A stretch of DNA of 64,000 bases from Rickettsiales bacterium (GTDB lineage Bacteria; Pseudomonadota; Alphaproteobacteria; Rs-D84): positions 76,738-140,737 of the forward strand of contig JAISAB010000002.1 in NCBI GenBank assembly GCA_031266915.1, given 5' to 3'. A program made the position numbers and the translations under genes. The notes beneath the pieces are model-generated. The model saw only the letters and a list, made by a program, of their open reading frames with translations, was not told the origin of the DNA and searched no databases. Every line of letters starts with the position of its first letter. Positions within the stretch are counted from its first letter, which is position 1. Below, one piece after another: positions 1 to 64,000 of this stretch.

Positions 1-66
1 TTTTTAAATCTTAAATCTGAATCCAAGTATGCGAGGAACGAGCAATTACGAGGATACGAGAGCAAA

Positions 67-570
67 GTGAGCGAAATCATAAATCTTAAATTATTTATGC
101 TTGTCTTTATCGGAATGGCAACCGTCGTACTGTCCGGGCCGTCACAGGCCGAAATCGCATCCAAGTCTTATGTGGATAGTCTGGCCGCGGCCGGCGGCGG
201 GACCATCGGCGGCGGTTCCGTCCCGTCGTGGGCCGTGCTGAAAGACGCGAACTGGGTATCGCCGAATTGGGGCGATATATGGGAAGTGGTTTCAGCCGAC
301 GGCGCATATAAAGCCGAAGGCGTCGCGGCATGTCTGTCAACAAAAGACAAATCCGGCAACGCCCCGGCTGACAGTGCATTCGGAGCTAATTGCTGGTGCA
401 AAATATTGGCTGTAAATAATGTAATTGTTTCTGGCGCCTGGGTGTTTGCTTACACGGACACCTTAGGGGCTTCGGCTTGCTACGCGCGTTGCGCGTTTGA
501 TTGTTCTTTTTGCGTTCGCAATAACGGAAGCAATTCGTGCACACGCGCCGCGCTGTTCGCCACGCAATGA
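67..570 (+). CDS. hypothetical small secreted cysteine-rich protein
   Basis: 167-aa ORF with an N-terminal hydrophobic signal-like segment (LFMLVFIGMATVVLSGPSQA). The C-terminal third is Cys-rich (CWC, C..C..C). No recognisable family. Confidence 0.5.
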   Translation: MSEIINLKLFMLVFIGMATVVLSGPSQAEIASKSYVDSLAAAGGGTIGGGSVPSWAVLKDANWVSPNWGDIWEVVSADGAYKAEGVAACLSTKDKSGNAPADSAFGANCWCKILAVNNVIVSGAWVFAYTDTLGASACYARCAFDCSFCVRNNGSNSCTRAALFATQ

Positions 571-689
571 TAACAAAGAGTAAAGAATAGAGAATAAAGA
601 ATAGATATGGCGCTATCGCTTGTTTCCTAAAATGGCTTTTTAAAAGCCTTTTTTTATGGTATAATCATTGCAACAAAAGGAGTTTTCCC

Positions 690-1913
690 ATGAGAAAGCA
701 ATTGTCTTTATTTATATGGGCCGTCACGGTTTTCGGAATGTCGCCAGTGTGGGCGGCGACGAACTCGGGCGCGTATGGCGCGTCCAGCGCGGACCTGACC
801 GGCGCGCCGGGAATACGCGAAAAAACAAGCGTCAATTATGAAAAGTATGAAACGCGGACATCGGCCAAGACATATGCGGCCAAGGACGGCAAGGACATTT
901 ATTACACCCAACCCGCGAAAAGAAGCGATTTGTACAAAGAATATTCGTCCAAATCGTCGTCTGCGCAATCGGCATCCGTACGCGCGAATCGCGCGGAAAC
1001 CGTCCGCAGCGAGGCCAAGCGCAAATACTATCTGGCGCATCCGTTCTTCCAGCCTTTGCAAGGCAAGTTCGGTTCCGTAACCGATTTGTCGTACGGGGCG
1101 GGTTCTTATGACTTTGCCATAAACCAGACGTATGTTCCGCCGTTGTCCAGTCCGTTAAGCGACACCGAGGCAAAATGGAAATCCACGCAGCTGTCGGTCA
1201 AAGAAGATTTCAGCTATGGCATAACCGATCGTTTGGCGGTGATGGGCATGCTCCGCTATGATTCGTCCAAGTACAAGATGGATTGGAAAAATCCGGCCAC
1301 ACCGGACGACACCATGTCGGATTCCGGCGTCAACCTGTACGGTTTGGGACTGCAGTGGCGCTTTACGGACAGCGCGGAATGGATTGCGACGCTGTCGGGA
1401 TATTATCAAAAGCATGTCGATGTGGCCAATATCGGCCTGGTGGACCTGAGGGGCGGATACAAGGTCGCGTCTTCCACCATATACGGATTGGCGCGCGGAT
1501 GGATAATCGGCTTTGATGGAAACGCGCACGGCAACGGGATTGAAAAAGGCGATGCCGGTTTGTTCATCGCTTATAAAATGGGCGAAAAAACGGCGACCTA
1601 TATCGAGGGCGGACTGGGAATCTTCAGCGTCCTGGACGAAGATTGGACTCTGAATTTCGAAGGCGTATTCGGAAATTATGACTGGCACAACCAGGCGTCG
1701 CTGAAGGCGGCGATTGGCTGGCAGCCCGGAAATTCGTTCGCCCTGAATCTGTACGGTACGGCCGCCGTTTACGACAGTGTGGACGGTCAAGACTTGGATG
1801 TCTATTGGAAAGAACCAGCCGCAAATATCAACAATTATACGCGCATCGGAACGGCCGCAATCGACAACTATTCAGAATGGACGGTCGGCCTGCAGGCAAC
1901 TTTGTATTTTTAA
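690..1913 (+). CDS. putative outer-membrane beta-barrel protein (signal peptide, C-terminal aromatic residue)
   Basis: 407-aa ORF. The signal peptide MRKQLSLFIWAVTVFGMSPVWAAT is followed by alternating hydrophobic/Gly-Tyr-rich strands, and the protein ends in ...ATLYF, a terminal Phe typical of OMPs. An RBS-like aaaggag lies upstream. Confidence 0.55.
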   Translation: MRKQLSLFIWAVTVFGMSPVWAATNSGAYGASSADLTGAPGIREKTSVNYEKYETRTSAKTYAAKDGKDIYYTQPAKRSDLYKEYSSKSSSAQSASVRANRAETVRSEAKRKYYLAHPFFQPLQGKFGSVTDLSYGAGSYDFAINQTYVPPLSSPLSDTEAKWKSTQLSVKEDFSYGITDRLAVMGMLRYDSSKYKMDWKNPATPDDTMSDSGVNLYGLGLQWRFTDSAEWIATLSGYYQKHVDVANIGLVDLRGGYKVASSTIYGLARGWIIGFDGNAHGNGIEKGDAGLFIAYKMGEKTATYIEGGLGIFSVLDEDWTLNFEGVFGNYDWHNQASLKAAIGWQPGNSFALNLYGTAAVYDSVDGQDLDVYWKEPAANINNYTRIGTAAIDNYSEWTVGLQATLYF

Positions 1914-1966
1914 TTCGCTTCGCCAATTAAAAATACAGTTAACAGATAACAGAGCACAGATAACAA

Positions 1967-2704
1967 ATGGTTTGCGGAACGTTTTTTTTGTCGAAAGTCG
2001 CAAAACAATTATCAATTGTTATCTGTTCATTGTTAATTGTTAATTATTCCAATGCGCAAAGCGCATTGGAATACGACATGGCCGACCCGATGTTTCTGAC
2101 GAAATCCGGCGACATTTGGTCCGATTCCAGCCTGCTGTTCAACAGCGATGTTCTGCGTCTGGCCCAAAAATTGTCGTACGGCGTGGGTGACAAGCTGTCG
2201 ATTGCGGCGGATATAAAATACCAGCAGGATTTTAACGGTCCCGAAGACGGCTTTTCCAATATCGGTGTCGGCGGCGTTTACAGATTATCGGACGTCGGTT
2301 CGAAAATCGTGACCGACGCGTTATTCGGGATAAATTTCGGCGGCGCAAAACGCGTCCGCGAGCCGGATTTCGCCGATACCATTTATCAAGCGGGCGTCCG
2401 GCTGGGGCGCCAGTGGTCCAGACTCACGCTGGCCGGAACAATCAAGACCAGCTGGATTTTTGACGAGAACCGCGGCATGGCATATATCGACGTCATCCCC
2501 GATGTCTACATCCGCCTGACCGACAGCTGGATGACCGGATTCGGGTTTGATATACGCAAATCGACCAATCCGAACTTTGACCGGCAATGGGCGAATTTCA
2601 AATTGGTCCGCCAATACGGCCGCACGCAGTACATGGGCCATGTGGATTATGAATTCGAAAATCGGAACTGGCAGTTCGGCGCAAAGGTCGATATATTGTT
2701 CTAG
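1967..2704 (+). CDS. putative outer-membrane beta-barrel protein (paralog-like of 690..1913)
   Basis: 245-aa ORF with a signal-like N-terminus (...SLLIVNYSNAQSA). It has a similar GxG/YxY-rich composition and ends in ...VDILF. The start codon is uncertain. Confidence 0.45.
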   Translation: MVCGTFFLSKVAKQLSIVICSLLIVNYSNAQSALEYDMADPMFLTKSGDIWSDSSLLFNSDVLRLAQKLSYGVGDKLSIAADIKYQQDFNGPEDGFSNIGVGGVYRLSDVGSKIVTDALFGINFGGAKRVREPDFADTIYQAGVRLGRQWSRLTLAGTIKTSWIFDENRGMAYIDVIPDVYIRLTDSWMTGFGFDIRKSTNPNFDRQWANFKLVRQYGRTQYMGHVDYEFENRNWQFGAKVDILF

Positions 2705-2807
2705 CCGCGGCGCGTTGGTAGTCGGCAATCCGTAATTGCTGGTTCGCGCCATGTTCGTGCTATGAATCGCACGCGCCGATTTGTTCGGCAAAAGCGGATA
2801 AATTTTT

Positions 2808-3046
2808 AAGCTCAACTGACATCGAATGTATCTTTTGTGGTGCCAAAAACTCAAGATTCGTCATACTGGCCACCGGGCCCCGCGAAAAACGACTGTTTTT
2901 CATGGGTGGTCTAAGCTGGTATGACGATGTGTGTTGTTCTCGGTTTTTTTGAAAAACAATAATCAATAGTTTTTCAAAATTCAATGCCGGTATGACGGCA
3001 AGAGAAAAGAATTTCGAAAAAGGTAAATTCGATGTCAGTTGAGCCT
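2808..3046. mobile_element. MITE-like palindromic element, copy A (28-bp terminal inverted repeats gctcaactgaca..gaatg / ..attc..tgtcagttgagc)
   Basis: The termini gctcaactgacatcgaatgtatctttt (2810-) and aaaaaggtaaattcgatgtcagttgagc (-3045) are inverted copies. The internal caagattcgtcatactggc and ccggtatgacggcaag are also inverted. The element is homologous to copies at 41195-41392 and 44649-44838 and to a truncated copy near 12570-12650. Confidence 0.6.
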
Positions 3047-3738
3047 TATAATTGCGGCGTTTTTCTTTTTAGCCCGACAGCCAGCACAATAGAATTCCCA
3101 ATACTTTTCATTTTTTTCTTTATTACAACTTTGTTTATACCATTCAAATAATTATTACTATTATAATGTAAATAGCTATTTACTCTATCCAGCAATTTAT
3201 TTGTCTTTGTTAGTGCACGATGTTCGTTATCAATCGGTGCTGGTTTATTCCGCCAAACATCAACCGGTGACAAATCCCCATTGTCCAAACGTTTTTTATA
3301 GGATTCAAGCTCAATTGTATAATCGGTAAGATTGGCGCCTTGTAATTCCGTATCATTCAGTTTGCTTAGGTATTTCAGCCTGTTCTCTATCATAAGAACT
3401 TCCAAAAGTTCAAACCATCGCTGTGTGGGAAACAAATCGTCTTCCATCAATTTTTTCTTTTTGGCATTTTTCTGCCGTTCTATCAAAATACCCCGTTTTT
3501 CTAATTCGGATTTTTTCAAAAGCCCCATTATTTCTATGCCATTTAAAATCGATGGCCAGTAATCTTTTCCAGAAGCCGGAATATTAAAGTCAGAACGTCT
3601 ATTTAGCTTATCGTTGCTTCTTTGGGAAATATGTGTAAAAAGCCGCTTTGCGTCAGTTATATAATCAACAGGTGTTCCCAATAATTCAATCTCGGATTGG
3701 CCAATAATTTCTTTTTTTGTTTTATTAGTTTTTGACAT
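3046..3738 (-). CDS. hypothetical protein on an AT-rich islet (Lys/Asn-rich)
   Basis: The probable start is MSKTNKTKKE..., 48 codons inside the longer ORF 3046..3882. The region is strongly AT-rich compared with neighbouring genes. The gene abuts the MITE terminus at 3045 and lies downstream of rarA on the same strand. Confidence 0.5.
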   Translation of the reverse strand: MSKTNKTKKEIIGQSEIELLGTPVDYITDAKRLFTHISQRSNDKLNRRSDFNIPASGKDYWPSILNGIEIMGLLKKSELEKRGILIERQKNAKKKKLMEDDLFPTQRWFELLEVLMIENRLKYLSKLNDTELQGANLTDYTIELESYKKRLDNGDLSPVDVWRNKPAPIDNEHRALTKTNKLLDRVNSYLHYNSNNYLNGINKVVIKKKMKSIGNSIVLAVGLKRKTPQL

Positions 3739-3797
3739 ATATAACCTCGTATCTATGTTGGGTCTATTATAGTTCAAAATCACGCAAAAAACAATGT

Positions 3798-5210
3798 TTA
3801 TTTCGCGCCGTTGGATGATATGATTTGGTCCCGAGCCTGGCCCGCCGTCTTCGGGGCCGTTTTCCAGCGCATGGAATCCCAATAATCCAGGCGCTTTTTT
3901 ATTTCGCGCTCGAATCCGATTTCTTTGGGATGATAGAAAGTCTGACGCCCCATTCCATCAGGGAAACAATTTTGGCCGGAAAATCCGGAATCTGTTTCCG
4001 GTTCATAAACATACCCGGAACCGTATCCCAAATTCTTCATCATTTTTGTCGGCGCGTTCAGGATATTCTTCGGCGGCATCAGGCTGCCGGTGGCACCGGC
4101 AGCCGCATAGGCCGATTTTTGCGCTTTGTAATTTCCGGTGCTTTTCGGCGCGGTCCCAAGATAGATGACCAATTGGGTCAGTGCCAAGTCGCCCTCAGGC
4201 GACCCCATTCTTTCGTAAACCTGCCATGCGGCCAGCGCAATCTGCATGGCGCTGGGGTCGGCCAGGCCAATATCCTCCATCGCGAACCGCGTTAGGCGGC
4301 GGAACAGATACATCGGGTCCTGGCCGGACGTCATCATGCGCGCGGTCCAGTAAAGCGCGGCGTCGGTGTCGCTGGCGCGCAGGGACTTGTGAACGGCCGA
4401 AATCAGGTTGTAATGTTCGTCGCCGCTTTTGTCGGATAGCGGCGCGCGCTTTTGAATGGCGTTGTCCAATTCGTCCGGCGACAAATCGTTCTTGAAATTG
4501 GCCGACATCAGATATTCGATGGTGTTCAGCAGGAACCGGGCGTCGCCGTCGGCCATCCGGACCAAGTGAATTCGCGCCTCGGGCGTCAGCGGCAAATGTC
4601 CAACGTTCGAAGCGCAAGATTCAATTTTTGTTTTCTTTTTACCTGCGCTCTGCGCCTTGCGCTCTACGCTCTTTTCGCCTTGCTGCGCGGTGAAATAACG
4701 TTCCGCGCGTTCCATCAGATTCAGCAAATCTTCGGCGGACAGCGGGGTCAATACCCCGATATGACAGCGCGACAGCAACGCGTTGTTCAGATTAAAGCTG
4801 GGGTTTTCGGTGGTCGCGCCGATAAAGACGACCGTTCCGTCCTCTAGATACGGCAGCAGGGTGTCCTGCTGCGTCTTGTTGAATCTGTGGATTTCGTCGA
4901 TAAACAACAGCGTGTTTCGGCCGATTTGACGCCGCATCTTGGCGGCCTCTACCGCCTTTTTAATATCGGCGGTGCCGCTGAAAACCGCGCTCATCGGGAC
5001 GAAGTCCATGTCGACGGAATTCGCCAATGCGCGCGCAATCGTGGTCTTGCCGCATCCCGGCGGCCCCCACAGCAGCAGGTTCGACAGGCGTTTGTTGTCC
5101 ACCATGTGGCGCACCAGGCCGTTTTCCCCCAGCAGGGCGGCTTGGCCCACGATTTCGTCGATGGTGTTCGGACGCATGATGTCCGCAAGCGGTCGGGTCG
5201 ATGGTTCCAT
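3798..5210 (-). CDS. rarA: replication-associated recombination protein A (AAA+ ATPase RarA/MgsA)
   Basis: The N-terminus PLADIMRPNTIDEIVGQAALLGENG, Walker A GPPGCGKTT and the LLFIDEIHRFNK motif are present. The C-terminal MgsA helical domain (ALYWTARMMTSGQDP, YVYEPE) is present. There is an extra ~25-aa Lys-rich segment, discussed in findings. Confidence 0.9.
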   Translation of the reverse strand: MEPSTRPLADIMRPNTIDEIVGQAALLGENGLVRHMVDNKRLSNLLLWGPPGCGKTTIARALANSVDMDFVPMSAVFSGTADIKKAVEAAKMRRQIGRNTLLFIDEIHRFNKTQQDTLLPYLEDGTVVFIGATTENPSFNLNNALLSRCHIGVLTPLSAEDLLNLMERAERYFTAQQGEKSVERKAQSAGKKKTKIESCASNVGHLPLTPEARIHLVRMADGDARFLLNTIEYLMSANFKNDLSPDELDNAIQKRAPLSDKSGDEHYNLISAVHKSLRASDTDAALYWTARMMTSGQDPMYLFRRLTRFAMEDIGLADPSAMQIALAAWQVYERMGSPEGDLALTQLVIYLGTAPKSTGNYKAQKSAYAAAGATGSLMPPKNILNAPTKMMKNLGYGSGYVYEPETDSGFSGQNCFPDGMGRQTFYHPKEIGFEREIKKRLDYWDSMRWKTAPKTAGQARDQIISSNGAK

Positions 5211-5281
5211 TGTTTTACTTTGATTTTACTTGGGCTTTATTTGTGATATAATGACTGTAATATAAAAAACAAGAAAAGAAA

Positions 5282-5662
5282 ATGAAAAATACGAATCATG
5301 AATTACTGGCCGCGACCCGCGAATTTACCCTGGCGGTGGCCAACCTGGCCGCGGCCGCGATGTCCGGCAATCCGGCGATGTCGATGGCGGATGCTGTGCG
5401 GCAGGCGACCGATTCCCTGCGCCGCGCGTCGGTGACGCCCGCCCGGATAAAAGAATCGGTCAGGCCCGATAAGATTCAGTGCTTGGAGGACGAAACCTGG
5501 CACATCATGCTGCGTCGGTATATAAAGCGAAAATTCAACTTGACGCCCGAACAGTATCGCAAGAAATGGGGCCTGGCGGACGATTATCCTTTCGTTGCGC
5601 CGAACTATTCGAAGATGCGTTCGAAAATCGCCAAGAAAACAGGACTTGGAAAGGGGAAATGA
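5282..5662 (+). CDS. mucR: MucR/Ros family transcriptional regulator
   Basis: The C-terminal ...YIKRKFNLTPEQYRKKWGLADDYPFVAPNYSKMRSKIAKK matches the Ros/MucR DNA-binding domain signature (HGLTPeeYRekWgLp.DYPmVAPnY). The zinc ligands are partly degenerate. This family is specific to Alphaproteobacteria. Confidence 0.8.
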   Translation: MKNTNHELLAATREFTLAVANLAAAAMSGNPAMSMADAVRQATDSLRRASVTPARIKESVRPDKIQCLEDETWHIMLRRYIKRKFNLTPEQYRKKWGLADDYPFVAPNYSKMRSKIAKKTGLGKGK

Positions 5663-5665
5663 GCC

Positions 5666-7555
5666 ATGATTAAGAAAACCGTTAGGAAAGCCAGGAATTA
5701 TTTCGACCAATCGAAGACGGTCAAAAAGCTGGGCGCGGGATTTGAAAAAATTCCATCCGGTCTGGGCCGTGCGCGCAGAAAACTGGCGCGCGCGGACGCG
5801 AAAACCTGGTACGGAAAAACGGGAAAATGGACGGGCGCCGGTTTGCTGCTGGCGCTGCAGGCCGCGGCAAAAGTCGTCAAAATTATGGGCGTGGACAATC
5901 TGGTGCTGCGCGCGGTCGAGATTGAGTTCGCGACAATCAAACCCGGGAAAAATAAAAAAGGCAACGACAAGAAGTTCGCCACGTTTATAAAAAAACATCC
6001 GTGGATTCCGGCCTATCTGACAAACTATATGATTATGGCGTCATTTTTGTTCGGCGCCAACGTCGGCGGCATACGCGACGGCGCCGTCGACGGGATAAAA
6101 TCCGGCGTGGAAAGCCTGAAAGACTATTTTTCAAAGGACAAGGAAAGCGGAGAAAAAATAGACATTTCAACCATGAAAATGACCGGCGCCCAGTGGTGCA
6201 AAACGGATTTTGTGAACGCGCTGTGCGTGGCGATTCCGCTGGTGTTCGAAGAATGCTATACGACCGCAAAGCTGACATCTGAACGCGGCGGCGTATATAA
6301 CATCGGATATTGCATGACCCGTATGCCCGCGAATAAAAGCAAACCGTACGGCAAATGGCGCAAGGTCAGAAAAGGGGATACCTGTACCGAGGAACAAGCG
6401 GCCCTGTGGGCGGCCGTTTACAGTCAGAAAAATATTTTCCCGACTATCAGCGAGAAACTGACCGTCGAAGTGTCCTGCGGAATGATTTTGGCGCTGGCGG
6501 ACTTGTCTTATAATGCCGGCGCATTGGGTGTCATGATTGCGCGTTTGAACGACGGCTGGACCGAAGAACGTGTCCTGAACAGGATGTTGGAATACCGATA
6601 TGCGAAAATAAAAAACGAAAAAACAGGCAAAATGGTTCCCATAATTTTGGACGGTCTGATAGTCCGCCGCTGGTGGGATTATGCGGCCGGCCATAATAAA
6701 TTGGATTACGAAAAACTGTTGGACTGCAATCTGACGGCCGTATCGCAAATAGGCAGCGGCAACCTTTATTCGGATAAAGCAAAATACAAACCAATCATAA
6801 CCGATAAAAAAGTCGAACAGGTTTTAACCGCAAGCGTCCCGGGCAAACCAAGCGTCCGCGATATATTCAGCCGAAGCGAAACCGGCAGAAAATACATCGC
6901 GTCGATAGAAAATGCCGATGTCAGCATAGCAAAGACAGCCGAACCGGTTGAGGCAATAGAACAGGATTCGGAAAGCTATCTGGTCAATAATATCGCGTTC
7001 GAGGCGCAGACGGCTTTTGACAAAGGGCACTATAAAATCGCTGCGGACAAATTCAGGAAAATGATTGAACTGGTCCCGGACGCGTATGATTCTTACAATG
7101 ATTTGATATTCACGTTATATAAACTTGGAAATTACGACGAAGGCTTGAAATACGCCAGAATACTGATAGACCTGGGCCACGCCAATGATGTCAGCGAGGA
7201 TAAAATGTTCGGCTCGGCTTATTTTAACGCCGGTCTTTGCCGCGAAGCCAAGGGCGAATTGGAAAAGGCGAGGGCGAATTACGAGACCGCATCGCTTAGA
7301 ATGCCGAACAATATATTCGTAAAAAATGCCTTGGACAGAATTGATAAAAAGATAAAAGAACAAAACGATAAGAAACGTAAAAGCGGCAACAGCGGCAAGA
7401 AAAAAAGCGCTGGGGCGACAACGTCGGCAAAGTCTAAATTCAATCGTGCGTCTTCTAAAATAAAGAACGTGGTCGCAGAGGTCAAACCTGAAAAGGGCAG
7501 CACGTTCGATGCGACGTATTTTTTCATAAACCCCTACGATAATGGCATGGCGTGA
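5666..7555 (+). CDS. membrane-anchored GH24 (phage-type) lysozyme-like domain protein with C-terminal TPR repeats and Lys-rich tail
   Basis: The segment FEECYTTAKLTSERGGVYNIGYCMT...GDTCTEEQAALW...ILALADLSYNAGALG...GLIVRRWWDYAAG aligns motif by motif with T4/lambda lysozyme (catalytic E..D/T-EG-Y.IG.GH, TEEQA, the helix-loop FNvG, GL..RR..E). There is a hydrophobic N-proximal segment (WTGAGLLLALQAAAKVVKIMG). The C-terminal region contains TPR-like repeats (YNDLIFTLYKLGNYDEGLKYA... ELEKARANYETA). Confidence 0.65.
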   Translation: MIKKTVRKARNYFDQSKTVKKLGAGFEKIPSGLGRARRKLARADAKTWYGKTGKWTGAGLLLALQAAAKVVKIMGVDNLVLRAVEIEFATIKPGKNKKGNDKKFATFIKKHPWIPAYLTNYMIMASFLFGANVGGIRDGAVDGIKSGVESLKDYFSKDKESGEKIDISTMKMTGAQWCKTDFVNALCVAIPLVFEECYTTAKLTSERGGVYNIGYCMTRMPANKSKPYGKWRKVRKGDTCTEEQAALWAAVYSQKNIFPTISEKLTVEVSCGMILALADLSYNAGALGVMIARLNDGWTEERVLNRMLEYRYAKIKNEKTGKMVPIILDGLIVRRWWDYAAGHNKLDYEKLLDCNLTAVSQIGSGNLYSDKAKYKPIITDKKVEQVLTASVPGKPSVRDIFSRSETGRKYIASIENADVSIAKTAEPVEAIEQDSESYLVNNIAFEAQTAFDKGHYKIAADKFRKMIELVPDAYDSYNDLIFTLYKLGNYDEGLKYARILIDLGHANDVSEDKMFGSAYFNAGLCREAKGELEKARANYETASLRMPNNIFVKNALDRIDKKIKEQNDKKRKSGNSGKKKSAGATTSAKSKFNRASSKIKNVVAEVKPEKGSTFDATYFFINPYDNGMA

Positions 7556-7995
7556 TGAAAGTCGTAGCAAATTATAATGACAACCGCTGGCGGAAATACA
7601 AAATCGACTTCGCGCGCATCGCGCGCATGGCGGCCAGTTCTATGCGCAAAGATTCCGAGGTTTCGATTATTCTGACCAACGACGTCGAGGTTCGCGCCCT
7701 GAACAAGCGATACCGCGGGATTAACAAGGCGACAAATGTGCTGTCTTTTGAAACGGGCGACGACCAATTGTTGGGCGATATATTTATCTCGTTCGACACG
7801 GTTTCGCGTGAGGCCATGGGCGACGGCAAGACATTCCAAGACCACGCCGCACATATGGTCGTGCACGGCATGTTGCATTTGCTGGGGTATGACCATATGA
7901 ATGATTCTGATGCGGACACGATGGAAAATCTGGAGATTAAAATATTAAGGAAACTGGGCGTGAGTAATCCGTATGAACAAATAAAAGGAACGAGG
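7552..7995 (+). CDS. ybeY: endoribonuclease YbeY domain; no in-frame stop, so it reads through into lnt as a single 704-codon ORF 7552..9666
   Basis: The metal-binding motif HMVVHGMLHLLGYDH and the surrounding YbeY consensus are present. The expected C-terminus (~148 aa) coincides with the start of a palindromic repeat element (7986-8114), and no stop codon precedes lnt. Confidence 0.85.
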
Positions 7996-8114
7996 AACGG
8001 GAACAAGGAACCCGCCTTCGCCAAGGCTACGGCGGGCAGGCGGGAACGTGGAATGGGGCATAATACAAAGTTTCCAGTTCCTTGTTCCTGTTCCTTATTT
8101 CTGTTCCTTATTCC
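7986..8114. repeat. palindromic repeat element (RPE-like), copy 1, at the ybeY/lnt junction, in frame
   Basis: The sequence ggaacgggaacaaggaacccgccttcgccaaggctacggcgggcaggcgggaac ... gtttccagttccttgttcctgttcc has inverted arms and an inner hairpin cccgcc..ggcggg. It is about 85 percent identical to the copy at 8213-8316. Confidence 0.6.
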
Positions 8115-9666
8115 TATTTTATGCGGCGCAGTCGCTGCGCTGGGCTATGCGCCGTTTAATTTATGGTGGGCGACGTTACTCGGAATCGGCGGCATGTATT
8201 ATCTGGTGGTAAAAGGAACAGGAACAAGGAACCCGCCTTCGCCGAGGCTACGGCGGGCAGGCAGGAACTCGGCACAGTGCAAAGTTTCCCATTCCTTGTT
8301 CCCGTTCCTGTTCCCCTACCTGTTCGGCGCGGCATATGCCGTCGGGATGTTCTGGTGGGTCGTCAATTCTATATTCGTCGTCCCGGAATTGGCCGCGCAA
8401 TTCGCGATATTCGCTGCGCCGGCAATTCTGGGTATCGGGCTATTCGGCGGGCTGATATTCGAGATTCCATTCGTGGTAATTCGCTGTATGCGGCCAAATC
8501 ATGCGTATAGGGCGATTTTGTTCGCGTTGTTATGGACAGTTATCCTATGGCTGCGCGAATGGCTGTTGACAGGATTTCCATGGAATCCGGTCGCGAATAT
8601 TTCCATGCCGTTTCCAATCCTTTCCAATTCCATGTCGCTGTGGGGGGCGATGGGGCTGACGTTTGTCATCATCGGCCTGGTTGCGTCCATCGTAGAAATT
8701 ATCCGCAACGTAAAATCCAAGGGCGCATACGTTCAGTTGATTATTTTTTCGGTATTAATGTCTGTCGGAATATTTTTCGGTTATAAAAATATCCAGTCAT
8801 CTAAATTCGAAACTGATGAAAAAACACCAGTTATCCGAATAGTTCAGCCCGCGAGTTCTGCCGAAGACAAGGCCACCCATTCGCGCGAGCAGGCCATCGC
8901 CAACGCCGAGAAAAATATTCAGAATCTGATTCGTCTGGCAACTGAAAATCCGATTAAGCCGGACTTGTACGTTTTTCCGGAAACGGCGTATCCGTACATG
9001 GTTGTCGACGGCTATTTTCCTTTGGCGCAGGTATTGAAGACGCCGACGATTATGGGCGCGATGTCGTACGACGACGGCCGTTTTTACAATTCTTTGCTGA
9101 TTGCAAATCCAGCCGGCCGGATTGAAAAGATATACAGCAAGTCGCATCTGGTGCCGTTCGGCGAATACCGCCCGCTGGGCGATATTATTCCAACGCCCGG
9201 CCAGCTGACGCCTGGCGCCGGTCCTGAGATTCTGCAAGTCGCCGCTGGGGACAAGGCCGCGATTGATTTTGCGCCGGCGATTTGTTACGAGATTATTTTT
9301 TCTGATTCATTGGTGCCGGGCGGCGCGCCGGTCGAACCGGACGTCATCGTCAACATTACGAACGATACATGGTTCGGCAAGACGCCGGGCAGCTATCAGC
9401 ACTTGGACATGGTCCGCCGCTATGCGATTGAATCGGGACTGCCGGTCGTTCGTGCGAACTATTCGGGAATCAGCGCGTTCATCGATTCCGACGGCCGGGT
9501 TGCATCACGGTTGCCAATCGGCGTCGCGGGATATTTGGACGGTCGGATCGGCGGCGGCCATATGACGATTTATCGCCGGATAGGGCGCGATTTGTGGATG
9601 GTTATAATTTTGCTGTTTTCAGCAACCGCCGCAGGATGTATATCCTTATTTCAGAAGAGAGATTAG
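8053..9666 (+). CDS. lnt: apolipoprotein N-acyltransferase
   Basis: The N-terminal TM helices are present. The motif WLLTGFPWNP is present. The C-terminal CN-hydrolase domain carries the catalytic triad context (FPETAYP...; HLVPFGEYRP; ICYEIIF). The candidate start ATG at 8053 lies inside the repeat element and is in frame with ybeY. The true start and any fusion are unresolved. Confidence 0.85.
   Translation: MGHNTKFPVPCSCSLFLFLIPILCGAVAALGYAPFNLWWATLLGIGGMYYLVVKGTGTRNPPSPRLRRAGRNSAQCKVSHSLFPFLFPYLFGAAYAVGMFWWVVNSIFVVPELAAQFAIFAAPAILGIGLFGGLIFEIPFVVIRCMRPNHAYRAILFALLWTVILWLREWLLTGFPWNPVANISMPFPILSNSMSLWGAMGLTFVIIGLVASIVEIIRNVKSKGAYVQLIIFSVLMSVGIFFGYKNIQSSKFETDEKTPVIRIVQPASSAEDKATHSREQAIANAEKNIQNLIRLATENPIKPDLYVFPETAYPYMVVDGYFPLAQVLKTPTIMGAMSYDDGRFYNSLLIANPAGRIEKIYSKSHLVPFGEYRPLGDIIPTPGQLTPGAGPEILQVAAGDKAAIDFAPAICYEIIFSDSLVPGGAPVEPDVIVNITNDTWFGKTPGSYQHLDMVRRYAIESGLPVVRANYSGISAFIDSDGRVASRLPIGVAGYLDGRIGGGHMTIYRRIGRDLWMVIILLFSATAAGCISLFQKRD
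8213..8316. repeat. palindromic repeat element (RPE-like), copy 2, inserted in frame within lnt between TM1 and TM2
   Basis: The sequence is aaaaggaacaggaacaaggaacccgccttcgccgaggctacggcgggcaggcaggaac...gtttcccattccttgttcccgttcctgttcc. It encodes an extra ~30 aa (TRNPPSPRLRRAGRNSAQCKVSHS) that is absent from E. coli Lnt at this position. Confidence 0.6.
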
Positions 9667-9817
9667 AACCATCGCCGCGAACAGCGTCGATGGAATCGAT
9701 AACGGCCGCGACGGACATCCCGTCAGCGTCAGCCATTTTCCGTAACGTGTCCGCGAATTCATTTTCCAGCGAAATGCTGGTCTGGTGTCCCTGCAAAGAT
9801 ACCGATATTTTCTTCAT
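9602..9817 (-). CDS. ribbon-helix-helix domain protein (conserved alphaproteobacterial RHH family)
   Basis: The 71-aa protein MKKISVSLQGHQTSISLENEFADTLRKMADADGMSVAAVIDSIDAVRGDGSNLSSEIRIYIL matches the conserved RHH protein family (MKKRSVSISGHRTS.SLE..F...L..IA...G.S...L..EID..R....NLSSAIR.FVL). Its 3' end overlaps the end of lnt (convergent). Confidence 0.6.
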   Translation of the reverse strand: MKKISVSLQGHQTSISLENEFADTLRKMADADGMSVAAVIDSIDAVRGDGSNLSSEIRIYILRRLLKTAKL

Positions 9818-10252
9818 TCACATTTTTCCCACAATCAAGCAATCGGTCAGCGCATGCCACGGGTCGCTGTATTTGCGCAGGGGGCGCAGCGTCGTATTGT
9901 CCATCATAAAGCATGTGCCGAACGCGTCGAACGCGAACCAGAACAAATCGTTGCGGCCAAAGACGGTCTTGCCGCGCATCTGCGGCAAAGCGGAAATATC
10001 ATTGTTGACCTGCAGAATGCCCGGGACCGGGAATTTCTTGGTGACCCGGTTTTCCGTCGGTCCGAATACATAGGCGTCGCCCAGAACGATGCCGCCGGTC
10101 GTCTTGTACAAATCTATCATGAACATCGGCAGCACGGCCGCGCGCACGGCCTGCAGGCCGTTGCTGGCCAAGGTAATCGCAATATCCGACGCCGCCGGCG
10201 CGAAATGCGCCCCGTTTGATTTCATGGAAGATAAAAAGTTATTCATAGTCAT
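9818..10252 (-). CDS. hypothetical protein
   Basis: 144-aa ORF immediately upstream of the RHH gene on the same strand. It has only a weak resemblance to the SspB-like PFDA..F.DP region, so no confident family. Confidence 0.45.
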   Translation of the reverse strand: MTMNNFLSSMKSNGAHFAPAASDIAITLASNGLQAVRAAVLPMFMIDLYKTTGGIVLGDAYVFGPTENRVTKKFPVPGILQVNNDISALPQMRGKTVFGRNDLFWFAFDAFGTCFMMDNTTLRPLRKYSDPWHALTDCLIVGKM

Positions 10253-10364
10253 ATTAGTAACTAGTGTATAGTGTTTAGTGCTTAGTTAATAGTGCATAGT
10301 GATTTAATTATCAGGTTATAACACTATAAACTATACACTAATCACTATGCACTACTAACTTGTT

Positions 10365-10877
10365 TTATTCCATCCCTCGTTCGGCGGCGATTTGCGCCGC
10401 CATCTGCGATAATCGGTCCTCGGTCGCGTTGCCGCCGTCGCCCCCGCCGGCGGTGTGCGCCGGAACATATACCTTTTTCGCGGGACTTGGCAGCCAGATT
10501 GTCGGATTGCCGGCCTGTTCGATTATAAATCTGTCCATGTTGTGGCTGTGCGGAAACGTGCGGCACAGAAACATGTTCTCGGGTTCCAACCGGCCGCCCC
10601 AAAGCAGCGGCACGCGCAGGCGCAAGGATAAATTGTCGGGCATCCTGCGTCCCGTTATCAGACCCATGAATTCGTCCTGGGATAAATTCATAAAGGCCAA
10701 ATCTTCCACAGAATCAGTCAGCGAGCGCATGAATTCCCGGCGCAGATTCTTGTACCGGACGAACCAGTCAGGGGCCACGGAGGACACCGCCGCAGCAAAT
10801 TCCATTACCGGCAAATCATCCATGAAAAGGTCGGCAAGGCGTTTTTCCGCGGCTGCCTTTCTTATCTGCGCATTCAT
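10365..10877 (-). CDS. hypothetical protein
   Basis: 170-aa ORF with coding-like composition, followed downstream (10262-10360) by a tagt-rich palindromic hairpin. No family recognised. Confidence 0.5.
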   Translation of the reverse strand: MNAQIRKAAAEKRLADLFMDDLPVMEFAAAVSSVAPDWFVRYKNLRREFMRSLTDSVEDLAFMNLSQDEFMGLITGRRMPDNLSLRLRVPLLWGGRLEPENMFLCRTFPHSHNMDRFIIEQAGNPTIWLPSPAKKVYVPAHTAGGGDGGNATEDRLSQMAAQIAAERGME

Positions 10878-10896
10878 TCGTCAGCACCCAAAGTCG

Positions 10897-11769
10897 TTAC
10901 GATTTGTTAAAATAATCCGCCACCGTGTCCACGTATTCGGAATAGGCGTCGAAATCCCCCTTTTCGCTGTCCGTCAATTCGCGATTGCGATGGGCGTCCA
11001 TATAATCGCGCAGCGCGTCGACCGAATCGAACCGTTCGATGTTGTCCGCGTTCGCGGCGTCGCCCGTTTTCGGATTGATGACGAACGCACGGATGTCAAT
11101 CCTGATGTCTTCCAGCGTTTCGGTGAATATTGTATTCAGTTTGTCGGCCGCGGCGGCCAACATTTCGGGCGCGACCCCGACAGCGCCCATCCACAGCGTT
11201 TCATCAGCGCCGACTGCGAACAGGGCCGGCCGCATCCCGCCGATGCGCGGCGGTTTCTTGACCGTGTATCCTGCGGACTTGAATATCTGTTCGATGTCCG
11301 CGAAATTGTCAGGCGTGTTTTCTGGCGCAAATACAGGTGCGGGCGCGGCCATCGGCGCAAAGCTTGGCGCGTCTGTGCCGCGCGGCGCGGCGCCATGACC
11401 GCCCGCCGCCGGCAATTTCAGTCGTGGCGGCCGCGCGTCCGACGCGCTATTCGTTGTCGCCGTGGTTGCGGACGGCTTGGTAGCCGGTTCGACGTTCTCC
11501 GCCGGGCCGGGTTTAAATTTGATTTTTCTGAACCTGGGGCGCGCAATCAGGTACAGGCCCGCCACCATCGCCGCGACAATCACAATCAGCGATATATAGA
11601 ACGACGGCCGGACGGCGGTCCCGGACGCCTGCAGATGGCCCAGATAGCGCCAATGCGCGCCGGAAAACAGATTGAATCCGAACTTGGCGTCGAACCAAAA
11701 GCACGCGCCCAGAGTCGATGCCAGCAGCCACAACAGCCCCAGCAAAAAATGGTCGATTTGTTTTTTCAT
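10897..11769 (-). CDS. hypothetical membrane protein with Pro/Ala-rich linker
   Basis: 290 aa with two N-terminal TM helices (LLGLLWLLASTLGACFWF; ISLIVIVAAMVAGLYLIA). It has a Pro/Ala/Thr-rich low-complexity linker and an acidic C-terminal domain. Confidence 0.5.
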   Translation of the reverse strand: MKKQIDHFLLGLLWLLASTLGACFWFDAKFGFNLFSGAHWRYLGHLQASGTAVRPSFYISLIVIVAAMVAGLYLIARPRFRKIKFKPGPAENVEPATKPSATTATTNSASDARPPRLKLPAAGGHGAAPRGTDAPSFAPMAAPAPVFAPENTPDNFADIEQIFKSAGYTVKKPPRIGGMRPALFAVGADETLWMGAVGVAPEMLAAAADKLNTIFTETLEDIRIDIRAFVINPKTGDAANADNIERFDSVDALRDYMDAHRNRELTDSEKGDFDAYSEYVDTVADYFNKS

Positions 11770-11829
11770 ACCGTTTCAATTGTATCATATTTGTGGTACA
11801 CTGAAAAGAATAAAACAAGATGGGCGAAC

Positions 11830-12525
11830 ATGGTGACGGCATCCGCTTCGGCGCTTTTTGACGAAATAAAAAACATTGCGGCGCTGGACTGTCCGGACGG
11901 CCGGGACTCGGCCGAATTGATTCATATTGCGGAAAAGGCGGCGGCGACCGGCATACCGCTGGTATCCGCCGGACCCGAATCGGTCGAGGCGCTGTGGACA
12001 TGGCTGGAAAAAAAGCCCGCAAAGATACTGGCCAGATTTTTCCTGGCCAATTCCAAAAGCAAGAGCTTTGATTTGGAACGCGAAATATCCGCCTTGTCGC
12101 GGAACGTGAACGGCGTATTAAAAAAGGGCGCGTCCGGCGCGCAGGTCTTTGTTCCCCCAACTGCGCTGGATTCGTTTGTGAACGGACTGCTGCCGGTACG
12201 GGACGGCCTGTTTTTCAACAAGGATTTGGCGATATGCCTGGACATGACCAAAATCGACGCGACGGATTGGCCGGCGCTGCTGGGAAAGTTGAAAAAAATC
12301 CGGGCCGACGCCATGGGGCTGTACCTGCCGGCCGGCAAAAAGGGGCCGCCAGATTTCGTCGGCCGCGTTTACGGATTGCTGGAAAGCTTGGATGATTCGG
12401 AATTCGGCGGAGAATTGCACTTTTTACTGGGCGACGACTTTGAAAAGATAGAGCAGGTTTGGCGTCTGGCGAATAAAATGCGCCCCGACGCCGCGCGCAC
12501 AATAAGGTTCTTCATAGGAATTTAA
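11830..12525 (+). CDS. hypothetical protein (C-terminal part of the long ORF 10360..12525; only this part is non-overlapping)
   Basis: The start MVTASASALFDEIKNIAALD... is at 11830. The first 490 codons of the 721-aa ORF are antisense to two convincing minus-strand genes, so only this C-terminal 231 aa is plausible. Confidence 0.4.
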   Translation: MVTASASALFDEIKNIAALDCPDGRDSAELIHIAEKAAATGIPLVSAGPESVEALWTWLEKKPAKILARFFLANSKSKSFDLEREISALSRNVNGVLKKGASGAQVFVPPTALDSFVNGLLPVRDGLFFNKDLAICLDMTKIDATDWPALLGKLKKIRADAMGLYLPAGKKGPPDFVGRVYGLLESLDDSEFGGELHFLLGDDFEKIEQVWRLANKMRPDAARTIRFFIGI

Positions 12526-12569
12526 TTTATATATTTAAAATTTGCTCAATTAATAGAATATACTTTATT

Positions 12570-12650
12570 TTTTGGCTCCTAAAACTCAATATCAGGGTGA
12601 CGGCAAGCGATAAGAATGTTGAAAAGATACATTTTTGTCACTTGGGCGTT
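12570..12650. repeat. truncated copy of the MITE-like element (internal part only)
   Basis: The sequence aaaactcaatatcagggtgacggcaagcgataagaatgttgaaaagatacattttt matches the MITE internal/3' portion (..aaaacttcaagattcgtcata.. / ..tatgacggcaagagaaaagaatttcgaaaaaggtacatt..) and lies upstream of the autotransporter gene. Confidence 0.4.
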
Positions 12651-12717
12651 AGGATTTAAACCAAATATATGATATAATTCATTGAATTGGTATATATGAA
12701 AAGCAAATTAGCAGGTC

Positions 12718-15576
12718 ATGAGTATATTTAAAAATATTTTTCTGGGTTCGCTGCTGTTGGTCGCGTGCGCTGGCGGCGCATTTGCCATAACTGGGGAGGG
12801 ATTGGTCGAAAATTCGAACGATTCCAGTTCCATGGGGTACGGCGGATATAATAATATAACCATCATGTCCGACGCGTCGCTGATTGTCGACGCCACCAGC
12901 GGCGGATATATAAACGTTACGAACACTTTTTCAGTCGCGAAAAATTTTCTGCACAACGGCAAGGACATTTCAGTATTGACGGGCGACCCAACTTTTTATA
13001 AAAAAGGCGGTTTCGCGTTCACAGGCAGCGATTCCATCGTCACGGCGAAAAATCTGGTGGTCGGCGGTGACTTTATCAACGGCGACGGCGCGTCTGCTTT
13101 GAATTTGGCGCTGAATGTCGATGCAATCAATGTGACTGGAACATTTTATGCCAATCAGAACAGCACGATTGTCGTAACGCCGAATGATTGGTCGGCCAAT
13201 CCGTCCTTGACGGCCGGCGATATTAATGTTGCCGGCAGCGTGTATATGGGCGATTCCGGCACGGGCACCGTTAAAATTGCGTCCGCTGCGGATGATAATG
13301 TTTATAAAATCTCCACGGCCGGAACTTTGGATGTCGACGGCAATATCCAGGCCCAGAAAGGCCGGCTGGTCATCAACGGAGATACGGTCAAAGTGGCAGG
13401 GAATGTAGAGGGCCAGGTGGTAATCGAAAAAGGCGTGGTCGAAGTAGCGGGGAATGTCTTGGGCAAGGTGGATTTCGACGTCGGCAATCTGAACATCGGA
13501 AATCTGACCGTCGATTCGAATGCGTCGCTGGATTGGAAAGACAGATTCACTGATCAAGGAACGGGCGATTTGCTGGCGGACGGAACATTAAATTCGACCG
13601 GCGATATATTAATCGGCGGCACGGTGAACGGCAAGCTGAATATCAAGGGCGACGCCGACATGTGGATTGGCGAAGATTTGCTGGGCTATCTGGGCGTAGA
13701 TGTGGATAATTTGTACGTTTTAGGAAAAATCGAAGGCTCTGGAAACATCAAGGCCGACACAGTGAATGTCGGCGGCAACCTGGCGGGCGGCAGCGGCGGT
13801 CTGGTCGTCGACGCGGGAAAGGTTAACGTCGACGGCGATTTGTCGGGCAATTTGAACATTGACGCCGACGATATTCTGGTCAACCACGATGTATTGGGCG
13901 GAACGAAATTTAGGCCGAATCTGCCGGGCGGCGGCAATACCGGCGACGCCGAGACGCAATTCCACATAAATCCAAACGGCGGCGCGCCCGGCAGTATGTT
14001 CAAGCAGACGGATTTGACGATAGCCGGGACGTACAACTTTGACGACGATTCGTATCTGCAGCTGGTTCTGAATTCCAAAACGGCGAACAGCGACGGAACG
14101 GCCGGGTACAACCCGAATACTGACGATGCGCTGATAACGGTGGGCGTTTTCGATGCGCGCGGCGTCTCGTCGTCGCCGAATTTCCTGAATATGGATTTGC
14201 CGCCCAATATCGAGATACTGGTCGATAATCTGAAAGAAACGATTCCCAAAATCAGGCTGATAAACGTGACCAGCGGAACGATAGACATGGGCGGATTGGA
14301 CTTCGCGGGCCTATGGTTCTATTGGGACAAAGATAACGACGGCGCCGCCGATTTTCGCCTGTTCCAGGAAGCAAGATTGGTCGCGGACGGCAACAATATC
14401 TATGCGATGGTCGCGATGATGAATTCTATCCAGCGTCTGACGCGCGACGCGGCGGGCGCCGTCAGCAACGATATTCAGGCCGCGGGCGCTGTCGACGATT
14501 TGATTCTGCAAAGGCTGCATGGCTATTCGGAATATACCACGGACGATTTAACCAATTATTACACGTCGGTGATGCGCCTGTTGTTTCCGGATTCGGACGT
14601 TTATTACGATTTGATGCTGAACGGCGGCGCTTATCGCGACGCTATGGATGTGATGGTTTCAGAAAATCCGGACTATGCGCTGGGATTTGTGCGCGGCATC
14701 GGACTGGACAGCGTTTCAACAATCAGAAACAAGCTGGAGCTGTCAGGCCGAACGGCCCGCAACGCTGTGTCCGACCAGCTGATGGAAGACTATTCCTGGA
14801 AGCGATATTATGACAAAAGCGTCGCGTGGGTCCGCGTGGGATTCGGGGATGCGCTTATGTCCTTTGACTTCGGCGCTGACACTAGAGTTAACAAAAAGTT
14901 CATCGCAGGATTCAACTTCGGATATAACTTGCTTGATTTCGGCGATTTGGACGGCCGGACGATAAATCTGGGGTTATATGGCGCGTACGACCTGAATGAT
15001 TGGGCGCGCCTGCACGCGAATCTGAATCTGGCGCTCCATTCCGTCGACGCCAAGACGAACAGCATGATTGTCAGGGAAATGAAAACCCATCTGCGCACGG
15101 CGGACACGGTTTTGGATGTCGGCGTCCTGCATAAAATCTTAGACCAGTATGTCACGGGACGCGGATATGTGGCGTTCGGACTGCTGGGGGGATATGAATT
15201 CACGCAAAAGTACAAGGGCAGCGACTTTATGGATGTCGCCGTCGGCAATCGCGTGATTTTGGCGCCGGGATACGAAATCTCGATGGGCAAGGATATATGG
15301 CTATCGGTCGGCGGCTTTGTGCGTCCGTCGTTGAAATTTGGAATCGAATACGATTTGCTGGACGGCGGCAGTCGCAATGTGGACTTCAAATTTTCAGAGG
15401 TCAGCGCTTATCGCACCTGGCAGGCGTCCGATTCCGACAGTTTGTGGCTGCGTTACGGTGCGCAGATTGATTTCTCGTTCATCGTCGGAACGAATATTTC
15501 TGTCGGATACGAAGTGCTGAAAAACGGCGATTTCAAAGCTAATCAATTCAAACTGAACGGGGTGTACAGGTTCTAG
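12718..15576 (+). CDS. autotransporter (type Va) outer-membrane protein with beta-helical Gly/Asn/Val-rich passenger and C-terminal beta-barrel
   Basis: 952 aa with signal peptide MSIFKNIFLGSLLLVACAGGAFA. The passenger has repetitive VNVGGNLAGG/GNVEGQVVIEKG motifs. The C-terminal ~280 aa show alternating amphipathic strands (GFNFGYNLLDFG..., LGLYGAYDLNDWARLHANLNLAL) and end in ...GVYRF. Confidence 0.75.
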   Translation: MSIFKNIFLGSLLLVACAGGAFAITGEGLVENSNDSSSMGYGGYNNITIMSDASLIVDATSGGYINVTNTFSVAKNFLHNGKDISVLTGDPTFYKKGGFAFTGSDSIVTAKNLVVGGDFINGDGASALNLALNVDAINVTGTFYANQNSTIVVTPNDWSANPSLTAGDINVAGSVYMGDSGTGTVKIASAADDNVYKISTAGTLDVDGNIQAQKGRLVINGDTVKVAGNVEGQVVIEKGVVEVAGNVLGKVDFDVGNLNIGNLTVDSNASLDWKDRFTDQGTGDLLADGTLNSTGDILIGGTVNGKLNIKGDADMWIGEDLLGYLGVDVDNLYVLGKIEGSGNIKADTVNVGGNLAGGSGGLVVDAGKVNVDGDLSGNLNIDADDILVNHDVLGGTKFRPNLPGGGNTGDAETQFHINPNGGAPGSMFKQTDLTIAGTYNFDDDSYLQLVLNSKTANSDGTAGYNPNTDDALITVGVFDARGVSSSPNFLNMDLPPNIEILVDNLKETIPKIRLINVTSGTIDMGGLDFAGLWFYWDKDNDGAADFRLFQEARLVADGNNIYAMVAMMNSIQRLTRDAAGAVSNDIQAAGAVDDLILQRLHGYSEYTTDDLTNYYTSVMRLLFPDSDVYYDLMLNGGAYRDAMDVMVSENPDYALGFVRGIGLDSVSTIRNKLELSGRTARNAVSDQLMEDYSWKRYYDKSVAWVRVGFGDALMSFDFGADTRVNKKFIAGFNFGYNLLDFGDLDGRTINLGLYGAYDLNDWARLHANLNLALHSVDAKTNSMIVREMKTHLRTADTVLDVGVLHKILDQYVTGRGYVAFGLLGGYEFTQKYKGSDFMDVAVGNRVILAPGYEISMGKDIWLSVGGFVRPSLKFGIEYDLLDGGSRNVDFKFSEVSAYRTWQASDSDSLWLRYGAQIDFSFIVGTNISVGYEVLKNGDFKANQFKLNGVYRF

Positions 15577-15604
15577 TCAACAAATAACAAAAAACAGATA
15601 ACAA

Positions 15605-16261
15605 ATGATTTTGAAAAAATTATTTTCAATGAAGACGACGCGTGGGATGCTGGTGGCCGTATGTTTGCTGATGATTATCGCGCCGTGCGCGCATGCCGTT
15701 CGCGACGAGACTTTGGATTACTGGTGCCGTCCGCGCTGGGACAAATATATCGTCGATGTCAATGCGACGGACTGGGACAGGGACGCGGTGGCGTGCTATG
15801 ACAAGGACGGCAACGAAATCAGCCCGGCGAAATTATACGGCGCGCCGAAGATGTACGGCGAATACGAGGGCGGCGCGTCGAAGTCAGTCTTGAAGCTGTA
15901 TGGCCCGCAGTCTGCGCCCGCGCCCAAAAAGGCGAATGCCAAGAAAATTGCAAAACCAAAGCCGTTGAAATCAAAGTCGGTCAAATCGAAACCGGCGGCG
16001 CTCGCGCTAATAGCGAAAGCAGAATCCGTCGAAGTGCCATCGCCTGCGTCGATTGCACCAGATTGCGCACCGGCTGCAGCGGCGGCGGCAAGACCCGCGC
16101 CTGATGCCCAGGCGCAGAATATCGCAAAACTTGCGCGCGAAAAAATCGTTACAGAAGAATCGTATTGCACGCAGATTAATCCGGCCGTCAAGGGACCGTT
16201 GCCAAAGGGAATTGTCTTGATGAGGGGGCGGCCTGATTTAATGAATTGTGTAAAAAATTAG
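15605..16261 (+). CDS. hypothetical secreted Lys/Ala/Pro-rich protein
   Basis: Signal-like N-terminus (MKTTRGMLVAVCLLMIIAPCAHA), several cysteines and a KPKPLKSKSVKSKPAA low-complexity region. Confidence 0.5.
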   Translation: MILKKLFSMKTTRGMLVAVCLLMIIAPCAHAVRDETLDYWCRPRWDKYIVDVNATDWDRDAVACYDKDGNEISPAKLYGAPKMYGEYEGGASKSVLKLYGPQSAPAPKKANAKKIAKPKPLKSKSVKSKPAALALIAKAESVEVPSPASIAPDCAPAAAAAARPAPDAQAQNIAKLAREKIVTEESYCTQINPAVKGPLPKGIVLMRGRPDLMNCVKN

Positions 16262-16420
16262 AAAATTAATTTCTGCGGGTGCCTGCTTGTTTTGAATTCC
16301 GGTCATGTACGTTGCGTACACTCCCTGCATTCAAAACCGCGCATTCGTCTCGCATAAATTAATTTTTAGTCTGCGGAATATTTCCCGCCGTCGCACATAA
16401 ATTAATTTTTCAATAAGGTT
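16262..16420. repeat. intergenic repeats bounded by aaattaatttt motifs (family shared with 58818-59030)
   Basis: Two units end in ...cattcgtctcgcataaattaattttt and ...gtcgcacataaattaattttt. They share gtacactcc...cattc(g/a)tctc..ata(a/t)atttaattttt with the tandem units at 58818-59030. Confidence 0.45.
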
Positions 16421-16468
16421 GAACAACCAAAAAAGGCGATGAAAATCGGCGCGGACAGATAAAACGCG

Positions 16469-17140
16469 CTAGCGCGACAAAACTAAATATTTCGGGGCCG
16501 ATGTTTCGGCCTTGTTTTTTTTCTGATAGCGCGTACGGATAATTTCCATTTTCGTTGTTTTGATTTTCAAGTCAGTGTTTTTGACCTGGGCCACAATCCA
16601 ATCGTAGTATTCATGGTGGTCAGTGCCGATAATGATTTGACCGTCCGCATCCAGCCGCGACGCCAGCAGGTTCAGAAAATCGGCGTTCAACAGCCGGCGC
16701 TTTTCATGCCTTGCCTTGGGCCATGGGTCGGGATGCAGGATATAGATAGCAGATAGGAGATACGAGATACGAGATAAGAGTTTTCGCACATCATCAGGCC
16801 AGATACAGATATTTCTATATTCTGGTTTTACTATATCTCCTATCTCTGTTATCGAAGATAACAGAGACGCCACGCCGTTGATAAAGGGCTCGGCGCCGAT
16901 AACGATAGCGTCCGGATTGCCGATTGCGACTTCGCGCAGATGTTCGCCGTTTCCAAAGCCTATTTCCAGGATTTTCTCCCCCCTCAGTGAGTGCGGCACA
17001 GGCAGCAGCACTGGCAACAGATTCTCAACCAGCCACTGCTGGCGCGCTGATAGTTTCTTTCCGTGAACCCGCCCGAATGTGCGGATGGGACCGTAATCGG
17101 CCCCCTGTTCATATTTTCTGATTCCTGATTGATTTTTCAT
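16469..17140 (-). CDS. trmB: tRNA (guanine46-N7)-methyltransferase
   Basis: The SAM-binding EIGFGNGEHL motif and the HPDPWPKARHEKRR motif (FPDPWhKarH in E. coli TrmB) are present. The gene is divergent from gltX. Confidence 0.9.
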   Translation of the reverse strand: MKNQSGIRKYEQGADYGPIRTFGRVHGKKLSARQQWLVENLLPVLLPVPHSLRGEKILEIGFGNGEHLREVAIGNPDAIVIGAEPFINGVASLLSSITEIGDIVKPEYRNICIWPDDVRKLLSRISYLLSAIYILHPDPWPKARHEKRRLLNADFLNLLASRLDADGQIIIGTDHHEYYDWIVAQVKNTDLKIKTTKMEIIRTRYQKKNKAETSAPKYLVLSR

Positions 17141-17343
17141 ATTTTTAATATAGAATTCTTTTTATCAGAAAACAAGGCTTATCGAACATGAGACAGGGAT
17201 TATCACCCGATTTAATTGCGCGCGTATTGGGTGCCGCGCCGAGGTACACGATTGCGCAGCTAGAGGAAAAATTCCCGCCGCGCACCGCCGCGCACGCGCA
17301 AGACGGCGCCGACACCCCCCCGTCGGGTGGGAATTCCGGCGCG

Positions 17344-18930
17344 ATGGTGACGCGCTTCGCGCCAAGCCCCACGGGATTCTTTCATACCGGAAATTTATAT
17401 CCGACGATTATAGACAAAAAGCTGGCCCAGCAGTCCAGCGGCGTGTTCATTCTGCGTATCGAGGATACGGATACCAAACGCGAGGTTCCGGGCGCGGTTG
17501 ACATTATCGTGAATTCACTGGCGAAATTCGGTCTGGGCGTGGACGAGGGCATGATTGGCGACAACAAGGAAATCGGCGCATACGGCCCGTATGTGCAATC
17601 AAAACGCAAAGACATTTATCAATCTGTCGCGGCGGAGCTGATGGCGGCAGGCAAGGCGTATCCGTGTTTTCTGACCGCCGAAGAAATGGATGAAATCCGC
17701 GCCAAACAATCCGCCGGCGGATGGCGAACCGGCATATACGGCGAATGGGCGCGCGACCGTGACCTGACCGTGGAAGAAATCGCGGCGCGTCTGGACAAGG
17801 GCGAAGTTCCATCAATTCGCTTGTATTCCGCCGGCGATTGCAACAGGAAGATTTATTGCAAGGAGGCGATTCGCGGCAGCATCGCTTTTCCCGAAAGCGA
17901 CGAGGATATAGTCATTATAAAATCGAACGACGGATTGCCGACATATCATTTCGCGATGCTTTGCGACGACCATTTTATGCGCATTACGCATGTCGTGCGC
18001 GGAAACGAATATACGGCGAGTCTGCCTCTGCACGCGCAGCTGTTCAACGTGATGGGCTGGACGCCGCCGGTATTCATCCATAACGCGACGATTGATATTC
18101 TGGACGAAGAGACCGGAAACCGGCGCAAGTTGTCCAAGCGCAAGGACAGGGTGGCCAGCGTGGCGCTGCTGCTGGCCGACGGATGGCCGCCGGAATCGGT
18201 GTTGGAATATGTGTTTAATCTGGCTGTTTCCGGATATGAAGAAGCCAAAATGAAGAATCTCGCGCTGACCATTTGGGATTACCCGATAAATATTAAGAAA
18301 TTGCCGGCATCCGGGGCATTGTTCGATATGAAGAAAATGGAATGGTGGGCCAAAGAATTTATCGCGACGCTGCCGGTCGACGAACTGCTGGCCCGGGTTG
18401 TCGCGTGGGCAAACGAATACTCGCCGGACTGGGCGGCTCGGCTGACCCACCCCTCGTCCGTCGCCGCAAGCGGCGCCGGGACACTCCCCCCGCAGGGGGG
18501 GGAGACAAGCCCCCTGGAATATCTGCGCAATATTCTGGCCATCGAGCGCGACAATCCCAAACGAATCAGAAAAGATTTTATCACCTGGTCGCAGACGCTG
18601 GAAGAGGTCGCATATTTCTGGGACGACATATTCGAAAAGGCAGAAGGCAAAAGGCAGAAGGCAGAAGGCATAGAAAACGACGTATATGCACTGTTTCTGA
18701 GGAATTTCGATATAAACGACGACAAGGATACTTGGTGGAACAAGATTGTCGCCATCGCGTCACAACTTGGAATTAAAAACGGTGAGGTCGCAATGGGTCT
18801 GCGCGTGGCCCTGACGGGCCGCACCAACACGCCGGACCTGTATTCCATTATCCAGGTCATGGGCGCGGCCCGCGTCAAAAAGAGAGTGGAGAATGTTCTG
18901 AACCAAAAGGAGCAGTCATGTATCAAATAG
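17344..18930 (+). CDS. gltX: glutamyl-tRNA synthetase (ORF extends upstream to 17188; ATG at 17344 preferred)
   Basis: Class I synthetase motifs are present: RFAPSPTGFFHTGNL (HIGH region), ILRIEDTD and KLSKRKD (KMSKS). The C-terminal anticodon-binding domain is present. Confidence 0.9.
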   Translation: MVTRFAPSPTGFFHTGNLYPTIIDKKLAQQSSGVFILRIEDTDTKREVPGAVDIIVNSLAKFGLGVDEGMIGDNKEIGAYGPYVQSKRKDIYQSVAAELMAAGKAYPCFLTAEEMDEIRAKQSAGGWRTGIYGEWARDRDLTVEEIAARLDKGEVPSIRLYSAGDCNRKIYCKEAIRGSIAFPESDEDIVIIKSNDGLPTYHFAMLCDDHFMRITHVVRGNEYTASLPLHAQLFNVMGWTPPVFIHNATIDILDEETGNRRKLSKRKDRVASVALLLADGWPPESVLEYVFNLAVSGYEEAKMKNLALTIWDYPINIKKLPASGALFDMKKMEWWAKEFIATLPVDELLARVVAWANEYSPDWAARLTHPSSVAASGAGTLPPQGGETSPLEYLRNILAIERDNPKRIRKDFITWSQTLEEVAYFWDDIFEKAEGKRQKAEGIENDVYALFLRNFDINDDKDTWWNKIVAIASQLGIKNGEVAMGLRVALTGRTNTPDLYSIIQVMGAARVKKRVENVLNQKEQSCIK

Positions 18931-19517
18931 TCAGAGGACGCAAAATCCTGTTAAGAGCCGGTTATACGGATGAACAAATCGATTCTATGAAAACCAGTGA
19001 ACGCTGGTCCGCGATTAGCAATATCATCAATGTCGGCGACAAATATGAGACCTTGGAAATAAAAGAAACGGGCAGGGATGTTCGGATTTCGCAATCAAAC
19101 AAGTATAATGTCCAGTATGTTTTTCAGGAAGATTTTCATCCGTTCGGTTTTGCGAGAATGGACGAGAAAATATATGGAAAAGAAACGGTCCTGCATCTGT
19201 CCAGAATTCACATAAATCGCGACAAGGCCCAGGATACCCTGTACAGGATGACCGAGAACCTGGTCGCGCAGTGCAATGCCCCACGCGGGTATGTTATGAC
19301 GAAAGTTTTGGCTTGCTGCATTGGCACCGGGAATATTATAAAAGACGGTTCGCAAATTCTTTTACTGGCAGGTCCAAGCTATCAGAACCCCGTAGATATA
19401 CTGATAAATGCGGATGAAATAAACGCGGTTGTAAATTGCGGGGACATACGTGGAGAGAGGCATAACAAGCCGGAATTGGTTCGCAAAGCACTGGAGGATG
19501 CGTATTATGGAAGATAG
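18918..19517 (+). CDS. hypothetical protein (inserted between gltX and the GNAT gene)
   Basis: 199-aa ORF. Its start overlaps the gltX stop and it uses the RBS aaaaggag inside the gltX 3' end. No family recognised. Confidence 0.5.
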   Translation: MYQIVRGRKILLRAGYTDEQIDSMKTSERWSAISNIINVGDKYETLEIKETGRDVRISQSNKYNVQYVFQEDFHPFGFARMDEKIYGKETVLHLSRIHINRDKAQDTLYRMTENLVAQCNAPRGYVMTKVLACCIGTGNIIKDGSQILLLAGPSYQNPVDILINADEINAVVNCGDIRGERHNKPELVRKALEDAYYGR

Positions 19518-19587
19518 AACATAATCGTGCGCGCGTCCCGCGTTAATAAAAGAGAGTAGAGAATGTTCTGAACCAAAAGGATGAAGT

Positions 19588-19857
19588 ATGGAAGAAATCA
19601 ATTATAAAGAAATAAAGAGAGATAGAAAAATGCACACAAGTGCCTCTCTGCTAGCCGTTGGTGTCTATGTGGTGTTAATAATGGCGCCGGTTGCCTGCGC
19701 ATACAATATTATGAGCGATGGGCTAAGAGCGCGTGATAAAAAAAGCAGGGCAATAAATGCTAACAGGAAATCGTACGACGCTTTGCTGGAAAAGAAAAAG
19801 GCCGCGGAAAAAGAATTAAACGATTCGCTGTCTATATGGACACAAATGGTTAAATAA
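19588..19857 (+). CDS. hypothetical small membrane protein
   Basis: 89 aa with one TM helix (LLAVGVYVVLIMAPVACAY). It is preceded by a duplicated copy of the gltX 3' end, including its RBS. Confidence 0.4.
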   Translation: MEEINYKEIKRDRKMHTSASLLAVGVYVVLIMAPVACAYNIMSDGLRARDKKSRAINANRKSYDALLEKKKAAEKELNDSLSIWTQMVK

Positions 19858-20292
19858 ATGTCTGAAAGTATAATCGTGCGCGCGGCGCAGCAGCAAGATT
19901 TCCAGGCAGTGCAAGTCGTGCAGGCGCAGGGCGGGGACGCGCTGCAGACAAACGGCGATGTTATCGAAATCGCGGATATGGAAATCCAGGCGGCCAGCCC
20001 GAACGGCATTTTCGGCGTGGCGGAGGCTGATGGTAAAATAGTCGGATTTGTTTATGGTGAAAAACTGGTCGCGCGTTGGGCAATGGCGTCTTATTTTACG
20101 GTTGTGCCGGATTTTCGCGGAACGGACGCTTATCGCAGGTTGGGCGACTGGTTCATGAATCAGGCCAAGGCGCTGGGCGCGAAATATGTCCTGTTGTACG
20201 CCGACGCCGATAACAAAAGGCTGATACGTTTTTATGAACATTTTGGTTTCGTACAGGGCGGAAAGTATGCGGAGATGGTAAAAGAAGTATAG
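19858..20292 (+). CDS. GNAT family N-acetyltransferase
   Basis: The acetyl-CoA-binding core pattern R..G.G..L...........G......L.V...N..A..FY...GF is present (RGTDAYRRLGDWFMNQAKALGAKYVLLYADADNKRLIRFYEHFGF). Confidence 0.75.
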   Translation: MSESIIVRAAQQQDFQAVQVVQAQGGDALQTNGDVIEIADMEIQAASPNGIFGVAEADGKIVGFVYGEKLVARWAMASYFTVVPDFRGTDAYRRLGDWFMNQAKALGAKYVLLYADADNKRLIRFYEHFGFVQGGKYAEMVKEV

Positions 20293-20339
20293 ATGATGAA
20301 TTGATTGGTTATTTATAAAACAAAAAAAGGAAAACGAAA

Positions 20340-21110
20340 ATGGCGAAAATTGAAAGACAAAGAAAAAAACAGCTTAAAGACGCGAAGAAAGACAAGATTA
20401 AAATAGTTAAAAATGACGAGCGCGCAAACGGTTTGCTGAAGTTCCTGAAAAGGACAGGATTGTTCCGGTGGGAGCGCCCCAACACCCACAGCGAGGAAAT
20501 ACTGAACATCCTGACTCATGGAATCGGAATCGGCCTGGCGGTTGCGGCGCTGACGCTGCTGGTCGTGTTCGCGGGGCTGAAAGGCGACGCGTGGGCGGTC
20601 GTGTCGTGCGCGATATTCGGACTGACGATGTTCACGCTGTATTTCGGCTCAACCATGTGCCACGCGATGACGGGCCGCAAATCCGAAAGCTTTTTCGAAG
20701 TATGGGACAGCATCGCCATCTATGCCCTGATTGCCGGAACGTATACGCCGTTTCTGTTGGTCAATCTGCGCGGCGGATTGGGCTGGACGGTGTTCGGAAT
20801 TCTGTGGGCGGTTACGATTGCCGGCAGCGTTATGAAAATCCGCAATCCGAAGTACCAGCCGCGCTGGATTGCGCTGCTGTATCTGATTATGGGCTGGACG
20901 ATGGTGTTTATCCTGCCTTGGATGATTAAATACATCCCGGCGCGCGGCATGTGGTTTATTCTGGCGGGCGGACTGTCGTACTCGCTGGGCATTATCTTTT
21001 ACCTGTGGCGGCGGATGAAATTCAGCCACGCCGTCTGGCATCTGTTGGTTATTGGCGGGACTGTCTGCTTTTTCTTCGCGGTATTGTTCGGAACAATCAT
21101 TGATTTTTAA
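20340..21110 (+). CDS. hemolysin III family channel protein (PAQR/YqfA)
   Basis: EEILNILTHGIG precedes 7 predicted TM helices, and His-rich motifs (CHAM, FSHAVWHL) are characteristic of HlyIII. Confidence 0.85.
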   Translation: MAKIERQRKKQLKDAKKDKIKIVKNDERANGLLKFLKRTGLFRWERPNTHSEEILNILTHGIGIGLAVAALTLLVVFAGLKGDAWAVVSCAIFGLTMFTLYFGSTMCHAMTGRKSESFFEVWDSIAIYALIAGTYTPFLLVNLRGGLGWTVFGILWAVTIAGSVMKIRNPKYQPRWIALLYLIMGWTMVFILPWMIKYIPARGMWFILAGGLSYSLGIIFYLWRRMKFSHAVWHLLVIGGTVCFFFAVLFGTIIDF

Positions 21111-21127
21111 CCCGAAATTGCGGTGCT

Positions 21128-21182
21128 TGTGAAAAAGGCCCCTAGTGTACAAGACGTGCACTAGGGGCCTTTTTCACAAGCA
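21128..21182 (+). terminator. long hairpin repeat (terminator-like) downstream of hlyIII; family also at 32186-32242
   Basis: The palindrome cttgtgaaaaaggcccctagtgtacaagacgtgcactaggggcctttttcacaag has a ~17-bp stem, and the flanking ...gcagtcaacccaact is shared with the copy after ftsI. Confidence 0.5.
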
Positions 21183-21564
21183 GTCAACCCAACTTGCAAA
21201 ATTATTTGGCTTTAACAGATGCAGCGTTTGTACACTATGCTGCCCCGAACGCGCACAGTCGGCAAAGTTTATAAAACCGTTCGAATTTTTCCTGAATTTA
21301 TGATGGATCCAAACATTTTCCTTGTATCAGAACTTTGCGCGTATTATGATACAAGCGTCGGCGGGTGTTCCGCCGGCGGGGTATCGAAACCTCCATAAGA
21401 CGCGCGCATGGGCAGTACTGTGCGATGTTCTCCAATCATTTGGTTGGAGGGCTGGTGGAATAAGGCATTACGCTGAATACGCCGCACTATATCTTATGTA
21501 GTTTCGAACCTCCAACCACCTTTTTCGGGTGGTTTTTCATTCGCTGAAAAAAAAGGAGGTTGGA

Positions 21565-22164
21565 ATGAGAAAATTAATGTTTCTTGTTGTTTCGTTTCTG
21601 GTTGTTTTGTCTCTGGCGCCGAGATTGTTCGCCGCCAGTTGCAGCGGCAGCTGCTGCGACAGCGGCAATGTATTGGGAGGTTCTAACATAATGGATTATT
21701 GCATTGGCTCCAGCGTTAGATTTATTGGGTGTTACGACACATATATAGTTTATACATGCGATGCGTGCATATCCGGCTACTATACCAGGTACAAAATCGA
21801 TAGTGATTATCCTGGCGAAATATATGGATGCCATTATGACCCGCCAGCATGCGGCACATGCAACGAAACGGTCACCGACTGGGTAAATGTAGACTCGAGC
21901 CGCCAAAGGCGGACCGTCACCAAAACATGCGCCAGCGGATGCACTTGTACCAATTGCAGCGGCACTGTCACGGAATACCAATGCGGCGCCAATTATTACG
22001 GCACCGCGACCAACAACAGCACCAGTTGTACCAGTTGCCTGAACAACGGGAAGAAAGCAGTGGGCAACGGCGATATAACGGACTGCTATATTCCGGCCGG
22101 TCAGGAAATCAGCGACGACACGGGCAAATTTACATTTGATCAGGACTGCCATTATTCGAAATGA
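21565..22164 (+). CDS. cysteine-rich secreted protein
   Basis: Signal peptide MRKLMFLVVSFLVVLSLAPRLFAA, followed by ~30 Cys in 175 aa (CSGSCCDSG, CTCTNCSG). The RBS is aaggaggt. Confidence 0.6.
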   Translation: MRKLMFLVVSFLVVLSLAPRLFAASCSGSCCDSGNVLGGSNIMDYCIGSSVRFIGCYDTYIVYTCDACISGYYTRYKIDSDYPGEIYGCHYDPPACGTCNETVTDWVNVDSSRQRRTVTKTCASGCTCTNCSGTVTEYQCGANYYGTATNNSTSCTSCLNNGKKAVGNGDITDCYIPAGQEISDDTGKFTFDQDCHYSK

Positions 22165-22381
22165 CGCGAATATGTTGACTTTTTAGTGCCGGGGCGGTAC
22201 AATTGACGGGCGATGAGATATATGTCAGCCATTTTCGCCACAACGACGACCCCGTTTGGGGTATAATTTCTATTGCGGAATTCCGCATCATCAGTATAAT
22301 CAAATAAATTAATTTATGACTTCGGGTTGCCGATTTATGATTTGAATCAGAAATCCGAAGTTCGAAATCAGGAATATAAAA

Positions 22382-24175
22382 ATGTCAGACAACAAATATC
22401 CAATTGAACAGATTCGCCACAGCTTGGCGCATGTCTTGGCGGCAGCGGTTCAAAAATTACATCCGGATGTGAAATTCGGGGGCGGGCCCGCCATCGAGAA
22501 CGGCTTTTACTATGACTTTGACACGGAATACCGTTTTTCCGAATCGGATTTCGCGGCCATCGAAAAGGAAATGAAATCGCTGATTAAATCGGATGGCAGG
22601 TTCGTCCGCCGCGAGGTATCGTTGCCCGAAGCCAAAGAGATATTCAAAGACCAGCCATATAAAATGGAATGGCTGGGCGATATGGATGATGGAAAATGGA
22701 TAAGGGATGATGTAGATTCCATATCATCCATCATCCATCATCCATCATCCATTATATCCGTTTACACATTCCGCGACTTCACGGACCTATGCCGCGGGCC
22801 GCATGTGGAATCTTCCGCCGCGCTGCCGCGCGATTCGTTCAAGATTCGCAGCGTTGCCGGCGCGTACTGGAAGGGCGATTCGAAAAACAAAATGCTGCAG
22901 CGCATCTATGTCGACGCGTTCGCGACCGCGGTTGAGTTGGCGGAATTTCTAAAGATGCAGGAAGAGGCCGCCCAGCGCGACAACCGAAAACTGGGGCGCG
23001 AGATGGACCTGTTCCATTTCGAGCCCGACTATGCCCCGGGCGCCGTGTTCTGGCACGACAAGGGGTTCAGGATTTATCGCCGCCTGATAGACTACGTCCG
23101 CATGCGCCAGGAACAGGCGGGGTACCTGGAAATTTCGACTCCGTCAGTAATGGACCGCAGTTTGTGGGAAAAATCCGGCCACTGGGCCAAATACGGCGAG
23201 CATAATTATTCCGGCAAGACCCAGGATGGCAAGACCTTTTGCGTAAAACCGATGTCCTGTCCGGGCGGCATGCTGGTGTTCGGCCACGGCCAGGTGTCGT
23301 ACAAGGACCTGCCGATGTACGTGGCCGAATTCGGCAAGGTCAACAGGTACGAGGCGGCGGGCGGCCTGTCGGGCCTGATGCGCGTGCGCGAATTCACCCA
23401 GGACGACGCCCATATCTTCTGCACTGAAAATCAGCTGGAGGAAGAGGTCGTCAAAGTCCTGCGCTTTATCAAGGATATTTATGCCAAGTTCGGATTCGAC
23501 AAAATTTCGATGAAACTGGCGACGCGCAAGGAATCTGAATTCCGCATCGGCGACGACGCGATTTGGGACAAGGCCGAGGGCGCGCTGAAATCCGCGCTGG
23601 ATAAAAACGGAATCGAATATGAAATCGCAGAGGGCGACGCGGCGTTCTATGGCCCGAAGATTGATAACTATCTGAAAGATTCCATGGGCCGCGTATGGCA
23701 ATGCGGAACGGTTCAACTGGATATGAATCTGCCCCAGCGCTTTGATTTGTCCTATATCGGCGAAGACGGCGAAAAGCACCGCCCGATTATGCTGCACCGC
23801 GCGATGCTGGGGTCAATCGAACGCTTTATGGGAATCCTGCTGGAATCGACGGGGGGCAATCTGCCACTGTGGCTGTCGCCGGAACCGGTCGTCGTCACGC
23901 CGATTTCCGAAAAGTATCGGGAATACGCCGCGGAAGTCGTTGATATGCTGAAACACGCGGGCGTCCATGCCGCCGGCGATATGCGCGATGAAAAGGTCAA
24001 CTATAAAATCCGCGAACTGTCCCTGGCCAAGACGCCGGTTATCGCCGTTGTCGGCGAAAAGGAACGGGACGACAAGACCGTTACTCTGCGTCATTTGGGC
24101 AGCGAGAAACAGGAAACCGTTTCCCTGGACGCGTTTATAAATCAAATGGCGCAAGCCGTCCAAATGCCGGAGTAA
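22382..24175 (+). CDS. thrS: threonyl-tRNA synthetase (lacks N-terminal TGS domain; contains an in-frame palindromic insertion at ~22679-22757)
   Basis: The second N-terminal domain (HSLAHVLA), class II motifs (FRDFTDLCRGPH, GLMRVREFTQDDAHIF, GPKID, QCGTVQLD) and a C-terminal anticodon-binding domain are present. The protein begins at the position equivalent to E. coli residue ~70. Confidence 0.93.
   Translation: MSDNKYPIEQIRHSLAHVLAAAVQKLHPDVKFGGGPAIENGFYYDFDTEYRFSESDFAAIEKEMKSLIKSDGRFVRREVSLPEAKEIFKDQPYKMEWLGDMDDGKWIRDDVDSISSIIHHPSSIISVYTFRDFTDLCRGPHVESSAALPRDSFKIRSVAGAYWKGDSKNKMLQRIYVDAFATAVELAEFLKMQEEAAQRDNRKLGREMDLFHFEPDYAPGAVFWHDKGFRIYRRLIDYVRMRQEQAGYLEISTPSVMDRSLWEKSGHWAKYGEHNYSGKTQDGKTFCVKPMSCPGGMLVFGHGQVSYKDLPMYVAEFGKVNRYEAAGGLSGLMRVREFTQDDAHIFCTENQLEEEVVKVLRFIKDIYAKFGFDKISMKLATRKESEFRIGDDAIWDKAEGALKSALDKNGIEYEIAEGDAAFYGPKIDNYLKDSMGRVWQCGTVQLDMNLPQRFDLSYIGEDGEKHRPIMLHRAMLGSIERFMGILLESTGGNLPLWLSPEPVVVTPISEKYREYAAEVVDMLKHAGVHAAGDMRDEKVNYKIRELSLAKTPVIAVVGEKERDDKTVTLRHLGSEKQETVSLDAFINQMAQAVQMPE
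22679..22757. repeat. palindromic in-frame insertion inside thrS
   Basis: The arms gatatggatgatggaaaatggataagggatgatg...ccatatcatccatcatccatcatccatcatcc are complementary. It encodes ~16 extra residues (DDGKWIRDDVDSISSIIHHPSS) relative to E. coli ThrRS between the ...SIL and DMCRGPH equivalents. Confidence 0.55.
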
Positions 24176-24240
24176 ATAAATCCCCTTCGCTGGCGAAGGG
24201 GTGGATGCGAGTGAAGCGAGCAGACGGGGTAGTGGTCCTT
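24175..24240. repeat. half-copy of the ccccttcgctggcgaagggg palindromic element (full copy inside gatB)
   Basis: The sequence aaatccccttcgctggcgaaggggtg...cggggtagtgg is identical to the left arm of the gatB element at 53880-53993. Confidence 0.5.
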
Positions 24241-24341
24241 GTATATTGTCCATTATCCTGTTTTGCCATATCAGCAAAAAATCGTAATTCGTGTTGCGAG
24301 GTCGCATAGGATTACTGGGGCAAAAATTTAACAAAAGGTAA

Positions 24342-24491
24342 ATGAAGATGAAAAAATTAATCGCGGTTATGGGATTATGTTCCCTGGTATTGGCGCTGGG
24401 CGCATGCTCGAGAACATGCGAGACCGAGCCGATTGTCGAGCAGAATCACAAACTGATTGTGCCGAAGAATTTCGGCAGCCAGCCGAAATAA
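24342..24491 (+). CDS. small putative lipoprotein (49 aa)
   Basis: MKMKKLIAVMGLCSLVLALGACSR has a lipobox LALGAC. The ORF is below the ORF-track size cutoff and is preceded by the RBS aaaagg. Confidence 0.4.
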   Translation: MKMKKLIAVMGLCSLVLALGACSRTCETEPIVEQNHKLIVPKNFGSQPK

Positions 24492-24543
24492 CCATTAGTA
24501 GTTAGTAACTAGTGGCTAGTTACTAACTACTAGCTACTAATGG
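24488..24543. repeat. tagt-rich perfect-like palindrome (hairpin)
   Basis: aaccattagtagttagtaactagtggctagttactaactactagctactaatggtt; this family is also at 10262-10360, 32262-32395 and 38190-38240. Confidence 0.5.
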
Positions 24544-24574
24544 TTTTTTGTGATACAATGGGCCCGAAGAACAA

Positions 24575-25312
24575 ATGGGGGAAGCGATGAATAACAATGA
24601 ATTGGACGACAGCTTGGATTTGTTGGACCTGGAAGACGACGCGGCTTTGGACACATTGCCCGAGGCCAGTCCCTTTGCGTCCGCGCCCCGGCCCAAGAAG
24701 CCTTGGCTGCTGATGGGGGTCGGGCTGTTGGTCGTTGTGTTGGCGACGTATATCATCGTCCGCACGGTGGGCTCTGATTCTGGGTCTTCGGTGGAAATTG
24801 ATTTGGACGCGCCGGAAGTCGTGACGACGGACACGGGCGCGACGGATACTTTGGTTGTGCCTGACGCGCCGTCTGCGGCGCCATTGCCTGTTCCGGTCGC
24901 CGCGTCGCGCGCGCAGCCGATGGCACCGACGCCGGGCGTGCCTGTGCGCGAAGTGTCCGACCGCCGCGAAGTCACATTTAATCCGGACAAGCCGGCCGCC
25001 AAACCCGCACCCGCGGCGGTTGTCGCAAAACCAAAAGCACCCGCGCCAAAGCCGGCGCCGGCCGCCAAATCGGCATGGTATGCGCAATTCGGCTCGTACA
25101 GCGCGCGCGCGATGGCCGAATCCGCGCAGCGCAGGATTCAAAGCGGCCACGGCGGCCTGTTCGCCGGGAAACAGTTCGTTATTTTGGCGGCCACGCTGCC
25201 TAATGGCGCGACGACGTACAGATTGCGCGTCGGTTTTGCCTCGTCCGGCGAAGCAAACGGATTCTGCCAGAATGCGAAATCCGACGGCCTGGATTGTTAT
25301 GTTGCGAAATAA
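24575..25312 (+). CDS. SPOR domain-containing cell-division protein (single-pass, Pro/Ala-rich linker)
   Basis: There is a TM segment (WLLMGVGLLVVVLATYIIV) and an AKPAPAA-rich linker. The C-terminal WYAQFGSYSARAMAESAQRRIQ...YRLRVGFASSGEANGFCQNAK fits the SPOR peptidoglycan-binding fold. Confidence 0.7.
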   Translation: MGEAMNNNELDDSLDLLDLEDDAALDTLPEASPFASAPRPKKPWLLMGVGLLVVVLATYIIVRTVGSDSGSSVEIDLDAPEVVTTDTGATDTLVVPDAPSAAPLPVPVAASRAQPMAPTPGVPVREVSDRREVTFNPDKPAAKPAPAAVVAKPKAPAPKPAPAAKSAWYAQFGSYSARAMAESAQRRIQSGHGGLFAGKQFVILAATLPNGATTYRLRVGFASSGEANGFCQNAKSDGLDCYVAK

Positions 25313-25399
25313 AAACGTAATTCGTAAATCGTGATTCGTGAATCGCACGATACCGATTTTCGTTTTGCTTGTCTGCTAATCGAATAAGGAGTGTGTGAA

Positions 25400-25666
25400 A
25401 TGAGAGCAGGTTTTTGGGAAATACTTTTAATCGTTATTCTGGTTCTGATTCTGTTCGGACATTCCAAGATTCCGGATTTGATGAAGAATCTGGCCAACGG
25501 CATCAATATCTTTAAAAAAGAATTGAAAGGCAAGGACGATGACGGCGCCAAGGCGAAGCCCGCGCCGAAACTGGCACTCGCCGCGAAAAAAGTGTCCGCA
25601 CCGAAACTGGCTGTGAAAAAGGCTGCGCCGAAAAAATCGGCAAAGCTGGCGGCCAAGAAAAAATAA
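25400..25666 (+). CDS. tatA: twin-arginine translocase subunit TatA/E family
   Basis: MRAGFWEILLIVILVLILFGHSKIPDLMKNLANGINIFKK matches the TatA TM/hinge/amphipathic-helix pattern. The RBS aaggag lies 8 nt upstream, and the tail is Lys/Ala-rich. Confidence 0.7.
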   Translation: MRAGFWEILLIVILVLILFGHSKIPDLMKNLANGINIFKKELKGKDDDGAKAKPAPKLALAAKKVSAPKLAVKKAAPKKSAKLAAKKK

Positions 25667-25858
25667 AAAACGCGGATAAAAATAGTTCGCATCAAAAAAC
25701 AACCCGCAGGCACCACGGCTTGGCGGGTTATTTTTATTCTATGTAGCATTCTGCATCGTCCAAAAAGCATATAAAATCCAATATTGGTAGTTTTATAAAA
25801 ATATTGAAAATTTTGATACCGCGTTATATAATCCCCTTTATAAGAAAGGAATCATAAA

Positions 25859-26722
25859 ATGCCTAAAACAAAAGCGTTCATCGGTACGGATATGGAAGGC
25901 ATATCAGGTACATGTGAATGGGACCATGTTGATGATGATTGCCTAGTTTATAGCCAATTCACACAAATTATGACTGATGAATTAAAAGCGATTTGTGCAA
26001 CAATTGGTAATAATGCAGGTATTACAATCCGCGATGGACATGCGTCAGCAAAAAATGTTATCGCATCACAAATGCCAAATAATGTTAATATGATACAGTA
26101 TTGGAATACCAATCCGCTTAATATGATGTTAGGATTGGACGATAGTTTTAGTTTTGCAATGCTGCACGGGTATCATTCGGCAGGCGGTTCTAATCTTTCG
26201 CCACTGGCACACACGTTCAGCAATGATAATTTTGTTAGTTTTAAATTAAACGACAAACTGGCCGGAGAAGGGACTTTTGCATTATATACCGCCGCATACT
26301 TTGATGTACCAATGATATACATTGTCGGGGATTCCGGATTTGTTGCGGAAATCAAAAAATTAAGCCCAAAAACAGTCGGAACTATAACAAAAGACTTTCC
26401 GAAACAAAAATTATTATCCCCTGAACAAGTTCTGAAAAATATCAAAAACGATTGTAAAAAAGCCGTTATAGGTTTTAATAAAAATCCCAATATGTGCAAA
26501 ATCAAATTACCAAAATCATTTAAACTTGAGATAACGTATGTTGATTCTCGACAAGCCAAGTTGCATGCACAAAAAATTCCAAACATAGAACTTCTAAACT
26601 CTACAACAGTTGGCTATGAAACAAATGACTATTTGGATTTGCTGACCGTCATGCGTCTATTAAAGCTAAAGATTCATCGTCAAAATATATTTTTAAAGAT
26701 TTATCGAAAATTGATAAAATAG
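25859..26722 (+). CDS. M55 family D-aminopeptidase (DppA-like)
   Basis: The N-terminus AFIGTDMEGISGTCEWDHV matches the DppA signature (ISaDMEGisGv..w). The region is AT-rich compared with its flanks. Confidence 0.7.
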   Translation: MPKTKAFIGTDMEGISGTCEWDHVDDDCLVYSQFTQIMTDELKAICATIGNNAGITIRDGHASAKNVIASQMPNNVNMIQYWNTNPLNMMLGLDDSFSFAMLHGYHSAGGSNLSPLAHTFSNDNFVSFKLNDKLAGEGTFALYTAAYFDVPMIYIVGDSGFVAEIKKLSPKTVGTITKDFPKQKLLSPEQVLKNIKNDCKKAVIGFNKNPNMCKIKLPKSFKLEITYVDSRQAKLHAQKIPNIELLNSTTVGYETNDYLDLLTVMRLLKLKIHRQNIFLKIYRKLIK

Positions 26723-26890
26723 TTCAATCACTACATTGACTCGTTCCGTGTATTTAGCGTTTGTCTAGAAATCCTATGTCGGCATGCTCTGCCGACCCCA
26801 AGCAAATATATAAACCAATAATGATAGTTTTATTTACTATTGAAAATTTATCTATTATATTTTACTTTATAAATGTAAAAAGGTCTTTAT

Positions 26891-27304
26891 ATGCAAATAC
26901 GCAAAGCAAAAACATCAGATATTACAGCCGTTATGGAATTATTGAAAACAACGGATTTTATAGACCAAGAAACATCTTATAACAATCCGGAGTATTTTGA
27001 ATATTCGGTTGATAGCGGAATTTTTTTTGTTGCAGAAAGCAATAATGAAGTTATCGGCATGATTCATGGCGAAATACTTATATCAAACGGCGCTGTTATT
27101 TGGTATTTCGTTGTCAAAGAAAATATGCGAAGTGGTGGTATCGGCAAGCAGTTGTTGGCAGCGTTTGAGCAAGACTCAAAAACCAAAGGCGCAAAATGGA
27201 TGTTCGGGTCGGGCGATATAAATTGGAGAACGATGAATTTTTATAAAACTAACGGATATGAATTTGGCGATACTTATATTGAATTTACAAAGGAACTACA
27301 TTAA
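26891..27304 (+). CDS. GNAT family N-acetyltransferase
   Basis: The core motif RSGGIGKQLLAAFEQDSKTKGAKWMF...NFYKTNGYEF is present. The gene lies on the same AT-rich islet as the M55 peptidase gene. Confidence 0.75.
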   Translation: MQIRKAKTSDITAVMELLKTTDFIDQETSYNNPEYFEYSVDSGIFFVAESNNEVIGMIHGEILISNGAVIWYFVVKENMRSGGIGKQLLAAFEQDSKTKGAKWMFGSGDINWRTMNFYKTNGYEFGDTYIEFTKELH

Positions 27305-27412
27305 CTCGTTCTGCGTATATAATGAATATATAATTTTTTGCTACCCCGATACGACTCGTTGTGCCGATACTATAAAAAATCCGCTGGGCGGCGGATTTTT
27401 CTATCGGATTAA

Positions 27413-27841
27413 TTATTTGCGTTTTTCGTATTCTTCGCGCTCTTCGACCGTCATCGTCGCGAATGGGCTGGCCAGCATTCTGGACAGGCCGATTTCGTCG
27501 CCCGAAACCACGCTGTATCCGTACGTGCCGTTTTCCATCCGTGCCAGCGCGGTGTCGATTTTTTTCAACAGGTTGTTACTGCGCTCGGAAAGCCTCAGGT
27601 TCATGGCGATTTCCTGTTCGAATGTTGAATTGTCCGGATCATCGCCGCCGCCGCCAGATTCGTTCTTTTCGGCCAGTTTGATAGAGTTCAAAACAGAATC
27701 GGAATCTTGCATCAATTCATCCCTCTGCGCGACCAACAGTCGGTAAAAGTACGCCAATTGCTCGGCAGACATATATTTCTCCGACTTTTTCGGAACGTAT
27801 TTCGGGTCCAAATCCAAGGTCTTGTAATTCTTTCCTGCCAT
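27413..27841 (-). CDS. dksA: RNA polymerase-binding transcription factor DksA (Cys-less variant)
   Basis: The coiled-coil region with the DxxDxA-like acidic tip (DSDSVLNSIKLAEKNESGGGGDDPD) and the C-terminal globular region are present. The zinc Cys residues are absent, as in some alphaproteobacterial DksA. Confidence 0.8.
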   Translation of the reverse strand: MAGKNYKTLDLDPKYVPKKSEKYMSAEQLAYFYRLLVAQRDELMQDSDSVLNSIKLAEKNESGGGGDDPDNSTFEQEIAMNLRLSERSNNLLKKIDTALARMENGTYGYSVVSGDEIGLSRMLASPFATMTVEEREEYEKRK

Positions 27842-27844
27842 ATC

Positions 27845-28165
27845 TTAATTTCCTTTGAGTTCCGCGACCCACGCCGCCAAAGTCTCGCCGTCCATGACGC
27901 CGGTGCGCGCTTCGACCAATTCGCCGTCCTTGAACGCCAGGACGCTGGGAATGCTGCGTATGCCGTACTGTGCGGGGGTGCGGCGATTGGCATCGTCGAT
28001 TTCGAATTTCAAAAAGGTCGCGTCCGCGATTTTTGCGGCGGTCGCCTCGAAAATAGGGCCGAACATCTGGCACGGACCGCACCACGACGCCCAAAAGTCA
28101 ACCAAAGTAATACCTTTGGCGATTTTGTCCGAAAAGTTCGCGTCAGCAACATGTTCCAAAGCCAT
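27845..28165 (-). CDS. trxA: thioredoxin
   Basis: The WCGPC active site, 106 aa and the canonical fold pattern are present. Confidence 0.92.
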   Translation of the reverse strand: MALEHVADANFSDKIAKGITLVDFWASWCGPCQMFGPIFEATAAKIADATFLKFEIDDANRRTPAQYGIRSIPSVLAFKDGELVEARTGVMDGETLAAWVAELKGN

Positions 28166-28357
28166 TTCTTTCTCCTTGATTATGAATATTAGACAACCAT
28201 ATTACAATGGTGGTAAAAGTCAAGGAAAAATGCCGTGCGTTCCCCTAATTCGTCGTGTATTTATTCATATGGATTTTACCCATCGCGCGATAATATTTCG
28301 TTGGAAAATCGCGAAATATATGGGATAATCCAGCATCACGCAGCAAAGGCGGCACGA

Positions 28358-29491
28358 ATGAGCGAAATCATATATCTGGACAGCGCGGCCAGCAGTCTGA
28401 AACCGAAATCCGTCATAGACGCCGAGGTTGATTTCCTGGCTAATCGATACGCCAACGCGGGGCGGGGAATCTGCGCACGCAGCGTCGCCGTCGACAAGAT
28501 GGTGGATTCGGCCCGCGCGCGCGTCGCAAAATTCATAAATGCGTCCACGGACAATATCGTTTTCACATCCGGCGCGACGGACGGGCTGAATCGAATCGTT
28601 CGGATGATAAGCGAATCGAATCTGTTGAACGAAAATATGGTCGCGATGGTGTCAGACCTGGACCATCACTCGGCGCGCATGCCATGGCAGCGGGCCGCCC
28701 GCCGTGGCGACGTTCGATTCGCGGTGTGCCCGCTGGATTCGGAATTCAATTTGGACATCTGCAAAATGCCGCGCGCGGACGTGTTCGTTATCACCGCCAT
28801 GTCCAACGTGCTGGGCCGGGCCCAAGACGTCAAAAAAATAATCTCCGCGGCGCGTGCGCTGAATCCCGATGTCGTGACAATCGTGGACGCGGCACAATAT
28901 ATCGCGCACCGGTCAATCGACGTTGCGGACTGGGATTGCGATTTCCTGTGTTTTTCAGCCCATAAAATCGGCGCCGACACCGGGCTGGGCGTGATGTACG
29001 TCAAAGAGCCCGAGAAATGGCGGCCCGACAAGTTCGGCGGCGGAATGGTTGCCAGGATACAGGCCGGCCCGTCTGCCACGGACGACATCGAATGGATTCT
29101 GGCGGATGGCCCCGCGCGGTTCGAGGCCGGAACGCTGCCGCTGACGCAAATCGCGGGATTGGCGCCGGCAATCGACTATTTGGAAAGTCACAGGCCGAAT
29201 CATAGGCTGATAAAATATCTGCACGGCGAATTGTCGCGGATAAAGGGACTGACGATTCTGACGAAACCTGACGACGCGCTGCTGACGTTCGTAGTCGACG
29301 GCATGCATTGTCTGGATTTTGGCGCCCTGATGGGCGCGCGCGGCGTTTGTCTGCGCGTCGGAAATATGTGCGCGACCTGGATGTATAACGTGCTGGGGTA
29401 TGCGGGCTCTATCCGCATATCGGTCGGTCCGTGGAATACGATGGACGAGATGGAGCGCGTTGCCGATATAATAAATAAGATAATAAAATGA
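28358..29491 (+). CDS. sufS: cysteine desulfurase / class V aminotransferase (SufS-like)
   Basis: The N-terminus MSEIIYLDSAASS and the PLP-lysine region FSAHKIGADTGLGVMY are present. It is followed by sufT and sufE. The ORF extends to 28235 but the ATG at 28358 matches family N-termini. Confidence 0.8.
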   Translation: MSEIIYLDSAASSLKPKSVIDAEVDFLANRYANAGRGICARSVAVDKMVDSARARVAKFINASTDNIVFTSGATDGLNRIVRMISESNLLNENMVAMVSDLDHHSARMPWQRAARRGDVRFAVCPLDSEFNLDICKMPRADVFVITAMSNVLGRAQDVKKIISAARALNPDVVTIVDAAQYIAHRSIDVADWDCDFLCFSAHKIGADTGLGVMYVKEPEKWRPDKFGGGMVARIQAGPSATDDIEWILADGPARFEAGTLPLTQIAGLAPAIDYLESHRPNHRLIKYLHGELSRIKGLTILTKPDDALLTFVVDGMHCLDFGALMGARGVCLRVGNMCATWMYNVLGYAGSIRISVGPWNTMDEMERVADIINKIIK

Positions 29492-29823
29492 ATGATACAA
29501 ATGCAATGGATTCCCGCCTGCGCGGGAATATTATCGAAGCGCTGAAAACCGTCTATGACCCGGAAATCCCCGTAAACATATGGGATTTGGGATTGGTTTA
29601 TGGCGTCGATATTGCCAACGGCCGCATAGTCGTCACGATGACTTTTACCAGTCCGACATGTCCCATGATGGAGGAATTGCTGGCCATGGTCAAGTTGGCG
29701 GCGGAATCCGCCGCGGGCGTGGGCAACGTCGACGTAGAGTTGGTCTGGGACCCGCCCTGGGACATATCCAGGATGTCCGAAGCGGCCCGGCTTGAACTGG
29801 ATTTGACAGAGCAGGGCTGGTAA
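29488..29823 (+). CDS. sufT: Fe-S assembly protein SufT (DUF59/MIP18 family)
   Basis: YDPEIPVNIWDLGLVYGVDI...VTMTFTSPTCPM matches the DUF59 signature. The start overlaps the sufS stop. Confidence 0.8.
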   Translation: MNDTNAMDSRLRGNIIEALKTVYDPEIPVNIWDLGLVYGVDIANGRIVVTMTFTSPTCPMMEELLAMVKLAAESAAGVGNVDVELVWDPPWDISRMSEAARLELDLTEQGW

Positions 29824-29842
29824 CGCGCTGCACGGGGGTAAA

Positions 29843-30205
29843 ATGGAATACGACGAGATTAAAAAGATTCTGCTGGCGATACCTGACCCGGTCGAGAAAC
29901 TGGAAACGGTCATGGATTTCAGCCGGCACTTGGCGCCGATACCCCAGTCCGCCGCATGCGCCGAGATTTCCGGATGCGCGTCCCGGGTCCGCATATGTCG
30001 CGCGGACAACCGTTTTTACGGTTGGGCGGATTCGGCGCTGGTTCGCGGCGTCGTCGCCATAATCATTTCCATGGTCGATGGAAAAACGCCCGCGCAAATC
30101 AAGGAAACTGACATCGGCGCCGAATTCGCGGCGCTGCGGCTGGACCTGGGGGCGGGTCGGATGAACGGCGTCAATTCTATGATTCGTTTTTTGCGGAATT
30201 TATGA
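29843..30205 (+). CDS. sufE: cysteine desulfuration protein SufE
   Basis: The active-site region EISGCASRVRI (GC.S.VW in SufE) and the overall length fit SufE. Confidence 0.8.
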   Translation: MEYDEIKKILLAIPDPVEKLETVMDFSRHLAPIPQSAACAEISGCASRVRICRADNRFYGWADSALVRGVVAIIISMVDGKTPAQIKETDIGAEFAALRLDLGAGRMNGVNSMIRFLRNL

Positions 30206-30242
30206 TAGACTGGAAGCAAAACGGCAAAGGGGGATTCAAACC

Positions 30243-30533
30243 ATGGATGACGAAAGCGAACAGATGTTTCATTGGGGCTTGGGACTGGCGATGGCCGTGC
30301 TGATGCTGACCGCCGGCCTGCAGGTGTGCTATCGCGTCCAGGACAAGACCCGCGCCCGCATTCGTGCGGAAATCGTCAAGACACAACAGGAAACATCCGC
30401 CGCCGCCGCGAATTTCGCGTCGTTCGTCAGGCCTGAAATCCTGCGCAATCTGGTGACCAGCATTTATCCAAAGGCCGAGGTCGTCAGCTTTAAAAAATCC
30501 GTCGCAATCGACGAACTGCCGGTTATTGAATAA
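30243..30533 (+). CDS. FtsL-like small bitopic protein preceding ftsI
   Basis: 96 aa with a single TM helix (WGLGLAMAVLMLTAGLQVCY). The stop overlaps the ftsI start. The assignment rests on position only. Confidence 0.4.
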   Translation: MDDESEQMFHWGLGLAMAVLMLTAGLQVCYRVQDKTRARIRAEIVKTQQETSAAAANFASFVRPEILRNLVTSIYPKAEVVSFKKSVAIDELPVIE

Positions 30534-32158
30534 TGTTCGAAGTCGGAAAAGATGTTTTAAAGAACGGTTTTAAAGTCTCGGGCGCGGACGGGACGGGGCG
30601 CCGACGCCTGCAGATAATCTATTCGTTGTTCGTTATCGCTTTCGTAGTATTCGTCATCCGGACGCTGTCGCTGGGGGTTCAGGGAACGGACCGCGCGCGC
30701 CGCGGCAACGGCGCGGGCGCGTGGACCGTATCGCGCGCTGATATTGTCGACCGCAACGGCGACATCTTGGCCAAAAACGTCATGTCAGGGCACATCGTTT
30801 TGCGCCCCGCCCAAGTTGGTGACAGGGACGCGGTCGCCGCGCTGATTCATGACACTCTGCCCGCCGAATATACTGTGGCGGACGCGCTGAGGCTGATGGA
30901 TTCCGGCCGCCGCTTTATCTATGTCAAGAAACTGGCGTCGCCGCGCCAGCGCGAATCGATTATGACCGCGAAATTGCCGGGCCTGGATGTCGAGCAGGTC
31001 CAGACGCGCAAGTATCCTAAACGCCGGCTGTTCTCGCATATCGTGGGATTCGTCGGCAACGACGGTCGCGGACTGGAAGGGGCAGAGAGAATCTATGACA
31101 GCTATCTGGGCGAGAATAAAGACCCGCTGCGCTTGTCGCTGGATTCGCGCATTCAGTCCGTGTTCTACGAGCAGCTGTCCGTCGCCATGCAGAAATACCG
31201 GGCTGTGGCGGCGATGGGCATGCTGATGAATTCGCGCACCGGCGAAATGGTGGCGATTGTATCGCTGCCGGATTACGACCCGGAAAACCTGAATTCGGAC
31301 CCGGCCGCCAGCCGCATGTTCATGCCGCTGCGCGGTGTTTTCGAAATGGGTTCCATTTTCAAGATATTCAATACGGCGATGGCATATGAATACGGCATCG
31401 ACAAGGAATTCTATATTGAAAAGCCGTACAAAGTACTGGACAAGTTCGGCCGGACGGCGGCGACCATCAGCGATGTCCGCAGCTTTAAGCCACCGCGGCC
31501 GTATCTGTCCGTGGCGGAAATCATGCTGCATTCGTCAAATCCGGGCTCTGCGCAGATTGCGCTGGAATTGCCGGACGGCGCTCAGCGCGAATTCTTTGGG
31601 CGCGTTCATATGGACCAGGCGCTGCAATTGGAATTCGGCCGGACAGAAAAGCCTTTGATGCCGCAGAAATGGGGTCCGGTGGAAAAGGCGACGGTCGCGT
31701 TCGGACACGGAATTTCCGTGACGCCGATGCATACGCTGCTGGCGGTCAACGCGATGACGAACGGCGGCATATATATCTATCCTACATTGCAAAAGCGCGC
31801 GGTCGGCGCGGTCAGCGGCGGGCGCGTGATGTCTCCGGCAATATCCGAAATACTGCGCGGAATCATGTTCCGCGTGGCCGAAGAAACCAGCGCCAAGCAG
31901 GCCCGCATCGCCGGAATCAACATCGGCGGCAAAACGGCCACCGCGGAAAAGCGCGTGAATGGGATAATCGACCACAAAAAGAATCTGACCGCGTTCATCG
32001 GCGCATTTCCAATCGAAGCGCCGCAGTACACTATTCTAGTCGTTCTGGACGAGCCGCAGGGCACGGTCGAGACATGGAACCTGAGAACCGCCGCATGGAA
32101 TGCCGTGCCGACCACGGGCAAGATTTTGGACAGTATCTTGCCGCTGCTGTTCGATTGA
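30533..32158 (+). CDS. ftsI: peptidoglycan D,D-transpeptidase (class B PBP, FtsI-like)
   Basis: The N-terminal TM helix, the dimerisation domain and the transpeptidase motifs SIFK (SxxK), SSN and KTG (GGKTATAE) are present. Confidence 0.85.
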   Translation: MFEVGKDVLKNGFKVSGADGTGRRRLQIIYSLFVIAFVVFVIRTLSLGVQGTDRARRGNGAGAWTVSRADIVDRNGDILAKNVMSGHIVLRPAQVGDRDAVAALIHDTLPAEYTVADALRLMDSGRRFIYVKKLASPRQRESIMTAKLPGLDVEQVQTRKYPKRRLFSHIVGFVGNDGRGLEGAERIYDSYLGENKDPLRLSLDSRIQSVFYEQLSVAMQKYRAVAAMGMLMNSRTGEMVAIVSLPDYDPENLNSDPAASRMFMPLRGVFEMGSIFKIFNTAMAYEYGIDKEFYIEKPYKVLDKFGRTAATISDVRSFKPPRPYLSVAEIMLHSSNPGSAQIALELPDGAQREFFGRVHMDQALQLEFGRTEKPLMPQKWGPVEKATVAFGHGISVTPMHTLLAVNAMTNGGIYIYPTLQKRAVGAVSGGRVMSPAISEILRGIMFRVAEETSAKQARIAGINIGGKTATAEKRVNGIIDHKKNLTAFIGAFPIEAPQYTILVVLDEPQGTVETWNLRTAAWNAVPTTGKILDSILPLLFD

Positions 32159-32185
32159 AATTAATTTTCCACCCGGAATTGCATT

Positions 32186-32242
32186 GCACGTAAAAAATGC
32201 CCCTCATGTACGCCTTGTACACTACGGGGCATTTTTTACGTG
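32186..32242 (+). terminator. long hairpin repeat downstream of ftsI (same family as 21128-21182)
   Basis: cacgtaaaaaatgcccctcatgtacgccttgtacactacggggcattttttacgtg, followed by gcagtcaacccaact. Confidence 0.5.
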
Positions 32243-32261
32243 CAGTCAACCCAACTGATAA

Positions 32262-32395
32262 AATTAAAATAATCATTAGTCATTAGTTATTAGTGCTTAG
32301 TGATTAGTTGATAGTGCATAGTTAACTAGTTCACTAATAACTAAGCACTATGCACTATACACTAATGGTTATTGACTATGGACTAATGATTATTT
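32262..32395. repeat. tagt-rich imperfect palindrome (~130 bp)
   Basis: ttagtgcttagtgattagttgatagtgcatag...cactaataactaagcactatgcactatacactaatgg has complementary arms. Confidence 0.45.
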
Positions 32396-32434
32396 CCTTG
32401 CTATAATCGGAGCGAGAATAAAAAAGAGATTGCG

Positions 32435-34183
32435 TTGAAAACGATAGTGGAAAAATCCATGCTAGGCAGGGCCTGGGTTGTGGATTCTGGGGCGGATTCC
32501 ACTCCGTCCCTGACAGATGCTTCGGGCGATGATTTGGTCGGGCGGATATTGGCGCGCCGCGGTGTCACAACGCCGGGCGACATCGAAAAATTCCTGAACC
32601 CCAGCGTCAAGGAATACATGCCAGACCCCAGCCATCTGATGGATATGGACAATGCTGCGCGCATCATCGCCGACAATATCGTTCAAGAGAATAAGATCGC
32701 AATCTATGGCGATTATGACGTCGACGGAATAACTTCCACCGCGATTTTTGTGAAATACCTGCGGGAACTGGGCGCCGACGTCATATGGCATCTGCCTACG
32801 CGCGAGGGCGAGGGATACGGATTAAACTGCGAGGCCATCAATGCCATCGGCGCCGAGGGCGCGAAACTGATAATCACCGTGGATTGCGGAATCAGCGGCG
32901 TGAACGAGGTCGACTGCGCGAAGAAAAGGGGAATGCAGGTCGTCGTGACCGACCATCATTTGCCGGATTCGGTTTTGCCGTCCGCGGACGCGATTGTGAA
33001 TCCAAAACGCGACGGGGACACATCGGATTTGTCTTATCTGGCGGGTGTGGGCGTCGCGTTTCTGGCGCTGGTCGCGGTCAGCCGCGAATTGCGCCGGCGC
33101 GGCGGATTCCCGGAAATAAATCTGATGAATTATCTGGACTTGGTGGCGCTGGGGACAATATGCGACACGATGCCGCTGGTCGGGTTGAACCGCGCGTTCG
33201 TCGCGACGGGGTTGAAAGTGCTGTCGCTGCGCCGGAATATGGGCCTGAGGGTTTTGATGGAAATCGCCGGCATCAAAAAAACATCCGTTTACGCCGCCGG
33301 ATTCGCAATCGGCCCCAGGTTGAACGCCGCGGGGCGGCTGGATTCGGCCTCGCCGGCGCTGGAATTATTGCTGACGGACAATATACTGGTCGCGCACGAT
33401 TTGGCGAACAAGCTGCATCGGATGAACCAGGAACGCATAGACATTCAGAACGTCATCATGCTGCAGGCGACCGAGATGGCGGAAAAATGCCGCCAATCGG
33501 GAAAGTGCAGCCTGTTCGTCTGCGGCGACAACTGGCACGGCGGGGTAATGGGAATCATAGCCGGCCGGTTAAAGGATAAATTCAATCTGCCGTGCTGCGT
33601 CGCGACGAAATCAGACGGCGTGATAAACGGGTCGGGCCGTTCCATCGCGGGCGTCGATTTGGGAAAAATAATTCACGACGCCTTGGCGGCCGGCATAGTA
33701 TCCGAGGGCGGCGGCCACGCGGCGGCCGCGGGCTTTACATTGAACGCAGAAAACGAAGTGGCGTTTTGCGAATTTCTGGAACGCGCCGTCAATGACCAGT
33801 TGAACGGCGAAATACCGACCCGGGAAATTATGGTCGACGCCGAAATCGACGCGGGCGCGGCGGACATGAGGCTGGTTGAAAAACTGGCGTCGCTGGAACC
33901 GTTCGGCCAGGAAAATCCGGAACCGACGCTGGCGCTGCACGGCGCGACGCTGCGGTTCGCGTCGGTCATGGGCGGCGGGGCGCATCTGCGCGGAACGGTC
34001 GCGACCAGCCGCGGGACGCAACTGGCGTTTGTCGGGTTTAACCTGAGCGGTACGCCAATCGGCGATTTTTTGCTGGACGATGCCAACACAAACACTAAAA
34101 TGACAATGTTGGGCAAGCTGAAAGAAAACGAATACAACGGCCGGGTGTCGGCGCAATTCGTTTTGGAAGACTTGTTCGTGTAA
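32435..34183 (+). CDS. recJ: single-stranded-DNA-specific exonuclease RecJ
   Basis: DHH motifs (IYGDYDVDGITS, VTDHH), a DHHA1 region (GGGHAAAAGF) and a C-terminal OB-fold domain are present. The start is TTG at 32435 or ATG at 32459. Confidence 0.9.
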   Translation: MKTIVEKSMLGRAWVVDSGADSTPSLTDASGDDLVGRILARRGVTTPGDIEKFLNPSVKEYMPDPSHLMDMDNAARIIADNIVQENKIAIYGDYDVDGITSTAIFVKYLRELGADVIWHLPTREGEGYGLNCEAINAIGAEGAKLIITVDCGISGVNEVDCAKKRGMQVVVTDHHLPDSVLPSADAIVNPKRDGDTSDLSYLAGVGVAFLALVAVSRELRRRGGFPEINLMNYLDLVALGTICDTMPLVGLNRAFVATGLKVLSLRRNMGLRVLMEIAGIKKTSVYAAGFAIGPRLNAAGRLDSASPALELLLTDNILVAHDLANKLHRMNQERIDIQNVIMLQATEMAEKCRQSGKCSLFVCGDNWHGGVMGIIAGRLKDKFNLPCCVATKSDGVINGSGRSIAGVDLGKIIHDALAAGIVSEGGGHAAAAGFTLNAENEVAFCEFLERAVNDQLNGEIPTREIMVDAEIDAGAADMRLVEKLASLEPFGQENPEPTLALHGATLRFASVMGGGAHLRGTVATSRGTQLAFVGFNLSGTPIGDFLLDDANTNTKMTMLGKLKENEYNGRVSAQFVLEDLFV

Positions 34184-34202
34184 CGACGGAAAGGTTTTTT
34201 AT

Positions 34203-34826
34203 ATGAGAAAAATATTCGCTTTGTGTTCGGTTGTTTTCGCCCTGTGCGCCGCCTGCGCGGCGCGCGGCGCGCCGGACAAGAATCTGGTGGCAGCGGCCGA
34301 AACTTATCTGAATTCGATTACCGGGCTGTCCGGAAATTTCAACCAGACGGCAAACGGCAAAAAAAATTCAGGAACGTTTTCCATGCTGCGCCCAGGCAAG
34401 GTCCGCCTGGATTACCGGGATATGCCGGTACAGCTGATTTCGGACGGCAAGGATTTGTATTTCTTTGACCGGTCTCTGGACCAAATCACGACCGTGCCGC
34501 TGACCAGCACGCCGGCCGGCATTCTGGTTCGTAAGAATATAAACCTGCACAATTCCGATATTGTGGTGACCGAATCCAAGCAGAACAAAGACACTTTTTC
34601 GCTGGCAATGCATATGAAAGACAACGAGGGCGCCGGCCATATGATTGTCGCGTTCGACAACGCGCCGGTAAAGCTGAATTCGTGGACAGTTATGGACGCG
34701 ACCGGCAACAAGACCGACGTCGCGTTCGACGGGCTGAAAGCAAAGACGGATTTCGCAAAGAATTATTTCCAAATCCAGCGCCACAAGACCGTGTCGACCG
34801 CCGGGGGCGATTCGTATTATGATTAG
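34203..34826 (+). CDS. lolA: outer-membrane lipoprotein carrier protein LolA
   Basis: Signal peptide, the F.Q pattern (SGNFNQTANG), GTFSMLRPGKVRLDY and the overall LolA beta-barrel pattern are present. Confidence 0.75.
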   Translation: MRKIFALCSVVFALCAACAARGAPDKNLVAAAETYLNSITGLSGNFNQTANGKKNSGTFSMLRPGKVRLDYRDMPVQLISDGKDLYFFDRSLDQITTVPLTSTPAGILVRKNINLHNSDIVVTESKQNKDTFSLAMHMKDNEGAGHMIVAFDNAPVKLNSWTVMDATGNKTDVAFDGLKAKTDFAKNYFQIQRHKTVSTAGGDSYYD

Positions 34827-35301
34827 GATAACGCGACAAGATTTGGAATTTATGTCCCGGGCGATAGGCTTGTCGGCGCGCAGCGCGAAAAAGCGCCGGC
34901 CTGACGGCGGTCCATTCGGCGCGGTCGTCGTCAGGGGTAGAAAAATTATCGGGCGGGGATTCAATCGTGTCTTGGCCGATAATGACCCAACGGCGCACGG
35001 CGAGGTAATGGCAATCAGGGACGCGTGCAGAAAAATAAAGAGTTTCGATTTATCGGGCTGCGTTCTTTATACCAGCTGCAAGCCATGCCCAATGTGTTTG
35101 GCGGCCTGCCAATGGGCGAACATTGCGCAAGTGTTTTACGCGGCCGAATCGCGCGATGCGGCCAAATTGGGATTCCGGGATTCGATAATGTACAAGGAAT
35201 TCGAAAAGCCCAATGCCGGCGTTAAAATAAAATCCTGCGCGAAACAGGCAGCGGAAGCCATGCATGCATGGCATGAAAAGTTCGCAAAGGAAATATATTA
35301 A
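34819..35301 (+). CDS. nucleoside/tRNA deaminase (CDA fold, TadA/GuaD-like)
   Basis: The zinc-binding motifs HGEVMAI and CKPCPMC (HAE...PC..C) are present. Confidence 0.8.
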   Translation: MIRITRQDLEFMSRAIGLSARSAKKRRPDGGPFGAVVVRGRKIIGRGFNRVLADNDPTAHGEVMAIRDACRKIKSFDLSGCVLYTSCKPCPMCLAACQWANIAQVFYAAESRDAAKLGFRDSIMYKEFEKPNAGVKIKSCAKQAAEAMHAWHEKFAKEIY

Positions 35302-35302
35302 A

Positions 35303-35626
35303 ATGTTCGGGATTAGCTGGGCGGAACTCTTGGTCGTATTGTTGGTGGCGGTGCTGGTTATCCCAGTGAAGCACTGGCCCGATGTCGCCCGTTTCGTGGC
35401 GCGTTGCGTGAAATTCGTCCGCGATTTGATTTGGAAAATTTCCGACGCGACCGAGAATATCAAAGAGCAAATCGATTTGGAAAAGCCTATCGATGACTTG
35501 ATTAAACATACGACGGAAGATGTTCTGGCCAATTTTTCCGACGCGCTGCCAAAGAAAGCGAAGCCGGCCGTTAAAAAGAAAACGTCCAGTGCAAATCTGA
35601 AATCCAAAGCAAGGGGCGCGAAATGA
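35303..35626 (+). CDS. tatB: twin-arginine translocase subunit TatB-like (TatA/B family)
   Basis: MFGISWAELLVVLLVAVLVIPVKHWPDVARFV is an N-terminal TM helix plus amphipathic helix. The gene is immediately upstream of, and overlapping, tatC. Confidence 0.7.
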   Translation: MFGISWAELLVVLLVAVLVIPVKHWPDVARFVARCVKFVRDLIWKISDATENIKEQIDLEKPIDDLIKHTTEDVLANFSDALPKKAKPAVKKKTSSANLKSKARGAK

Positions 35627-36369
35627 GAACAACCGCGATTTCCCAAAAAAATAACGCGATGTCAAAAAACATGACGCTGATGCAGCATTTCACTGAACTG
35701 CGCCGGCGCGTTTTGTGGACGCTGCTTATATTCGCCGCGGCGTTCGGGCTGGGCTGGTTCGTGGCGCCGTACATCCAGGAATTTTTGACACAACCCCTGA
35801 TGGCCGTCTGGCCGGATGGGGCGATGCTGTACACGGGGCTGGCCGACGGCTTGCTGATACAGTTTTCACTTTCGACGCTGGTTGCGATTATAATTGCGCT
35901 GCCGGCGGCGCTGTGGCACGTCTGGGCGTTCGTGTCGCCGGGGCTGCATAAAAACGAAAGGCGGCTGATTCTGCCGGTTTTGTTTCTGTCGCCGCTGTTG
36001 TTCCTGACGGGCGCGGCGTTCGCGTTTTATATCCTGTTCCCGGTGGCGTTCAAGTTTTTTGTGGCGATGAATCAATCGTCGCTGGTGCCGGCCGTGCTGC
36101 TGCCGGCAGCCCGTGATTACCTGTCGTTCGCAATCGGATTGCTGAAGGTCTTTGGCATCGCGTTTCAAATGCCGCTGGTGCTGGTGCTGCTGAACAGGGC
36201 GGGAATCCTGCCGCGGGCCGCGGCGGTTCGGGCGCGCCGCTATGCGATTGTGGCGATATTTATCGTCGCCGCCATTTTGACGCCGCCGGATGTCGTGTCG
36301 CAATGCCTGTTGGCGATTCCGATGTGGGGATTGTTCGAGTTAAGCATTCTGTTTATGAAAAAGCCGTGA
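35623..36369 (+). CDS. tatC: twin-arginine translocase subunit TatC
   Basis: MTLMQHFTELRRRVLW is followed by 6 TM helices in the TatC pattern. Confidence 0.9.
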   Translation: MRTTAISQKNNAMSKNMTLMQHFTELRRRVLWTLLIFAAAFGLGWFVAPYIQEFLTQPLMAVWPDGAMLYTGLADGLLIQFSLSTLVAIIIALPAALWHVWAFVSPGLHKNERRLILPVLFLSPLLFLTGAAFAFYILFPVAFKFFVAMNQSSLVPAVLLPAARDYLSFAIGLLKVFGIAFQMPLVLVLLNRAGILPRAAAVRARRYAIVAIFIVAAILTPPDVVSQCLLAIPMWGLFELSILFMKKP

Positions 36370-36440
36370 ACCGATATTTAGACACTAGTGACTGAAAAAA
36401 GTATGTTGTTTTTTGTTTGAAAACCTGCTAAAATGCGTAA

Positions 36441-36698
36441 CGAATCCATTGGGAATGGGTTCGGGGTCTCAAAAGCCCATAGATAAACGGCGATGTAAAA
36501 ATCGTTGTATCCCGCACAATAAAATCGCGGGCGAAAGCCCGATTTTTTTATTGAATCCTCGCCAGTTGGTCGGGGAAGCTGCCGGTATATAAAACAGCCT
36601 CGGCGCCATTTATGGCGACGGGCGAAAACTGGCGGGGTCATTTTTATCTATGATTTTTGAACTCCCCGACCGCCAATTCCCATGGCGGTCTTTTTATT
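36441..36698 (+). ncRNA. structured ~255-nt 5' leader with antiterminator/terminator alternative; candidate riboswitch or attenuator L1, homologous to 43325-43580
   Basis: A sigma70-like promoter (TTGTTT-17-TAAAAT, ~36406-36434) precedes it. The 5' block gaatccattgggaatgggttcggggtctcaaaagcccatagataaacggc is conserved. ggtcgggga (36578-) is complementary to tccccgacc, which overlaps the 5' arm of the terminator gaccgcca-N7-tggcggtc plus tttttatt. The terminator ends at the ATG of the downstream gene. Confidence 0.5.
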
Positions 36699-37154
36699 AT
36701 GAAAAAATGCCTGTGTATATTTTTATCGATTATATTTGTTGCGCCATCGCCGGCGGCAACATCGCGCGGTCGCGCAAATTACAATGTTGTCCAAAATCCG
36801 CGCGCAACGGCAACGAATATTCAATCCGCGCCTGTGTCGCAGGCGCCTGAATCGGAAACTATTGAACCGCAGAAAACAATCGCTGATATTGAAGATGCGG
36901 CTGTGTCCGCGGCATCTGAAGATAATTCGTCGCAGATTTTGGAATTAAACGCCGCTATTCGTGAACTGGAAGACGAAATGTTCAAAATGGATTCCGAATT
37001 GCGTCGTTGCGACCGCATGCGCCGCGACTGGCGCACGGCGACAATTATCGGCGGAATCGGCGTCGTTGGAACCGCCACCGGGGCGATTATTCAGGCAGCG
37101 CAAATATCCAAACAGAAAAAAGAAAATACAAAAACGGATGCGCCCCAGGAATGA
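36699..37154 (+). CDS. secreted coiled-coil protein with C-terminal hydrophobic anchor (paralog A)
   Basis: The signal peptide MKKCLCIFLSIIFVAPSPAA is followed by an acidic region, a coiled-coil (LELNAAIRELEDEMFKMDSELRRCDRMRR) and a Gly-zipper TM (TIIGGIGVVGTATGAIIQAA). Confidence 0.55.
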   Translation: MKKCLCIFLSIIFVAPSPAATSRGRANYNVVQNPRATATNIQSAPVSQAPESETIEPQKTIADIEDAAVSAASEDNSSQILELNAAIRELEDEMFKMDSELRRCDRMRRDWRTATIIGGIGVVGTATGAIIQAAQISKQKKENTKTDAPQE

Positions 37155-37510
37155 GAATCGCAACGGCATTTTTATTTTATTCGTTTTTTATCGGCGCGTG
37201 TCCGGCGGCGCATGATGTTCAGGTCCAAATGCTGGCCGCGCGATTGGAATCTTTGCAGTCGGAACGCGACCACAAAGCCGCGGAACTGCGCGATTGCGAA
37301 AAAAATGTCAAGGGATTCAAGGTGGCAGGTATTGCGACCCTATCCGCAACTGGCATCGGAATCGGCATAAATGTTGCCTTGGCAAGCAAACTGGCGGCGA
37401 CGAAATCCGGCGGTTCAAACGGTGCGCGCGGCGGTGCGGCGGCGGATATGCGTTCATCCGAACAGGTATCACAAGACAACGCGGATTTATTCGCGGAGCT
37501 TGGGATTTAA
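37151..37510 (+). CDS. secreted coiled-coil protein with C-terminal hydrophobic anchor (paralog B)
   Basis: MRIATAFLFYSFFIGACPAA, then a coiled-coil (LAARLESLQSERDHKAAELRDCEKNVK) and a Gly-zipper TM (VAGIATLSATGIGIGINVALA). The architecture matches the upstream gene, and the start overlaps its stop (ATGA). Confidence 0.5.
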   Translation: MRIATAFLFYSFFIGACPAAHDVQVQMLAARLESLQSERDHKAAELRDCEKNVKGFKVAGIATLSATGIGIGINVALASKLAATKSGGSNGARGGAAADMRSSEQVSQDNADLFAELGI

Positions 37511-37541
37511 CAAAACAACAACCAAACCAAAAGGAAAGAAC

Positions 37542-38111
37542 ATGAAAAACAAAATGATGATCGGCGCAATGGCGGCAATGCTGGCTGCAACATCCGCGAA
37601 TGCGTATAACCAGGCGGATAAAGACCGCTGTCTGGCGAATCCTGACAAAGTTGTGTGGGTGGAATCCAAGGGCGCATGCGTACCAAAAAATCCGTGCGAT
37701 GGGAAATATGATTATAAATATATAGCTTATTGTTCCGAAAAGTTCGGGTCTGTGGTTGTAGATAGTGTTGATACAGCGATAAATATGGTTAAATCGTTTC
37801 ATGCAACTTCAATGAACGTACCCTGTAATAAAGCAGCCTATGTAATTGATTCTGCCGCCGATGTCTCTTGTTTTACAGGACCATATAATGAGTATTTCGT
37901 ATATGCTTTTTCTGGAGTTATGTCGTCTGGTATTACAACCAATATACTAAATGAAGATATATCTTTTTGCAGAAAATATAACTGCGGGTATGACGTTTCT
38001 TACAAAAAAGTATTTCAATGCGATTGTACCAACAATGATGCCAATTATGACGGTATAAAAAAAGTAGAAAAAGTTGAATGCGGCGAGGGCTATTGTGAAG
38101 TAAAACGCTAA
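37542..38111 (+). CDS. cysteine-rich secreted protein
   Basis: Signal peptide MKNKMMIGAMAAMLAATSANA with an RBS aaaggaaag upstream, and 20 Cys in the mature part. The 3' half is AT-rich. Confidence 0.55.
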   Translation: MKNKMMIGAMAAMLAATSANAYNQADKDRCLANPDKVVWVESKGACVPKNPCDGKYDYKYIAYCSEKFGSVVVDSVDTAINMVKSFHATSMNVPCNKAAYVIDSAADVSCFTGPYNEYFVYAFSGVMSSGITTNILNEDISFCRKYNCGYDVSYKKVFQCDCTNNDANYDGIKKVEKVECGEGYCEVKR

Positions 38112-38538
38112 ACTTTTGTTTAGTTGGCTGGACGTTATAACCGAAAACAAACCCGCAGGCGCAAAGACTTGCTGGTTTGTTTTGATTAGGTTCAGGGACA
38201 GCGTATAGTCAATAGTCGTTAGTCTATAGTTAGCAGTTCAAATTGTCGCCGTCGCGAAACGATGCGGACAAAACCGCATGCTGCGGCGTCAAACTGTCTT
38301 GCCGTATTAATATATGCCTTCGCCAGTTTTCCTGACATCATGCGATTTTCTCTCGCATCGTGCGTCTGAATTTAATGAGCCCTGACCCTAGTAAAACAGT
38401 TGATATAAGACAATGCACCAATCATTATCGATTATTGACCAACGACTATTGACAATTTTCTGGCATTTTATGAATCACGGTTTCCCCAAATCCAACAAAC
38501 GTTTTATTTATACCTGGTTTTGTGATACAATTTATACT

Positions 38539-39846
38539 GTGAAAAAGGTATTTGGATTTTTGGGTCTGGCTGTCGTGCTGATTTTATCGGCGTGCGATTT
38601 GCAGCCCGGAATTGTCAGCCTGCCCGATTCCGTCGGGGACTTTATTTCGACCCGGTATCCGGCCCTGTTGGCCGACCCGGCGACCCAGCCTGAAATCTAT
38701 AACTCGGCCGCCGCCGACTATGGCGTCTATGCGTCGCCCGACATGTACGGCGCGTCCGCGATGGACGATTATATCCTGTACGCCAGTGTCGACGACTATG
38801 CGCTGCCGCCGACCACCGCACCCGCGCAATCTCCTGTTTACGGCGGCACGCCGGTTGCGAACATTACGTCCGCGACACCGGACGATTATCTGATGATTCC
38901 TGTTTATGACGCCGCCGCGCACGCCCAACTGCAGCAGGTTGAAATTACCGTTCAGCAGGGCGACACGTTATATTCGCTGTCCAAAAGATATTCTCTGTCC
39001 GTCGACGATTTGGCCGGGATGAACAAATTGTCTGCGCCGTATAGTCTGGCGGTCGGCCAGAAATTAAAAGTCGCCAAGCCGAAAGAACTGGTCACGGCCG
39101 AGACCAAGGCCGAAATCAAAGGCGAACCAGTCAAAGCCCAACTGATTGACGTGACGGTCGGCGGTGGCGATACGCTGTATTCAATATCGCGTAAATTTTC
39201 GGTCCCGGTCAATGAACTGGCGGTGCTGAATAAATTGTCGGCTCCGTTTGTATTGTCAATCGGTCAGAATCTGAAAATCCCGGTCGTCGTTGTGGACAAA
39301 CCGGCTGCAACGCCGGTACGCGCCGCCGTGCCGGTCCAATCTGTGACACCAGTCATCGCGTCACCTGCGGCACCGTCGACACCGGTCGCGCCAACATCCG
39401 TCGTCGTGCCAAAGCAAAAGATTTCATCCGACCCGGCCAAGACGCTGCCCGCGATTGCGAAACGCTCGTCGGCAAAGTTCAGCTGGCCTGTGCGCGGTGC
39501 TATACTGTCTTCATATGGCGCCAAGAACAACGGCCTGTTCAACGACGGCGTTAATATCAGTGTCAAGGCGGGAACCAAGGTCGGCGCCGCCGAAAACGGC
39601 GTGGTCGCCTATGCCGGCAACGAGGTCAAAGGTATGGGCAATCTGGTCATTGTCCAGCACAGCGACGGCTGGATGACCGTATATGCCCATATGGACAAAA
39701 TGTCCGTCCGCCGCGGCGTCAAGGTAACGGTCGGCCAGCAAATCGGCACGGTCGGCCAGACAGGCAAGGTCGACAGTCCGCAGCTGCACTTTGAAATCCG
39801 CAAGGGAACCAAGGCTTATGACCCATCCAGCTATCTGAAGAAGTAA
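38539..39846 (+). CDS. nlpD: LysM-domain M23-family peptidase lipoprotein (NlpD-like murein hydrolase activator)
   Basis: There is a lipobox (VVLILSAC) and two LysM repeats (GDTLYSLSKRYSLSVDDLAGMNKL; GDTLYSISRKFSVPVNELAVLNKL). The C-terminal M23 domain reads ...VAYAGNEVKGMGNLVIVQHSDGWMTVYAHM....GQQIGTVGQTG. The start is GTG at 38539 or upstream (ORF from 38413). Confidence 0.8.
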   Translation: MKKVFGFLGLAVVLILSACDLQPGIVSLPDSVGDFISTRYPALLADPATQPEIYNSAAADYGVYASPDMYGASAMDDYILYASVDDYALPPTTAPAQSPVYGGTPVANITSATPDDYLMIPVYDAAAHAQLQQVEITVQQGDTLYSLSKRYSLSVDDLAGMNKLSAPYSLAVGQKLKVAKPKELVTAETKAEIKGEPVKAQLIDVTVGGGDTLYSISRKFSVPVNELAVLNKLSAPFVLSIGQNLKIPVVVVDKPAATPVRAAVPVQSVTPVIASPAAPSTPVAPTSVVVPKQKISSDPAKTLPAIAKRSSAKFSWPVRGAILSSYGAKNNGLFNDGVNISVKAGTKVGAAENGVVAYAGNEVKGMGNLVIVQHSDGWMTVYAHMDKMSVRRGVKVTVGQQIGTVGQTGKVDSPQLHFEIRKGTKAYDPSSYLKK

Positions 39847-40022
39847 TGTATATACGTCGTGTATATACAAGCAAAAAAGGAATGGTATCCGCCAGATTGC
39901 CAAAGAATTAAAAATCGTTGCGGCGCCGTCTGCTGTTTGTAAAACATGGCCGATAAAAAGCCTTGCAAAATATCAAAATGCATATATAATCTGCGGGTCT
40001 TACAAGACGAATACAATGACCC

Positions 40023-40098
40023 GGGTGCGTAGCTCAGTTGGTAGAGCAACTGACTCTTAATCAGTGGGTCTGGGGTTCGAATCCCCACGCGCCCACCA
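40023..40098 (+). tRNA. tRNA-Lys (anticodon CTT)
   Basis: The cloverleaf is acceptor gggtgcg/cgcgccc, D arm gctc-agttggta-gagc, anticodon arm actga-ctCTTaa-tcagt, T arm tgggg-ttcgaat-cccca, and an encoded CCA. Confidence 0.9.
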
Positions 40099-40109
40099 AT
40101 TTGAAACCG

Positions 40110-40215
40110 TTGGATTTCCGGCGGTTTTTCATTTAATTTGATTCAGTTATATTCACGAAAATGTTTGCTGTCAGGCGTTTTTTGTCCCGTTTTTGCCCCC
40201 GGGTGGTGTGAAAAT
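40110..40215. repeat. ~100-bp direct repeat, left copy (flanks AT-rich islet next to tRNA-Lys)
   Basis: ggcggtttttcatttaatttgattcagttatattcacgaaaatgtttgctgtcaggcgttttttgtcccgtttttgcccc...gtgtgaaaatggcgaatttc is about 85 percent identical to 41040-41145. Confidence 0.55.
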
Positions 40216-40472
40216 GGCGAATTTCTGCCGCATACAGCGTTTATTGTCGTGGGTTTGCCTTAGATTTGCTCTGTCCGCGTCTTAGAATAGCATAGAACAA
40301 ACAAGGGAGTTCATAAATGATATGAATACCATTGTTGGGCTGTTTTCTTATGCTTGCCTTATTCCGCGTGCAGTTCAAAGGCCTAATTCTGAAAATTCAC
40401 AAAATTTAGCCCCATTTCGAACATGATTTAAATAATGTATTTAATTTCTTTTTTTTGATATAATCACAACAT

Positions 40473-40955
40473 ATGCAAGCAAGGATTTGTACTATGACTA
40501 AGAAAAAAGATTTTGACACAGCGATTAAACAGATAAAAGAAAACACCAAAAGCAAAATCATAATTTCTAAAAAACTAGAAAAGGCTTGGGATGTTTCGCC
40601 ATTGGTTCCAACAGCGCAGCAAATGAAGTCATTCTTGGAAGAAATTATGTCAGTAAAAAATAAATTACAACAGAATATCGGTTCCATTGACCTGTCAAAA
40701 AAATCAAAAAATGCAGTATGGGGATTAAACGGCGGCGAACTGGTAAAGGATAAGGTTCCAGGTATTGAAGAAGATATGAAAAACTTGGACAAGTTGGTTA
40801 ATTCTTTGAATATTAAGTCGAATTCAAACGAGATTAGGTTCGTATTGGAAAAGATGACCTCGTTAGAACAAAGGGTCAGAGAACTGTTAATTGTGCAAAA
40901 TCAATCTCGTTTTCATAATTTCTTTCACGCAAATTTTCCTATTTTTGTAAGATAG
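40473..40955 (+). CDS. hypothetical protein on tRNA-Lys-adjacent AT-rich islet
   Basis: 160-aa ORF (alternative ATG at 40494). It is Lys/Asn-rich with low GC, and a -10-like gatataat lies just upstream. Confidence 0.45.
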   Translation: MQARICTMTKKKDFDTAIKQIKENTKSKIIISKKLEKAWDVSPLVPTAQQMKSFLEEIMSVKNKLQQNIGSIDLSKKSKNAVWGLNGGELVKDKVPGIEEDMKNLDKLVNSLNIKSNSNEIRFVLEKMTSLEQRVRELLIVQNQSRFHNFFHANFPIFVR

Positions 40956-41039
40956 TTTGTGTCGAAATTTTGAATTTGTCTTGCTAATCCTTGAAAATCG
41001 TCCCATATTCTCCAACATAAGATACAGCCGTCGCTACTT

Positions 41040-41145
41040 GCGGTGGTTTTTCATTTGATTCATTTATATTCACGAAAAGGTTTGTTGCAAGGCGTTTTTT
41101 GTCCCGTTTTTGCCCCAGAAAAGTGTGAAAATCAGCATTTCAGAA
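41040..41145. repeat. ~100-bp direct repeat, right copy
   Basis: ggtggtttttcatttgattcatttatattcacgaaaaggtttgttgcaaggcgttttttgtcccgtttttgccccagaaaagtgtgaaaatcagcatttc. Confidence 0.55.
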
Positions 41146-41194
41146 GTATTTCAGGTCATTGTTAATGAATTTAAGCTGAAATTATATGCCCTTG

Positions 41195-41392
41195 AAAACA
41201 ATCGTTCAACCGACAGGAATGTACCTTTATCGACATTCTTTTCACTTGCCGTCACCCCAGCCACCGCGGGGGTCCAATGTGTTTATCATACATGTATTGT
41301 TCACAGCTTGAATACAATGGATGCCGTCCTGCGACGTCATGACGAGTCTTGAGTTTTTGAGGCCAAAAAGGTACATTCCTGTCAGTTGAGCT
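41195..41392. mobile_element. MITE-like palindromic element, copy B (plus a solo terminal repeat at 41404-41422)
   Basis: The termini are cgttcaaccgacaggaatgtaccttt ... aaaaaggtacattcctgtcagttgagc. The interior is the reverse complement of the copy C interior (ggtccaatgtgtttatcata..gttcacagcttgaatacaatggat). It is followed by ccattcctgtcagctgaac. Confidence 0.6.
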
Positions 41393-41423
41393 ATTATATT
41401 AAAGCCATTCCTGTCAGCTGAAC

Positions 41424-42971
41424 TTATCGTATCGTATGATAAGTATTTCCCGAATAGTTGACATTTATCGCATTGCTGGCCGAACCATTGCCCAGGCTGG
41501 CGTAGCATACGGTTCCTGATGCGCTTTTTATATTTATGGATGGAATTGTGTTCTTGACAGCGTACAGAGGAATGATAAGACTTCCCGCGCGCAGGGTGGC
41601 GAATCCTGCGGCGCACATCTGCGCGCACCCACCGGCGTCCGTCTGCGAATACCCTGAATCGCAATCCCACGGGCAATTATTTCCGGTCACGCCTGCGCTG
41701 TTGCTATAACTGGAATTTGCCGGCTTGTTGGTGCAGTTGTTGCACGATGTCTGACCGGTCAGATTCTGATAGGTTCCCGCGGCGCACGCATCGCAGGAAT
41801 AGTGCCCGCTGCCGCCGGTATCGTATATCACCGTTCCGTCGTAAAGCGCCTCGCTGCCCGATACGCCGTAATGACCCGCAGGGCACGGAACGCACGAGTT
41901 AAGAAAGTCGGGGCCTTCTGGAATATCGACGGTGTAATATCCGCTGGCGCATTCGCCCCAATATCTCTTCTGGCAATTGTCGAAATTACTGCCGCCCCAC
42001 CAGCAAGTGCCGGATATGGAACTTTGTTCCGTCCAAAAGCCCGTTCCGGACCAATACCAGAAATTTCCCTTCGTATGGCAGTCGGTCGAATCATCAGAGC
42101 CAGAATCGGATGTGACTTTTGTGCTATTAGCCGCATGTCCCGGTATAAGGTCCTGACATGAATATCTGGCGGAACCATAAGAAATACCAGGACAGTAATA
42201 GCCTTGCTCGCACATGACACATTGCCCGTCAGACAGATAATATCCTTTGTCGCAGCTGACCGCGCAACCGGACGTCGCGCCCCAGGTATAGCACCCGCTG
42301 ACCCCGTTCTTGGTCGCGTTGCATGTCTGGGTGCCGTTGATTGTTCCGTTTGCAACGCTGCCGCAGCTGGCTGTCTGCGAAGTGTTGTACGTGCAGTCGC
42401 TGGTGCATGTGGCGACAGCGGGGCACGCGGTTCCGCCTGCGCAGGTGTATCCGCTGCCGTAATCCGAGCATGGCCGGCACAGCCTGGCATCCGAATTTGG
42501 GGTGCATATTGTCTGACTTGGGCTGGGCGCCATGTAGTATCCGGCTTCGCAAGTCTGCGGCACGCAAGCCCCCCAATCGTCGCCATAGGAACAGTTGTTG
42601 AAGCCGTAGTAGCTGCTGCAGTCGCCGACCAGGGTGATGCGGGATTGCTTTCCGACGCCGTTGGCTATCGCGCAGTTCTGCGATGGCGCCAAATTATCAC
42701 AACTGCATGTGTTGACGGCGCCTGGAACGCATCCTGCATTTTCTGGCCAGTCGCATATTTCCAGAGACCAATTCCAAAAAAGACCATCGGGGCAACTTAT
42801 TCTTTGATTAACAAAAGCCCCGCAAATATAAAGCGACTGACAGTCGTTGAAATCGGGAGTATAAACGGGATTTTCATCCACAAAAAACTTCTCCGAGCAG
42901 GCAGGCACTCCATAGGCCATATTGGTCGCGCATTGCACGCAAAATATGATGATAAATATAAATTTTCTCAA
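41424..42971 (-). CDS. large cysteine-rich secreted protein with Ephrin-receptor-like / VSP-like CxxC...GxY repeats
   Basis: It has a TTG start and the signal peptide MRKFIFIIIFCVQCATNMA. It contains ~70 Cys with repeated units (CVPCPAGHYGVSG; CDACAAGTYQNLTGQTSCNNC; CRPCSDYGSGYTCAGGTAC) that resemble eukaryotic GCC2/GCC3 (Ephrin-receptor-like) or Giardia VSP repeats. The antisense ORFs here are GC artefacts. Confidence 0.6.
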   Translation of the reverse strand: MRKFIFIIIFCVQCATNMAYGVPACSEKFFVDENPVYTPDFNDCQSLYICGAFVNQRISCPDGLFWNWSLEICDWPENAGCVPGAVNTCSCDNLAPSQNCAIANGVGKQSRITLVGDCSSYYGFNNCSYGDDWGACVPQTCEAGYYMAPSPSQTICTPNSDARLCRPCSDYGSGYTCAGGTACPAVATCTSDCTYNTSQTASCGSVANGTINGTQTCNATKNGVSGCYTWGATSGCAVSCDKGYYLSDGQCVMCEQGYYCPGISYGSARYSCQDLIPGHAANSTKVTSDSGSDDSTDCHTKGNFWYWSGTGFWTEQSSISGTCWWGGSNFDNCQKRYWGECASGYYTVDIPEGPDFLNSCVPCPAGHYGVSGSEALYDGTVIYDTGGSGHYSCDACAAGTYQNLTGQTSCNNCTNKPANSSYSNSAGVTGNNCPWDCDSGYSQTDAGGCAQMCAAGFATLRAGSLIIPLYAVKNTIPSINIKSASGTVCYASLGNGSASNAINVNYSGNTYHTIR

Positions 42972-42991
42972 TTTTTAACCAGCTAATTTAA

Positions 42992-43081
42992 ACGTCCCTT
43001 TGGATTAGGCAACGCTTCTGCTTTCAATAATCCCTGATTTCCGCTGCTTTCTCTCTCTACGTTTTGCCTAATCCAAAGGGA
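42992..43081. promoter_or_regulatory. 21-bp perfect inverted repeat in the divergent promoter region of the two Cys-rich genes
   Basis: aaacgtccctttggattaggc (42992-43012) pairs with gcctaatccaaagggacgttt (43061-43081). It lies ~20 nt upstream of the TTG start of the minus-strand gene and shares aatccaaaggga with the start of leader L2. Confidence 0.4.
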
Positions 43082-43324
43082 CGTTTGAATCAGGCATGGC
43101 AATATGCTTATTTACGTTTTGAATTATCTCGTATATTCATCTTTCTGTCAATGAAAAAAATGGCGTCTTTAGATATTTATATTCGGATTGTATTTCTGCA
43201 GGAGTATGTTTTGCAATCCTGGCGCGGCGAAACCATCACGAGCGGTGGTTATAAAATAGAGCATGGCCATAAAAATCAATTAATTTTTCTTTGAAAAAAT
43301 TTAGTTTTAGTTTACAATACATGT

Positions 43325-43580
43325 GAATCCAAAGGGATTTGGGTTCGGGGCCTTCAAAAAGCCCATATAAGAACGGCATTGTAAATGTCGAAATCCGCAT
43401 GATAAGACACGGCGCGGATGCGCCTTTTGTTTTATCATGAATGCCCCGCAAAGGTCGGGGGGCCGCCGGTTATGCAACAGGGTTATCCCAAAGGCCAGCG
43501 GGGTCATTTTCTTATATGATTTTTTGAACTCCCCGACCGCCATTTTCTTGGCGGTTTTTTATATAAAAAAAGGAAATCAT
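43325..43580 (+). ncRNA. structured ~255-nt 5' leader with antiterminator/terminator alternative, L2, homologous to 36441-36698
   Basis: A promoter TTGAAA-16-TACAAT (43291-43318) precedes it. The conserved 5' block is gaatccaaagggatttgggttcggggccttcaaaaagcccatataagaacggc. ggtcgggg (43455-) is complementary to ccccgacc, which overlaps the terminator gaccgcca-ttttctt-ggcggt plus tttttt (43533-43562). The RBS aaaggaaa and the ATG follow. Confidence 0.5.
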
Positions 43581-44642
43581 ATGAAAAAAACAATCCGCAT
43601 GTTATTCTTCCTGGCATGCGTCTTTTGCGCGCTGGACGCGCGCGCCGGATGCAAAGGCACCGAATGGACGTACAAGCGGAACAATCACGGCAACAACGGC
43701 AACGCCATAGGATGTGACTGCAGCGAGAAATCCAGCGGATACCGAATATACGAGCGCGGATACAACTCTAAAGCGTTTGTTGACGGCAACAAGACCAGAT
43801 GCAACTTTCCAAATCGCAGCTATTGCCATGATACCAGCGGCGCCCGCGACACGTGGGAGAACTGTACCGGAAAAATCATATATTCCGGAACTCCGTCAAG
43901 CCATGATTCCAGCGGTCTGGGGCATCAGATTCCGGCGGACGTTCTTTTCGAAGTGTCGTCGCTGCCGCTGAACAGCACGGCACGGCCGCACCTAAATGAC
44001 GGCGGCGACGAGAGCAACTGCAAACAGGACGGCAAAAATGGCGAGTGCGGATGGGTCGCATTTTGCAACAGCGGATTCGAATGGAATTCGACACACAAAA
44101 AGTGCGTTTGCCCCGCTGGCCGGGTCTCGTCTCCGGATGGCAAATCGTGCGTGACAATCGCCGAATGCGAATCGGATTCCAGCTATGAGGCAACGGACGG
44201 CGCCTGCATCACGTCGAAATGGTGCAGCCCGGAATGGAGGACCAGCTTCGACAACGCGCAACACGCGACGAAACTCGTCAACAACTGCGACGAATTCCGA
44301 TGCATAGACGGATACGGATTCAAATCGGCGTCGGACAAGTCCTGTGTGCCGGCCGAGGGCGACAAGTTCGGCGGCCAATACCCTGATTCGACAACCGGGA
44401 TTATGAAAAATTGCATGAAAACGCAAAAAGTGAGAATAACCAAAAGCGGCGATACTTCGGAATATTCGTGCGCAGAGGCCGATTATAAGGCGTCCGACGA
44501 CGAAATGAAGAAATGCTTTCGCTGCGAGGAAACCGAAGATTTCAAAAATTGCATAAAATTCCAAGGCAAAGACGGGATAAACGGAGTTTTGCTGAAATGT
44601 GCGAAATGTATGGAGTTAGACGCGATGCCGTGCTGGGAATAA
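43581..44642 (+). CDS. cysteine-rich secreted protein
   Basis: Signal peptide MKKTIRMLFFLACVFCALDARA, then ~40 Cys in 330 aa with EGF/TNFR-like spacing (CVCPAG, CNSGFEWNSTHKKC). Confidence 0.6.
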   Translation: MKKTIRMLFFLACVFCALDARAGCKGTEWTYKRNNHGNNGNAIGCDCSEKSSGYRIYERGYNSKAFVDGNKTRCNFPNRSYCHDTSGARDTWENCTGKIIYSGTPSSHDSSGLGHQIPADVLFEVSSLPLNSTARPHLNDGGDESNCKQDGKNGECGWVAFCNSGFEWNSTHKKCVCPAGRVSSPDGKSCVTIAECESDSSYEATDGACITSKWCSPEWRTSFDNAQHATKLVNNCDEFRCIDGYGFKSASDKSCVPAEGDKFGGQYPDSTTGIMKNCMKTQKVRITKSGDTSEYSCAEADYKASDDEMKKCFRCEETEDFKNCIKFQGKDGINGVLLKCAKCMELDAMPCWE

Positions 44643-44648
44643 AATAAG

Positions 44649-44838
44649 GCTCAACTGACAGGAATGCACCTTTTTTGCCCCAAAACTTCAAGATTCGTCA
44701 TACCGGCGCCAGCTGGTATCCATTGTATTCAAGCTGTGAACAATACCCGTATGATAAACACATTGGACCCCGTCCTGCGACGGGGTGACGCCAAGTGAGA
44801 AGAATATCGAAAAAGGTACATTCCTATCGGTTGAGCGA
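44649..44838. mobile_element. MITE-like palindromic element, copy C
   Basis: The termini are gctcaactgacaggaatgcaccttttttg ... aaaaaggtacattcctatcggttgagc. The interior has caagattcgtcataccgg and the same sequence as the copy B interior in inverted orientation. Confidence 0.6.
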
Positions 44839-44901
44839 AAATAAATATAAGTCGATTTCGAACTTTTTTAATGCGAATTTGGATTTAGTATTATAGAATA
44901 T

Positions 44902-45444
44902 ATGAATCAAAGAGAATCCGTAATGACACGAATAATAGCAGGTTTTGGCGGTGTTGGCAAAACGACACTTGCGAAAAAATATAAAAATGTTTTGGATTTA
45001 GAGTCTACTCCATATAAATATCTTATTGATAATTATAAAAGATTGGATTCCGAGGCCATAAAAGGCGAAGGAATCACTGACAAAAAGCTACATCCTGATT
45101 TTCCAAATAATTATATTTCTGCAATAAAAAACAATATGGATAAATACGATTATATCTTGGTGTGGTGTCACCCGGAAGAGATATTGCCTCACTTTGATAG
45201 AAATGGTATTGACTATGAGCTTTTTATTCCGACCAGAGATGCGTTGGATGAATATCGGCAACGATTTATCAACCGTGGCAACACGGAAGAATATGTAAAT
45301 CGTGTCAGCAGTAAAGAAGGTTATGACGTGCGCTTGCCACAATTTCAAGCCACTGGAAAACCAATCGTATTTTTAAAAAGTGGCGAGACATTGGAAAGTT
45401 ATTTCAAGAACAATAGTGATTATCCGCCGCTGTTGGCTGCTTGA
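44902..45444 (+). CDS. small P-loop NTPase with NB-ARC-like Walker A (GFGGVGKTTLA)
   Basis: MTRIIAGFGGVGKTTLAKKY, a Walker B-like hydrophobic stretch plus acidic residues (YDYILVWCHPEE), 180 aa, and an AT-rich islet location. Confidence 0.5.
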   Translation: MNQRESVMTRIIAGFGGVGKTTLAKKYKNVLDLESTPYKYLIDNYKRLDSEAIKGEGITDKKLHPDFPNNYISAIKNNMDKYDYILVWCHPEEILPHFDRNGIDYELFIPTRDALDEYRQRFINRGNTEEYVNRVSSKEGYDVRLPQFQATGKPIVFLKSGETLESYFKNNSDYPPLLAA

Positions 45445-45618
45445 TATTATTTATAAAGATTCGAATGTTTTGTATGTAAAGCGCGACAGACGGGGGAATT
45501 CCCGTGCGCCTGCACAAGCCGACAGCAATCAAATCCAGTTCGTGACGCATGATGTTCAAATATTGATTTCTGCCGATACCGCGGTATAATAACTGTGTAA
45601 AAACGCGAGGAACATGAA

Positions 45619-46515
45619 ATGGCATTCGATAAATTTCTTCAAGAAGACAAAGCGGCGCTGTACATAGAAGGTCGATCCGAGGCTTGGGCGCATCCGTTCG
45701 ACGATTGGAGGGAATCGTTAAAAATCGCCTTCGCCATTTTGATTTACTGCGCCGAGAACGGATTAAAAATCTCATACGCTGGATTGGGAAGAATATCCAA
45801 TATGCCGGAACAATATACCACGACGGGCCGTCAGGCCCTGGGCATTGTCGCCGGATATATGTTGGAATGCATAGGCAGATATTGTCAAACTTTGCCGAGC
45901 AAGCCCAGGCTGACTTCGTTATGTGTTTCGTATGTTTCTGGATTTCCGGGCGGCAGGTACTACGAGTTTTTCGACCCGGAAAACGCGAATAAGTCGCTTG
46001 AGCGGCAAAAGCAAATTCTACTTGAACTGTTCAGGGTTTTGCAAGAATACGACTGGGGCGATGTAAAGCACGACTTGGGTGTAAATATTGACGGTATGGC
46101 GGAAAAGATTAATGCTGAGACGTTTGCCCAGGACAATTTTTATATTCCCAAAAATCAGCGGGACTTAGACGAAAAAGTCGCACAATTAAAGGAAGAGGCA
46201 AAGTACGATCCGGATAAAATAGAGGAAATCGACGCGGATGCGAAAGAGGAAAGCAGAAAGTTGTCGGGGGACGACAGACGATTCGAACAAGATACGGATT
46301 TAAAAAAATTCGAGGCGTATTTTGTGGCCGGATTCATATCAGTTTGGTCTGTCGCCGTATTGGTGATTTTATGCTCGGATTACTGGTCTGGCGGCGAGAA
46401 TATCCCGACGTCGGTATACATCACGCTTTTCGCGACGACTTTGGTGGAAGTTTTCGGGTTGCAATGGCTGGTGCTGAAGCACCTGTTTCCGAACGGTCAA
46501 AAGTCTAAAAAATAG
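45619..46515 (+). CDS. hypothetical protein with C-terminal double TM segment
   Basis: 298 aa. The soluble N-domain is followed by an acidic coiled region (EEAKYDPDKIEEIDADAKEESRK) and two C-terminal TM helices (FVAGFISVWSVAVLVILC; VYITLFATTLVEVFGLQWLVL). It lies on the same AT-rich islet as the P-loop gene. Confidence 0.5.
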   Translation: MAFDKFLQEDKAALYIEGRSEAWAHPFDDWRESLKIAFAILIYCAENGLKISYAGLGRISNMPEQYTTTGRQALGIVAGYMLECIGRYCQTLPSKPRLTSLCVSYVSGFPGGRYYEFFDPENANKSLERQKQILLELFRVLQEYDWGDVKHDLGVNIDGMAEKINAETFAQDNFYIPKNQRDLDEKVAQLKEEAKYDPDKIEEIDADAKEESRKLSGDDRRFEQDTDLKKFEAYFVAGFISVWSVAVLVILCSDYWSGGENIPTSVYITLFATTLVEVFGLQWLVLKHLFPNGQKSKK

Positions 46516-46559
46516 CACGACCGTTTCAGTGCGGCGCTGGTGAAACAAGGGCTTGGAAA

Positions 46560-47021
46560 ATGAAATTAAAAATAAAGTTCGCATCAGATTATGTCCGACA
46601 GATTTATCAGAAATCCGAAAAACGCGGAATAGAATGGTCGCGCGGGGATTCCGGAATAGACCTGCGCTCGGTCGAAGATGATTTAATATTACAGCCCGGT
46701 GAAACAAAGATTATTGATTCCGGCGTTGCGTGCGAAATATCCGATTGCGACGGCGATTGTTATGAAATCCAATTGCGGCCGCGCTCTGGTTTAACCAAGG
46801 CCGGCATATTGGGGCATTTTGGAACAATCGATTTCGCCTATCGCGGATTCATCGGAATGAGCGTCACGAATATTTCCGGCGCACCGTTTGAAATCAAAAA
46901 GGGTGAAAGAATTAAACAAATGATAGTCGCCCCTATACTGAAACCGGTGATTGAATTCTGCGATGATTTATCCAATACCGAACGCGGCGCCGGCGGATTC
47001 GGTTCGACAGGGCGGGCGTGA
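46560..47021 (+). CDS. dut: dUTP diphosphatase
   Basis: All five dUTPase motifs are present (GDSGIDLRS; RPRSGL; GTIDFAYRG; ERI.Q; TERGAGGFGSTG). Confidence 0.9.
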   Translation: MKLKIKFASDYVRQIYQKSEKRGIEWSRGDSGIDLRSVEDDLILQPGETKIIDSGVACEISDCDGDCYEIQLRPRSGLTKAGILGHFGTIDFAYRGFIGMSVTNISGAPFEIKKGERIKQMIVAPILKPVIEFCDDLSNTERGAGGFGSTGRA

Positions 47022-47108
47022 CGGCGCAAGGTCCCATGTCGATAAATAAAAAATATGGAAATATAATATACTGATAAAACCAATATGGTTTTTTCTGCAA
47101 TCAGAATC

Positions 47109-47140
47109 GCTGTATATGCATGATTTCATGCATATACAGC
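47109..47140 (+). terminator. perfect 14-bp-stem hairpin between convergent dut and atl, followed by a T-run
   Basis: gctgtatatgcatga-tttc-atgcatatacagc, then cgttttt. Confidence 0.6.
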
Positions 47141-47146
47141 CGTTTT

Positions 47147-47512
47147 TCAAAATACCAGCGGCGCGTCTTTCAGGTCTTCGGGACGGATGGATATTTCGGT
47201 CGCGCCGGACCATTGATGTTGTTCCAATTTCACTTTTTTGTCGCGCGTGAACGCGACGCCCTCGGCACGCAGGGACTTGTACTGCTCGTTCGTCCAGCCG
47301 GACGAATCGGGGCACAAACTGCCGTCCTTGAACACGACGCGATGCCACGGCAGATGCCACATTTTCTGATTATTGGATGCGAATCCGACGAATCGCGCCA
47401 TGCGCGGCCGGCCAATCATGCGCGCGATTTGGCCATAGGTCGCGACCTTTCCTGACGGGATTTTTTCCACGATGTCATAAACTTGCTCGTTAAATGTTTT
47501 CATAATTTTCAT
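47147..47512 (-). CDS. atl: alkyltransferase-like protein (MGMT-fold DNA-binding domain without the active-site Cys)
   Basis: The HTH region YGQIARMIGRPRMARFVG and PWHRVV, with Trp replacing Cys in the PCHRV motif, are the hallmark of ATL proteins (E. coli YbaZ). Confidence 0.75.
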   Translation of the reverse strand: MKIMKTFNEQVYDIVEKIPSGKVATYGQIARMIGRPRMARFVGFASNNQKMWHLPWHRVVFKDGSLCPDSSGWTNEQYKSLRAEGVAFTRDKKVKLEQHQWSGATEISIRPEDLKDAPLVF

Positions 47513-47634
47513 TCTATAGCATAAAACATTTTATTCAACGATAATCTTTCCAAGCGTCGCATCCCAGAATCGAGACAGGGCAGTCGTCCAAATAATCGCG
47601 GATTCAAAAGCGCGTGAAACAAACTATCAATCAT

Positions 47635-47666
47635 CTGTATATGCATGATTTAGTGCATATACAGAC
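47635..47666. repeat. hairpin of the same family as 47109-47140
   Basis: tctgtatatgca-tgatttag-tgcatatacaga, on the other side of atl. Confidence 0.5.
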
Positions 47667-47669
47667 GAT

Positions 47670-48506
47670 TTAACTATTCCTGTTATGACCGTTGCAGTAA
47701 CAAATTCCGTGCGCCGTCAGAATATTTTTCAGGGTTTCTTTGGACCGTCCGACTGTGCGCGAAAGCTCGCTTATATTATCGTACAGCGCCGCTTTTTCGA
47801 TAATGACCTGTTCTTCCTGCTCAGATATGGTTTTCCGTTTGCCTCCTGTCCGAGTTTTGAAAATATTGAGGGTTTTGTTCCAGCAGTACAGAGTTCGGTA
47901 ATTCAGACCGTGTTTTTTCGACACGACCATGACCCCTTTGCAATTTCCATGAAAGATATTGTAATCGCGAACTTCCCGCAGAATGACGGCGCGCTGCGCG
48001 GACGGAATCGCCTTGGGATTCTTTTTCGCTTTGAATATATGCAGCGGCTCGTTCCATTCGGAAATGGTTACGTTATTGATGTTGAAGCGGCGGCTGGCTG
48101 CCATAATGCCGTTGCGGGCGGCATATGACAGAATCGCTATTTTTTCGGAATGCGTGTAAGTTTTGCGTTTTTTGACATCCAGTATTTTCAAAATGCCGTT
48201 GTGGTATTTTAATTTATTCAGATTAAATTCTGGATTTTCCCGCGCAATATCGGAAAGGCTTTTATTGTTTTCTTTCGCCCGGATTAAAAGTTGTTCGATT
48301 TTTTTCGCGTTTTTGCCGTCTTGTTCCAGTTTCTGCAAATAATCCGGGTCGGATTTGAAACGTTTGTTCCAATACTTTACGGATTTATAACTGTATTCGG
48401 TATAGTGGCTGGCGACGTAGGTCAGCGGCTGTCCCGCCGCTTTTGCCTGGGCCAGCAGGTCTTTTAATTTAACAAGCTGTTCGTATGTCAAAGTATTATC
48501 GGTCAT
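47670..48506 (-). CDS. transposase-related protein with two HTH domains (possible IS630/Tc1-type or IS3-orfA-type N-terminal remnant; no DDE domain)
   Basis: HTH-like segments (SEKIAILSYAARNGIMAASRRFNINNVTISEW; ISEQEEQVIIEKAALYDNISELSRTVGRSKETLKNIL) are present. The gene is AT-rich, with no catalytic domain downstream. Confidence 0.4.
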   Translation of the reverse strand: MTDNTLTYEQLVKLKDLLAQAKAAGQPLTYVASHYTEYSYKSVKYWNKRFKSDPDYLQKLEQDGKNAKKIEQLLIRAKENNKSLSDIARENPEFNLNKLKYHNGILKILDVKKRKTYTHSEKIAILSYAARNGIMAASRRFNINNVTISEWNEPLHIFKAKKNPKAIPSAQRAVILREVRDYNIFHGNCKGVMVVSKKHGLNYRTLYCWNKTLNIFKTRTGGKRKTISEQEEQVIIEKAALYDNISELSRTVGRSKETLKNILTAHGICYCNGHNRNS

Positions 48507-48811
48507 AATTGTATCCTATTGATTTATACACCGTATTATAATTGACTTTAATGATATTTGTCAAATAAAAAATAACTATAAAATATTAACATCGGGGCTT
48601 GTCAAATTCGCGCGCGCGGCGGCGGAATTCAACAATCCCGGAATTCGGCCGGCGAATTGCCGCCATAGTTTTTTACAGATACGCCGGTATGCGATAAAAA
48701 TCGCCGTATGCGGCGAATTCGGCTTTATTCCTAGGAAATCAAACCGGGCGGCGAATCGTCGAAAGTGCGATACAATGGCTGACGCTGCAAAAGCAAAAAA
48801 AGGAGACATAA

Positions 48812-49360
48812 ATGAAAAACTTGATAAGAAATTTTTTAACGTTTGCATCCGTTTTAAGCGTTGCGGGGATGCTGGCGGCCTGTTCGTCCGATTCCAAGAC
48901 GACACAAGCCGATTCGAACGATGGCGTGGAATACTATCAGACTCGGGAAAAATCTGACGTGAGAAGAGTAAGCGCGAAAATGTACACGCGCGGCGCCGCC
49001 GGCGAATCGCGAATGGGAGAGATTAGATTCCACGAAACGGAATCCGGCTTGAAGATGGATGTCGATTTGAAAGACATGCGTCCGGGCGTCGATTATTCGA
49101 TAAATGTCTATCGGTTCGACTGTCCGAAGATGAAAGAAATGAAAAAAATGAAAGACAAGAAAAACGGGGATAAAACCTGCGCCAAGGAAAAGATGTCCGT
49201 TAATTTGCCAACGCTGCGCGCGGACGCATCGGGCGCGGTAAAGGAAACGTTCATGATTCACGGATTTTCTGCAAAGCAGCTGAAGAACGCGAAGATAGTA
49301 TTGTCGCGCGACGGCAATGATAAAGCGGCGTGGGGCAGGGCGGAAAAGACCTTATTCTAG
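48812..49360 (+). CDS. lipoprotein, possibly degenerate Cu/Zn-SOD-like beta-sandwich
   Basis: The lipobox is MLAACSS. GEIRFHETESGLKMDVDLKDMRPGVDYSINVYRFDC loosely parallels the SodC G.v.F.q...l.gL.pG.HGFHVHe.GdC region, but the metal-binding His residues are replaced. Confidence 0.4.
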   Translation: MKNLIRNFLTFASVLSVAGMLAACSSDSKTTQADSNDGVEYYQTREKSDVRRVSAKMYTRGAAGESRMGEIRFHETESGLKMDVDLKDMRPGVDYSINVYRFDCPKMKEMKKMKDKKNGDKTCAKEKMSVNLPTLRADASGAVKETFMIHGFSAKQLKNAKIVLSRDGNDKAAWGRAEKTLF

Positions 49361-49601
49361 GGTTCGAGACCGATTGAATTCAATCGCGCTCGGCGGATGA
49401 TTTCATCCGCCGGGCCCCCGCGGGAACAAAGTTTTCGCGCGGTGGGATTTTTCCTGAAACCGGCGTTGTCCGCATTGCCGTACGGGCAAGGCCGATGATG
49501 CCGCGGCGGGCGGCACCAACACCCGCCGCCGCGCCGCCGGTTTTTACACAGAAAGAACCCCTGGGGATGCCCGGGGGTTCGCGTTTTGCAATCCAGCCGA
49601 A

Positions 49602-50054
49602 TCAGCGATTGTATTTTTCTTTGGTTTTAAAGTTTTTTATCTGTTCGGAATAAACGGCGTGAAATCGTTTGGCGCCATCTTTGATTATTTTGCGTTCGTC
49701 CCGCGACAGGACGCGAATCAGACCCTCGCGTTTAATGTCTTGAATAGAGCACATATCGACAGCGTATTTTTCATCGGCGGACAACGCGCCGCCGGGCCCC
49801 TTGGCGCCAAGCAAATCTTTGGCCGCGTGTTCGGCGCGTTTGCGAATTGTGTCGATATTTCTGATGACCGATTCCACCAGCGCCCTGGTTTCCCGCAGTA
49901 TCCGGTCATCGCCCAGGTCGATGGCAATCCCTTTGGTTTTTTTGATTCTGGCGCTGTTTAGTTCCGATTTTATAGCCGCCTTTAAGAAGTCTATCACGAT
50001 ATTCAAGTCATTTTTAACAAACAGTTTGCCATTCGCTTTTCTGAATAAATTCAT
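49602..50054 (-). CDS. hypothetical protein
   Basis: 150-aa basic protein with no recognised family. It is convergent with the lipoprotein gene, across a GC-rich hairpin-rich spacer. Confidence 0.45.
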   Translation of the reverse strand: MNLFRKANGKLFVKNDLNIVIDFLKAAIKSELNSARIKKTKGIAIDLGDDRILRETRALVESVIRNIDTIRKRAEHAAKDLLGAKGPGGALSADEKYAVDMCSIQDIKREGLIRVLSRDERKIIKDGAKRFHAVYSEQIKNFKTKEKYNR

Positions 50055-50198
50055 GGTTTTTCTCCTTGTTCCAAATAATATGTAGGTCGTTTGGGATTTT
50101 TTTCAAGCGTCCGGAAATCTTAAATTTTTCATCTTGACGAAGAAATAATAAATAACCGCTTGTATTGACATGAATTCGCTTCAAGAAATGATTCCTAT

Positions 50199-51788
50199 TT
50201 GTTAATCTCAATCACGGAGATGAGAAACCTAATCACATATTTTTTAATGGGATATATTTCGACCATGACTTTTGCAGCGGCCGGGCCGCTGCCCATCGAT
50301 TCGGTCGTCAGCGGTCCTGTTTGGAATGTTTATCAAGATGTTTTCATTTCCGAGCGCGCGATTGTGGATGTGGGCCGGATTGATATTGCCGAACCCGTCT
50401 ATATCGAAAACGAGGGCAGTATTTCCGGCAACATGTTTCTTTGTGACATATGTTCCGTCAAAATTCGCAACGCCGGCGAGATAAACGGGAGAATATATGT
50501 GCCCGACGGGGCCGGGCTGGTTCAGGTCATCAATACCCAAGACGATATAACGAAGTTAAAGGTGCAGGCTTTGGATTTTTCCATTTTTGTCAGCAGCGCC
50601 ACGCCCCTGAATTTGTCCGACATTATGAAAATATCTGGCAATGCGGAAAAAATCGTGTTGGGCGATTCGTTCATAATTCTGGGGTCTGCCGTAAACATTC
50701 AGCCGCTGGGGCGGACGCCGCCCGAAATCGAATTGGCCGGAACCGTAGTAATGGAAATTGATGACATCGCAACACTGGACGGTGAACGTATATTGTCGAA
50801 CGTATCCGGCGACGGCATAGTCATGGTCGCGTCCAAAAACATTGACCCTTTGCATGTCGTGCGAACTAGCGTGGACAACGGCGGCCTTTATGCGTCCATA
50901 GTGCGCGAAACGGATTATCGGAAATTTCTGGGCGACGGGTTGGGCGGATTCCTGAACAAATTGAGAATATCCGACCCGGACAATCCGACGCTGCGGGCGA
51001 TGGATGGCGCCGCCAGCATGTCCGAACTGAACGATGTGATGGGCAAATCTGTTTCGCTGAATCCGATAAAGCTGATGGCGCCAGTCGCGGCATTCGAGAA
51101 TTTCGAAATGAATTCTGCCAAGGAAATGTCCGATTCGAAAAATATCAATTTCGAAGCGACACATATTTTTTCCGGCGCGTACGGGCTGTATGCGGTAAAG
51201 ACGTCTTGGTCGGCCCGTGCCGGCGATGCGGCGGCCAGCGCATCCGCGTACCTTGGCGCGTTTGAAAACAACGGCGATTTGAACGAATTTTCAGGAATGA
51301 TGTACGGTGCGAACCTTTACGGTCGTTATTCCGGCAAAAGCCTGTGGATGGACGCCAGTCTGGGGTTCACGGTTTCTGATTTCAAGACAGGCATGATTTT
51401 CGATGGAAAAAATGTCCGCCGCGACCCAACTGGAATTTCCATATACGAAGCCGGCGACGCCGGAATGAAATTCGAAATCGACGACGATTTCCGCGTGTCG
51501 CCGTTCATCGGAATCGGCGGCCGACACGCGCGCGTCCTTCATCAATCCGAAAACGATATTTTTGTCCGCGGCGGCGCAGTCGCGGAATTCAGCGCCGAGG
51601 CCGCCGGCATCAGAAATGATTATCGGATTTCCGTAACCGCGTACGACGCCGGCGCCTATGCTGCGGACATTGGGATGAAATTCTTTTCTATATCCGATAT
51701 GGCCGGCGGCGGGATTTCCTATGGAATAATCAATGACCGCAACGGCATAAGCCACAAAATATCCGCCACCGCGCGTTTTGATTTTTAG
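50199..51788 (+). CDS. autotransporter-like outer-membrane protein (probable start at 50220)
   Basis: The signal peptide is MRNLITYFLMGYISTMTFAAAG. The C-terminal ~250 aa have alternating beta-strand patterns (YGANLYGRYSG, GFTVSDFKTGMIF, VSPFIGIGGRHARV) and end in ...ATARFDF. Confidence 0.6.
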   Translation: MLISITEMRNLITYFLMGYISTMTFAAAGPLPIDSVVSGPVWNVYQDVFISERAIVDVGRIDIAEPVYIENEGSISGNMFLCDICSVKIRNAGEINGRIYVPDGAGLVQVINTQDDITKLKVQALDFSIFVSSATPLNLSDIMKISGNAEKIVLGDSFIILGSAVNIQPLGRTPPEIELAGTVVMEIDDIATLDGERILSNVSGDGIVMVASKNIDPLHVVRTSVDNGGLYASIVRETDYRKFLGDGLGGFLNKLRISDPDNPTLRAMDGAASMSELNDVMGKSVSLNPIKLMAPVAAFENFEMNSAKEMSDSKNINFEATHIFSGAYGLYAVKTSWSARAGDAAASASAYLGAFENNGDLNEFSGMMYGANLYGRYSGKSLWMDASLGFTVSDFKTGMIFDGKNVRRDPTGISIYEAGDAGMKFEIDDDFRVSPFIGIGGRHARVLHQSENDIFVRGGAVAEFSAEAAGIRNDYRISVTAYDAGAYAADIGMKFFSISDMAGGGISYGIINDRNGISHKISATARFDF

Positions 51789-53083
51789 GCGACGATTTCC
51801 CCGCGCAGGCACGACTTGTTCGCGCCCGTGATTTTAACGTCGACCATTGCGCCGATTTCAAAGTCCGGCCTGGACACGATACATTGCTGCATATGCGGCG
51901 TGCGGCATAATAAATTATCGCCGCTTTTGTCTGGGCCTTCCAACAAACAGGCGACGGTCTTGCCGACAAACGATTCGTTAAATTCGCGCTGGACCTCGTT
52001 CAAATAATCATCCAGGATTTTAAGGCGCTGTTTCTTGATATTTTCAGGAATCTGATTTTTCATTCCGATGGCGGCCGTATGCGGTCGCGGCGAATATTTG
52101 AATGAATACGAATTTATGTATCCTACGCGCCGGGCGATTTCCATAGTCTGGGCGAAGTCCGCGTCTGTTTCCCCAGGAAAGCCCACGATAAAGTCGCTGG
52201 ATATTCGGATGTCCGGACGCGCTGCGCGCAGCCGGTCGACAATATCCATATACAGTTCGATGGAATAGGGCCGGTTCATCGCCGCCAATATATCCGGCGA
52301 GCCGCTTTGGACCGGCATGTTCAAGAACGGCAGCAGTTTCGGCTCGGTCTTGAATAATTCGATTAAATCGAACGTCATCTCGGTCGGATAGCTGGATGTA
52401 AAGCGTATGCGTTTGACGGCGTCCAGTTTGGCCGCTGCGCGTATCAAATCGGCCAGATTGTACCGTTTGCCGCTGTCGTCCATATATCTGTATCCGTTGA
52501 CGTTCTGGCCCAGAAAACAAATCTCGACCGCGCCGGTTTTCGCGGCGTGGGCCGCGTCACGGATAACGTCGCCGAACGGGCGCGATATTTCGCGGCCGCG
52601 GGTATAAGGCACAATGCAATAAGTGCAGTTGTGATTGCAGCCCTCTTGTATCGGGATATACGCGATTGTGGGCGAGGTTTCCATCCGCGGCAATTCATCG
52701 AATTTTTCCAATCCGCCCAGGTCGATGTTCAGCAATTTGCTTTCTGGGTTTTCCAAAATGTCCGGCAATTTGTGATAGCTCTGCGGTCCCAGGACGAAGT
52801 TGAGTTCTGGGATGCGCAGGAAAGCATCGGCGCCGGACTCGCGCGCGACGCAGCCGACAATGCCGAACAGGGCGCCGGGCTTTTTCGCGCGGCGGATGCG
52901 GCCCAATGCGCTGAAGACTTTGTTGGTGGCCTTTTCGCGAACGCTGCATGTGTTCAGGATAATCAAATCGGCGTCCGTTAATTCTTCGGTCGGCGTCCAG
53001 CACATGCCCGTCAGCATGGACGCGATTCGTTGTCCGTCATATACATTCATCTGGCAGCCAAAGGTCTGGATATGGAACTTCAA
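51785..53083 (-). CDS. miaB: tRNA-i6A37 methylthiotransferase MiaB
   Basis: An MTTase N-domain (TFGCQMN), the radical-SAM motif CNHNCTYC and a C-terminal TRAM domain are present. Confidence 0.92.
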   Translation of the reverse strand: MKFHIQTFGCQMNVYDGQRIASMLTGMCWTPTEELTDADLIILNTCSVREKATNKVFSALGRIRRAKKPGALFGIVGCVARESGADAFLRIPELNFVLGPQSYHKLPDILENPESKLLNIDLGGLEKFDELPRMETSPTIAYIPIQEGCNHNCTYCIVPYTRGREISRPFGDVIRDAAHAAKTGAVEICFLGQNVNGYRYMDDSGKRYNLADLIRAAAKLDAVKRIRFTSSYPTEMTFDLIELFKTEPKLLPFLNMPVQSGSPDILAAMNRPYSIELYMDIVDRLRAARPDIRISSDFIVGFPGETDADFAQTMEIARRVGYINSYSFKYSPRPHTAAIGMKNQIPENIKKQRLKILDDYLNEVQREFNESFVGKTVACLLEGPDKSGDNLLCRTPHMQQCIVSRPDFEIGAMVDVKITGANKSCLRGEIVA

Positions 53084-53529
53084 GTTATCCTCCTGTGGAG
53101 GAGTACCGGCGCATCCGGGTAGGTGGTTAGAGAATTAATAAATAATAAAGAATAGAGAATAAAGAATAAATAATCAGAGCTTAATCTAAAAGTCTCGAAC
53201 CACCCCGTCATGCTTCGCATGCCACCCCTCCGCCGGATGTGAACAGTTCTCCTCCTGTGTAGGGGTACGTTGCCGCATAGCAAGAATTTGCCGCAGGTCA
53301 GCTTATCTGCCATTATCTTTTCTTCCGGTAAATCTGTTTTGTTTTTGCGCACGAATTTGCCGTTGGCCGGTTATGGGCGGATATTTTTCTGAAACTTTGT
53401 TCTGTGGCAATTCCTGTCCTGTGGGCTGCGTGAAGTCGAATCGGCATATTCCTGTTATTTCATAAGTCGCGTCTTTGATGACTTTTACTGCTTTCATATT
53501 TTTTCCTTTAAGGTTCATTCTCTCTCGCG

Positions 53530-55131
53530 CTATCCTAATTTCTTTTTCAAAATTTCATTCACGGTTGCGGGGTTGGCGCTGCCGCCGGTGGCCTTCATGA
53601 TCTGGCCGACAAAGAATCCCATCAGGCCGACCTTGCCGCTGCGATACTGTTCCAGCGGTCCCTGGTTGGCGGCGATAACGTCGTCGACGGCTTTTTCAAT
53701 CGCGCTAGTATCCGTGATTTGCTTCATGCCGAATTTGTCCGCGATTGCACGTGGTGAACCTGTTTCGCCGTCCAGCATTTTGATAAAGATGTCTTTGGCC
53801 TGTTTGCCGTTGACGTCGGCCGCGGCAATCATATCGACCAATTCGGCCAAGTCGTCGGGCGTGATTATTCGCGGTGGCAAATCCCCTTCGCTGGCGAAGG
53901 GGTGCCCGCAGGGCGGGGTAGTGGTTGCCGAATCATTTTCAACTACCCCGTCCGGCTTCGCCGGCCACCCCTTCGCCAGCGAAGGGGAATAATTCTCGGG
54001 GTGCGCGAACAGTTCGCTTATCAGCCAATTCGCAATCGGCTTGGCGCGCACCGGTTTGTCGCCGACGGCCGATTCGAACCATTTGGAAATATCGACGCTT
54101 TCGGTCAGACGCGCCGCGTCGTATTCGGATAATCCCAGTTCGTCGATATAGCGCGTGCGCCGCGCGGACGGCAATTCCGGCAGGGTCGCGCGAATGCGCT
54201 CAATCGTTTCGTCTTCAATCACCAGCGGCAATAAATCCGGGTCCGGAAAGTAACGGTAATCCAGCGCGTCTTCTTTGCTGCGCGCAACCGATGTTGTGCC
54301 GGAATCTTGATTATAATGCATTGTATCCTGGGACACCGTGCCGCCATTTTCATAGATTTCGATTTGACGGCGGGCCTCGTATTCAATGGCTGTCTTGATA
54401 AACTTGAAAGACACCATGTTTTTTGTCTCGGTGCGGGTTCTGAATTCAGTGCTGCCGGCGGGGCGGACCGATACGTTGACGTCGGCGCGCATGCTGCCTT
54501 CCTCCATATTCGCCTTGGACACATTCAGGGCGCGCGCGATTTCGCGAATCTGGCGCAGATAGCGCTCAGCTTCATCGGGACTGGTTATGTAGGAATTATT
54601 TTCCGGATTTTTCACATCCAGAAACGTCACGATTTCCAACAGCATGACCCCGCTGCGATTCAAGTCCACAAAAGTTTTTGTCGGATGCGCATCGTGCTTG
54701 TTTTTTGCGGCGTCTTGCTCCATGTGCGCGCGTTCGATATATATTTTTTTCGGTTCGCCGTCATCCGACATGATTTCAAGCCATCCGCGGCCGACGACGG
54801 GCGGCTCTTCGGCGGGCTGTGAAATCTGGTATCCCTGGGGCAGGTCGGGATAGAAATATTGCTTGCGCGCGAATTTGCTGACGCGCGAAATTTCAGCGTT
54901 TATCCCCAGGCCGAAGCGAATCGTCTGTTCGACGCAGAATTCATTCAGCACCGGCAGCATGCCCGGCATGGCGGCGTCGACCATCGACACCTGGGTGTTG
55001 GGCGGCACGGTCGGGTTATAGTCCGCGGACGCGCCGCTGAACAATTTTGATTCAGATAAAACCTCTATATGGGTTTCCAGTCCGATGACCAGTTCCCAAT
55101 CGCCCGTTTTACCCTTGATAGTGTATGTCAT
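53530..55131 (-). CDS. gatB: aspartyl/glutamyl-tRNA(Asn/Gln) amidotransferase subunit B (with in-frame palindromic insertion)
   Basis: The N-terminus MTYTIKGKTGDWELVIGLETHIEV and the GatB core and tail domains are present. There is an extra ~35-aa segment encoded by a palindromic element (53880-53993). Confidence 0.92.
   Translation of the reverse strand: MTYTIKGKTGDWELVIGLETHIEVLSESKLFSGASADYNPTVPPNTQVSMVDAAMPGMLPVLNEFCVEQTIRFGLGINAEISRVSKFARKQYFYPDLPQGYQISQPAEEPPVVGRGWLEIMSDDGEPKKIYIERAHMEQDAAKNKHDAHPTKTFVDLNRSGVMLLEIVTFLDVKNPENNSYITSPDEAERYLRQIREIARALNVSKANMEEGSMRADVNVSVRPAGSTEFRTRTETKNMVSFKFIKTAIEYEARRQIEIYENGGTVSQDTMHYNQDSGTTSVARSKEDALDYRYFPDPDLLPLVIEDETIERIRATLPELPSARRTRYIDELGLSEYDAARLTESVDISKWFESAVGDKPVRAKPIANWLISELFAHPENYSPSLAKGWPAKPDGVVENDSATTTPPCGHPFASEGDLPPRIITPDDLAELVDMIAAADVNGKQAKDIFIKMLDGETGSPRAIADKFGMKQITDTSAIEKAVDDVIAANQGPLEQYRSGKVGLMGFFVGQIMKATGGSANPATVNEILKKKLG
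53880..53993. repeat. palindromic element inserted in frame in gatB
   Basis: The outer arms are aaatccccttcgctggcgaaggggtg ... caccccttcgccagcgaaggggaata, and the inner arms are ggggtagtggttg...caactaccccg. It encodes SLAKGWPAKPDGVVENDSATTTPPCGHPFASEGDLPP, which is absent from other GatB proteins. Confidence 0.55.
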
Positions 55132-55475
55132 TTTGTTATACCTTTTTCCAGTTTCAAAGCAAAAATCATATCTTTTTTAATTTGTTTTTTCCATGTTCTT
55201 GGGAATTTATTGTAAAGTCCGAATCTGTGAAGACGCCCGGAAGAACCGATGACAGCCGCGCCCTGGTTAAAATAAGTCGATACCACAGCGACGTGCTCAC
55301 CGATTTGATATTCCAGTTTTCTTTTGGTTAGCGAAATGAATCCGCCTGCGGCGGTTTTAACGCCCGAAAAGCTCGGTATTTCCGGCGCGCCTTGATACAA
55401 GCCGTAATCTATGGCGCCAACAAGGTCGGGTTCGTAGCAATATTCGCCCGTATGAACTTTATATTTATAATTCAT
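55128..55475 (-). CDS. hypothetical protein between tRNA-Phe and gatB
   Basis: 115-aa ORF. Its stop overlaps the gatB start (ATGA) and it lies where gatA-gatB are normally contiguous. Confidence 0.4.
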   Translation of the reverse strand: MNYKYKVHTGEYCYEPDLVGAIDYGLYQGAPEIPSFSGVKTAAGGFISLTKRKLEYQIGEHVAVVSTYFNQGAAVIGSSGRLHRFGLYNKFPRTWKKQIKKDMIFALKLEKGITK

Positions 55476-55675
55476 TTTTGTTTTGCCTTGCTAAATTTAT
55501 AATGAGAATTTCGACCATGTTTGGATTCATGGTCTTGAATATTCGCCACACCCAGCCAAAAAGGGGCGATGTTCCGCCAATTTTCACGATTTTTAATTTC
55601 AAAAGATGCATCAAGCTTTGAAAGAGTCATTTTTCCTTGCTTTTTTGTTTCACGTGCCCTAATATCGCGACTGTC

Positions 55676-55751
55676 GGCCAGGTAGCTCAGTTGGTAGAGC
55701 AAGGGACTGAAAATCCCTGTGTCGGCGGTTCGATTCCGTCCCTGGCCACCA
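55676..55751 (+). tRNA. tRNA-Phe (anticodon GAA)
   Basis: The cloverleaf is acceptor ggccagg/cctggcc, D arm gctc-agttggta-gagc, anticodon arm aggga-ctGAAaa-tccct, T arm ggcgg-ttcgatt-ccgtc, and an encoded CCA. It is followed by the hairpin cccctcctgcggagggg. Confidence 0.9.
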
Positions 55752-55865
55752 GTAAATTCCCCTCCTGCGGAGGGGTGATTTTTTGCATATAATGCAAAAA
55801 ATCGGGGAGGGTTCCGTCCGCGCCGCGCGAAGCGCAAATCCCTGTGTCGCTTGGTGGACAGTGTT

Positions 55866-57350
55866 TTACTTCCCCATTATTTTACTCGGGCGGTTGTCCA
55901 ACCCTGCGAATTTTTCAATATGTTTTGCCAGTTGCAAAACGCGCACATCGTCGAATTTGTTTCCGACGACCTGCATGCCCAATGGCAATCCGTTTTCCGC
56001 CAATCCGCACGGAACGCTGCACGCCGGAATTCCCGCCAAATTCATCGCGACCGTAAACAAATCCAATGCGTAATATTCCAACGGCGTCAAATCCGAATTC
56101 AGCGGCATCGCCGGGCCGGCCCCCGACGGGCATAGAATCAAATCGCATTCGGCGAACGCGCGGTCGAACGCGTCCGCAATCAGGCGGCGAACGCGCGCGG
56201 CCTGCATGAAATAAACCTCGTAACTTTCCGACGACAGCACGGCCGTGCCGACAACCATGCGGCGCTGGACCTCGGTCCCGAAGCCGGCCGCGCGGGTTTT
56301 CTTGTACGTGTCATTCAAATCGACGCCGTCCACCCGCAGGCCGTAACGCATGCCGTCATATCGGGCCAGGTTCGACGATGCCTCGGCCGGCGCGATGACA
56401 TAATAAGCGGCCAGGGCGTCCAAGACATTCGGAATTGAAACATCGACAATCTCGGCGCCCGCGGCGCGCAGGTCGGCGACGCGCGCGTCGAATAATTTTT
56501 TCATATCGGCGGAAATTTCAACGTCGGCGAATTCGCTGATAATGCCGATTTTTAAGCCATGCAGGGCGCAAGTATGCGCCCCTACGAATTCGCGCAATTG
56601 TGCCGCAACTTCATCAGATTCTGGCGCGGACGTGGAATCCTTGTCGTCATTGCCCGCCATAACCGACAGCAGCAGCGCCGCGTCGTCGACCGTGCGCGCA
56701 ATCGGGCCCGGCGTGTCCAGGCTGGACGCGAAAGCCACGCAGCCCCAGCGGCTGCACAATCCATAGGTCGGCTTCATCCCGACCAGGCCCGTAATCGCCG
56801 CTGGAAAACGGATGGAGCCGCCCGTGTCCGTTCCTGTGCCGCCGATGGCCAGGCCGCCCGCGATGGCGGCCGTCGCGCCGCCGGACGAGCCGCCCGCGGT
56901 CAATTTGTGTTCCCGCTGCCACGGATTAATCGGCGCGCCGAAATAGCTGGTCTTGGAAAAGGTTCCCATCGCGAATTCGTCCAGATTCGTCTTGCCCAGC
57001 AAAACGGTGCCGGCATCGATGAATTTCTGCGAAACGGTCGATTCGTATTCCGGAACAAAATTTTCCAGCATCTTGCTGGCCGCCGTCGTGCGGATGCCGC
57101 GCGTGGCGAACAAATCTTTCATCCCAATCGGAATCCCGTCCAGCGCCCGCGGTTCGCCCGCGCCGTAGCGTTCGTCCGCCGCCGCCGCGTCGGCCAATGC
57201 GCGTTCGGGTGTTACGGTGATATAGCAATTCAATTCATCGCCGAATTTTTCGATGCGTTCCAAATAGGCCCGCGTCAATTCCACCGACGTAATTTCGCCG
57301 GACTTTAATTTCGCCAATGCTTCGGCAATGGTCAGGTCTGTCAAGTTCAT
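55866..57350 (-). CDS. gatA: glutamyl-tRNA(Gln) amidotransferase subunit A
   Basis: The amidase signature (GGSSGGATAAIAGG), the Ser-cisSer-Lys triad context and the N-terminus MNLTDLTIAEAL are present. Confidence 0.92.
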   Translation of the reverse strand: MNLTDLTIAEALAKLKSGEITSVELTRAYLERIEKFGDELNCYITVTPERALADAAAADERYGAGEPRALDGIPIGMKDLFATRGIRTTAASKMLENFVPEYESTVSQKFIDAGTVLLGKTNLDEFAMGTFSKTSYFGAPINPWQREHKLTAGGSSGGATAAIAGGLAIGGTGTDTGGSIRFPAAITGLVGMKPTYGLCSRWGCVAFASSLDTPGPIARTVDDAALLLSVMAGNDDKDSTSAPESDEVAAQLREFVGAHTCALHGLKIGIISEFADVEISADMKKLFDARVADLRAAGAEIVDVSIPNVLDALAAYYVIAPAEASSNLARYDGMRYGLRVDGVDLNDTYKKTRAAGFGTEVQRRMVVGTAVLSSESYEVYFMQAARVRRLIADAFDRAFAECDLILCPSGAGPAMPLNSDLTPLEYYALDLFTVAMNLAGIPACSVPCGLAENGLPLGMQVVGNKFDDVRVLQLAKHIEKFAGLDNRPSKIMGK

Positions 57351-57385
57351 AATTTATCCGTTTGTTTTTGCACTGTGTGGAATCG

Positions 57386-57679
57386 TTATTCGTCCATAAC
57401 CTTGGGTACGGCGAAATAACCGCGGGACACGCCGGCGTCATCGGGCGCGTTTTTCAAAACCAAATCGCGGATGTTCCCGTCGGTCACGATGTCCCTGCGC
57501 CGCGGCAGGGCGTGTTCGACCGGCGACAGCATCGGGCTGACCCCGGCCGTGTCAATCTGTTGCAATTTGTCCAGCCACTCGATGATAGAGTCGATGTTCA
57601 TTTCGGATAGTTTTTCGTCGCTGATTTCAATCCGGATAAGATTGGCGAATTTCTGCAATTGCTGCTTGCTAAATGACAT
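57386..57679 (-). CDS. gatC: glutamyl-tRNA(Gln) amidotransferase subunit C
   Basis: 97 aa, MSFSKQQLQKFANLIRIEISDEKL... matching the GatC pattern, immediately upstream of gatA. Confidence 0.85.
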   Translation of the reverse strand: MSFSKQQLQKFANLIRIEISDEKLSEMNIDSIIEWLDKLQQIDTAGVSPMLSPVEHALPRRRDIVTDGNIRDLVLKNAPDDAGVSRGYFAVPKVMDE

Positions 57680-57727
57680 AATGGGTCCTATGATTCAAAT
57701 AATTTAACATCAGCGGGGAATTGTACC

Positions 57728-58177
57728 ATGGTTTTGACAGATTTCAAGAATTTTCCGCATGTTGGAAAGATTTTGGGAATAGATTGGGGCGCGCGGCGCA
57801 TCGGGCTGGCGATTTCCGACGCGGGTCGGGAATTTTTCTTTGTCCGTCCGATAATGGAAAATAAACCGCGGCCGGCAAACGCGGCGGCCGATGTCGCCGC
57901 CGTGGCCCGGGCAGAGGGGGTCGCGGGCATTGTCGTCGGACTGCCGCTGCGCGGGGACGGCTGCGAATCTGATACTACGCGGGCCGTGCGCCGGTTCGCC
58001 GATGAGTTGGCGTCCATAATCGATTTGCCGATTGTTTTCATCAACGAAAACCTGACCAGCGTCGAGGCCCAAGAAAGGCAGAAGGCAAAAGGCAAAAGGC
58101 AGAAGTATATCGATTCCGAGAGTGCAAGGGTTATACTGGAAAACGCCGCGGCGATGATTCGTCGTAGTGCGAAATAA
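57728..58177 (+). CDS. ruvX: YqgF/RuvC-like putative pre-16S rRNA nuclease
   Basis: ILGIDWGARRIGLAISD, VVGLPL and ENLTSVEA motifs are present. Confidence 0.85.
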   Translation: MVLTDFKNFPHVGKILGIDWGARRIGLAISDAGREFFFVRPIMENKPRPANAAADVAAVARAEGVAGIVVGLPLRGDGCESDTTRAVRRFADELASIIDLPIVFINENLTSVEAQERQKAKGKRQKYIDSESARVILENAAAMIRRSAK

Positions 58178-58186
58178 AGAAAAAAG

Positions 58187-58819
58187 ATGATGAGCATGAA
58201 TATTATTTATCTTCAGGAAGATTTGTCGGACGCCCAAGCCGCCGCGCTGATGGCATCGCCCGAGCTGGCCGTCGACACGGAACTGACGGGCCTGGAAATT
58301 CACAACGACAACCTGTGCCTGGTGCAGCTGCGCGCGCGCGACAGCGACGACTTTTATCTGGTCCAGGTTCGTGACAACAAGGATTATCCGAATCTGGCGC
58401 GCGTTCTGTCCAATCCGAACAGCATCAAGATTTTCCATTACGCCCGCATGGATTTGTTGATGATATACAAGCGTCTGGGCGTCTGGGCCGCGCCGGTGTT
58501 CTGCACCAAAATCGGCGTCTTGCTGGCGCGGCCGAAAAAAGGGCACACGCTACAGAACGCCTTGCGCGAAATTTTCAAAATCGAAATCGAAAAGGACGAA
58601 TGCCTGTCGGACTGGACCAAGAAACTGAATTCCAAACAGCAGAAATACGCCGCTAACGATGTCCTGTACCTGCACATGTTAAAGGATTATCTGACCGACA
58701 CCCTGGCCGATAAAAACAGAACGCATCTGGCGCAAAAATGTTTCGAGTTTCTGCCGACCCGCTGCCAGCTGGATATGGACTGGGGCGAGCGGGACATCTT
58801 CGGATACAACCCGAAATAA
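58187..58819 (+). CDS. rnd: ribonuclease D-like 3'-5' exonuclease (DEDDy domain only)
   Basis: Exo motifs LAVDTELTGL, FHYARMDL and the Y..D motif KYAANDVLYLHML are present. It is the short single-domain form. Confidence 0.8.
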   Translation: MMSMNIIYLQEDLSDAQAAALMASPELAVDTELTGLEIHNDNLCLVQLRARDSDDFYLVQVRDNKDYPNLARVLSNPNSIKIFHYARMDLLMIYKRLGVWAAPVFCTKIGVLLARPKKGHTLQNALREIFKIEIEKDECLSDWTKKLNSKQQKYAANDVLYLHMLKDYLTDTLADKNRTHLAQKCFEFLPTRCQLDMDWGERDIFGYNPK

Positions 58820-59030
58820 AAATTAATTTCTATGGACGACTGTCGCGTTCACATCCCCTCGCGTAACATTTGTACGCGTCGGGTCTGCGAAACGCCTCCA
58901 TTCATCTCATATAAATTAATTTTGTATTCAAACTATGGATGCCTGCTTGCGTTAACCGCCGAGTCGTGAACGTCTTTGTACACTCCCCTTTGGTTAATGC
59001 GGTGCATTCATCTCATATAATTTAATTTTT
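58818..59030. repeat. two tandem ~105-bp repeat units ending in cattcatctcatata(a)atttaattttt
   Basis: Unit 1 is 58818-58923 and unit 2 is 58924-59030. Both contain gtacgcgtc.../gtacactccc and end in the aattaattt(t) motif shared with 16262-16420. Confidence 0.45.
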
Positions 59031-59134
59031 GAAATAATTTTATAAAAAATCCCGGAAACAATGCATATAGCAGACGGCAGGGTTATCTATGCTCTGTTAA
59101 TTGTTAACTGAATAAAAACGCCCATCGGGCGTTT

Positions 59135-60169
59135 TTATTCGTCGCGTTTGTCCGGGATTTCGCCGTTCGCGCTCAGCAATACCGCTATCCATCGCGTGGA
59201 ATCGAACTGGGCGGTGATGATGAACGTCGCCACCAGCAGCGGCACGCTGAAGAACATTCCCGCCACGCCCCACAGCATTCCCCAGAACACCAGGTTGATT
59301 AAAATCGCCAGCGTCGACAGGTTCAGCGTCTTGCCGGTCAGCTTTGGTTCCAGGATGTTTCCGAACACTACCTGCAGGCCGATTAATCCGACCGCGACCA
59401 GAATCGGCATATTCATCGAATCGGCCGTAACCAGCGAATACAGTATCGGCAGCGAGCACGCGACAATCGCGCCGATTGTCGGAATATAGCTGACTATGAA
59501 CACGATGAATGCCCAGACGCCCGCGAATTCCAGTCCCAGAAAATGCAGCCAGAAATAAGACACCAATGCCGTGACGGCGGAAATGAACGTCTTCATGAAC
59601 ATGTATTTCTTCATGTTTTCGTCGATGCTGGCGAAGATATAGCGCATCTTTTTCGACTGGGTCTTGTTCGGGAACAAGGCGGCGAACTTTTTGTGGAACG
59701 TGCTTTGTTCGATGAACATAAAGAAGATGTATACCAGAACCATCCCCAGGGTCGCCGCAAGCCCCGTGACGGACGATCCGATGCCGGCCGCGATGCTTGT
59801 TATGTTCGGCACGGCGCCCGGCGACAGCGACCCGCCGAAATACCCGGTGATGTAATCGGTCAGCAATGTCAGCTTGCTCTGGATTTCAGGCATGCGCGCC
59901 ATCAATTCCGAAAACATCGGGCGGACCTGGGTGACGAACAGATAAGTTAGCCCGGCGAATGTCGCCAACGACAATGCGCCCGATAGCCAGTCGAAAACGA
60001 TGTGCGGGACTTTGCCGTCTTTTTTTCTGAACGGCATGGCCTTGCGGTAATAGGCCGAAATGGCGTTAATCAGGTACCATAAAAACGCGGCGATAACGAC
60101 CGGGATGAAAATAGGACGCCCCAGCCACAAGACAAAGATTATACCGACAAAAAGAATCAAACCGTTCAT
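59135..60169 (-). CDS. AI-2E family transporter (PerM/YhhT, UPF0118)
   Basis: 8 TM helices and the conserved C-terminal region ...GLIGLQVVFGNILEPKLTGKTLNLSTLAILINLVFWGMLWGVAGMFFSVPL are present. Confidence 0.8.
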   Translation of the reverse strand: MNGLILFVGIIFVLWLGRPIFIPVVIAAFLWYLINAISAYYRKAMPFRKKDGKVPHIVFDWLSGALSLATFAGLTYLFVTQVRPMFSELMARMPEIQSKLTLLTDYITGYFGGSLSPGAVPNITSIAAGIGSSVTGLAATLGMVLVYIFFMFIEQSTFHKKFAALFPNKTQSKKMRYIFASIDENMKKYMFMKTFISAVTALVSYFWLHFLGLEFAGVWAFIVFIVSYIPTIGAIVACSLPILYSLVTADSMNMPILVAVGLIGLQVVFGNILEPKLTGKTLNLSTLAILINLVFWGMLWGVAGMFFSVPLLVATFIITAQFDSTRWIAVLLSANGEIPDKRDE

Positions 60170-60238
60170 ATTCGCGCCTTTTGCATACGGATGAATCGCA
60201 AACCGTTCCCGGGCGATAGAGCCATGGGAACAGGCGGG

Positions 60239-61237
60239 CTATTCATTCGCCTCAGTTTCTTCTATTTCCAAAGACACAGCGCCGCCGTTCGCGTCAACCA
60301 GCTGAATCCCGTCGGGCGACATATAGTCGGCGTTGTTTTGCGCCCGCTGTGAAAACATCGCGAACAGGCCGACGCACAGAAGGATAATCGCAATGTTCAG
60401 CGCGCCCGCGACGGTGGAATACATACCGCCGATGTTCTTTTGGAATTTCTTTGTGCCCGCAATCAGCAGCCACACAGCGAATATCGCGCCGAAGAACAAT
60501 TCAAACAGCGCGGCGTAGATGTTGGAACACAGCGCCGTAATCGCTATCATCACCAGAAACGCCAGAAACGCGTTCAGGGGTTTGGCGACGACCCAGTCCG
60601 TCAATTTCGAATACCATTTTGCATGAATAGCGACTGCCGGCTTGGCCTTGGAATCATCCGCCAGCAGATACCCCGGAAACCAGAACATGATGGCGGCAAA
60701 TGGCATGGCCAGCAGCGCCTTGAATCTTGATACGCCCATGGTCAGCGCGCGGCGATATGTCGCGCACAAGCCGGCGATGAACAGGCCGATGATATAAAGG
60801 CCCGCGACAAGTACGGCGACGCCTGGTAACAAGAACCACAACAACAGTGTCGACACGCTGTGATACGGCATCCACATCGCGTACATCATTAATTCAAGCG
60901 CGCGGCTGGCGACAAAGACGGCGAACAGCACGACCACCGCGCAATATACGAACGCCAGTCCATTACTGACGGCGACGAAGCTTTTTCTGTCCAGATTTTC
61001 CTTGGGCAGCCATCCGATGTATTTGCGTATTGAGAAAATCATTGCCGCCGCCATCAGGGTGGCGGCCGCCCAATGCGACAAATCCGCGCCCGGGCCGGCG
61101 GCGATGCGCGTAATCAATGCGTAAATCAGAACAAGCCCGACCATCAGTCCCAGGGACAGAAGGGCGAATTTCACCGGCGCTTTGAAAAACCAAGACATCA
61201 ATTTCGATTTGTTCCCGGCGGTTGGTTTTTGTGCCAT
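60239..61237 (-). CDS. hypothetical polytopic membrane protein (occupies the position downstream of sufC where sufD is usually found)
   Basis: 332 aa with ~8 hydrophobic helices and no SufD similarity. Confidence 0.5.
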   Translation of the reverse strand: MAQKPTAGNKSKLMSWFFKAPVKFALLSLGLMVGLVLIYALITRIAAGPGADLSHWAAATLMAAAMIFSIRKYIGWLPKENLDRKSFVAVSNGLAFVYCAVVVLFAVFVASRALELMMYAMWMPYHSVSTLLLWFLLPGVAVLVAGLYIIGLFIAGLCATYRRALTMGVSRFKALLAMPFAAIMFWFPGYLLADDSKAKPAVAIHAKWYSKLTDWVVAKPLNAFLAFLVMIAITALCSNIYAALFELFFGAIFAVWLLIAGTKKFQKNIGGMYSTVAGALNIAIILLCVGLFAMFSQRAQNNADYMSPDGIQLVDANGGAVSLEIEETEANE

Positions 61238-61267
61238 TATATACTCCTTCAGTTTATAATGTTCAGA

Positions 61268-61951
61268 TTATATCACAATTTTGCCAGACGACAAAGTCGT
61301 AGTTTGACTTGGGCAAACCAGCCGAGTGAAGTTTTCCTGATGGCTGATAAACAGGAATGTCGTCCCCTGCATTTCATTCATAATGTCGGCAATCATTTTT
61401 TGAACGGATGCGTCCGCGCCGGAATCCGGTTCGTCCAAAATCGCCAATTTCGGCGGCGTCATCAGCAATCGCAGCAGCATCAGCCTTTTCCGCTCGCCGC
61501 CGGAAAATCCGACGTTGACGCCGCGGTTCAGCCATTCCTTTGGGATGTCCAGCCGCGCCCGCGCTGTTTCCAAATCGGCCAGGAATTCGCCCATGGACAA
61601 ATCCTTGCCGGTTTGAAAGTGCCTGTGCGCGGCAGCGGAATGCTTTAAAAAGCTCATCACGGTCAGGCCCGGAATTTCCGGCACGTTCTGCGCGCCCAGA
61701 AATATCCCCAACAGCGCGCGCGTCGTCGCGTTTTCATCCGTTACGTTGCGGCCGTCGAAAATAATCCGGCCGCCGCCGATGGTGTAATCGGGATTGCCCG
61801 CGATGGTCTGGGCCAGCGTGGATTTGCCGCTGCCGTTGTGCCCGGACAGCAGATGCCGCGCACCGGCGCCGACGGACAAGTTTATGCCGTCCAACAATTT
61901 CCTGTCGCCTAAATTTACGGTCAGATTTTGTATTTCTAATATATTGCTCAT
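61268..61951 (-). CDS. sufC: Fe-S cluster assembly ATPase SufC
   Basis: Walker A GHNGSGKST, ABC signature FSGGERKR, Walker B LAILDEPDSG and the SufC-type Q-loop are present. Confidence 0.9.
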   Translation of the reverse strand: MSNILEIQNLTVNLGDRKLLDGINLSVGAGARHLLSGHNGSGKSTLAQTIAGNPDYTIGGGRIIFDGRNVTDENATTRALLGIFLGAQNVPEIPGLTVMSFLKHSAAAHRHFQTGKDLSMGEFLADLETARARLDIPKEWLNRGVNVGFSGGERKRLMLLRLLMTPPKLAILDEPDSGADASVQKMIADIMNEMQGTTFLFISHQENFTRLVCPSQTTTLSSGKIVI

Positions 61952-61979
61952 TCCTGATTCCTAATTTCTGATTTCTTTA

Positions 61980-63320
61980 TTACTCTTTGCTTAACGCCAT
62001 TTTGATCAGCTGTTTCGATTCAACCAGAAATTCCATCGGCAGGCGGCTGATTATCGGCGACGCCATGCCGGCGATAATTAGCGCGGTCGCCTCGTCCTCT
62101 TCCATTCCGGACTGCCGCAGATACAGCAGGGACGCCGCGTCGATTGCGCCGGTCGTCGCCTCGTGGCTTTGTTCGTTTTCGCCGTTGGCGTGGACAATTG
62201 TCGGCAATGTGTTCGCGACGCATTTGTCCCCGATTAGCCGGCTGTCGCATTTGCAGGCGTTTTTGCCGCCGGTGCCCGCAAAGCTGACCAGGCTGCGATA
62301 AGTCTGCGTCGATTCCTCCAATGCGACGCCGTATGATACGATATTGGATTTGGTGTCATTTCCGATATGGAGCATTTTGGTGCCGGTGTCGGCCTGCTGC
62401 CGGCCGCGCGTGATGGTCAATGAATAAAAGTCGCTGGCGGCGCCGTTGCCCTTTAAAATCGTCGACGGATATTTCCAGGTCATGGCGCTGCCGATTTCGA
62501 CCTGGGTCCAGTCCAGCCGGGCGTCGGCGTGGCAGATTCCGCGCTTGGTCACAAAATTCAATATCCCGCCGACCCCATCAGAATCGCCGGTGTACCAGTT
62601 CTGAACGGTCGCGTATTTGACGACCGCATCGTCCATCGCGATTACTTCGACCACGCCGCTGTGCAGCTGGTGATTGGGACGGCGCGGTGCGCTGCAACCC
62701 TCGAGATACGAAAGCTGGGCGCCAGAGTCAGCGACAATCAGCGTGCGTTCGAACTGGCCGATTTTTGCCGTTTCGATTCTGAAATAGCTGGCCAAATCAA
62801 TCGGGCATTTCGTGTCTCGTGGAACGTAGACAAATGTGCCGTCGGAAAACACGGCCGCGTTCAGCGCGGCGAAGAAATTGTCGGCCGCCGGCACGACCGA
62901 GCCCAGATATTTCCTGACCAGGTCGGGATGTTTTTCAACCGCCTCGGAAAACGGCAGAAAGATGATGCCAAGACGTTCCAGCTGGGCGGTGTAGGACGTG
63001 TGGACGCTGCGGCTGTCGACGACGGTGTCGGTCGCCATGCCAAGCAGGGCGCGCTGTTCGCTTTCCGGCAGACCCATTTTGTCATAGGCGGCCTTTAAAT
63101 CGGAATTGTCAATCGGCGCCGGTTCCTTGTAATAATCCAGCGCGTCGTAATCAATCGGGTCGTATTCGATTTCTGCCCAGTGGGGCTCTTTCATTTTTCG
63201 CCAGGCGTCGAAAGCATCCAGCCGCCATTGCAGCAGCCAATCCGGCTCGTTCCGGCGGTGCGATATTTCCAAAATTGTGTCTCTGTTCAACATGGATGCA
63301 ATTATAGCTGAAAAAATCAT
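61980..63320 (-). CDS. sufB: Fe-S cluster assembly protein SufB
   Basis: The conserved SufB core is present (DTGTKMLHIGNDTKSNIVSYG; SDFYSLTITRGRQQ; LYLRQSGMEEDEA). Confidence 0.88.
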   Translation of the reverse strand: MIFSAIIASMLNRDTILEISHRRNEPDWLLQWRLDAFDAWRKMKEPHWAEIEYDPIDYDALDYYKEPAPIDNSDLKAAYDKMGLPESEQRALLGMATDTVVDSRSVHTSYTAQLERLGIIFLPFSEAVEKHPDLVRKYLGSVVPAADNFFAALNAAVFSDGTFVYVPRDTKCPIDLASYFRIETAKIGQFERTLIVADSGAQLSYLEGCSAPRRPNHQLHSGVVEVIAMDDAVVKYATVQNWYTGDSDGVGGILNFVTKRGICHADARLDWTQVEIGSAMTWKYPSTILKGNGAASDFYSLTITRGRQQADTGTKMLHIGNDTKSNIVSYGVALEESTQTYRSLVSFAGTGGKNACKCDSRLIGDKCVANTLPTIVHANGENEQSHEATTGAIDAASLLYLRQSGMEEDEATALIIAGMASPIISRLPMEFLVESKQLIKMALSKE

Positions 63321-63475
63321 AAACGCAAATTAGCTGGCAATTAACAGAGCACAGATAACGGTTAATGGATGATGTATGAGGGATAATTTGAGTATTAAAG
63401 CTGAATAAATCTTAAATCATAAATCTTCAATCTTAAATAAAAGAAACTGCGTGTTAAGCATAATAGCTCTTTTTC

Positions 63476-64000
63476 TTATTCCCCGGCCGCCAATTGCTTG
63501 GCCTGGGCGAAAAAGGTCAGCGACTGGCCCAGCAGTCCGTCTGTGAACGTCGCGGACAGAATTCCGTTCGGCTCGGTCGCGGTCAGGTGGCTTAAAAATC
63601 CGTCGGCGCGGTTCAGATAATTGTCGACGCTGCGCGCGACTTCGCCGTCCAGCTTGATGGCGCGGCGCATTTTTTCCAGCGCGAATGGATTTTTCGCGTA
63701 CTCGTCCATAATTCCGCCCAGCGCGCGCCACAGGGGATGCTCGGCCGTGGCGCGCGGCATGATGTCGATGGCCGCCATGATAGGAATCAGATTCTGCAGC
63801 AGGTCCTGGTAAATCATCTCGGCGTTTTCGGTGACGACGTTCGTCGCGTATTTGCTTTTCAGCACGGACTGCATCTTAACAATCAGGGCATACTGGTGGG
63901 ACAGGGTTTGCGCGATGGTTTTTATCTTGGCATTTATACCGAACGCGGCGACGCCGACGGCAATCAGGCCGCAAATAATCACTATTATGGAAATTAGGAT
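63476..64000 (-). CDS. hypothetical protein, partial (continues beyond window end)
   Basis: The ORF is open to the window edge and has no family assignment. Confidence 0.3.
   Translation of the reverse strand: MLISIIVIICGLIAVGVAAFGINAKIKTIAQTLSHQYALIVKMQSVLKSKYATNVVTENAEMIYQDLLQNLIPIMAAIDIMPRATAEHPLWRALGGIMDEYAKNPFALEKMRRAIKLDGEVARSVDNYLNRADGFLSHLTATEPNGILSATFTDGLLGQSLTFFAQAKQLAAGE

What the first reader, a model, noticed from the sequence alone, without database searches (positions are those of the whole stretch)
43280..43581. Second copy of the structured leader (L2) upstream of a Cys-rich secreted protein
Same element as at 36441-36698. The terminator gaccgcca-ttttctt-ggcggt-tttttt is at 43533-43562, followed by the RBS aaaggaaa and the ATG at 43581. 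The antiterminator segment aaaggtcggggggccgccgg is at 43452-43471. Two copies with conserved switch logic, each driven by its own promoter, argue for a bona fide cis-regulatory RNA family rather than chance hairpins.
Basis: seen in the sequence. Interest (0 to 1): 0.8.

Follow-up and report, generated by a model that had tools for sequence, protein, structure and literature searches.

The report
Xcc1-like pseudoknotted attenuator leader RNA
This is a real, roughly 235-base folded RNA leader ending in a transcription stop signal; it belongs to an uncatalogued family that sits in front of secreted and outer-membrane protein genes in uncultured gut Alphaproteobacteria, and its core is a rearranged relative of the phage and integron RNA called sRNA-Xcc1.

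Summary
Window 43325-43560 is a promoter-driven structured RNA. It ends in an intrinsic terminator 20 nt before the RBS and ATG (43581) of a Cys-rich secreted protein. It is homologous to 36442-36695. A third, diverged copy lies at 21353-21552.

Pattern scans and a covariance model found 54 distinct full-length members in uncultured termite, ruminant and human gut Alphaproteobacteria. Covariation is strong: 90% of cells paired, 57-58 pairs with compensatory changes, score 0.41-0.45 against 0.18 shuffled.

No Rfam 15 family reaches its threshold. The 3' core consistently matches sRNA-Xcc1 below threshold (35-50 bits; threshold 53).

The core's closing stem (GGUCGGGGAG with CUCCCCGACC) overlaps the terminator's 5' arm. 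An upstream CCCCG strand can hold GGUCGGGG instead. Both alternatives are kept, with different sequences, in the diverged copy.

Best reading: a conditional transcription attenuator whose input signal is unknown. Switching is inferred, not shown.

In passing, genuine Xcc1 elements looked like c4-like cis regulators of phage antirepressor genes.

The parts
43291..43318 (+). Promoter of copy 2: TTGAAA, 16-nt spacer, TACAAT. The implied transcription start is about 43325.
   Evidence: Consensus scan, 10 of 12 matches. A TAnnnT box lies within 16 nt upstream of P1 in all 37 members whose P1 could be located.
43325..43346 (+). P1, the 5' hairpin (GAAUCCAAA-GGGA-UUUGGGUUC). The loop G-G is invariant.
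   Evidence: 9 pairs, 5 with compensatory changes, 92.9% of cells paired.
43348..43364 (+). P2 hairpin: stem 43348-43351 with 43361-43364. Its 9-nt loop carries the 5' strand of the pseudoknot PK (43353-43360, UUCAAAAA).
   Evidence: All 4 P2 pairs covary and 99.1% of cells are paired. The stem occurs in at least 12 sequence versions.
43365..43373 (+). H3 5' strand (AUAUAAGAA). It pairs with 43509-43517.
   Evidence: 8 of 9 pairs covary, 96.2% paired. There are 45 distinct strand combinations. The cognate partner is the best of all partners in 44 of 51 members.
43374..43390 (+). P4, a variable hairpin.
   Evidence: All 6 pairs covary, 95.4% paired.
43393..43398 (+). X: a conserved single-stranded AUCCGC, complementary to GCGGGGU at 43499-43504. 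Its role is unresolved.
   Evidence: Nearly invariant columns C75, C76, G77. One compensating case, L006: CCACA with UGUGG.
43398..43439 (+). P5, a long hairpin. Its G+C-rich tip (43411-43424) is followed by a conserved U-tract, so it looks like a terminator or pause site.
   Evidence: All 5 pairs of the tip covary, 95.7% paired. The consensus scan flags it as terminator-like.
43444..43448 (+). Y: CCCCG, a copy of the start of C3. It can form a local hairpin with G2 and is the candidate anti-antiterminator.
   Evidence: Longest Watson-Crick run with G2 averages 5.24 against 3.36 in shuffles; duplex energy -12.5 against -8.0 kcal/mol. Compensated in L013 (GACU with AGUC) and in the third copy (CUCCAAUC with GGUUGGAG).
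43453..43462 (+). G2: GGUCGGGGGG, the 5' strand of the closing stem of the Xcc1-like core. This is the candidate antiterminator strand.
   Evidence: 10 pairs with C3, 97.4% paired, changed mostly on one side to G-U. It aligns to the outer stem of RF02221.
43463..43501 (+). P7 (43463-43471 with 43493-43501), an asymmetric internal loop (UAUGCAACA opposite AAA), and P8 (43480-43482 with 43487-43489).
   Evidence: P7: 6 of 9 pairs covary, 96.3% paired. P8: 3 of 3 covary. The loop geometry and sequence resemble those of RF02221.
43502..43521 (+). P9 region: GGUCAU-loop-AUGAUU. The loop plus 3 nt of the 3' arm (43509-43517) form the 3' strand of H3.
   Evidence: It aligns to the third hairpin of RF02221. 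The stem is invariant in the main family, but occurs with other sequences in the diverged copies: ACUAUAU with AUGUAGU, and CAAU with AUUG.
43521..43528 (+). PK 3' strand (UUUUUGAA), the junction between P9 and C3. It pairs with the P2 loop.
   Evidence: 5 of 8 pairs covary, 90.4% paired. There are at least 12 distinct matched versions, for example UAAGAAA with UUUCUUA and UUAACAAA with UUUGUUAA. Cognate duplex energy -4.3 against -1.5 kcal/mol for non-cognate pairs.
43529..43538 (+). C3: CUCCCCGACC, the 3' strand of the core's closing stem. Its last 4 nt (GACC) are also the first 4 nt of the terminator stem.
   Evidence: the same columns (318-321) are counted in both helices.
43535..43560 (+). 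Intrinsic terminator: GACCGCCA, loop UUUUCU, UGGCGGUU, then a U-run.
   Evidence: Consensus scan. 8 pairs, 6 covarying, 95.6% paired. Mean hairpin energy across the family is about -13 to -14 kcal/mol.
43571..44642 (+). RBS (AGGA, 43571-43574) and the ORF 43581-44642: 353 aa, signal peptide, Cys-rich, no Pfam family.
   Evidence: The exact protein was also found in a Logan assembly of run SRR14710922.
36438..36708 (+). Copy 1 of the same leader. G2 at 36568-36577, C3 at 36662-36671, terminator 36668-36695, ATG at 36699 of a secreted protein.
   Evidence: 77% identity to copy 2. Model R1 scores 193.6 bits. The terminator is called.
21353..21552 (+). Copy 3, from a diverged subfamily. It keeps P1, P2, PK, H3, Y:G2, G2:C3 (GGUUGGAGG with CCUCCAACC) and a terminator (21514-21534). 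It lies upstream of ATG 21565, which starts a 199-aa Cys-rich secreted protein.
   Evidence: R1 scores 26.8 bits, E = 3e-7 with filters off. Sequence. MFE z-score -5.35. Terminator. ORF.

Best explanation
The element is the 5' leader of the mRNA for the secreted protein, and it works as a transcription attenuator.

Shown directly:
- A sigma-70-type promoter starts an RNA at about 43325.
- The RNA folds into P1, P2, P4, P5, P7 and P8, plus two long-range pairings. H3 joins the strand just 3' of P2 to the P9 loop. PK joins the P2 loop to the junction just 5' of C3.
- The RNA ends in an intrinsic terminator 20 nt before the RBS. There is no room for another promoter, so the gene can only be expressed by read-through.

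Inferred:
- The 3' half is an sRNA-Xcc1-like three-way-junction core.
- Its closing stem (G2 GGUCGGGGAG with C3 CUCCCCGACC) includes the GACC that forms the base of the terminator stem next to the U-tract.
- If the core closes, the terminator loses its base and RNA polymerase reads through (ON).
- If G2 stays held by the upstream mimic strand Y (CCCCG...), C3 stays free, the terminator forms and a leader RNA of about 235 nt is released (OFF).
- H3 and PK tether the 5' region to the core next to C3, so they probably help the core to close.

What tips the balance is unknown. It could be a small ligand or a protein bound at the conserved asymmetric internal loop, an RNA, or transcription kinetics at the P5 pause-like site.
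For: Family and fold:
- 22 genome loci and 38 metagenome loci came from two different sequence patterns.
- The covariance model finds 54 distinct members scoring above 118 bits.
- 89.8-90.4% of cells are paired, against 75-77% in shuffles and about 42% with slid partners. 57-58 pairs carry double changes. The covariation score is 0.41-0.45, against 0.18 (shuffled) and 0.07 (slid).
- H3 and PK were also confirmed without an alignment, by comparing cognate with non-cognate strand pairs.

Leader status:
- A -10 box is present in all 37 members where P1 could be located.
- The terminator covaries.
- A same-strand ORF follows closely. 33 of 45 distinct ORFs score as signal-peptide-like on a crude test, and several of the rest are mis-called starts. 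3 of the 10 tested are OMP beta-barrels.

Switch logic:
- G2:C3 is 97.4% paired and shares columns 318-321 with the terminator.
- Two diverged paralogues re-create Y:G2, G2:C3 and the 4-nt overlap between C3 and the terminator, using different sequences.
- A further copy changes G-C to U-G within G2:C3 (L005:5567-5801).
- Rough energies of the two states are nearly equal: -25.2 against -24.5 kcal/mol.
- The outer stem is a covarying helix in the related Rfam family.
Against: - No expression, termination or structure-probing data exist. Switching is inferred from sequence alone.
- Within the main family G2, C3 and P9 are almost invariant, so they give no internal covariation. Part of that invariance was imposed by my search patterns: one search fixed C3, and fixed G2.
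- At column 321 the three GACA variants are compensated in the terminator (A-U), not in G2:C3.
- C3 can also pair with the G-run 5' of P2, as in the MFE structures. A correlated G-to-A and C-to-U change supports that pairing in 12 of 16 cases. The true alternative fold may therefore differ from my model.
- The Y:G2 signal is only moderate: 5% of shuffles reach the observed mean duplex energy.
- Some members have weak U-tracts or no nearby ORF (L011, L018, L024).
- No ligand or protein partner is identified.
Confidence: 0.6

Rival explanations
1. It is a stand-alone, trans-acting small RNA gene with its own promoter and terminator, which is how sRNA-Xcc1 is annotated. On this reading its position before a gene is incidental, or only the terminated RNA of about 235 nt is functional.
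For: - It has its own promoter and a strong terminator.
- The Rfam relative was detected as an 88-nt sRNA in Xanthomonas.
- Some members lack a nearby ORF.
Against: - An ORF on the same strand starts about 15-60 nt after the U-tract in most members, with no room for a promoter.
- Nearly every conserved single-stranded segment pairs within the molecule (H3, PK), which leaves little seed sequence for trans targets.
- The overlap between C3 and the terminator is kept in the diverged subfamilies.
- This reading is not exclusive of attenuation. The terminated leader could also accumulate.
Confidence: 0.12
2. It is a constitutive structured leader that does not switch. On this reading it is a fixed, leaky terminator plus a compact pseudoknotted fold that sets a basal expression level, protects the 5' end of the mRNA, or directs processing.
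For: - H3, PK and the hairpins covary, as expected for one stable fold.
- No ligand-like gene association exists, because the downstream genes are functionally diverse.
Against: - Two mutually exclusive partners for G2 (Y and C3) are conserved, and so is the overlap of C3 with the terminator, even in diverged copies.
- The two states have nearly equal estimated energies.
- The internal loop and UCAU are invariant but are not explained by the single static fold.
Confidence: 0.15
3. It follows c4-like antisense logic. On this reading the core (the J strand plus the P9 loop) is an antisense module, and the P2 loop plus the H3 5' strand are its two-site target. The copy-specific 'codes' keep the copies orthogonal, or they let leader RNAs from one locus act in trans on nascent leaders that carry the same code.
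For: - In genuine Xcc1 elements the same two core segments pair with two downstream sites, one of which covers the SD of an antirepressor gene. This matches the known c4/icd-ant arrangement of phage P1 (PMC8198154).
- Paralogues within one genome always carry different H3 sequences.
Against: - In this family the target and the antisense strand lie on the same molecule and would pair in cis first.
- Many members share the same PK sequence.
- Different H3 sequences are also expected from neutral drift with compensation.
- There is no evidence that a processed, free core RNA exists.
Confidence: 0.1
4. It is a repeat or mobile-element remnant (MITE, REP, integron attC, or an IS-associated guide RNA), or simply chance hairpins.
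For: - There are several copies per genome.
- The Rfam relative occurs in integron cassettes and prophages.
Against: - Extensive compensatory substitutions preserve RNA helices on one strand only.
- Orientation and distance relative to the promoter and the downstream ORF are fixed.
- No transposase, integrase, attC site or target duplication lies next to the window copies.
- The copies are 77% identical with indels, so they are not recent insertions.
Confidence: 0.02

Closest known systems
sRNA-Xcc1 (Rfam RF02221), found in integron cassettes, plasmids and prophages of Beta- and Gammaproteobacteria
   Same: - The 3' 95-110 nt align end to end with the model (positions 1-87) in every member tested, at 35.5-49.8 bits.
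- The order of parts is the same: closing stem, then a helix with an asymmetric A-rich internal loop (about 8 nt opposite 3 nt) capped by a short hairpin, then a third hairpin that begins with two G-U pairs, then a U-rich UUUGAxC junction.
- In both, the third-hairpin loop and the junction pair with two further strands that covary with them.
   Different: - It scores below the gathering threshold (53 bits), and no member passes.
- In Xcc1 the two partner strands lie downstream and include the SD of an antirepressor (Bro-N, KilA-N, P22_AR) or symE gene, which implies translational control.
- In this family the partner strands lie upstream (the P2 loop and the H3 5' strand), so the arrangement is permuted.
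- This family adds P1, P4, X, P5 and Y, and its output is an intrinsic terminator overlapping the closing stem.
- The hosts are Alphaproteobacteria, and the genes encode secreted or outer-membrane proteins.
c4 antisense RNA of phages P1 and P7 (immI operon c4-icd-ant; Citron & Schuster 1990, cited in PMC8198154)
   Same: A structured RNA is co-transcribed with its target. It uses two separate single-stranded segments to pair with two complementary sites (a/a' and b/b'; from my own knowledge of the system). The pairing sequences differ between relatives.
   Different: - No match to the Rfam C4 models at the gathering threshold, and none up to E = 10 in the two leader regions.
- c4 acts on a downstream RBS, with secondary effects on transcription.
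- Here the sites are upstream, the pairing is intramolecular, and the output is an intrinsic terminator.
- This is a resemblance in logic only.
Terminator/antiterminator riboswitches and attenuators in general
   Same: - A promoter-proximal structured leader.
- An intrinsic terminator directly upstream of the RBS.
- A conserved stem whose 3' strand overlaps the terminator's 5' arm.
- A third strand that can sequester the antiterminator.
- Two states with nearly equal estimated energies.
   Different: - No known aptamer class matches.
- The regulated genes are not a metabolic or transport pathway that would point to a ligand. They are diverse exported proteins.
- No leader peptide or tRNA-binding features were seen.

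Membership tests
sRNA-Xcc1 (RF02221) | The covariance-model score reaches Rfam's gathering threshold (53 bits). | tested here: not met
   The window copies score 37.4 and 40.0 bits. Five of the eight loci tested score 35.5-49.8 bits, and the other three give no hit at E <= 0.1. There is no hit at gathering on the window or on 18 loci. A genuine control scores 72.6 bits.
sRNA-Xcc1 (RF02221) | The core architecture: a closing stem enclosing a helix with an asymmetric internal loop and capping hairpin, followed by a third hairpin and a U-rich junction. | tested here: met
   Full-length alignments to model positions 1-87. P7 and P8 covary here. The closing stem is 97% paired.
sRNA-Xcc1 (RF02221) | The genomic setting: the RNA starts at the closing stem and lies directly upstream of antirepressor or symE genes in prophages or integron cassettes. 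| tested here: not met
   Here about 130 nt of additional structure precede the core. The downstream genes are secreted, OMP or lipoprotein genes of Alphaproteobacteria. Compare the Xcc1 loci.
Intrinsic-terminator attenuator / riboswitch-type leader | A G+C-rich hairpin followed by a U-tract, between the promoter and the RBS on the coding strand. | tested here: met
   6 of 8 pairs covary. All but 1 of the 37 members examined have a U-run of 3 or more.
Intrinsic-terminator attenuator / riboswitch-type leader | A conserved alternative helix that is mutually exclusive with the terminator. | tested here: inconclusive
   G2:C3 shares 4 columns with the terminator and is 97% paired, but it is nearly invariant. 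Compensated versions occur in three diverged copies. There is no experimental test.
Intrinsic-terminator attenuator / riboswitch-type leader | A defined effector (ligand, protein, tRNA or ribosome) that shifts the equilibrium. | not testable with these tools
   No known aptamer was hit. The gene context gives no ligand clue.
C4 antisense RNA (RF01695 and related c4 motifs) | A match to the family model. | tested here: not met
   No C4-family hit on the window or 18 loci at gathering, and none up to E = 10 in the two leader regions.

The most novel reading that the evidence does not exclude
The leader is a domesticated, circularly permuted form of a phage antirepressor-control RNA (sRNA-Xcc1). 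Xcc1 would itself be a c4-like two-site antisense regulator, not a generic sRNA.

In these gut Alphaproteobacteria the antisense core and its two target sites have been fused into one leader. Copy-specific pairing codes (at least 12 PK versions and 45 H3 versions) then gate antitermination for each surface or secreted-protein gene. This would give orthogonal, and possibly cross-talking, RNA control of the cell's exported-protein repertoire in response to a still unknown common signal read by the conserved core.
Probability: 0.3. Interest if true: 0.85.

Novelty: new variant of a known kind. Interest (0 to 1): 0.7.

Why it matters
- It adds a large, well-supported structured RNA class of about 235-260 nt, with two pseudoknot-type pairings, that the current Rfam release does not detect at its curated thresholds.
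- The class controls many genes for secreted, lipoprotein and outer-membrane proteins in a poorly known, uncultured group of gut Alphaproteobacteria from termites, ruminants and humans. These are the genes most likely to mediate contact with the host.
- Its effector is unknown, which makes it an orphan riboregulator candidate that can be tested directly.
- Its kinship with sRNA-Xcc1 suggests a reinterpretation of that widespread phage and integron 'sRNA' as a cis-acting regulator of antirepressor and toxin genes.
- It also offers a rare example of the same RNA core wired to two different outputs: SD sequestration in one case and terminator competition in the other, through a permuted arrangement.

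Tried and rejected
- Known RNA families. Rfam at gathering thresholds gave only tRNAs on the window and on 18 related loci. At permissive E-values only RF02221 recurred.
- Viral origin of this family. A scan of viral contigs with the family pattern found nothing.
- RNAalifold on a MAFFT alignment recovered only the nested local helices and missed H3 and PK. These were found by eye, then tested without an alignment and on a model-based alignment.
- Plain MFE folding replaces P2 with pairing between the G-run and C3. I rejected this as the main fold because all 4 P2 pairs covary. I kept it as a possible alternative conformer.
- A first test of Y:G2 that allowed G-U pairs did not separate real sequences from shuffles. 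A Watson-Crick-only and energy-based test gave a moderate signal.
- Broad-window duplex energies for Xcc1 and its downstream region discriminated weakly. A focused test of the P9 region against the SD region was clear.
- Constrained-fold thermodynamics of the whole leader was not attempted, because ViennaRNA cannot represent H3 and PK together with G2:C3.
- A blastn search of plasmids with the Xcc1 consensus gave a single hit.
- The original Xcc1 paper (PMC3256417) is not held in the library. A literature search for the c4-a1b1 motif returned only unrelated papers.
- The idea that the P1 loop (A/G-GGA-U) is a CsrA-type binding site was noted but not tested.
Full report
**1. The observation**

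- A sigma-70-type promoter, TTGAAA-16-TACAAT, lies at 43291-43318.
- The terminator GACCGCCA/UGGCGGUU plus a U-run lies at 43535-43560.
- AGGA lies at 43571-43574 and ATG at 43581. This ATG opens a 353-aa ORF with a signal-peptide-like N-terminus and many cysteines. The ORF has no Pfam family.
- The string aaaggtcggggggccgccgg lies at 43450-43469.

The region aligns with 36380-36720 at 77% column identity, with indels. Both copies fold far better than shuffled sequence, with z-scores of -8.05 and -5.98. The shared 18-mer at the 3' end occurs exactly twice in the window, against 0.08 expected.

**2. A large family**

Two scans with different patterns found relatives.
- A pattern on the 3' block, run over one genome per species, found 22 true loci. 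All are in uncultured Alphaproteobacteria or 'Rickettsiales' MAGs from termite gut, sheep colon and similar sources. Two further hits were chance matches.
- A pattern restricted to the G2-to-GGGGUCA segment, run over metagenomes, found 38 more loci from termite and human gut.

I built a covariance model from 46 sequences. It recovers 54 distinct full-length members at 118-248 bits. Several contigs carry two or three copies.

All 37 members in which P1 could be located have a TAnnnT box within 16 nt upstream of the first hairpin, so the RNA starts at P1.

Nearly all members end in a terminator followed closely by an RBS and a start codon.
- 33 of 45 distinct downstream ORFs pass a crude signal-peptide test. 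Several apparent failures are mis-called starts.
- Of ten proteins tested, three are OMP beta-barrel, Opacity or surface-antigen type. The others are Pfam-less Cys-rich or lipoprotein-like proteins.

**3. Structure**

On the model-based alignment (A5), 89.8-90.4% of cells form standard pairs. This compares with 75-77% after shuffling partners and about 42% after sliding them. 57-58 pairs carry changes on both sides. The covariation score is 0.41-0.45, against 0.18 (shuffled) and 0.07 (slid). None of 500 shuffles reaches any observed measure. This alignment was fitted to the structure, which favours it.

I therefore also tested the two unexpected long-range pairings without an alignment.
- H3 joins the 10-14 nt just 3' of P2 to the segment after GGGGUCAU. 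It exists in 45 distinct combinations. Each 5' strand prefers its own 3' strand in 44 of 51 cases (-11.2 against -3.4 kcal/mol).
- PK joins the P2 loop to the UUUUUGAA just 5' of C3. It exists in at least 12 matched versions, including UUCAUAAA with UUUAUGAA, UAAGAAA with UUUCUUA, UUGAAAAA with UUUUUCAA and UUAAAACA with UGUUUUAA. Cognate pairs score -4.3 against -1.5 kcal/mol for non-cognate pairs.

P1, P2, P4, the P5 tip, P7, P8 and the terminator all covary. RNAalifold alone had found only the local helices.

**4. Relation to known families**

No Rfam 15 family reaches its gathering score on the window or on 18 loci.

The only recurrent sub-threshold hit is sRNA-Xcc1 (RF02221). It aligns end to end with the 3' 95-110 nt at 35.5-49.8 bits against a threshold of 53, with E down to 7e-6 in a 64-kb search. 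The similarity extends to unpaired parts: the A-rich internal loop, the third hairpin that starts with two G-U pairs, and the UUUGAxC junction.

To see what Xcc1 does, I examined genuine examples.
- One is in a P. aeruginosa plasmid (72.6 bits). It lies 37 nt upstream of a Bro-N gene.
- 77 distinct examples came from at least 120 IMG/VR contigs. They lie upstream of P22-antirepressor, KilA-N or Bro-N genes.
- A preprint places Xcc1 upstream of symE in Xanthomonas integron cassettes.

In these elements the third-hairpin region is complementary to the SD region of the downstream gene. The longest Watson-Crick run has a median of 7, against 4 for non-cognate pairs, and only 4.5% of non-cognate pairs reach 7. 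The junction is often complementary to a downstream strand, frequently in the loop of a hairpin placed just after the core.

So the same two core segments that form H3 and PK here pair with downstream strands in Xcc1. The window family is a permuted arrangement of that design. The logic resembles the c4 antisense RNA, which is co-transcribed with icd-ant in phage P1 (PMC8198154; the two-site a/a', b/b' pairing is from my own knowledge).

**5. Mechanism**

Shown:
- The only route to the ORF is read-through of a covarying intrinsic terminator.
- C3 (CUCCCCGACC) shares its last 4 nt with the base of the terminator stem.

Inferred:
- When the core's closing stem G2:C3 forms, the terminator base is unavailable and transcription continues.
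- When G2 is held by Y (CCCCG, 43444-43448), the terminator forms.

Support for the inference:
- G2:C3 is 97.4% paired, with only wobble-compatible changes.
- The homologous stem covaries freely among genuine Xcc1 elements.
- Y pairs with G2 better than composition-matched shuffles do.
- Diverged copies re-create all three features with other sequences. At window 21353-21552, Y' is CUCCAAUC, G2' is GGUUGGAGG, C3' is CCUCCAACC, and the terminator starts within C3' (AACCACC). L042:4290-4510 shows the same design.
- Rough energies of the two states are nearly equal (-25.2 against -24.5 kcal/mol).

Open points:
- C3 could instead pair with the G-run 5' of P2.
- The conserved AUCCGC (X) and Y are both complementary to GCGGGGU, with one compensating case each (L006 and L055).
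- The P5 tip plus its conserved U-tract looks like a pause site.
- The effector is unknown.

**6. Verdict**

What is new beyond it:
- the size and host range of the family;
- the two long-range pairings;
- a third diverged copy in the same window;
- the link to sRNA-Xcc1, including the permuted arrangement.

I classify it as a new variant of a known kind. It is Xcc1-related but fails that family's threshold and context tests, and it uses a different expression platform. Interest is fairly high: it is a well-supported orphan riboregulator of exported-protein genes.

Noticed in passing
window 21353-21552 (+), ORF 21565-22164: A third, strongly diverged leader of the same superfamily lies upstream of another Cys-rich secreted protein. 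It keeps every helix and the antiterminator/terminator overlap, but with different sequences. A sister of this subfamily is at L042:4290-4510 (-).
   Followed up: partly
L063:1498-1610; L064-L183 (IMG/VR loci): Genuine sRNA-Xcc1 elements lie directly upstream of phage antirepressor genes (P22_AR, KilA-N, Bro-N). Their third-hairpin loop is complementary to that gene's SD, and their junction strand is complementary to a downstream loop. This suggests Xcc1 is a c4-like cis regulator rather than a generic trans sRNA.
   Followed up: partly
window 43411-43434 and 36528-36551: Inside the leader, the G+C-rich tip of P5 followed by a nearly invariant U-tract scores as terminator-like. It may be a programmed pause or an early termination site.
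   Followed up: no
window 41340-41395, 44785-44840, 12600-12650, 2990-3045: A conserved motif of about 55 nt (TGACGGCAAG..GAAAAAGGTACATTCCTGTCAGTTGAGC) occurs four times in the same orientation. Two of the copies lie just beyond the ends of the two Cys-rich protein genes.
   Followed up: partly
window 40023-41132: A tRNA (40023-40095) is followed by two 84-nt direct repeats (40132-40215 and 41049-41132; 87% identical). Each repeat is preceded by a terminator-like hairpin. Together they flank a 160-aa ORF (40473-40955). This could be a small inserted or duplicated unit.
   Followed up: no
window 41424-42971 (-): A 515-aa secreted Cys-rich protein with a chitin-binding peritrophin-A domain and an ephrin-receptor-like repeat. 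These are eukaryote-type domains in a bacterial gut symbiont.
   Followed up: no
L030:12414-12568 (-); L060:1272-1544; L036:664-918: Three apparently decayed or chimeric family members. L030 has an internally deleted leader that keeps only P1 and the terminator. L060 has mismatched PK and H3, and its 3' half is identical to L039. L036 has a broken H3.
   Followed up: no
window 10253-10354, 24494-24550, 32254-32378: Clusters of degenerate TTAGT/ACTAGT-type short tandem repeats recur at three intergenic sites.
   Followed up: no
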